NCBI GenBank assembly: GCA_037442105.1
Contig: JBBIQV010000008.1
Location: forward strand, 62,001-90,089
Source: Nitrospiraceae bacterium
Lineage (GTDB): Bacteria; Nitrospirota; Nitrospiria; Nitrospirales; Nitrospiraceae
Reading direction: 5' to 3'
DNA length: 28,089 bases
How positions within the stretch are numbered: the stretch's first letter is position 1; every line of letters begins with the position of its first letter. Below the pieces are notes generated by a model, which saw nothing but the letters and a program-made list of their open reading frames with translations, searched no databases and was not told the origin of the DNA. Positions 1-28,089 of this stretch are shown here, piece after piece. The translations under genes were made by a program, and so were the position numbers.

Positions 1-701
1 TCCTTGGCGCCGTCCTCTCGCTTTCTCTGCTCGGCTCGTGGGGACTCGGACTGCTCGTCCAAGCTTCATCGCCTTCGGGTCAGGCTGCGCCAGCATCGCT
101 TACTCCGGCCTCCGCACCACCGGCTCAGCCGCCCGACGCCACCGTGAAAAGCGTGGCTGCCGGTATCGATCCCTTGGCGCCTTCTTCCGATCCCAAGGCC
201 AAAGCGCAGCCCGCCAGTGCCGGCGCTTCAGAAGCGAACCAACACGCCGTTCAGGGACCGGCCGTCGATATTCCGCAAGAAGTCATCGAGATGTTGGATT
301 TGCGAAAACACGATCTCGATAAACGCGAAGAAGCCGTCCGTGTGTCGGAAGAGCGGCTCACCCTCTTGAAGGCCGAGCTCGAACAGATTTTGACGAAGGT
401 GGAGGAAGCGGAGAAGAAACACAAGGATGTCAAGGACAAACAAGACAAGACTGTTGCGGACCAGAAAGCCAAAGCGGAACAAAAAGCCGCCGACGTGCGG
501 AACCAGCACCAGGCCCAACTCATTAAGATCTTCGAGAGCATGCCGCCGGAAGAAGCAGCCGCCAGGCTCGAGAAAATGCCGGACCGCAAAGCAGTCGAAG
601 TTCTACGGCTTCTCAAAGGGAAGACCGCCGGCGCGATTTTATCTTCCGTCAAGGTCGAGCGTGCCGCAAGACTCACGGAACAGTTGCTCGCGACTCCTTG
701 A
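1..701 (+). CDS. MotE/FlbB/YlxF-like flagellar protein (MgtE-N-like C-terminus), 5'-truncated
   Basis: The frame of ORF 144..701 is open back to the window edge (LGAVLSLSLLGSWGLGLLV hydrophobic stretch). It has a coiled-coil middle and C-terminal IKIFESMPPEEAAARLEKM...GKTAGAILS, and sits directly before fliK. Confidence 0.75.
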   Translation, partial: LGAVLSLSLLGSWGLGLLVQASSPSGQAAPASLTPASAPPAQPPDATVKSVAAGIDPLAPSSDPKAKAQPASAGASEANQHAVQGPAVDIPQEVIEMLDLRKHDLDKREEAVRVSEERLTLLKAELEQILTKVEEAEKKHKDVKDKQDKTVADQKAKAEQKAADVRNQHQAQLIKIFESMPPEEAAARLEKMPDRKAVEVLRLLKGKTAGAILSSVKVERAARLTEQLLATP

Positions 702-833
702 TTACCCTCACGTGCACAGTCCGCGGGAAAGTTTTGCCTTAGCGTCCTGCAACTTTTTCCGATTCCTGCCGGCAACTCTCTTCTGATTCGTCAAAATACC
801 GCGCCATTTGCATCCGCGATGTTCTCCTTCACA

Positions 834-849
834 TGGCACATCCCTTGAA
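834..849 (+). promoter_or_regulatory. Probable sigma54 promoter for fliK-flgD-flgE (variant -12)
   Basis: TGGCAC-ATCCC-TTGAA: consensus -24 box and correct spacing, but GA in place of GC at -12; about 55 bp before ATG 903. Confidence 0.6.
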
Positions 850-902
850 TACTTCCACAGCGAATGATGAGTTGGCGATTGTCCTGAACGGGCGTGCGCG
901 AC

Positions 903-2459
903 ATGCAATTTACAGCCATACTTCCCAATCTTGTGAACGGCAAGGCAGCAGACGCCTCGGTAGCTTCAGGCCCGTCCGATCCTCGTCAACATTCCTCCGC
1001 GTCGGGATCCTCAGTGAACGGGTTTCTCACGGTCTTCCACGAAGCCCACACCATGAGCCCCTGCTGTCCCGGTGTTGGTGCGGCGGAAGACGCATCCTCG
1101 GAAAGCATGGGCATGGATTCGGAAAACCTCGCCCATTCCATGCCTCCACTCTTACTGGGTCTTGCCGGTACGCTGCTCTCAGCAACTCAATCCGTCTCGC
1201 CCCTCACTCCGAATGAATCCGTCGCATCCGCGTCTGTCGGCGAGGAATCCGTTTCAACCACCGCGCTTGCTGCGATGGCGCAAGTCGCTTCTTCGACAGG
1301 GCATGAACAGGGAATCACACAGAGTCAGACGGCAGCAATTGCGACGTTCTCTGATGATGAAACAGAGACACCCCTCCCCCCGACTGTGTCCCAAGCGATA
1401 TTGACCTCACATGCGGCCGTGCCTGATGAGGCAGAACAAACGAATCTTGTTGCGCCCACCGCGAGCGGGATAGCAGCCACGCACGAAGAACCCGGTACGT
1501 TTCTCAGCAATGAATCCTCATCCAATGAACCCGTGCTCTCTTCCTCTACTACGGAGTTACGCTCCATGGCGAACGCCGGACAGCCGCCCATGTCCACGGA
1601 TGAACAACTTGTTCCATCACCTACTGCACGGCCTCCCGTGAATGCTGACATCCAAGAGGTAGGGGAGAAGGTGCCAGGGACGGACTTGGACGGGAGATTG
1701 ACGGTTCACCAGACTGCCGCGACCCGTGCCGACCGTGCTGCATCCCGCAATGCCGATGGCAACGACCAGCCCCCGGTTGAGGAGAGGGTATCGCCTACGG
1801 GCCGGCTGTCCGATTCGTCGTCCGGCCGGCCTTCTTTCTCGGTCCAGGCCGGTCGTTCTTATAGAGAGACAGAGCAAGACTCGACTCGATCGTTTCAGCA
1901 GGGATCATCCTCGCTCACGCAAGGCGATCCACACCAAGTCCATCACATCTCCGCCACCTCCCAGTTCAATATTCCGGTGATCGCAGCGGGACACACGGCG
2001 AATGATGAGCCGGCGCCATCTGCCGATCAGGCGACTCCGGTTCTCTCGGACGCCGGAGCACGCGCGGTACGCCTCGATCGCGAAGCATCGACCGCGCCTC
2101 CCGTGCAGTCCGTCCATGTCGATATGCCTTCCGCAGATCTCGGTCAACTCCGTGTGCGGATTGTCCTGTCTGACCAGACCGTCCACACACACGTGAGAAC
2201 CGACAGCCCGGAACTGGGCCACTTGTTAGCGAGCCGGCAAGACCAACTCGGCGCTCAGTTGTCTGCCTCAGGGTTGGAAATGGGTCACTTTCGAGTCCAA
2301 GTCGACCGGCAAGGAGCAAACCATTCCGGGCAGGAGTGGTTGTCTCGCGCCTACGATGACGCGTTTCAACGGCACCAAGGCCATCGTCAGCAGGATCGAC
2401 CGCCGGACTCCCCGGTCCCCTCGTGGGAACGTACCGGGGTGCTTAGTTTGTTCGCCTAA
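903..2459 (+). CDS. fliK: Flagellar hook-length control protein FliK
   Basis: Long S/T/P/A-rich low-complexity N-terminus, then a C-terminal Flg_hook-type domain ([14 protein letters not shown]...[11 protein letters not shown]); directly precedes flgD. Start is GTG 894 or ATG 903. Confidence 0.85.
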
Positions 2460-2485
2460 CGTCCGAATCGAAGGAGACGTGCTTT

Positions 2486-3139
2486 ATGGCCAGCGTGAGC
2501 GGAATTACCTCCTCCACTCCGCCGACGGCAGATACCGCTCTGAAGCCCAGAGAGCTGGGGCAGGACGATTTCTTGCGATTGCTCGTCACTCAGCTCAAGA
2601 ACCAAGACCCCTTGAAGCCGGTGGAGAACGCCGCGTTCATCGCGGAGTTGGCGCAGTTCAGCCAGCTTGAGCAGAGCGCGAAACAGGTCAAGTTGCTTGA
2701 ACAGAGCATCGACTCACAGACTGCCGCACTTCAGTTCTCCATGCTCCCGCTGGTCGGGCGTGAGGTTCGCATCAACGGCGCCGTGCTGCAATTTACTGCC
2801 GCTCCTGTTTCGATGCGTTATGCGCTGGAGCGAGATGCGGCATCGGTCAGTGTGGCGGTGTTAAACGAAGCGAACCAGCCGGTTCGCACCATGACGCTCG
2901 GCCCTCAGGCCGCGGGAGAGCAGCAAGCGGATTGGGACGGGCGTGATCAAAACGGGAACCTTGTCCTGCCAGGGACCTACACGTTTACCGTATCGGCGCT
3001 CGACGCGCGTGGAGCTCAAGTAGGGGCGGCGTCGACATCCGTGGTAAAGGTTACCGGCGTTCGGCTCGAGAACGGGCAACCCAAACTGCTCGTTGGGAAC
3101 CTGGTGATCGATCCCGGTACCGTTATAGAATTTCGTTAA
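2486..3139 (+). CDS. flgD: Hook capping protein FlgD
   Basis: [22 protein letters not shown]...AQFSQLEQ and WDGRDQNG...PGTYTF motifs; RBS GAAGGAG. Confidence 0.97.
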
Positions 3140-3171
3140 TGATGATGACCGACATGTAAGGAGGATGAACC

Positions 3172-4908
3172 ATGGGTATTTTGTCTTCGTTATTTGCCGG
3201 GGTCAGCGGGTTGAATGCCAACGGCACCGCGCTCTCCGTCATCGGAAACAACATTGCGAATCTCAGCACGGTCGGTTTTAAGGGAAGCAAGGCGACATTT
3301 GCCGACTTGATCAGCTCATCTATCTCCGGCGGATCGGGCGCGGTTCAGACCGGGATCGGTGTGGCGTTGACCTCGGTGCAAGGAAATTTCTCCCAGGGGT
3401 CGCTCGCCACCTCATCGAACGTGCTGGATCTGGCCATCGACGGGAACGGTTTCTTCATCGTCAAGGACGCGCAGGGCGGCACCTTCTATTCGCGCGCCGG
3501 TTTGTTCCGACTTGACAAGAACAATAACGTGGTGGACCCGACCGGCTTCAAACTGCAAGGGTTCCTGGCCGACACCGCCGGCACCATTACCGGGACGATC
3601 GGCGACATTGCGCTCCCATCCACCACGGCGTCCCCCAAGGCCACCACGACGGCGCTGGTCGCCGCGAACCTGAACTCATCGACTACACAAACCGGTGTCC
3701 GCGCGAATGTGGTCGGTTCTGCCGCATCGACCACCACCACAGGGGCCGGGAATAACTCCTTTACGATCAACCTGAACGGCGACGGGGTCCGGACTGTGAC
3801 GGTGGCGAACGGGCTCACCGGGTCCGCTTTGGCCACCGCCATTCAAAATGCGGTCCGGGCGTTGACTCCGACCAACTCTTTCCTTGCGGCAGCGTATTCG
3901 GGATTCACGGCCACCGTGAACTCCTCCAATATATTTACGTTCACATCGGGCATCACGGGTACTGCCAATGACTCCCTCTCCAATACCGGCACCGTCGTGG
4001 TGGCAGCCAACGGTGGAGACACCTTGGCTGCGAATTTGAACATGCTCACCGGGACGTCTACGGCGGGAACAGACTTCCTGCTTTCCAACCCGACCGGCAC
4101 TACCGACTTTTCCACTTCGATGACCGTGTACGATTCGCTGGGGAACAGTCATCTGCTGACCACCTATTTCACCAAGATCGGGGCGAACAGTTGGAACTAC
4201 AACATTGTGGCGCCGACGACGGATATTGTGACCGCCAACTATCACTCCAGCAATATCGACACGACGCTTGGGATCGTGAGGGTCGGTTCCGGCACCTTGA
4301 CATTCGGGACAAACGGGACGTTGGACCGGGAAAGTGTCGTGAAGCGTTTCGATACCGGCACGGCGGCCGGAGCGGTCGGCACCACGGCCGGCCAGATCCA
4401 AGTCGATTTCAACGGCGCCACGCAGGATCAACTCATCGTCATGAATTTCGGGACCAGCGTGACCACGGACGGCGGAGCGGGGCTGGATGGGACGACGCAG
4501 TTCGGGTCTACTTCCGCTCTGGTCCAACAGACGCAAGACGGGTTTGCGGCCGGGGCGCTTCAGGCCTTCTCGGTGGATACGAACGGCATCGTCAGCGGGC
4601 GATTCTCCAACGGTCAACTCCGGGCATTGGCCCAGGTCGTACTGGCACGATTCCCGGACCCCATCGGCCTCACGCGGACCGGCAAGAACACCTTCACGCA
4701 GTCCGGCACTTCCGGCCAGCCGGTGACCGGGATGCCCGACAGCGCCGGCCTCGGCCGCGTTCTGTCCAACTCGCTGGAACTTTCGAATGTGGACCTGGGC
4801 GAAAGCTTTATCGACATGATCGCGGCTCAGCGCGGCTTCCAGGCCAATTCTCGTGTGATCACGACTTCGGACGAGATTCTCCAGGAACTCGTCAATCTCA
4901 AGCGGTAG
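3172..4908 (+). CDS. flgE: Flagellar hook protein FlgE (enlarged, 578 aa)
   Basis: GNNIANLSTVGFK, DLAIDGNGFF, YSRAG, VYDSLGNSH and LELSNVDL...AQRGFQANSRVITTSDEIL; RBS AAGGAGG. Confidence 0.97.
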   Translation: MGILSSLFAGVSGLNANGTALSVIGNNIANLSTVGFKGSKATFADLISSSISGGSGAVQTGIGVALTSVQGNFSQGSLATSSNVLDLAIDGNGFFIVKDAQGGTFYSRAGLFRLDKNNNVVDPTGFKLQGFLADTAGTITGTIGDIALPSTTASPKATTTALVAANLNSSTTQTGVRANVVGSAASTTTTGAGNNSFTINLNGDGVRTVTVANGLTGSALATAIQNAVRALTPTNSFLAAAYSGFTATVNSSNIFTFTSGITGTANDSLSNTGTVVVAANGGDTLAANLNMLTGTSTAGTDFLLSNPTGTTDFSTSMTVYDSLGNSHLLTTYFTKIGANSWNYNIVAPTTDIVTANYHSSNIDTTLGIVRVGSGTLTFGTNGTLDRESVVKRFDTGTAAGAVGTTAGQIQVDFNGATQDQLIVMNFGTSVTTDGGAGLDGTTQFGSTSALVQQTQDGFAAGALQAFSVDTNGIVSGRFSNGQLRALAQVVLARFPDPIGLTRTGKNTFTQSGTSGQPVTGMPDSAGLGRVLSNSLELSNVDLGESFIDMIAAQRGFQANSRVITTSDEILQELVNLKR

Positions 4909-4974
4909 ACAAGACAAAAGCAAGGCTAGCCTCTAGCCTAGTGCCTGGCTTCACGCCGCACCTTCACTCCTTCC

Positions 4975-5021
4975 TTCAGAAGTCTGACGCGTCAGTGTTC
5001 TGACGCCGTCAAATGACTGGC
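4975..5021. promoter_or_regulatory. Three tandem GTCA-N6-TGAC-like boxes, putative sigma54 activator (FleQ/FlrA-type) sites
   Basis: TTCA-GAAGTC-TGAC (4975-4988), GTCA-GTGTTC-TGAC (4991-5004, within the inverted repeat GCGTCAG-N4-CTGACGC) and GTCA-AATGAC-TGGC (5008-5021), 110-150 bp upstream of a sigma54 promoter. Confidence 0.6.
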
Positions 5022-5127
5022 GTGCCTACCGTCGGATCGGGCGGACCCGCCAGGCGAAAATCGCGTGCAGGCCGCCTGGTGGCGCGCCAAATCACATGAT
5101 GCGCACAGCCATGCAGCAGCACTTCAA

Positions 5128-5143
5128 TGGCATATGCATTGCA
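5128..5143 (+). promoter_or_regulatory. Sigma54 (-24/-12) promoter of the fliL operon
   Basis: TGGCAT-ATGCA-TTGCA, exact GG-N10-GC, 44 bp before fliL ATG 5187. Confidence 0.85.
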
Positions 5144-5186
5144 CACTGCAATGGCCTCGCTAACGGTTCATTCCGAGGAGGTAAGC

Positions 5187-5738
5187 ATGGGGGACGCGAC
5201 CGAAGAAAAAGCACCGGCGGCAGTTCCGGCTCCACCGGGAATGCCTATGAAAATGATCATCATCGTGGGAGGCGTTGCCTTGCTGATGGGACTGGGGGGC
5301 GCCTTTGCCATGTTGAAACTGGCCGGCGGAGGCGGTCATGGCGGCGGCGAAGATCAAAAAACCGAAGCAGCTTCGCCAAAACAAGGAGGAGGCCATGGGG
5401 AATCGGCTCCTAAACCGGCGTCCGGTGCCCACGCGCCGGGCGCGATTTTCGACTTGGATCCCTTTATCGTGAACCTCGCGGACGCGCCTGAAATCCGCTA
5501 CCTCAAACTCACCGTGAAACTGGAAGTGGATGGTGCAGATCCGGCCACCGAACTCGGCCCGCGAGTCCCCCAAATCCGCGATACCATCCTGGTTTTGCTG
5601 ACCAGTAAGGATTCGGCGACGGTCAAGAGCCCGCAAGGCAAGTTCCAACTTCGCGATGAGATCACCCAGCGGATCAACAGCCTACTCTCTCGTCCCGTGA
5701 TCCGGACCGCCTACTTCACGGAGTTCGTGGTTCAGTAG
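5187..5738 (+). CDS. fliL: Flagellar basal body-associated protein FliL
   Basis: One N-terminal TM helix; LDPFIVNL...RYLK, IRDTILVLLTSK, YFTEFVVQ. Start reassigned to ATG 5187 after RBS GAGGAGG. Confidence 0.95.
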   Translation: MGDATEEKAPAAVPAPPGMPMKMIIIVGGVALLMGLGGAFAMLKLAGGGGHGGGEDQKTEAASPKQGGGHGESAPKPASGAHAPGAIFDLDPFIVNLADAPEIRYLKLTVKLEVDGADPATELGPRVPQIRDTILVLLTSKDSATVKSPQGKFQLRDEITQRINSLLSRPVIRTAYFTEFVVQ

Positions 5739-5760
5739 AAAGCCGGCGGTCGCACACACG

Positions 5761-6729
5761 ATGGAAAAAATTCTGTCCCAGGAAGAAGTCGATGCATTGC
5801 TCAAGGGGGTCGTATCCGGAGACGTGGTTACGACTCCGAAAGAGGAAGAGAGCGGAGGGACCAAGAAATACGATCTGCTCAATCAGGAGCGCATCATCCG
5901 CGGGAGGATGCCGACGCTGGAGATGATCAATGACCGGTTCATCCGTCGCCAATCCGTGTCGTGGACCGGCGCCTTGCGCGAGCAAATCGATTTCCTGATC
6001 GTCGGCACCCAGATCATCAAATTCGGCGAGTTCCTCAAGAAAGTCCCGCTTCCGTCTTCGTTGAACGTCTTCCACATGGAACCGCTCCGAGGCAGCGGCC
6101 TCTTCGTGATGGACGCCTTTCTCGTCTATCTGATCGTGGACTACTTCTTCGGAGGCAAAGGCCAAACCCATGTGAAGCCGGAAGGGAGGGATTTCACGCC
6201 GATCCAGCTCCGGATGATCAAGAAGCTCGTCACCCAAGCCTTCACCGATCTGGAATTCGCCTGGCAGTCGCTCATGACCGTGAAGATCCAACACGTGCGC
6301 TCCGAGAGCAATCCGCAATTCGCCATGATCGTCACGGCTTCGGAAATCGTCGTGGTCGTGACGTTGCAGGTGATTCTCGGCGAAACCACCCGCGACCTCT
6401 TCCTCGTGTATCCCTATTCGATGCTGGAACCCATCAAGGAAAAACTCTATTCCGGTCTCGTGTCCGACCAGGTGGAACAGGATGGGAACTGGGGGGCACG
6501 GTTCCGAGACCGTTTGCAGGACTGTCCGCTCACGCTCACCGTCCGGCTCGGGACGGCCACGGTCAAGGTGCTGGACGTCCTCAACTTCACGCCCGGCGAC
6601 GTGCTGGTGCTCGATCAACGACCGGACGATCCCATGGAGTGTTTTGTCGAAGGCTATCGCAAATTTCTCGGCACGTCCGGCGTGTTCAAAGGGAACCACG
6701 CCTGTCGGATCACGAAGGTATTGAACTGA
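5761..6729 (+). CDS. fliM: Motor switch protein FliM
   Basis: N-terminal CheY-P-binding motif LSQEEVDALL, RGRMPTLEMINDRF, FFGGKG, EGRDFT, ESNPQF and a C-terminal SPOA domain. Confidence 0.97.
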   Translation: MEKILSQEEVDALLKGVVSGDVVTTPKEEESGGTKKYDLLNQERIIRGRMPTLEMINDRFIRRQSVSWTGALREQIDFLIVGTQIIKFGEFLKKVPLPSSLNVFHMEPLRGSGLFVMDAFLVYLIVDYFFGGKGQTHVKPEGRDFTPIQLRMIKKLVTQAFTDLEFAWQSLMTVKIQHVRSESNPQFAMIVTASEIVVVVTLQVILGETTRDLFLVYPYSMLEPIKEKLYSGLVSDQVEQDGNWGARFRDRLQDCPLTLTVRLGTATVKVLDVLNFTPGDVLVLDQRPDDPMECFVEGYRKFLGTSGVFKGNHACRITKVLN

Positions 6730-6759
6730 GAGCCTGAGCCGACACAAGGAGCATGTCCT

Positions 6760-7131
6760 ATGGCCAACGTCGAGGTCAGTCCCCCGCCGGGTGATGCCAC
6801 CACCGCCGGCCCCCCAGCAGCACAACCGGCGGCCTTTCCGCCGGTGGATAAGTCGGGCGCGGTCCCGTCCGCCAATAACCTGGAGTTCATCCTCGACATC
6901 CCGATGCAGGTCACGGTGCAGGTTGGGTCCGCTCGCATGCAGATCCGCGACTTGCTCCAGCTCGGGCAGGGCTCGGTGATCGAACTGGAGAAGCTCGCCG
7001 GCGAACCGATGGAAGTCTTGGTCAATAACAAGCTCGTCGCCAAAGGGGAAGTGGTCGTCGTGAACGAGAAGTTCGGGATTCGCCTTACCGATGTCGTAAG
7101 CGCAGCACAACGCATTCAACAGTTGGGATAG
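6760..7131 (+). CDS. fliN: Motor switch protein FliN
   Basis: ILDIPMQVTVQVG...GSVIELEKLAGEP...GEVVVVNEKFGIR. Confidence 0.97.
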   Translation: MANVEVSPPPGDATTAGPPAAQPAAFPPVDKSGAVPSANNLEFILDIPMQVTVQVGSARMQIRDLLQLGQGSVIELEKLAGEPMEVLVNNKLVAKGEVVVVNEKFGIRLTDVVSAAQRIQQLG

Positions 7132-7144
7132 GAGCGGACTCGTA

Positions 7145-7516
7145 ATGGACCTGTGGGAAAGCGTGATCAGAATGGCGTCGGCCCTCGCCATCGTCCTGGC
7201 CTTGATGATGATTCTTGTCGCGGTAGCCAAGCGCGTGTTGGGCGCTCGGCTCCTGGCTCCCGCCGGGGCCCCGCTCGTGCGGATCTTGGGGAGCGGGTAT
7301 CTCGGCCCTCGCAAGAGCGTTGCGCTGGTGTCTGTGGCCGGTGAACTGCTGATCCTTGGGACGACCCAGACCGAACTGATCCCGTTGGGTCACATCACCG
7401 ACCCCGAGCAGATCCGCCTAGTTCTGGGAGGCAGGGACGGACAGGTTAAGGCTGAGACTCAAGCTGCAAGCGAGGAACTGAGGTTGGCACGCAATACGGA
7501 ACATGATCAATCATGA
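7145..7516 (+). CDS. fliO: Flagellar biosynthesis protein FliO
   Basis: N-terminal TM helix then [20 protein letters not shown]; lies between fliN and fliP. Confidence 0.9.
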
Positions 7517-8265
7517 CCCGCACCTCGACTTTCATCCTGACCCTGGTCGTAACATCGGCCTTGACCGCGAGCTTGGCAGCGGCCGCCGAGGGCCCGTCCA
7601 TCACGATCGACCTGGGACGTGGAACGGGAACCGGACAAACCGCGGTCGTGGTTCAGATCCTGGCGCTGCTGACGGTCCTGTCGCTCGCGCCGGCCTTCTT
7701 TATCATGGTCACCTCCTTCACGAGAATCGTGATCGTGCTGTCGTTTCTCCGTCAGGCCCTCGGCACCCAACAGGTTCCCCCCAATCAAGTGTTGATCAGC
7801 CTGGCTCTGTTTCTGACCGTCTTCGTCATGGCTCCGGTCGGTCAGGCCGTTTACACGGACGCCCTGCACCCGCTGTTTGCCGAGCAGATCGGTCACGAAG
7901 ACGCCTGGAACCGGGGGATCGTCCCCATTCGCTCCTTCATGTTCAGGCAGGTGCGCGAGAAGGATTTGGAGCTGTTCCTGGACCTGGCGAAGATGCCGGT
8001 GAAACCGACGAGCGTCGAGCAAGTACCGACGCACGTGATTATCCCGGCCTTCATCCTCAGCGAGTTGCGCGTGGCCTTTCAGATCGGTTTTCTGATCTAT
8101 ATCCCTTTTTTGATCGTGGATATGGTCGTGGCCAGCGTGTTGATGTCGATGGGCATGATGCTGCTACCGCCGGTCGTCATCTCCCTGCCGTTCAAGCTGA
8201 TTTTGTTCGTTTTGGCCGACGGCTGGTATTTGATCGTGGGCTCGCTGGTGAAAAGCTTTCAGTGA
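7513..8265 (+). CDS. fliP: Export gate protein FliP
   Basis: Signal-peptide-like N-terminus; [39 protein letters not shown]. Confidence 0.98.
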
Positions 8266-8271
8266 CGCGAA

Positions 8272-8337
8272 GCTGTCAGCGTTGAGCGATCAGCGTTTAG
8301 CGTCAAGACTGACTGCTGATGGCTGATAGCTGATGGC
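8272..8337. repeat. Imperfect 7-bp tandem repeats arranged as an inverted repeat (fliP-fliQ)
   Basis: (gc)TGTCAGC GTTGAGC GATCAGC GTTTAGC, loop, then CTGACTG CTGATGG CTGATAG CTGATGG. Confidence 0.75.
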
Positions 8338-8349
8338 CAAGGAGAAGGG

Positions 8350-8625
8350 ATGACGCCCGACATGGTAGCGGAGATCGGACGGCAAGCGCTGGAAACCACA
8401 CTGTTGGTGTCTGCTCCGATGCTGGGGTTGAGCCTCGTGGTGGGTTTGTTGGTGAGCCTCTTCCAGGCGATGACGCAGATCAACGAAGCGACGTTGACGT
8501 TCGTGCCCAAGATGTTGGCAGTGTTCGTCGCCACCCTGCTGTTTTTCCCCTGGATGTTGGGGGTGCTGGTGACCTTCATGACGAATTTGTTGACGAACAT
8601 TCCTTACTATGTGCGGGCTTCCTAG
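8350..8625 (+). CDS. fliQ: Export gate protein FliQ
   Basis: GLLVSLFQAMTQINEATLTFVPK. Confidence 0.98.
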   Translation: MTPDMVAEIGRQALETTLLVSAPMLGLSLVVGLLVSLFQAMTQINEATLTFVPKMLAVFVATLLFFPWMLGVLVTFMTNLLTNIPYYVRAS

Positions 8626-8652
8626 CCCACTGGGGATGACACGAGCGCGTAC

Positions 8653-9435
8653 ATGAGTCAGAGCATTCAAGTTGCCATCCCGCATTTTCAATCGGCCCTG
8701 ATCGTGATGTTTCGAGTGGCCGGCATGCTGGCTGCCTTGCCGGTCCTGGGCAGCCGGGTTATGCCGCTCCAGATCAAAGTCGGACTGGTGATCATGCTGG
8801 GGCTGGTGTTGACGCCGTTTCTGCCTCCCATGGCCATCCCGCAAAACATCTTGTTGCTCGGAGCAGGGATCGCGAACGAAGTCATGATCGGACTGATCAT
8901 CGGTCTCGCCGTGCGACTGTTCTTTGCGGCTCTCGAATTAGCCGGCGAGCTGATGGGCATCCAAATGGGCTTCAGCGTCGCGCACTTGATCGACCCCCAT
9001 ACGTTTCAACAAACGCCTCTTGTGGGGAGCTATCAGACGATTCTGGCCTCGCTGACGTTTTTGTCGCTCAATGCACACTATCTTGTGGTCCGCGCCGTTG
9101 CAACGAGCTTCGATATTATTCCTCCCTTCAGAGCGTACCTGTCCGCAGGGCTGGCGGACGACATTTTACACCTGGCTCAACACATGTTCGTGGTGGCGAT
9201 GAAATTGGCCGCGCCCGTACTCGCCACGATTTTGATCATCAATGTGATGATGGGAATTCTCGGACGCACGGTGACACAGCTCAATGTGTTCATCATGAGC
9301 TTTCCCCTCACCATCGCCGCCGGGCTCTTTGTGATGGGTCTGGCGCTTCCGTATTCGATCGACCTGTACGAATCGGAATTCATTCGACTGGACGAGACCT
9401 TGCAAGGACTCTTGCGGATGTTAGGTCATGGCTGA
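8653..9435 (+). CDS. fliR: Export gate protein FliR
   Basis: Polytopic membrane protein; AGELMGIQMGFS, QLNVFIMSFP. Confidence 0.96.
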   Translation: MSQSIQVAIPHFQSALIVMFRVAGMLAALPVLGSRVMPLQIKVGLVIMLGLVLTPFLPPMAIPQNILLLGAGIANEVMIGLIIGLAVRLFFAALELAGELMGIQMGFSVAHLIDPHTFQQTPLVGSYQTILASLTFLSLNAHYLVVRAVATSFDIIPPFRAYLSAGLADDILHLAQHMFVVAMKLAAPVLATILIINVMMGILGRTVTQLNVFIMSFPLTIAAGLFVMGLALPYSIDLYESEFIRLDETLQGLLRMLGHG

Positions 9436-10510
9436 TCGCGACCTGAATCGTACCGAACAAGCGTCTGCGAAACGAAAGGAACAGGCGAGAGCGCGTGGAC
9501 AGGTCGCGGTCAGCCGGGACGTTTCCACGGCCGCCGTGTTGCTGGGTGGATTCGGACTGCTGTACTTCCTGACGCATGCGGCGATGACGAAACTAGGCGC
9601 TCTCATCAAGGAGTGGCTGATCTCCGCAGCCGATGCCGGCGTTCGGTCCCGGCTGACGGTCGATCATGTACACGAGATCGTGACGAAGGCAGGGTCGGAC
9701 CTGTTGTTCCTGCTTCTTCCGCTCGTGGCCGGCATTGCGGTGCTCGGTGTGGGGTCTACGGTGGCCCAGACGGGGTTCATCTGGAAAACGGAGGGTCTCG
9801 GATTCGATCTCGGCCGTCTGAATCCTTGGCCGGGCTTACAGCGCATCGCTTCGCTCCGTTCCCTCGCTGAGCTGAGCAAAGCGGTTCTGAAAGTCTTGTT
9901 CATCGGCGCGGCCGGCTTTTATGCCGTGCGGAACGACGTTGCAATCCTTCCCGAGCTGGTGCAGTACCCGCTGGATGGCATCCTCTCAACGCTCGGGTGG
10001 CTCATCATTAAAACCGCGCTGTCCATTTCCATCGCGGTCGCCTTCGTTGCCGCGCTCGACTACGGATATCAGCGATTCGAGTGGGAGCGAAACCTGCGTA
10101 TGTCGCGCGAAGAGGTGAAAGAGGAGCACCGCGAGGCCGAGGGCGATCCGCACATCCGTTCGCGCATCCGCAGTCTGCAACGCGATATGGCGCGCAAACG
10201 CATGTTGGCCGATGTGAAGAAGGCCGACGTCGTGGTGACCAACCCCGATCACCTCGCCGTGGCGTTGAAATACGACCAGTTCCGCATGGCTGCCCCCGTC
10301 GTCGTGGCGAAAGGCGCCGGATACGTGGCGGAGCGGATCAAGGAGATCGCCCGAGAGCACGGGGTCATGGTCGTCGAGAACAAATTCGTCGCCCGTACCC
10401 TCTATAAATTGGTGGAGGTCGGCCGCGAGATTCCCTCCGATCTATATCGCGCCGTGGCCGAGATCTTGGCCTTTGTCTATCGGGTGCGCGGCAAGGTTCC
10501 TGTTCGGTAA
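9428..10510 (+). CDS. flhB: Export switch protein FlhB
   Basis: RTEQASAKRKEQARARGQV, MSREEVKEEHREAEGDP, VTNPDHLAVALKY, PVVVAKG. Confidence 0.97.
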   Translation: MADRDLNRTEQASAKRKEQARARGQVAVSRDVSTAAVLLGGFGLLYFLTHAAMTKLGALIKEWLISAADAGVRSRLTVDHVHEIVTKAGSDLLFLLLPLVAGIAVLGVGSTVAQTGFIWKTEGLGFDLGRLNPWPGLQRIASLRSLAELSKAVLKVLFIGAAGFYAVRNDVAILPELVQYPLDGILSTLGWLIIKTALSISIAVAFVAALDYGYQRFEWERNLRMSREEVKEEHREAEGDPHIRSRIRSLQRDMARKRMLADVKKADVVVTNPDHLAVALKYDQFRMAAPVVVAKGAGYVAERIKEIAREHGVMVVENKFVARTLYKLVEVGREIPSDLYRAVAEILAFVYRVRGKVPVR

Positions 10511-10531
10511 TTGAACATCGAGAGCCGATCA

Positions 10532-12622
10532 ATGAGCGGCGAGACACAAGCGGCTTCGCAGACATCCCTGGTCAAGCATCCGGATATCCTCATGTCCGTG
10601 GGTGTCGTGGCCACCCTCATGGTCATGCTGCTGCCCTTACCCAGGTTTCTGCTCGATTTGCTGCTGAGTTTCAACATCACTCTGTCCATCATGATTCTGC
10701 TTGTGGGACTGCAAGTCAGGCGGCCGCTCGAATTCTCCGTCTTCCCCTCCATCCTGTTGATGATCACGCTGCTCCGTCTCTCCTTGAACATCGCCTCAAC
10801 CCGGTTGATCTTGCTCCACGGCAACGAGGGGGTCATGGCCGCAGGAGAGGTGATCCGCGCCTTCGGGAATTTCGTCGTCGGGGGGAATTACACCGTCGGC
10901 CTGGTCGTATTCACGATCCTGGTCATCATCAATTTCGTCGTCGTGACGAAAGGCGCGGGACGGGTCGCGGAAGTGGCCGCGCGTTTTACCTTGGATGCCA
11001 TGCCCGGGAAGCAGATGAGCATCGACGCCGATCTGAACGCGGGCATCATCAACGAAGCGGAGGCCAGGCGGCGCCGGAAACTCATTGCCGAGGAGGCGGA
11101 CTTCTACGGTGCGATGGACGGCGCCAGCAAGTTCGTGCGGGGAGATGCGATCGCCGCAGTGGTGATCATTCTCGTGAATATCTTGGGCGGCTTGACCATC
11201 GGCGTCTTGCAACAAGGCATGACGCTCGCCGCCGCCGCGCAGACCTACACGCTCCTGACGGTCGGGGAAGGTTTGGTCGCTCAGGTGCCCGCGCTGATCG
11301 TTTCAACCGCCGCCGGTATTGTCGTCACCCGCGCCGCGTCCGAGAGCAACCTGGGTCTTGAAATCACCAGGCAGATTCTGACCTCGCCCAAATCCGTTGG
11401 GACCGCCGCCGGCATTTTATTGGGGTTGGGGCTGGTGCCGGGTCTTCCGCATGTTGCCTTCCTGCTGCTTGGCGGTGCGGTTGCCTGGATTGCCTATGAA
11501 CTACACCGGCGCGAACACAAGGAGCCGGCTGTCCCGCAACCGCCGGCGGCTCCGGCCAAGACGGAAGAGCCCATTGCGCGCGTCGTGCCGCTGGACCTCA
11601 TGGAAGTCCAGGTCGGGTACGGACTCATCGGTCTCGTCGAGGGTCAGCACGGCGGGGCGTTGCTGGATCGTATCAAGGGACTCAGGCGGCAGTTTGCTGA
11701 AATGATGGGGTTCGTGATTCCGCCCATCCATATTCGCGACAACTTGCAACTTCGCCCGAACGAGTACGCGATCGTGCTTAAAGGCGTGGAGCTGACCAAA
11801 TCCGAAGTCCTGCCCGCGCATGTCTTGGCCATCGATCCGGGCACCGCCCATCGCGGCGGTGTGCAGGGCATTGCCACGAAGGAGCCGGCGTTCGGCTTGC
11901 CGGCACTGTGGGTCCCGGAGTCCGCTCGCGAGCAGGCCCAGTTGGCCGGTTACACGGTGGTGGATGCCAGCTCCGCCATTGCCACTCATTTGTCGGAAGT
12001 CATTAAGCGCTACGCACACGAGCTGCTTGGAAGACAGGAAGTTCAGGGCTTGCTCGACGAACTGGCGAAAGTCCATCCCAAGCTGGTTGAAGAACTGGTT
12101 CCTACGGCGTTATCCCTCGGAAACGTCGTTCGCATTCTGGCCAATCTTCTTCGGGAGGGCGTTCCGATCCGCGACCTCCGGACGATCCTGGAAGCGGTGG
12201 CAGACCATGCGCAGACCACGAAAGACCCTGAAGTGCTGACCGAAGTCGCACGGCACGCATTGGCGCGGACCATCACGCGGCAATACCTCGGCCCGGACGG
12301 CACGCTGTCGATCATCAGCCTTGACCCGCGTGTGGATCGGACGCTTGCGGACCAATCTGCACCGGCGCAGGGCGGGGCCACCGGCATGATCGACCCCACG
12401 TTGTCTCAACAACTTGTTGCGGCACTGAAGCAGGCGGCGGAACGGGTTGCGTCGAAAGGCCATCAACCGGTCGTACTGTGCTCACCGGCCAGCCGACGCC
12501 ATCTTCGCAAATTGACGGATCGCGTTCTCCACTCGGTGCCGATTCTGGGGCTGAACGAAATCGACGGGATGGCCAAGTTACAGGCGGTGGAGACTGTCCG
12601 GCTCGAACTCGGGAGCGCTTAG
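10532..12622 (+). CDS. flhA: Export apparatus protein FlhA
   Basis: RVAEVAARFTLDAMPGKQMSIDADL, FYGAMDGASKFVRGDA. Start is ATG 10532 or TTG 10511. Confidence 0.98.
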   Translation: MSGETQAASQTSLVKHPDILMSVGVVATLMVMLLPLPRFLLDLLLSFNITLSIMILLVGLQVRRPLEFSVFPSILLMITLLRLSLNIASTRLILLHGNEGVMAAGEVIRAFGNFVVGGNYTVGLVVFTILVIINFVVVTKGAGRVAEVAARFTLDAMPGKQMSIDADLNAGIINEAEARRRRKLIAEEADFYGAMDGASKFVRGDAIAAVVIILVNILGGLTIGVLQQGMTLAAAAQTYTLLTVGEGLVAQVPALIVSTAAGIVVTRAASESNLGLEITRQILTSPKSVGTAAGILLGLGLVPGLPHVAFLLLGGAVAWIAYELHRREHKEPAVPQPPAAPAKTEEPIARVVPLDLMEVQVGYGLIGLVEGQHGGALLDRIKGLRRQFAEMMGFVIPPIHIRDNLQLRPNEYAIVLKGVELTKSEVLPAHVLAIDPGTAHRGGVQGIATKEPAFGLPALWVPESAREQAQLAGYTVVDASSAIATHLSEVIKRYAHELLGRQEVQGLLDELAKVHPKLVEELVPTALSLGNVVRILANLLREGVPIRDLRTILEAVADHAQTTKDPEVLTEVARHALARTITRQYLGPDGTLSIISLDPRVDRTLADQSAPAQGGATGMIDPTLSQQLVAALKQAAERVASKGHQPVVLCSPASRRHLRKLTDRVLHSVPILGLNEIDGMAKLQAVETVRLELGSA

Positions 12623-12664
12623 CAAGATGTTGAAATTGGAACATCGTTAACGGGGAAAATCGCG

Positions 12665-14041
12665 ATGCAGGTCAAAATCTTTCACGCCTTCACCATGCAG
12701 GAAGCGATTCGCGCGATCGAAGCCGAGTTGGGACCGGATGCGGTGATACTGTCGACCAAGGAAATTCCCAAACAAAAGGCGCTCACGCGGTGGTTCGGCC
12801 GGCCTCTTATCGAAGTCACGGCGGCCATCGACCGCCATCCGTCTTCGAAGGAAACGCCGGTCGTCGGGCCCACTCCTAAATCGGCTACCGTCCGGCAAAA
12901 AGGGAAGCCGGAGTTTCATGAAACCTTGCTTGGCGCGATGCACGGCGCCGCATCGATAAAGCCCCCGCACACCAACGTAGAAAATCCTTCACCAAGATCG
13001 GAAATCGGACGACCACTCAGCTGCGCGACCGTTCCCCAGTTGGTCCGTATTCGAACGGAGTTGCGCGCTCTTCATCAGCACCTTGTAAAGGCTTATCCGG
13101 GAGACACGATCGCCGTGCCCAAGTCCGTTCCCGATCGGGTCGCGTCGCTGTATCGAGACCTCGTGGGGCGGGGCGCCTCTTCCCTGACTGCGACATCCAT
13201 CGTTCAGGAGATTCATGCCCGTCTCCCCGGCGCTCTTCTATTTGAAAGCAGCCGGCTCCGTGAGGTGCTCTATGGAATCCTGGCCCAACGGATTAGCACA
13301 AGCCGGCCGTTACTCACGCCCGGCGAGCCCAAGAAAACCGCTCTCTTTCTCGGACCCTCCGGCGCCGGTAAAACCACCGCTATCGTGAAACTGGCCGCGC
13401 ATTACCGGATGGAGCAACATCGCTCCGTTGCGATTATTACCTTGGATACGTATCGCCTGGCGGTGGTGGAACAACTTCGCCTGTACGCCACCACGCTCGG
13501 CATCCCTCTCGATGTTGCGCTCACCAGGCGCGAAGTCGTCCAGTGTCTCAAGCGCCGCCGGGACACAGAGCTTTTCTTGATCGATACGGGAGGTCGGAAT
13601 CAGACGGAATCGTTACACCTTGAAGACCTGCGCGGGTTGACGGCGCTCGATCAGCCGGTCGAAACCCATCTGGTGCTGGCGGCCAATACCCGCGAGCAGG
13701 ATCTACTGACAGCCGTGCACCGGTTCGCCGGCATTCCGGTCGATCGGCTGCTGTTTACCAAACTGGATGAGACGCTGGGCGTCGGCAGTCTTCTGACCGT
13801 TCAGGAGCAAACCGGCATTCCGCTGTCGTATTTCAGCACCGGTCCGCGCGTTCCGGTCGATTTCGAGCCGGCCGGCGCCGAGCGGCTGGCCGGTTTGCTG
13901 CTCGGCGAAACCTTGCAGGGCCAGGGCTTTTCATCTGAGAGGATCAGCGAGGATATCGCGCACACAGGGAGATTCGAATCCGCCGGGGCCGCCATGTGCT
14001 ACGGCGAGACCCGGCATTACGTTGAAGGAGGATTCAGATGA
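12665..14041 (+). CDS. flhF: SRP-family GTPase FlhF
   Basis: N-terminal MQEAIRAIEAELGPDAVILST, P-loop GPSGAGKTT, DTYR, DTGGR, TKLDE. Confidence 0.93.
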   Translation: MQVKIFHAFTMQEAIRAIEAELGPDAVILSTKEIPKQKALTRWFGRPLIEVTAAIDRHPSSKETPVVGPTPKSATVRQKGKPEFHETLLGAMHGAASIKPPHTNVENPSPRSEIGRPLSCATVPQLVRIRTELRALHQHLVKAYPGDTIAVPKSVPDRVASLYRDLVGRGASSLTATSIVQEIHARLPGALLFESSRLREVLYGILAQRISTSRPLLTPGEPKKTALFLGPSGAGKTTAIVKLAAHYRMEQHRSVAIITLDTYRLAVVEQLRLYATTLGIPLDVALTRREVVQCLKRRRDTELFLIDTGGRNQTESLHLEDLRGLTALDQPVETHLVLAANTREQDLLTAVHRFAGIPVDRLLFTKLDETLGVGSLLTVQEQTGIPLSYFSTGPRVPVDFEPAGAERLAGLLLGETLQGQGFSSERISEDIAHTGRFESAGAAMCYGETRHYVEGGFR

Positions 14042-14892
14042 GCTACAGGGTGGAGGAGTTCGGAACGGCTGGATTAACCGGGCTGGCTGACGCTCCTCGG
14101 GTGCAAGTGATTAGTGTCGCGAGCGGGAAAGGCGGGGTCGGAAAAACCAACGTCGTCGCCAACTTGGCCATCGCCCTCGCTCGGACCGGAAAACGAGTCT
14201 TGGTGCTGGATGCGGACCTCGGGCTTGGAAACCTTGATGTGCTTCTGGGACTCGTATCCGAATGGACGATCGAGCATGTGCTCTCCGGGAGCAAGCGGCT
14301 GGCGGACATTTTGTTGGATGGCCCGGGAGGTACGAAGGTTCTCCCTGCCGGTTCCGGTCTCCCCCAACTGACCGCGCTGACGGAAACGCAGCAGCTCCTG
14401 CTCCAGGATGAAATCGAAGGGCTTACCCAGTCGTTCGACTTGCTGCTGATCGACACGGCGGCCGGCATTTCTTCGAACGTCACGTTTTTCGCCGGTGCGG
14501 CTCACGAGATCATCATCGTAGTCTCACCGGAACCGACCTCGTTGACGGATGCCTATGCCTTGATGAAGGTCCTCGCCCGGCAATATCGAGAGCGGCGGTT
14601 CCGCATCCTCGTGAACATGGCCAGGAACCAGCGGGACGCCTTGCACGTGTTCCGGAAGCTGGATGTTGCGGCAGATCGGTTTCTGCACATCTCGCTCGAA
14701 TGGATGGGCTTCATTCCATTGGACGATTATGTGCCGCTCGCCGTCACGCAGCAACGAGCTGTGGCCGATCTCTTTCCCCGGGCCCCGGCCAGCCAAGCCT
14801 TCAGTCGGCTGGCTTCCGTCGTCGCCGGATGGGAACCGGCCGGGATTCCCAAAGGGACCGTGCAGTTCTTGTGGCAACGCCTCCTGAGGTAA
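14038..14892 (+). CDS. flhG: MinD-like ATPase FlhG/FleN
   Basis: SGKGGVGKT deviant Walker A, DADLGLGN, PEPTSLTDAYALMK; follows flhF. Confidence 0.95.
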   Translation: MSYRVEEFGTAGLTGLADAPRVQVISVASGKGGVGKTNVVANLAIALARTGKRVLVLDADLGLGNLDVLLGLVSEWTIEHVLSGSKRLADILLDGPGGTKVLPAGSGLPQLTALTETQQLLLQDEIEGLTQSFDLLLIDTAAGISSNVTFFAGAAHEIIIVVSPEPTSLTDAYALMKVLARQYRERRFRILVNMARNQRDALHVFRKLDVAADRFLHISLEWMGFIPLDDYVPLAVTQQRAVADLFPRAPASQAFSRLASVVAGWEPAGIPKGTVQFLWQRLLR

Positions 14893-14938
14893 CTCGACAT
14901 TCATCCATCATCATATCTTTCATTCTGACGTAGGAATC

Positions 14939-15688
14939 ATGAATAAAACCGACGCACGACAACCGGCGGCTTACATGGACACGGACGACGTGTCCCGTGA
15001 ACGGGTTATCCGTGAATTTGCCCACGTGATCAAAGCCATGGCGCATCGCCTCGCCTTCCGCCTTCCGGCGTACCTCGATGCAGAGGACCTGATTTCGGTC
15101 GGTATCATCGGACTGATGGATGCCATGACCAAGTACGATCCCTCGCGGGAGGCGAAATTCAAGACCTACGCCGAGTTCAGGATTCGCGGGGCCATGCTCG
15201 ACGAGATCCGTGCCATGGACTGGATTCCGCGGTCCGTGCATGAACGCATTTCGCTTCTCCAAAGGACTCAGACCGAATTGCTGAACCGGTATGGGCGTCC
15301 TCCTACGGATGAGGAAGTCGCCGGTGCGCTCAAGATGTCAGTCTCCGAATTAGATGAGTTCTTGTCGCGTGCGCGGGGCGCCGTCCTGATCAGCCTGGAT
15401 GACTTGGGGATTCATGAGCCGGACGGCCACAAGATTCTGAAGATGCTCACGGACCATCAGCATCCGGATCCGCTTTCAACGGTGGTGAACGAACGGGAGC
15501 GCGAACTCCTCGGCCGAGCGATTCAAGAACTCCCGGAGAAGGAACGCATGGTGCTGACGTTGTACTATTATGAAGAACTCACGATGAAGGAAATCGGCAG
15601 CCTCCTCCGAGTCACAGAATCCCGCGTCTGCCAAATTCACACGAAAGCGGTTCTGCGTCTCAAGTCCAAACTCGAAGTCATGCAGTAA
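14939..15688 (+). CDS. fliA: Flagellar sigma factor sigma28 (FliA/WhiG family)
   Basis: FKTYAEFRIRGAMLDEIRAMDW, LYYYEELTMKEIG...VTESRVCQIH. Confidence 0.97.
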   Translation: MNKTDARQPAAYMDTDDVSRERVIREFAHVIKAMAHRLAFRLPAYLDAEDLISVGIIGLMDAMTKYDPSREAKFKTYAEFRIRGAMLDEIRAMDWIPRSVHERISLLQRTQTELLNRYGRPPTDEEVAGALKMSVSELDEFLSRARGAVLISLDDLGIHEPDGHKILKMLTDHQHPDPLSTVVNERERELLGRAIQELPEKERMVLTLYYYEELTMKEIGSLLRVTESRVCQIHTKAVLRLKSKLEVMQ

Positions 15689-15828
15689 GCCCGGGTTCTC
15701 CTCTCCTGCCGCCGGCACGCGTCGTTCTCTGTTCGACGCTACTGATGTTTGTTGCTGTCCGTTGTCCGTCCTCGCTACAGTTTTCATTTCCATCAACCGA
15801 CATGCATGATGGTTGACCTGTCGCTGAC

Positions 15829-16626
15829 ATGCTGTCGGAACTTGCTATAGCCCGCATGGCACATCCGTTCGTGGGTCCGGGAGTCTTTCCGCTGATCTCG
15901 AAAACCGCCGCCGTAGGCGATGGATTCGGAATGTTGCTGCTCGCACCGGCGGCGATCCTTGCGGGAATTCTTCTTACAGGTGTCCTCATTCTCGGAGGAC
16001 TCTGGATCGTGCGACGGCGCCGTCAACATGGACCCCGCCGAACGCACGCTGCCGCGCAATCAACCGAGGTCTCGGCCTATGATTCCGTCACCAGTCTACC
16101 CACACGACGATTGTTCTCGACCTTGCTGGGCCAAGCCCTGAGCCGGGCAGCGAGAACCGGCCGATCCGTCGCACTCCTGGTGGTCGAACTGGACCATTTC
16201 AGGATGGTCTCTGAGAGTCAGGGCCAAGCGAATGGCAACATGCTTGTGCGAGTCCAAGCAGCCCGGGTCAAGAGCGTGTTGCGCTCAACGGATACGGTGG
16301 CGCGGCTGGCGCAGGATCAATTCGCGATGATCATCGACAATCTCTCCTCCCCCGACGACATCACCGCCGTCGTGCAGAAACTGCAAACGACGGTGGGACT
16401 TCCCTTGACGTTGGACGGCCACGAGCTGTTCTTGAGCTGCCGTATCGGAGTGGCCCTCTATCCACACGATGCGACGGATCGGGAGGAACTGATTGATCAG
16501 GCCATCCAGGCCGTGAAGACCGCCAAGGCTGAAGGGCAGGCGGTTCGACTCATATCCACGGGCACCATGTCGGCATCTCCGGCAGCACTCTCACCGGTCC
16601 CATCGCATGGAGCGCGCGAGTTGTAA
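15829..16626 (+). CDS. Single-TM degenerate GGDEF-domain protein (putative c-di-GMP receptor)
   Basis: TM helix followed by RRRR, then GGDEF-fold motifs YDSVTSLPTRR, VELDHFR, RSTDTVARL-AQDQF, SCRIGVALYP. True start may be ATG 15931. Confidence 0.85.
   Translation: MLSELAIARMAHPFVGPGVFPLISKTAAVGDGFGMLLLAPAAILAGILLTGVLILGGLWIVRRRRQHGPRRTHAAAQSTEVSAYDSVTSLPTRRLFSTLLGQALSRAARTGRSVALLVVELDHFRMVSESQGQANGNMLVRVQAARVKSVLRSTDTVARLAQDQFAMIIDNLSSPDDITAVVQKLQTTVGLPLTLDGHELFLSCRIGVALYPHDATDREELIDQAIQAVKTAKAEGQAVRLISTGTMSASPAALSPVPSHGAREL
15857..15872 (+). promoter_or_regulatory. Possible degenerate sigma54 promoter for the GGDEF gene
   Basis: TGGCAC-ATCCG-TTCGT: consensus -24 box with a non-consensus -12; shares CATGGCACATCC with the fliK promoter. 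Confidence 0.35.
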
Positions 16627-16835
16627 CTGATCGCTCCAGCGACTCCTTTCGCGATCTTTTTTCCCTGTTCCGGCAGCCTTTTCCTAGTCGGCCACTGTGT
16701 CTTGGTGCCTTCGAGTCATCATCCCTTTGATCAGTGGGACGAAGGCAGCCCGTTTCATCCACAGCACACAGCATTTTCAGATGTTTGTCGGGCGCGACCA
16801 TGGAGGTGCCGTGCCGGGCATGCGGCGCTGTGGGA

Positions 16836-16851
16836 TGGCATGTATGTTGCT
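16836..16851 (+). promoter_or_regulatory. Sigma54 promoter of the flgF operon
   Basis: TGGCAT-GTATG-TTGCT, exact GG-N10-GC, 38 bp before ATG 16889. Confidence 0.85.
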
Positions 16852-16888
16852 GAACTGTTCGACACGTTCGTCCCAAAGACACAACTGC

Positions 16889-17659
16889 ATGAACCGCGCA
16901 ATCTATCCCATACTCTCCGGCGCCATCGCACAGGAACGCCGCCTTCAGGTGTTCGCGAACAACATTGCCAACGTCAATACCGCCGGATTCAAACAAGACG
17001 ATCAGGGATTCCAAGCGGTCTTGGCTCGCCGCGTCGCCGGTCCGGCATTCACGCCTGGTGTCCGGACCATCGCGCAGCAGATCGTGTCCGCTCCGATCGG
17101 TCCCAGCGAGCGTGTCTATGCCGCCCCGCATTTTGTGCGAACTACTTTCGATGTCGGGCGCATCCGCATCACGGGCAATCCATTGGATATCGCGATTCAG
17201 GGAGAAGGTTTTTTCGAGATCAAAACGGCGCAGGGCCTACGCTATACACGGAACGGAATGTTCTCTCTCGACAACCAACGCCGGCTCGTCACCAACGCGG
17301 GTTATCCCGTGATGGGTACCAACGGAGAGATCAAGATTCCGCCGGGCACTCTTCAGATCAACGGCGTCGGGGCGATCCAGATCGACGGCCAGACGGTGGC
17401 CACCATCAAGATCGTGAGTTTTAGCGACAAGGAGATGCCGCATAAGCATGCCGAAGGTTTGTTCGCCGGTGATAAGGGGAAAGTCCTGCCGCACCCGACG
17501 CTGCAGCCCGGCCACATTGAGGAATCGAACGTCAATTCATTGGGCGAAATGGTGAAGATGATCCAAGGCATGCGGACGTACGAATCCGCGCAAAAACTGA
17601 TTCAGACCATCGATCGAATGGCGGAAGTCGCCATTCAGGACGTCGGACGGGTGCTGTAG
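16889..17659 (+). CDS. flgF: Basal-body rod protein FlgF
   Basis: MNRAIY...ANNIANVNTAGFK, TGNPLDIAIQGEGFF, YTRNG, IEESNVN; precedes flgG. Start reassigned downstream of the promoter. Confidence 0.92.
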   Translation: MNRAIYPILSGAIAQERRLQVFANNIANVNTAGFKQDDQGFQAVLARRVAGPAFTPGVRTIAQQIVSAPIGPSERVYAAPHFVRTTFDVGRIRITGNPLDIAIQGEGFFEIKTAQGLRYTRNGMFSLDNQRRLVTNAGYPVMGTNGEIKIPPGTLQINGVGAIQIDGQTVATIKIVSFSDKEMPHKHAEGLFAGDKGKVLPHPTLQPGHIEESNVNSLGEMVKMIQGMRTYESAQKLIQTIDRMAEVAIQDVGRVL

Positions 17660-17735
17660 AACAGCGAGCAGCGAATAGCCAATAGTGAATAGCAAAGAGC
17701 TTCCGGCTGTTCGCTGCCAGCTACTCGCTGCCAGC
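17659..17735. repeat. Imperfect 7-bp tandem repeats arranged as an inverted repeat (flgF-flgG)
   Basis: GAACAGC GAGCAGC GAATAGC CAATAGT GAATAGC AAAGAGC, TTCCG, then GCTGTTC GCTGCCA GCTACTC GCTGCCA. Confidence 0.8.
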
Positions 17736-17749
17736 ATAGGAGAAAAGCA

Positions 17750-18541
17750 ATGATCCGGGCCATGTGGACTGCCGCGACCGGCATGACGGCACAACAGATC
17801 AACGTCGATACGATCGCGCACAACCTGGCGAACGTGAACACGAACTCCTTCAAGCGGAGTCGCGCGGAATTCGCCGATCTCTTGTATCAGATTCAACGGC
17901 TGCCGGGCACCAATGCGTCGAACGTCGGTGTCTTTCCCGTCGGCGTGCAGATCGGAGCGGGCGTCCGGCCGGTCACCGTTGCAAAGGAATGGCTGCAGGG
18001 GAATATGCGGCAGACCAACAACGAACTGGATTTGGCGGTAGATGGACCAGGCTTCTTCCAGGTGTCACGGCCGGACGGAACAATTATGTATACGCGGAAC
18101 GGCTCGTTCAAACGGGATAACGTCGGCAACCTTGTCACGGGGGATGGGGACTTGCTGAACCCCGTCATCACCATTCCCTCCGGCGCCCTGAAGATCGACA
18201 TCGGTCAGGACGGTACCGTGTCGGTCCTGCTGCCGGGCGTCACGCAGGCTTCTCAGATCGGCCAGATCCAACTGTCTCGTTTCGATAACCCATCCGGGCT
18301 GGTCGCCATGGGGAACAACTTGTTTCTCGACAGCTTTGCATCCGGCCCTCCGCTGCAAGGGACAGGCGGATTTTCCACCGGCTTCGGGGCAATCCAGCAG
18401 GGATTTCTCGAAAGCTCCAACGTCAACCTTGCCGAGGAAATGGTCAACATGATCATCGCGCAGCGCAGCTACGAGATTAACTCGAAGACCATCCAGGCTT
18501 CGGACGAGATGATGGCGATCGCGAATAACCTGCGGAGGTAA
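17750..18541 (+). CDS. flgG: Distal rod protein FlgG
   Basis: MIRAMWTAATGMTAQQ, RAEFADLLYQ, LESSNVNLAEEMVNMIIAQRSYEINSK. Confidence 0.98.
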   Translation: MIRAMWTAATGMTAQQINVDTIAHNLANVNTNSFKRSRAEFADLLYQIQRLPGTNASNVGVFPVGVQIGAGVRPVTVAKEWLQGNMRQTNNELDLAVDGPGFFQVSRPDGTIMYTRNGSFKRDNVGNLVTGDGDLLNPVITIPSGALKIDIGQDGTVSVLLPGVTQASQIGQIQLSRFDNPSGLVAMGNNLFLDSFASGPPLQGTGGFSTGFGAIQQGFLESSNVNLAEEMVNMIIAQRSYEINSKTIQASDEMMAIANNLRR

Positions 18542-18584
18542 CCCGCGCAGCCGGCGGACGGGTTCTTAGGAAGGAGACGCGCTT

Positions 18585-19391
18585 GTGAAACTCATCCGGC
18601 CCCTCGCCCTCATGATCATCATTCTGCTTGTGGAATATCCGCAGGCAAGGACCTTCGCGCAGCAGGTCATTGCCCCGACCACCAACAAAATGGCCGAACG
18701 TTCGAGTCATGTGAAAGCGGTGATGAAGGGCGATCTTCTTCAACGCAACCGGCAATTGGTACAGCCGGAGCAGTTCCGCCGGGCCATTCTGCGATACCTG
18801 GAGCAAGAACTGGCGGGGAAGGTTCGCGAAGTGCATGTGTCGCTGATCGAGCCACAGGAAGCCCTGGCGGTACCGATGGGGCGACTCGACTTTGCGGTGC
18901 TCCCCAGCGTTCTCGACGAAGGACTCGGCCGGCGTCTCTTTCACATTCAACTCACCGTCAACGGCAAGCCTGTGGAGACGGTGGAGGTCACATCAGACGT
19001 AGCGGGATTCCTCGACGTCGTCGTCCCCACACGTTTTATTAAGACGGACGAAGTAATCGAAGCGGACGACGTCGCGCTCTCCCGCGTTAAATTGCTGGAT
19101 CTCAAGCAGCAATTTGTCACCGATATGGATGAAGTGGTCGGTAAGAGCGCGGCGCGCCCCCTGCAAGCCCAGGCACCGGTCAGACTCGTGTCCGTCAAGA
19201 AACCGTATGCGGTTCGCAAAGGCGATCGCGTCACGATCGAGGCGCGCGGAGGAGGGCTCTCCATTCAAACGGTCGGCACAACCAAGTCCGGCGGGCAGGT
19301 GGGCCAGATCGTGACCGTGACCAACGTGGATTCCGGTAAAGAGATTCGCGCCAAGGTCATCGGGCCGGGAGTCGTGCAAGTTGAATTCTAA
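18585..19391 (+). CDS. flgA: P-ring assembly chaperone FlgA
   Basis: Hydrophobic leader, SAF-like domain, VRKGDRVTI...GGQVGQIVTVTNVDSGKEI; lies between flgG and flgH. Confidence 0.92.
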   Translation: MKLIRPLALMIIILLVEYPQARTFAQQVIAPTTNKMAERSSHVKAVMKGDLLQRNRQLVQPEQFRRAILRYLEQELAGKVREVHVSLIEPQEALAVPMGRLDFAVLPSVLDEGLGRRLFHIQLTVNGKPVETVEVTSDVAGFLDVVVPTRFIKTDEVIEADDVALSRVKLLDLKQQFVTDMDEVVGKSAARPLQAQAPVRLVSVKKPYAVRKGDRVTIEARGGGLSIQTVGTTKSGGQVGQIVTVTNVDSGKEIRAKVIGPGVVQVEF

Positions 19392-20076
19392 GTACGGGTC
19401 GTTCCAACCATTGGTCCTCCTGGCTGTCGCCGGTTGGTTGGCCGGTTGCCAGTCGATGCCCACGGTCCATTCCAAATTGGTCGTGGCGCCGCTCCCGCCT
19501 CCGAAAACCGTCGGGTCGTTGTGGCAGGAAGAGAATGGACGCGCATATCTCTACGAAGATCTCCGGGCAATGCGAGTCGGAGACATCCTGACCATCAAAA
19601 TCGTTGAGAAGCACAAGGGGTCCAAGTCAGCCGATACGAAAGCGGAACGTGAATCGACGATCGAGAACGGCTTGAGCGGAACCGGAGCGGGTTATCTGGG
19701 AATTCCCGGAGTGCGACTCGGAGCGGAAGCCACGCGAGGTTTAGGCGTGGAAGCATCCGCCAAAAACAAGTTCGGGGGGAAGGGCGCGACGGCGCGCGAG
19801 GATACATTGACCGGCACGATTTCCGCTATTGTGACGGACGTCCTGCCGAACGGCGATCTGCGGATCGAGGGCCGCCGTGAGGTGACGGTGAACAGCGAAA
19901 AGCAATTGATGACCCTCAGCGGCGTCGTTCGGCGAGTCGATGTCGATACGAAAAACACGGTGTTGTCGTCGGCCATCGCCGACGCGAAGATCGAATACTC
20001 GGGCCTCGGAGTCGTCGATGACGTGCAGCGGCCGGGCTGGCTCGTGAGGATTCTGGATTGGATCTACCCGTTCTGA
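19381..20076 (+). CDS. flgH: L-ring lipoprotein FlgH
   Basis: Lipobox LAGC; LYEDLRAMRVGDILTI, VLPNGDLRIEGRREV, IADAKIEYSG, PGWL. Confidence 0.96.
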   Translation: MNSKYGSFQPLVLLAVAGWLAGCQSMPTVHSKLVVAPLPPPKTVGSLWQEENGRAYLYEDLRAMRVGDILTIKIVEKHKGSKSADTKAERESTIENGLSGTGAGYLGIPGVRLGAEATRGLGVEASAKNKFGGKGATAREDTLTGTISAIVTDVLPNGDLRIEGRREVTVNSEKQLMTLSGVVRRVDVDTKNTVLSSAIADAKIEYSGLGVVDDVQRPGWLVRILDWIYPF

Positions 20077-20077
20077 T

Positions 20078-20210
20078 GAAGAGCTAACAGCCAACAGCAC
20101 GTAGCTAACAGCAAGAATTAGGAGAGGCTAACCACAATGCGCCATGCGCTATTCGTTATTCGCTATTCGCTGGTTAGGCGCTGTTGGCTGTTCGCTCTCT
20201 GCTGTTCGCT
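20078..20210. repeat. 7-bp repeat inverted element spanning the flgI RBS and start codon
   Basis: Left arm GAAGAGC TAACAGC CAACAGC ACGTAGC TAACAGC; right arm inside the CDS GCTATTC GTTATTC GCTATTC ... GCTGTTG GCTGTTC GCTCTCT GCTGTTC. Confidence 0.8.
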
Positions 20211-21294
20211 GATTGCGGGGCCGGCCGATGCAGTCCGGATCAAGGACATCGGCTCCATCGAAGGAGTCCGGGAGAATCAACTCATCGGCTATGGCCTGGT
20301 CGTTGGGCTCGATCGTACCGGCGATCAGGTCATCGGCGGCCAGTTCACCATTCAGGCCATGATGTCCATGCTCAACAAAATGGGGATCAATCTCGTGATC
20401 GATCCGATCCAGTTGTTGACCAGGAACATCGCCTCGGTCATGGTGACAGCCAAGCTGCCGCCCTTCTCCAAGCCCGGCATGACGCTTGATGCAATCGTCT
20501 CCTCCATGGCCAATGCGAAGAGCCTTCAGGGAGGCACCCTGCTATTGACACCGCTCAAAGCGCCCAACCAGCAAGTGTTCGCTGTCGCACAAGGGCCGGT
20601 CTCGATCGGGGGATTCTTGGGTGGTACGGGGGGGGCAGGGGGCGCGACGGTTACTAAGAACCACCAAGCAGCCGGCGTCGTCCCCAGCGGCGCCATCGTC
20701 GAAAAAGAAATCGCCGTCAACATTGAGAACTGGGATTCCGTTTCCATCCTGCTGCGGCAAGCGGATTTCACCACTTCCATTCGCACGGCCGAGGCTATCG
20801 ACAATGTTTTTGGGCGGGGCACCGCGGTGCCCGTCAATGCCGGCCTTGTGAAGTCATCGATCCCTTCCACCTTCCAGGGCCGCATCGTGGAATACATCGC
20901 CACCATGGAAGGCTTGGATGTGGCGGTGGACCTTCCCGCAAAAGTAGTCGTCAACGAACGGACGGGAACGGTCGTTCTCGGTGAGCATGTTCGCATCTCG
21001 ACCTGCGCCATTTCCCATGGCAATCTGACCATCTCGGTAAAAAACACCCTGAATGTCTCCCAACCGCCCGCCCCTCTGATTGGATCGACAGGCGGCCAAA
21101 CGACCATCACTCCTGATGTGCAGACTGATGTTAAGGAACAAGAAACCCGTCTCATGGTTGTGGATGAGACCGTCACCCTCGGAGAAGTAGTGCGAGCTCT
21201 GAACGCAGTCGGGGTAACGCCGCGAGATCTTGTCGCTATTCTGTCGGCACTGAAAGCCGCTGGAGCACTTCAAGCTAATCTTGAGATTATTTAA
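20137..21294 (+). CDS. flgI: P-ring protein FlgI
   Basis: RIKDI...GVRENQLIGYGLVVGLDRTGD, AKSLQGGTLLLTPL, KVVVNERTGTVV, LKAAGALQA. Confidence 0.98.
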   Translation: MRHALFVIRYSLVRRCWLFALCCSLIAGPADAVRIKDIGSIEGVRENQLIGYGLVVGLDRTGDQVIGGQFTIQAMMSMLNKMGINLVIDPIQLLTRNIASVMVTAKLPPFSKPGMTLDAIVSSMANAKSLQGGTLLLTPLKAPNQQVFAVAQGPVSIGGFLGGTGGAGGATVTKNHQAAGVVPSGAIVEKEIAVNIENWDSVSILLRQADFTTSIRTAEAIDNVFGRGTAVPVNAGLVKSSIPSTFQGRIVEYIATMEGLDVAVDLPAKVVVNERTGTVVLGEHVRISTCAISHGNLTISVKNTLNVSQPPAPLIGSTGGQTTITPDVQTDVKEQETRLMVVDETVTLGEVVRALNAVGVTPRDLVAILSALKAAGALQANLEII

Positions 21295-21304
21295 CTAAGA
21301 CTAT

Positions 21305-21751
21305 ATGGAACCATATCTTCACTCCATGACATCACTTGAAATTCCTGGGCCAGGTTCTATGGATAAACTGGCATTGCTGCAACAGACGAATCGCCCGCCC
21401 AGGGCGAACAGCATCCGCGAGGCCGGCCACGAGTTTGAAGGGTTTTTTATCTCCTATCTCATTAAAATCATGAGAGAAACCGTTCCAAGCGGGTCATTGG
21501 AGAATAAAGCTGGGCAAATGTTCTATTCCTTCTATGACCAAGAAATCGGGCGATTGGCCGCCCAGGCGGGAGGTCTAGGGCTGGGTACCATGATCGAAGA
21601 ATATATTGAAAAAAATTCCTCACCAACGGACAAGATCCCGCTAAAGTTATCTCCCTCTCTTGCCGATAAGAACCTCGACGAGGCGAAAAGCCTCATGCTG
21701 GATGGGCTGAACCAGCAGCGACACGCGGTACAACAAGAAGAGAGGAGATAG
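21305..21751 (+). CDS. flgJ: FlgJ rod-binding domain protein (no muramidase domain)
   Basis: IREAGHEFEGFFISYLIKIMRETVP...DQEIG...GGLGLG; follows flgI. Confidence 0.85.
   Translation: MEPYLHSMTSLEIPGPGSMDKLALLQQTNRPPRANSIREAGHEFEGFFISYLIKIMRETVPSGSLENKAGQMFYSFYDQEIGRLAAQAGGLGLGTMIEEYIEKNSSPTDKIPLKLSPSLADKNLDEAKSLMLDGLNQQRHAVQQEERR
21642..21669 (+). promoter_or_regulatory. Sigma28 promoter for flgMN(KL), inside flgJ
   Basis: TAAAGTTA-N12-GCCGATAA (TAAA-N16-GCCGATAA), 85 bp before flgM. Confidence 0.85.
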
Positions 21752-21753
21752 TC

Positions 21754-22056
21754 ATGGAAATTTCCGGGCGTGGCCGCGCGGCGGAACTTGCGAAACTCTT
21801 GCTCGGCGTACAGGAGCCAGACCAGCCGACGACCAAGAAATACACCAAGGCCGAAGGGCAAAGTGATCGGGTTCAGATTTCCGAGCAGGCGAAAGAACTG
21901 CAGCGGATCAAGGCATTGACCAACCAACCGGATCAGACTCGGGCCGAGCACGTCGAACGGCTGCGGCGTGCCATCGACAACGGAACCTATACGGTCCAAG
22001 GACGGTCGGTCGGCGATGCCATTATCCGTCACGCGCTGACTGACACGGTTCTTTGA
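21754..22056 (+). CDS. flgM: Anti-sigma28 factor FlgM
   Basis: DRVQISEQAKEL...RAEHVERLRRAIDNGTYTV; RBS GAGGAG. Confidence 0.93.
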   Translation: MEISGRGRAAELAKLLLGVQEPDQPTTKKYTKAEGQSDRVQISEQAKELQRIKALTNQPDQTRAEHVERLRRAIDNGTYTVQGRSVGDAIIRHALTDTVL

Positions 22057-22131
22057 TCCGCCTTCTCCTTGATTCAGAGGGGTGGCCAGAGGACCGAATC
22101 AACTCCGACGCACCTCGGCAAGGAGAATCCT

Positions 22132-22638
22132 ATGAGTCGCGCATCCTCCGTCATTCCACATCTCACCGACATCCTGATCCGTGAGGAGGCGGAATGCGAC
22201 CGGCTTCTGGCGACGCTTCGTGAAGAGCGCACGGCGATCCGCCGGCTGACCCTCTCAGATTTTGGCACCATCAACGAGCACCGCCTTAACATTCTGCATT
22301 CTCTCGACGAGATTGAGGCGGAGCGACGGCATGCGATGGATCATCTTGCCGAGATGTGGGGAGCCCCGCCCAATTCCTTGACCCTTCAGGCTGTCATCGA
22401 TCGATTCAAGACGTCGGGAAACCAGGGGCTCGAAGAGCAGCACACGAGGCTGGCGGGAAAAATTCGCGCTGCACGCGAGGAGATTGCTTTCAACGCGCGG
22501 CTGATCGACGGTATCCAGACCTTCATCAAAAAAGCCCTTCACGCCTGGACCGACGCGGCGCCCAAAGAAGGGATTTATTCATCGTCCGGAGCGTGTCGTC
22601 CGGACGGGACCGGCGCCCTTCTGCGGCAGCGAGGGTAA
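22132..22638 (+). CDS. flgN: Export chaperone FlgN
   Basis: Helical protein between flgM and flgK with FNARLI and C-terminal GIYSSSG; ATG 22132 follows AAGGAG. Confidence 0.85.
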   Translation: MSRASSVIPHLTDILIREEAECDRLLATLREERTAIRRLTLSDFGTINEHRLNILHSLDEIEAERRHAMDHLAEMWGAPPNSLTLQAVIDRFKTSGNQGLEEQHTRLAGKIRAAREEIAFNARLIDGIQTFIKKALHAWTDAAPKEGIYSSSGACRPDGTGALLRQRG

Positions 22639-22643
22639 GCGAT

Positions 22644-24668
22644 ATGGGACTTAACGGACTATTCGACATCGCGCGGAGTGCGTTGACGACGACTCAACAA
22701 GCTCTGACCGTCGCGGGCCATAACGTCGCCAATGTGAATACGCCGGGGTATTCCCGGCAGGAAGCGATCCTGACCGAGCGGTCGCCGCTGTACGGTCAGC
22801 CGGGCATGATCGGGACCGGAGTCCAGGCGACCCGCATCCGGCGCGTCGTTGATCAATTCGTGAACCGGGAGCTCACCGGCGTCCGGCAGACTCTCGGCCG
22901 GCTGACGCTGTCCCGAGAAGAACTGTTCCGACTCCAGGCCATAATCGGCGATACGAACGATCAGGGCATCGGCGCGCGGCTCAATGGATTCTTCATGGGA
23001 TTGCAGGACGTCGCCTCCAGCCCGGCCGACGTGACCCCCCGTTCGGTTCTTTTGGCAAGAGCCTCGCTCCTCGCCGCGGGTCTGAATCAAGTGGCCTCCG
23101 ATCTCTCGACCGCCCGTCTTACCCTGAATCAACAGATCAAGCAGACCGTCACCGAAATCAACAGCCTGACCAAGCAGATCGCCGAGCTGAACGACAAGAT
23201 CGTTTCCGCCGAGGCGGGAGGACAACAGGCGAACGATTTGCGCGATCAACGCGACGTGCTCCTCAACGACCTGGCCGAGCGCATCGACATGACGACCTTC
23301 GAATCGGGGACCGGTGCCGTCTCCGTCTTTGCCGCTCGCGGGCAGGTTATCGTAGAAGGAGGCACGACGCGCCAGTTGGCCGCCGTTGAATCGTTGGACA
23401 ACGACGGGCTCGTCGATATCGGGTACGACACGGGCGGCACAAGGACGCTGAACATCGCGTCATTGATCACGAACGGTCGACTCCGGGGACTACTCGACGT
23501 GCGAGACACGACCATTCCGGACCTTCAGCGGTCGTTCGATCGGTTAGCCGCCACGCTGGTGAACGAGATGAACCAGATTCACCGGCAGGGGTATGGGTTG
23601 GATGGATCGACGAAGCTCGATTTCTTCGCTCCGCTGGCCGTGACGACCCACGCGGATGCCGACAATCAGGGGAGCGGGAGCTTGAGCAATGCCGCTATCG
23701 CAGCGAACAACTTGCTCACGTTCCATGACTATGAGATCCGGTTCACCTCAGCGACCGCCTATTCGATCGTCGATACCACGACCGGCTCGACCATCAGGGG
23801 CAATTACACAGGCACGGCCATCACGGCTCCGACAGTGGATGCCCCGATTTCCATCATCACAGGTTCCAACGAAACCCTGACCGTAACGGTCGACGGCACC
23901 ACGTCCGGCACGATCACCCTCGCCGGAGCCGCATCGCCCGGTCAGGCCTACACTTCAGGAGCTGCACTGGCACTCGAACTCCAGAACAAAATCAACGCCG
24001 ATGCAACGCTGCAGGCTGCCGCCCGTACGGTTGCCGTGACCTACGACACCACGACCAGCCGCTTCGTCATCACGTCCAATTCGACGAGCGCGACCTCGGC
24101 GGTCGACGTGACCGGTGGAACCGCCCGCGCCACTCTCGGTCTGGTCAGCGGCACGAGCACGGCCGCCACCGGAACCTATAGCGGCCCGCGGACGCTGGCG
24201 TTCGACGGCCTGAGCCTCACACTCAGCGGCACCCCCGCAGCCAACGATGTCTTCACGATCAATTCGTACGATGATGCCGCCAGGAACGTGAGTGTGGCGC
24301 TCACCAGCGGAGCGAAGATCGCGGCGTCGTCAAGCCCGACCGGTGTCCCCGGCAATAACGACAACGTCTTGGCGTTGGTGGCCCTCCAGAATCGGACATT
24401 TGCCGGCCTGGGCACAGCAACGCTGGGCGACGCCTACCGAAACGCGGCCGCCGGAATCGGCGTGACGGCCCAGACCGCCGACCGAGAGCTGCAAGCTCAA
24501 GACATTCTCAGAGAACAGATCGACACGTTTCGTGCACAGGTGTCCGGCGTGTCGATCGACGAAGAGCTGGTCGATCTCATCAAGTATCAGCGAGGATTCG
24601 AGGCGGCATCCCGATTGATCGTGATCACGGACGAAATGTTCCAGATGCTGCTCTCGATCAAGCGATAG
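22644..24668 (+). CDS. flgK: Hook-associated protein FlgK (674 aa)
   Basis: GHNVANVNTPGYSRQ, ANDLRDQRD, VSGVSIDEELVDLIKYQRGFEAASR. Start reassigned to ATG 22644. Confidence 0.97.
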   Translation: MGLNGLFDIARSALTTTQQALTVAGHNVANVNTPGYSRQEAILTERSPLYGQPGMIGTGVQATRIRRVVDQFVNRELTGVRQTLGRLTLSREELFRLQAIIGDTNDQGIGARLNGFFMGLQDVASSPADVTPRSVLLARASLLAAGLNQVASDLSTARLTLNQQIKQTVTEINSLTKQIAELNDKIVSAEAGGQQANDLRDQRDVLLNDLAERIDMTTFESGTGAVSVFAARGQVIVEGGTTRQLAAVESLDNDGLVDIGYDTGGTRTLNIASLITNGRLRGLLDVRDTTIPDLQRSFDRLAATLVNEMNQIHRQGYGLDGSTKLDFFAPLAVTTHADADNQGSGSLSNAAIAANNLLTFHDYEIRFTSATAYSIVDTTTGSTIRGNYTGTAITAPTVDAPISIITGSNETLTVTVDGTTSGTITLAGAASPGQAYTSGAALALELQNKINADATLQAAARTVAVTYDTTTSRFVITSNSTSATSAVDVTGGTARATLGLVSGTSTAATGTYSGPRTLAFDGLSLTLSGTPAANDVFTINSYDDAARNVSVALTSGAKIAASSSPTGVPGNNDNVLALVALQNRTFAGLGTATLGDAYRNAAAGIGVTAQTADRELQAQDILREQIDTFRAQVSGVSIDEELVDLIKYQRGFEAASRLIVITDEMFQMLLSIKR

Positions 24669-24684
24669 ACATGGAGTACATGCC

Positions 24685-26451
24685 ATGCGAGTGACCGAAC
24701 AACAGACCTTCGGCATTCTCGTCAACAACCTCCAGCGGTCCCGCGTCAGAGCCTTGGAAGCTCAACAACAGGTGTCGACGGGAAAACGCGTCCGTCAGCC
24801 CTCCGACGACCCGAGCGCATTCAACCACATCGCGCTGGACAAGGCCTCGCTGTCATCCATCGAGCAGCGCCTCCGAAACATCGACTTCGGCCGAACCCGC
24901 CTCGATCTCACCGATAAGGTTCTCGGCGATGCGACATTGAGCCTGGCGCGGGCCCAAGAACTTGCCGTCCGGTTCCGCAGCGATGTGTATGGGCCGGCCG
25001 AGCGGACCATCGGTGCACAGGAAGTCCGGCAGATCTTCGGGCAACTGCAACAGACCGCCAATTCGGAACTCAACGGGCGCGCGATCTTCACCGGTACCAG
25101 TACCCACGGCCGTTCCACCGGCCTGTCGATCACTACGCCGGTGACCTTGACCAACGGGACCAACGACACGCTCATTCTCGTCGTGGACGGGACGACCAGC
25201 GGCACCATCGACCTGACTTCCGGAACGGAATCGTTGAGCGGCACCGCGCTCGCCTCGCGTCTGCAAAGCCGGATCAATGCCGACACGGCTCTGAGTAGCC
25301 AAGGGAAGAGCGTCACGGTTACCTTCGATACGGATCATCTCGTCATTGTCTCCAACGGCTACGGTCCCGCTTCCTCGGTCGAGGTCACGGGCGGCACCAG
25401 CCGGTCCTCTCTCGGAATGGCCGGGGGCAGTACCACCACCGGCGCCGTTCCTTTCGCCTTGACGGCCACCGCCCGCGCCGCGTCCTCCAATACGGGCGGG
25501 GGAGTGGTCTCGCAGGGTCGCATTGCCGATGAGAACCGTGTGACCCTGGACGATTACCTTATCCGGTTCAGCTCTTCAACGACCTACGACGTGTATGACC
25601 TCGCCGCTCCGGTCGGCGTGACGGTGAACCCGGCGAATACCGGCGGCGTCATCAAGACCGATGCGGGGGTGGTGAACGCTTCGCAAGTTACGTTGCATAA
25701 CTACCAGATTCAATTCACGTCCAGCACGCAGTATTCCGTCGTCGACACGACGGCCGGGACCACTCTGTCCAGCGGGAACACCTATGTGCCCGGCAACGGC
25801 ATCACGTTCGATGGGCTGCAGGTTGTGTTGACGAACGGGGATCGCGGCGGCCCCCAAGCCGGCGATACCTTCACTGTCTCGCTGAATGCCAGAACCGTCT
25901 TGGCCAATCAAACGTACAGCACCGGTGCCGCTATCGCTTTCGACGGGCTCCGCATTGCCATCACGAACGGAACCGGTTCACCGGCTGCCGGCGATCGCTT
26001 CACCATTCTCACGGGAGTGCAGTACCAGGGAGACGCGGGCATCCACAACATCGAGGTGGGGACGGACCAGACGGTTCAGACCAACGTGCCCGGCAACCAG
26101 GTATTCACCGGTCCCTCAGTCGATCTGCTCGCTTCCATCAAGAACCTGACCGTTGCGCTCCGGGGAAATTTCGGCAGCGGTATTGCGCAGGGGGTGACCG
26201 ATACGAACCTCTCCCTCAGCCAAATCGGTTCAGTGCAGGGGGAAGTGGGAGCTTTGTCGAATCGCCTGGCCGCGACGTCAAACCGGCTGGAAGAGGCGAA
26301 GGGTTTCTTCACGGAGACCCTGTCCCAGACGGAAGATGTGGACCTGGTCAAGGCGATCTCGGACCTCACTTTGCAGCAATATGCTCTGGAGGCAGCCAGC
26401 CAAACCCTCACCCGCGTTTTTGAAAACACGCTTCTCAAATTCCTCAGGTAA
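24685..26451 (+). CDS. flgL: Hook-associated protein FlgL (enlarged, 588 aa)
   Basis: MRVT...[37 protein letters not shown]...LLKFLR. Confidence 0.96.
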
Positions 26452-26458
26452 TCCGCGA

Positions 26459-26485
26459 TTAAGTTTTTCCAAAATCGGCCGATAC
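26459..26485 (+). promoter_or_regulatory. Sigma28 promoter for csrA-fliW
   Basis: TTAAGTTT-N11-GCCGATAC with canonical spacing, 34 bp before the csrA ATG. Confidence 0.8.
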
Positions 26486-26518
26486 AGATCAGTAGGCGAT
26501 CAGCCAAGGAAGGCGATC

Positions 26519-26764
26519 ATGCTGGTCCTGACCCGCAGGCGTGGTGAAGGTCTCACGATCGGTCCGGATATCCGGGTTGTCGTGCTGGGCGTCAAAGGCG
26601 GCCAAGTCCGGCTCGGCATCGTGGCCCCGATGTCGGTGGAAGTCCATCGCGACGAGGTGTTCGCCAGGGTTCAGGAAGAAAACCGGATTGCGGCCATGAC
26701 GCAGGTCGTTCCGCTCGATGCATTCAGGCGCCTGGTCGAGGTCCATGGCCGGCGAAACAAGTGA
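26519..26764 (+). CDS. csrA: Carbon storage regulator CsrA
   Basis: [15 protein letters not shown]...QVRLGIVAP...VHRDEV, plus the C-terminal EENRIAA extension typical of FliW-associated CsrA. Confidence 0.96.
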
Positions 26765-26773
26765 GGGCAACGC

Positions 26774-27256
26774 ATGAGGTTTTCCACAACGCGTTTCGGG
26801 AATGTGGATGTTCGCCACGACGCCGTCCTGACCTTTCCTTCGGGCATCCTTGGATTCCCGGATTGGACGCGCTATGTGATTCTGGACCACGATACGGACG
26901 CACCGTTCAAGTGGTTGCAATGCGTGGAGCAACCGGACCTGGCCTTCGTGGTCATGGATCCCGCGCTATTCAAGAGTGACTACTCGGTCGAGCTCTCGGC
27001 GGAGGCCTTGGCCGAAGTCAAAGGCGTGGAGTCGGACGACCTTACGCTTGCGGTCATCCTGACAATTCCCTCTGAAGACCCGGCTCGAATCACCGCCAAC
27101 CTGCGCGGGCCGTTGTTGATGAATCCACGGACATCGTTGTGCAAGCAACTCGTCCTGAGCGATTGCTATCCCACCCGCTATCCGCTTTTCCCCATGAGCG
27201 CGTCCGTCGCAGCTCAACGAACCGTCATCCTTCACGAAGTGCCATGCCCGGTGTAA
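26774..27256 (+). CDS. fliW: Flagellar assembly factor FliW
   Basis: TTRFG, FPSGILGF, WLQC, LAFVVMDP, TANLRGPL. Confidence 0.95.
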   Translation: MRFSTTRFGNVDVRHDAVLTFPSGILGFPDWTRYVILDHDTDAPFKWLQCVEQPDLAFVVMDPALFKSDYSVELSAEALAEVKGVESDDLTLAVILTIPSEDPARITANLRGPLLMNPRTSLCKQLVLSDCYPTRYPLFPMSASVAAQRTVILHEVPCPV

Positions 27257-27318
27257 CTCGGATTATATTCAAGAGCGTTGATCCGCATTCGTCTGCCGAG
27301 CATGAGAAACAGGCTGAG

Positions 27319-28089
27319 TGTAGATGGCAAGTTAATTTGTCCGGTGTATGTAGCCCATGATCTGTCCGGTTGTTCCGTTCGAATATTTCAGCCGCACGCC
27401 GAAATTGTTTCGCCCACAATGGGCCTAGGATGGACGATCAGCGGGACGGTCTGACCCACGGGTCTGGCCTCGGTGGGCTCGTCCGGTCTCGATCAGCCGG
27501 CCATCCGCGTGATAGCGCGCCAGACACCGGGGACCTTGGCACACCGCCAGGGTCCCATCCGGATACTCGTGCACCCGGACCGTGACCTTCACATCATGGA
27601 AGCGGTGGGGGTCGGGCGGGATCTGCAGACTCCGGCCCTGAGTCCCGCACCGTATTGTCGTTGGCGACCACGCGGTCTTCTTGGACACAGAGCAGATCGG
27701 CGAGGGGCGTGCCGCTCCATGGCACAAAGGCCGTGCCGGCTTCGGCGGCCGGCACCGCAAAGCGCCGGTTGTAGGCCGGGGGAAACTGCGTGGCCAGATA
27801 CTGGTTGGCCGCGGTCATGTCGGTGATCCCGGCGAGCGCCAACTCTTTGGGCAGCCGATCCTGCAAGGTGCGAAAGACGCGCGCCGACCGGCCCCGCGCT
27901 TCCGGCGAATAGGCGGGAATCAGCGTGATCCCCAGTTGCTGCAAGGCGCGATGGACCTGTGTCAGCCGAGGCTGATCGACCTTGCCTCCGGCCTCGTCGG
28001 TGTACCACTAATGCGAGCCCCGATCCGTAGAGAGGGAACTGAAGAGCCCCTTCGTCTCGATGACTTCCCGCAGGCCCCGAACGCGGCTC
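27319..28089 (-). mobile_element. Right end of an IS1202/ISNCY-like insertion sequence (continues beyond the window)
   Basis: The end reads TGTAGATGGCAAGTTAATTTGTCCGGT...TGTCCGGT, with a terminal TGT and two TGTCCGGT motifs 25 bp apart (27338, 27363), downstream of a DDE transposase remnant. Confidence 0.75.
27425..28089 (-). pseudogene. Degraded DDE transposase (ISNCY/IS1202-like, integrase core)
   Basis: TDRGSH*W..AGGKVD, LGITLIPAYSPEARGRS(A)R..RTLQDRLPKEL, NDNTV, VRVHEYPDG; in-frame TAG at 28008-28010 and a frameshift near 27641. Confidence 0.88.

Follow-up and report, generated by a model that had tools for sequence, protein, structure and literature searches.

The stretch of DNA analysed here (the window, 28,089 nt) is the final part of contig C8 of a metagenome bin (G000; 2.81 Mb, 87% complete) from the Nitrospiraceae, a family of nitrite oxidisers, and the end of the window is also the end of the contig. 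Close to this end lie two intact host genes that serve as controls, csrA (26519..26764, plus strand; above the cut-off of NF002469) and fliW (26774..27256, plus strand; NF009801, E = 2e-42), the latter adjoining from outside a truncated insertion sequence (IS). The IS occupies 27319-28089 on the minus strand and comprises the 3' 771 nt of an element, from its right terminal inverted repeat (27319..27371, minus strand, ~53 nt) to the contig end, with the left inverted repeat lying beyond that end. The window portion corresponds to positions 634-1411 of a reference element of 1413 nt, and intact relatives measure 1.41 kb, are bounded by inverted repeats of 53 nt and encode a transposase of 428 aa. 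Alignments to homologues reach 27319 and go no further, which agrees with the element end proposed in the initial annotation of this DNA. In G001, the sole other genome of the genus, fliW is ~80% identical and no element follows it.

The IS carries the 3' part of a gene for an ISNCY-family DDE transposase (27425..28089, minus strand; NF033594, E = 5e-38 for 27642-28007), truncated by the end of C8. Its score of 131 bits falls below the whole-protein cut-off of NF033594 because the gene is partial; the intact homologue L055 (428 aa) passes that cut-off at 338 against 250 bits. With both the family model and the terminal inverted repeats in agreement, the element is a member of the ISNCY family. 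Judged from its sequence, this copy is dead. An in-frame TAG stop lies at 28008..28010 (minus strand), a 1-nt insertion at 27642..27642 (minus strand) shifts the frame where 79 of 80 homologues have a gap (the insertion also occurs in two run contigs of homologues), and at 27882..27884 (minus strand) a GCG codon for Ala, produced by A>C at 27883, replaces the Glu of the GRSER motif. The column of this last codon holds GAG 61, GAA 16 and GCG 4 times in 81 rows, and the Glu is presumably the third DDE residue, as judged from IS3/IS481-type transposases.

The initial annotation had claimed that the decay of this transposase is dominated by A:T>C:G transversions, and when the copy is compared with its homologues this claim holds. 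The homologue set was built from 171 matched loci, of which 89 passed a length and identity filter and 80 remained after removal of duplicates (74-85% identity). Nine of the ten codons named in the annotation prove to be single A>C or T>G changes on the coding strand: 28085 A>C (68/74 homologues have A), 28082 T>G (T 62/75), 28030 A>C (78/80), 27974 A>C (76/80), 27883 A>C (77/80), 27715 T>G (75/80), 27644 T>G (78/80), 27595 T>G (72/80) and 27540 T>G (80/80). Two further A:T>C:G sites lie outside those codons, at 27971 (A 71/80) and 27695 (A 70/80), so that, besides 27883, five such changes fall in 27971..28085 and five in 27540..27715 (minus strand). The tenth codon, the TAG stop, had been read as T>G; its column holds C 57 and T 23 times, with C in five of the six nearest homologues, and the stop therefore probably arose by C>G, outside the A:T>C:G type.

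At columns with at least 90% conservation (182 A/T and 249 G/C sites) the window's copy has 14 changes, comprising 8 A:T>C:G, 2 A:T>G:C, 1 A:T>T:A, 3 G:C>A:T and no G:C>T:A or G:C>C:G. The share of 8/14 compares with 0.152 expected from host four-fold sites (binomial p = 3.6e-4), and the ratio of A:T>C:G to A:T>G:C is 8:2 against 202:408 at those host sites (Fisher p = 0.0036). This dominance falls to 11/26 at 80% and 14/42 at 70% conservation, thresholds loose enough to let in ordinary lineage divergence. Expressed as a load, the A:T>C:G changes affect 4.4% of conserved A/T sites; the window's copy is thus moderately loaded, and most of the case is carried by its relatives. A second piece of an ISNCY element in G000, the 5' 585 nt of a copy with an open frame at another contig end (C16:55478-56063), is unloaded (1/7 A:T>C:G). 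It may be the other half of the window's copy, but given its clean state and its higher identity to intact copies (87-90%) we regard it as probably separate.

A copy at the contig end of a metagenome bin invites the explanation that its changes come from sequencing, assembly or alignment, and our cross-check drew on assembled run contigs only, at a depth of 4.6-9.4. Run X1, possibly the source of the assembly, spans 23000-28084 with 4 differing letters in 5085. The tables for runs X2 and X3 are identical and were counted as one independent data set; their contig, from another study, covers 27503-27845 (343 nt) with 0 differences and includes 27540, 27595, 27644, 27695 and 27715, an exact match that argues against an assembly error. 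Sites above 27845 have near-identical cover by X1 only, and runs X4-X11 contain next to nothing of this stretch. Furthermore, two records of one insertion from different strains (L353 and L155; 18 differences in 2340 nt) have a common load, and when the same counting is applied to clean copies, to host genes and to 89 distant homologues, the spectra are ordinary. We regard an artefact as barely credible.

Across the whole element, 16 of the 80 homologues have A:T>C:G at 2.5% or more of conserved A/T sites and 43 at no more than 1%. The load is over-dispersed (mean 5.4, variance 35), and in 11 of the 80 the ratio lies above that of the host at p < 0.001. In a FastTree phylogeny with many weak inner branches, loaded copies are scattered on separate branches beside clean sisters. 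Counted against close sisters over the whole element, A:T>C:G makes up 23/26 changes in L155, 25/48 in L151, 21/51 in L150 and 20/41 in L144; the corresponding counts in clean sisters are 0/6 in L141 (the sister of L155), 0/4 in L025 and 1/21 in L116. The mark is family-wide, it lies on single copies, and it is independent across copies. Two ISNCY copies, L028 and L030, from genomes (G351 and G168) whose flagellar genes are ~90% identical, are themselves nearly identical, which suggests recent transfer. Among 89 distantly related ISNCY homologues, most of which belong to other phyla, no clear load was found, a weak test given that few of them are decayed; one frameshifted copy in an alphaproteobacterial record (L059) has 7 A:T>C:G and 6 G:C>T:A in 26 private changes and is too mixed to classify.

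Within ten copies picked for their load, A:T>C:G affects 5.1% of sites at codon positions 1-2 and 4.6% at two-fold third positions; the non-coding ends have 3.9%, and four-fold sites 2/45. Both strands are affected (on the coding strand, 158 A>C changes at 92 sites and 130 T>G changes at 99), and A>G and A>T are rare. The two directions are interspersed (116 runs, 126 expected), which rules out a one-strand tract. No strict sequence motif was found in the loaded copies. T is changed at 6.1-6.4% after a pyrimidine and 2.7-4.1% after a purine, an approximately two-fold effect in which sites are counted repeatedly across copies; TTA is the highest and ATC the lowest context, on few distinct sites, and T before G is not enriched (4.3% against a mean of 4.7%). 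The link to breakage is loose: 23 broken copies have 114/251 A:T>C:G and 57 open-frame copies 116/483, a large number of broken copies are without load, and open frames persist in several of the loaded ones.

The hosts themselves have a different spectrum. Sixteen close pairs, drawn from three genera, were compared at the four-fold sites of their flagellar genes, and the 2981 changes include 202 A:T>C:G and 408 A:T>G:C. In a six-rate likelihood fit the ratio of A:T>C:G to A:T>G:C is 2.8 at IS second positions and 0.49 at host second positions, against 0.56-0.73 at host four-fold sites and 0.28 at IS four-fold sites. There is a mild genome-wide tilt, with A:T>C:G 6-10 times faster than G:C>T:A at four-fold sites, which counts against a clean all-or-none picture. 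Intergenic DNA compared between two genomes of genus g3 (G139 and G216; 24.6 kb, of which 13.6 kb in stretches of more than 400 nt), itself partly under selection, has the ratios of four-fold sites. Between the same genomes, 0 of 3456 window tests over 273 kb were dominated by A:T>C:G (best 7/12, p = 2.5e-5 uncorrected). No IS-like load appeared among the 970 host gene comparisons listed. Tests inside G000 are weaker than those in its relatives; there, the comparison with G001 at flagellar four-fold sites gives no C:G gain in G000 (51 against 102 the other way), and recent duplicates are transition-dominated.

The clearest controls are insertions whose surroundings can be polarised, which the window's own flanks cannot, the nearest genome being ~80% identical. 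In the copy of genome G376 (L353), 22 of 25 private changes are A:T>C:G, affecting 5.3% of 417 A/T sites, compared with 16/261 in host DNA on the same contig (Fisher p = 1e-19), and per A/T site these changes are ~20-fold denser in the element than in the host DNA beside it. The left flank touching the element (3.9 kb) has 3/42, and the right flank, past a 1.3-kb unalignable gap, 5/81, so in G376 the bias ends at the element. A flagellar remnant has 3/94 and its neighbours 5/44. These controls are mostly coding, and four-fold sites alone give 2/231 against 12 expected at the element's rate (p = 4e-4). The remnant is non-mobile, but with 17 non-synonymous and 67 synonymous changes it has lost selection only recently. 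A flagellar cluster of G376 (C1:201.5-211.6 kb; L234, L389, L390) has recent large deletions; in it flhA breaks off at about residue 232 and continues into the tail of a gene homologous to window 22356-24668, with more internal deletions nearby.

In G188, 94% identical in the flank, the insertion site of the G376 copy is empty; given this and its few ordinary changes, the copy is young, yet it is loaded. G376, G188, G520 and G530 share 93-97% identity over the regions compared. The same insertion in a second strain (L155) differs from L353 by 6 substitutions within the element, of which 4 are A:T>C:G, two gained on each side, and by 10 in 947 nt of flank, 2 of them of the A/C-G/T type. Gain of A:T>C:G is thus still ongoing in place in this insertion (n = 4). 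A second genome, G530, repeats the pattern, with 14/18 A:T>C:G in one ISNCY copy (L056, the same as L408) and 6/125 in its flagellar genes; another ISNCY copy there (L407) has 5/14 and an IS3 copy 0/1.

These controls bear on the idea, raised in the initial annotation, of an unusual genome-wide spectrum or a MutT deficiency. A broader version of the idea posits a MutT-type mutator, constant or episodic, acting either in the host itself or in a donor that passed on copies with their load in place. A:T>C:G is indeed the mutT signature in the part of PMC3556519 that was available, and by our own arithmetic the decay-phase rates predict a four-fold GC content near the observed 67-89%. However, mutT is intact in G000 (C33:7642-8133; TIGR00586, 103.6 against 97.9 bits) and has an open frame in all five other genomes with loaded copies, in four of them above the family cut-off; MutS is present, and loss of mutT or mutS was accordingly rejected as the cause. 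The MutT-like enzyme of G000 has FPPAD where a solved MutT (7syc) has FPPAN, and it may for this reason be a weaker 8-oxo-dGTPase. Even so, A:T>C:G at host four-fold sites is half as frequent as A:T>G:C, the 970 host comparisons listed contain nothing resembling the IS load, and host DNA in G376 and G530 has stayed clean over a longer time than the copies have resided there. Changes gained after the strain split also speak against an origin in a donor alone. A mutator is therefore largely refuted for G376 and G530, and we consider it highly unlikely overall; transitions dominate at the synonymous sites of the hosts and in their intergenic and flanking DNA, apart from the mild tilt, and a genome-wide spectrum is not supported as the cause of the excess.

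The excess is not limited to ISNCY elements. In 24 copies of an IS3 family, our choice out of 70 genomes with matches, codon positions 1-2 have 81 A:T>C:G and 34 A:T>G:C, against 161 and 358 in the host; one copy, L426, has 20 against 5, L426 and L423 together supply 36 of the 81, and most copies have few changes. This second family had at one stage been taken for IS30, an assignment replaced by IS3. Some of the loci are composite: an ISNCY copy on G311 C12 (L357) is split by a 2.7-kb insert that contains an IS30 transposase together with a partial IS3 element, and a 3.7-kb block with inverted IS3 pieces on G180 C4 (L339) is duplicated at 100% identity. The excess is real and not an artefact, and it marks two IS families across several Nitrospiraceae genera.

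Other repeated or decaying DNA was examined for the same mark. G000 contains three MITE-like families of dispersed palindromic repeats of 200-350 nt (12, 11 and 5 copies; examples at C16:6709-6924, C1:78803-79009 and C38:18168-18516). Its short palindromic repeats are transition-dominated and without the mark (A:T>C:G 6/90, 4/53 and 3/20). An old non-mobile pseudogene was not found when searched for in five ways in ~3 Mb of relatives' DNA and in G000, and a self-tblastn of G000 gave no well-aligned stops. Thirteen flagellar genes that seemed broken had ordinary spectra, and their apparent breaks were boundaries between genes or slips in the alignment; broken genes in G139 and G216 were start-site miscalls, and the broken flags in host gene comparisons were alignment gaps. 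The frameshifted flagellar region of G434 was set aside as a source of pseudogenes since, at 72% GC, it reads as foreign to the bin; from ~289 kb on C13 (L393-L395) GC rises from 58-60% to 72%, with many flagellar frameshifts, and this is probably foreign sequence joined in. In the relatives tested, then, the excess is not part of the host's general spectrum and, old non-mobile pseudogenes aside, it is IS-confined as far as tested.

Two rivals of the reading that we favour below would also account for such confinement. According to the first, clusters of A:T>C:G changes strike anywhere in the genome, are purged as a block from working genes, and survive only in dispensable DNA. This would explain the clean four-fold sites of host genes and of live IS lineages, and it fits the mild tilt in the hosts and the two of 19 loaded copies that are patchy (L056, with 13/16 changes within 300 nt, and L010, with 10/12; 0/1000 shuffles each). 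But the other 17 are evenly spread on both strands, the G139/G216 intergenic DNA and window tests contain no such clusters (in one genus, with intergenic DNA partly selected), the short repeats of G000 are unmarked, and the two strains sharing the G376 insertion gained single new changes in the same copy (n = 4). We therefore consider untargeted clusters somewhat unlikely.

The second is a dedicated host defence that marks repeated or transposase-bound DNA and drives A:T>C:G until the transposase is dead while sparing flanking genes, in the manner of RIP with another chemistry. The initial annotation had suggested targeted silencing of this kind. The part of that suggestion which places the bias in mobile DNA is borne out by the two IS families and by the boundary in G376; the defence system itself is hypothetical, with no strict motif found. 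In its favour are the nearly two-state, over-dispersed load, the single mutation class on both strands ending at the element, its presence in two unrelated families, the 136 of 206 changes in the ten loaded copies that fall at codon positions 1-2 and so kill the transposase, and the live lineages left untouched at synonymous sites. On the other hand, most copies escape, and the transition-dominated spectra of other repeats and recent duplicates in G000 argue against plain repeat sensing. We consider a purpose-built defence unlikely.

The reading that we favour, tentatively and at slightly less than an even chance, is repeated error-prone re-synthesis of resident IS copies, confined to the locus and producing A:T>C:G far above the host rate. 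A ~20-fold excess inside a 1.4-kb element would mean that its DNA is copied more frequently, or with lower accuracy, than other parts of the genome. We infer that the DNA of a resident copy would be re-synthesised repeatedly outside the replication fork. The trigger could be nicks or abortive strand transfer at the ends by transposase supplied in trans from live copies, or recombination between repeated copies, and the repair synthesis would be bounded by the element. Within the re-synthesised tracts, G (as 8-oxo-dGTP or dGTP) would enter opposite A and escape mismatch repair, and MutY, here without its C-terminal domain, would remove the template A so that C:G becomes fixed. Copies altered in this way would die without descendants, and live lineages would keep their ordinary synonymous spectrum. 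The killing of IS copies would then be a by-product of transposition and repair and not necessarily an evolved defence.

In E. coli, MutY acting on the template A is what fixes such a change. The accessible portion of PMC3556519 describes 8-oxo-dGTP opposite A as leading to A-to-C changes, and it reports that in E. coli mutT strains Pol III, and not the repair polymerases, inserts most 8-oxo-dGTP, which counts against re-synthesis. In G000 the short mutY gene (241 aa, without the C-terminal domain) is followed directly by the mutT-like Nudix gene (C33:7642-8789, L194). MutY falls below its family cut-off in all 41 genomes of the order, and in five the MutY profile match continues through the stop into the next gene; the pair may thus be a split MutY with a full Nudix enzyme as its tail. 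A second MutY-like match lies within a 593-aa open frame (C6:93979-94596). A short MutY common to the whole order cannot alone explain a local effect. In another region of G000 (C44:9240-14088), three consecutive genes resemble an SOS mutagenesis cassette: one of helix-turn-helix type, one similar to Y-family polymerases, and one for a second DnaE (1012 aa). This second DnaE-type polymerase was found in one of five genomes with loaded copies, G000 (four of the five are incomplete), and DnaE2 was rejected as a common cause since the search in the other four hosts with loaded copies did not find it.

Several observations count against re-synthesis as we picture it. The live lineages are clean at four-fold sites (0.28), so an on/off state is needed, which a purpose-built defence would supply. 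Clean copies persist in the same genomes as loaded ones (in G000 and G530: C16 1/7, IS3 0/1, L407 5/14), the palindromic repeats of G000 are unmarked, and some copies are broken and unloaded, others loaded with open frames.

The usual assumption is that bacterial IS copies decay under the ordinary, transition-rich spectrum of the host. In these lineages IS decay can neither serve as a neutral clock nor reveal which mutations the host ordinarily makes, and the mark is either a mutagenic scar from transposition or repeat recombination or a RIP-like bacterial defence. If the latter is true, insertion sequences in bacteria are killed by a process comparable to RIP; if the clusters are instead untargeted, they would still represent a mutational process new to these bacteria. 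No description of IS-confined A:T>C:G hypermutation in bacteria was found in the literature searched, in which coverage of subscription papers is incomplete, and the accessible part of 10.64898/2026.06.30.735404 does not mention Nitrospira.

Among known systems, the spectrum is closest in appearance to that of the MutT-deficient mutator of E. coli as described in the available part of PMC3556519, with almost pure A:T>C:G, both strands affected and a weak context. Here, however, mutT is intact, and the excess lies in single IS copies and is missing from synonymous and flanking host DNA. Fungal RIP works by C-to-T chemistry and involves the RID methyltransferase. It resembles the present case, as far as the accessible text of PMC12543289 goes, in that transposon copies accumulate one class of change and are inactivated by it, whereas single-copy genes escape. 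It differs in that the change here is an A:T transversion and not a C:G>T:A transition, follows no dinucleotide rule, spares other repeats, and occurs in bacteria. Diversity-generating retroelements replace A by any other base on a single strand of a short variable repeat. Like the IS copies, they are bacterial and show hypermutation directed at adenines within a limited stretch, whereas here the change is A>C only, affects both strands and covers the whole element. Finally, in the GC-rich genome of Burkholderia cenocepacia the A:T>C:G rate likewise varies with place, and in the portion of 10.1101/011841 available to us that variation is approximately two-fold and follows chromosome or replication time, compared with ~20-fold in one 1.4-kb element here.
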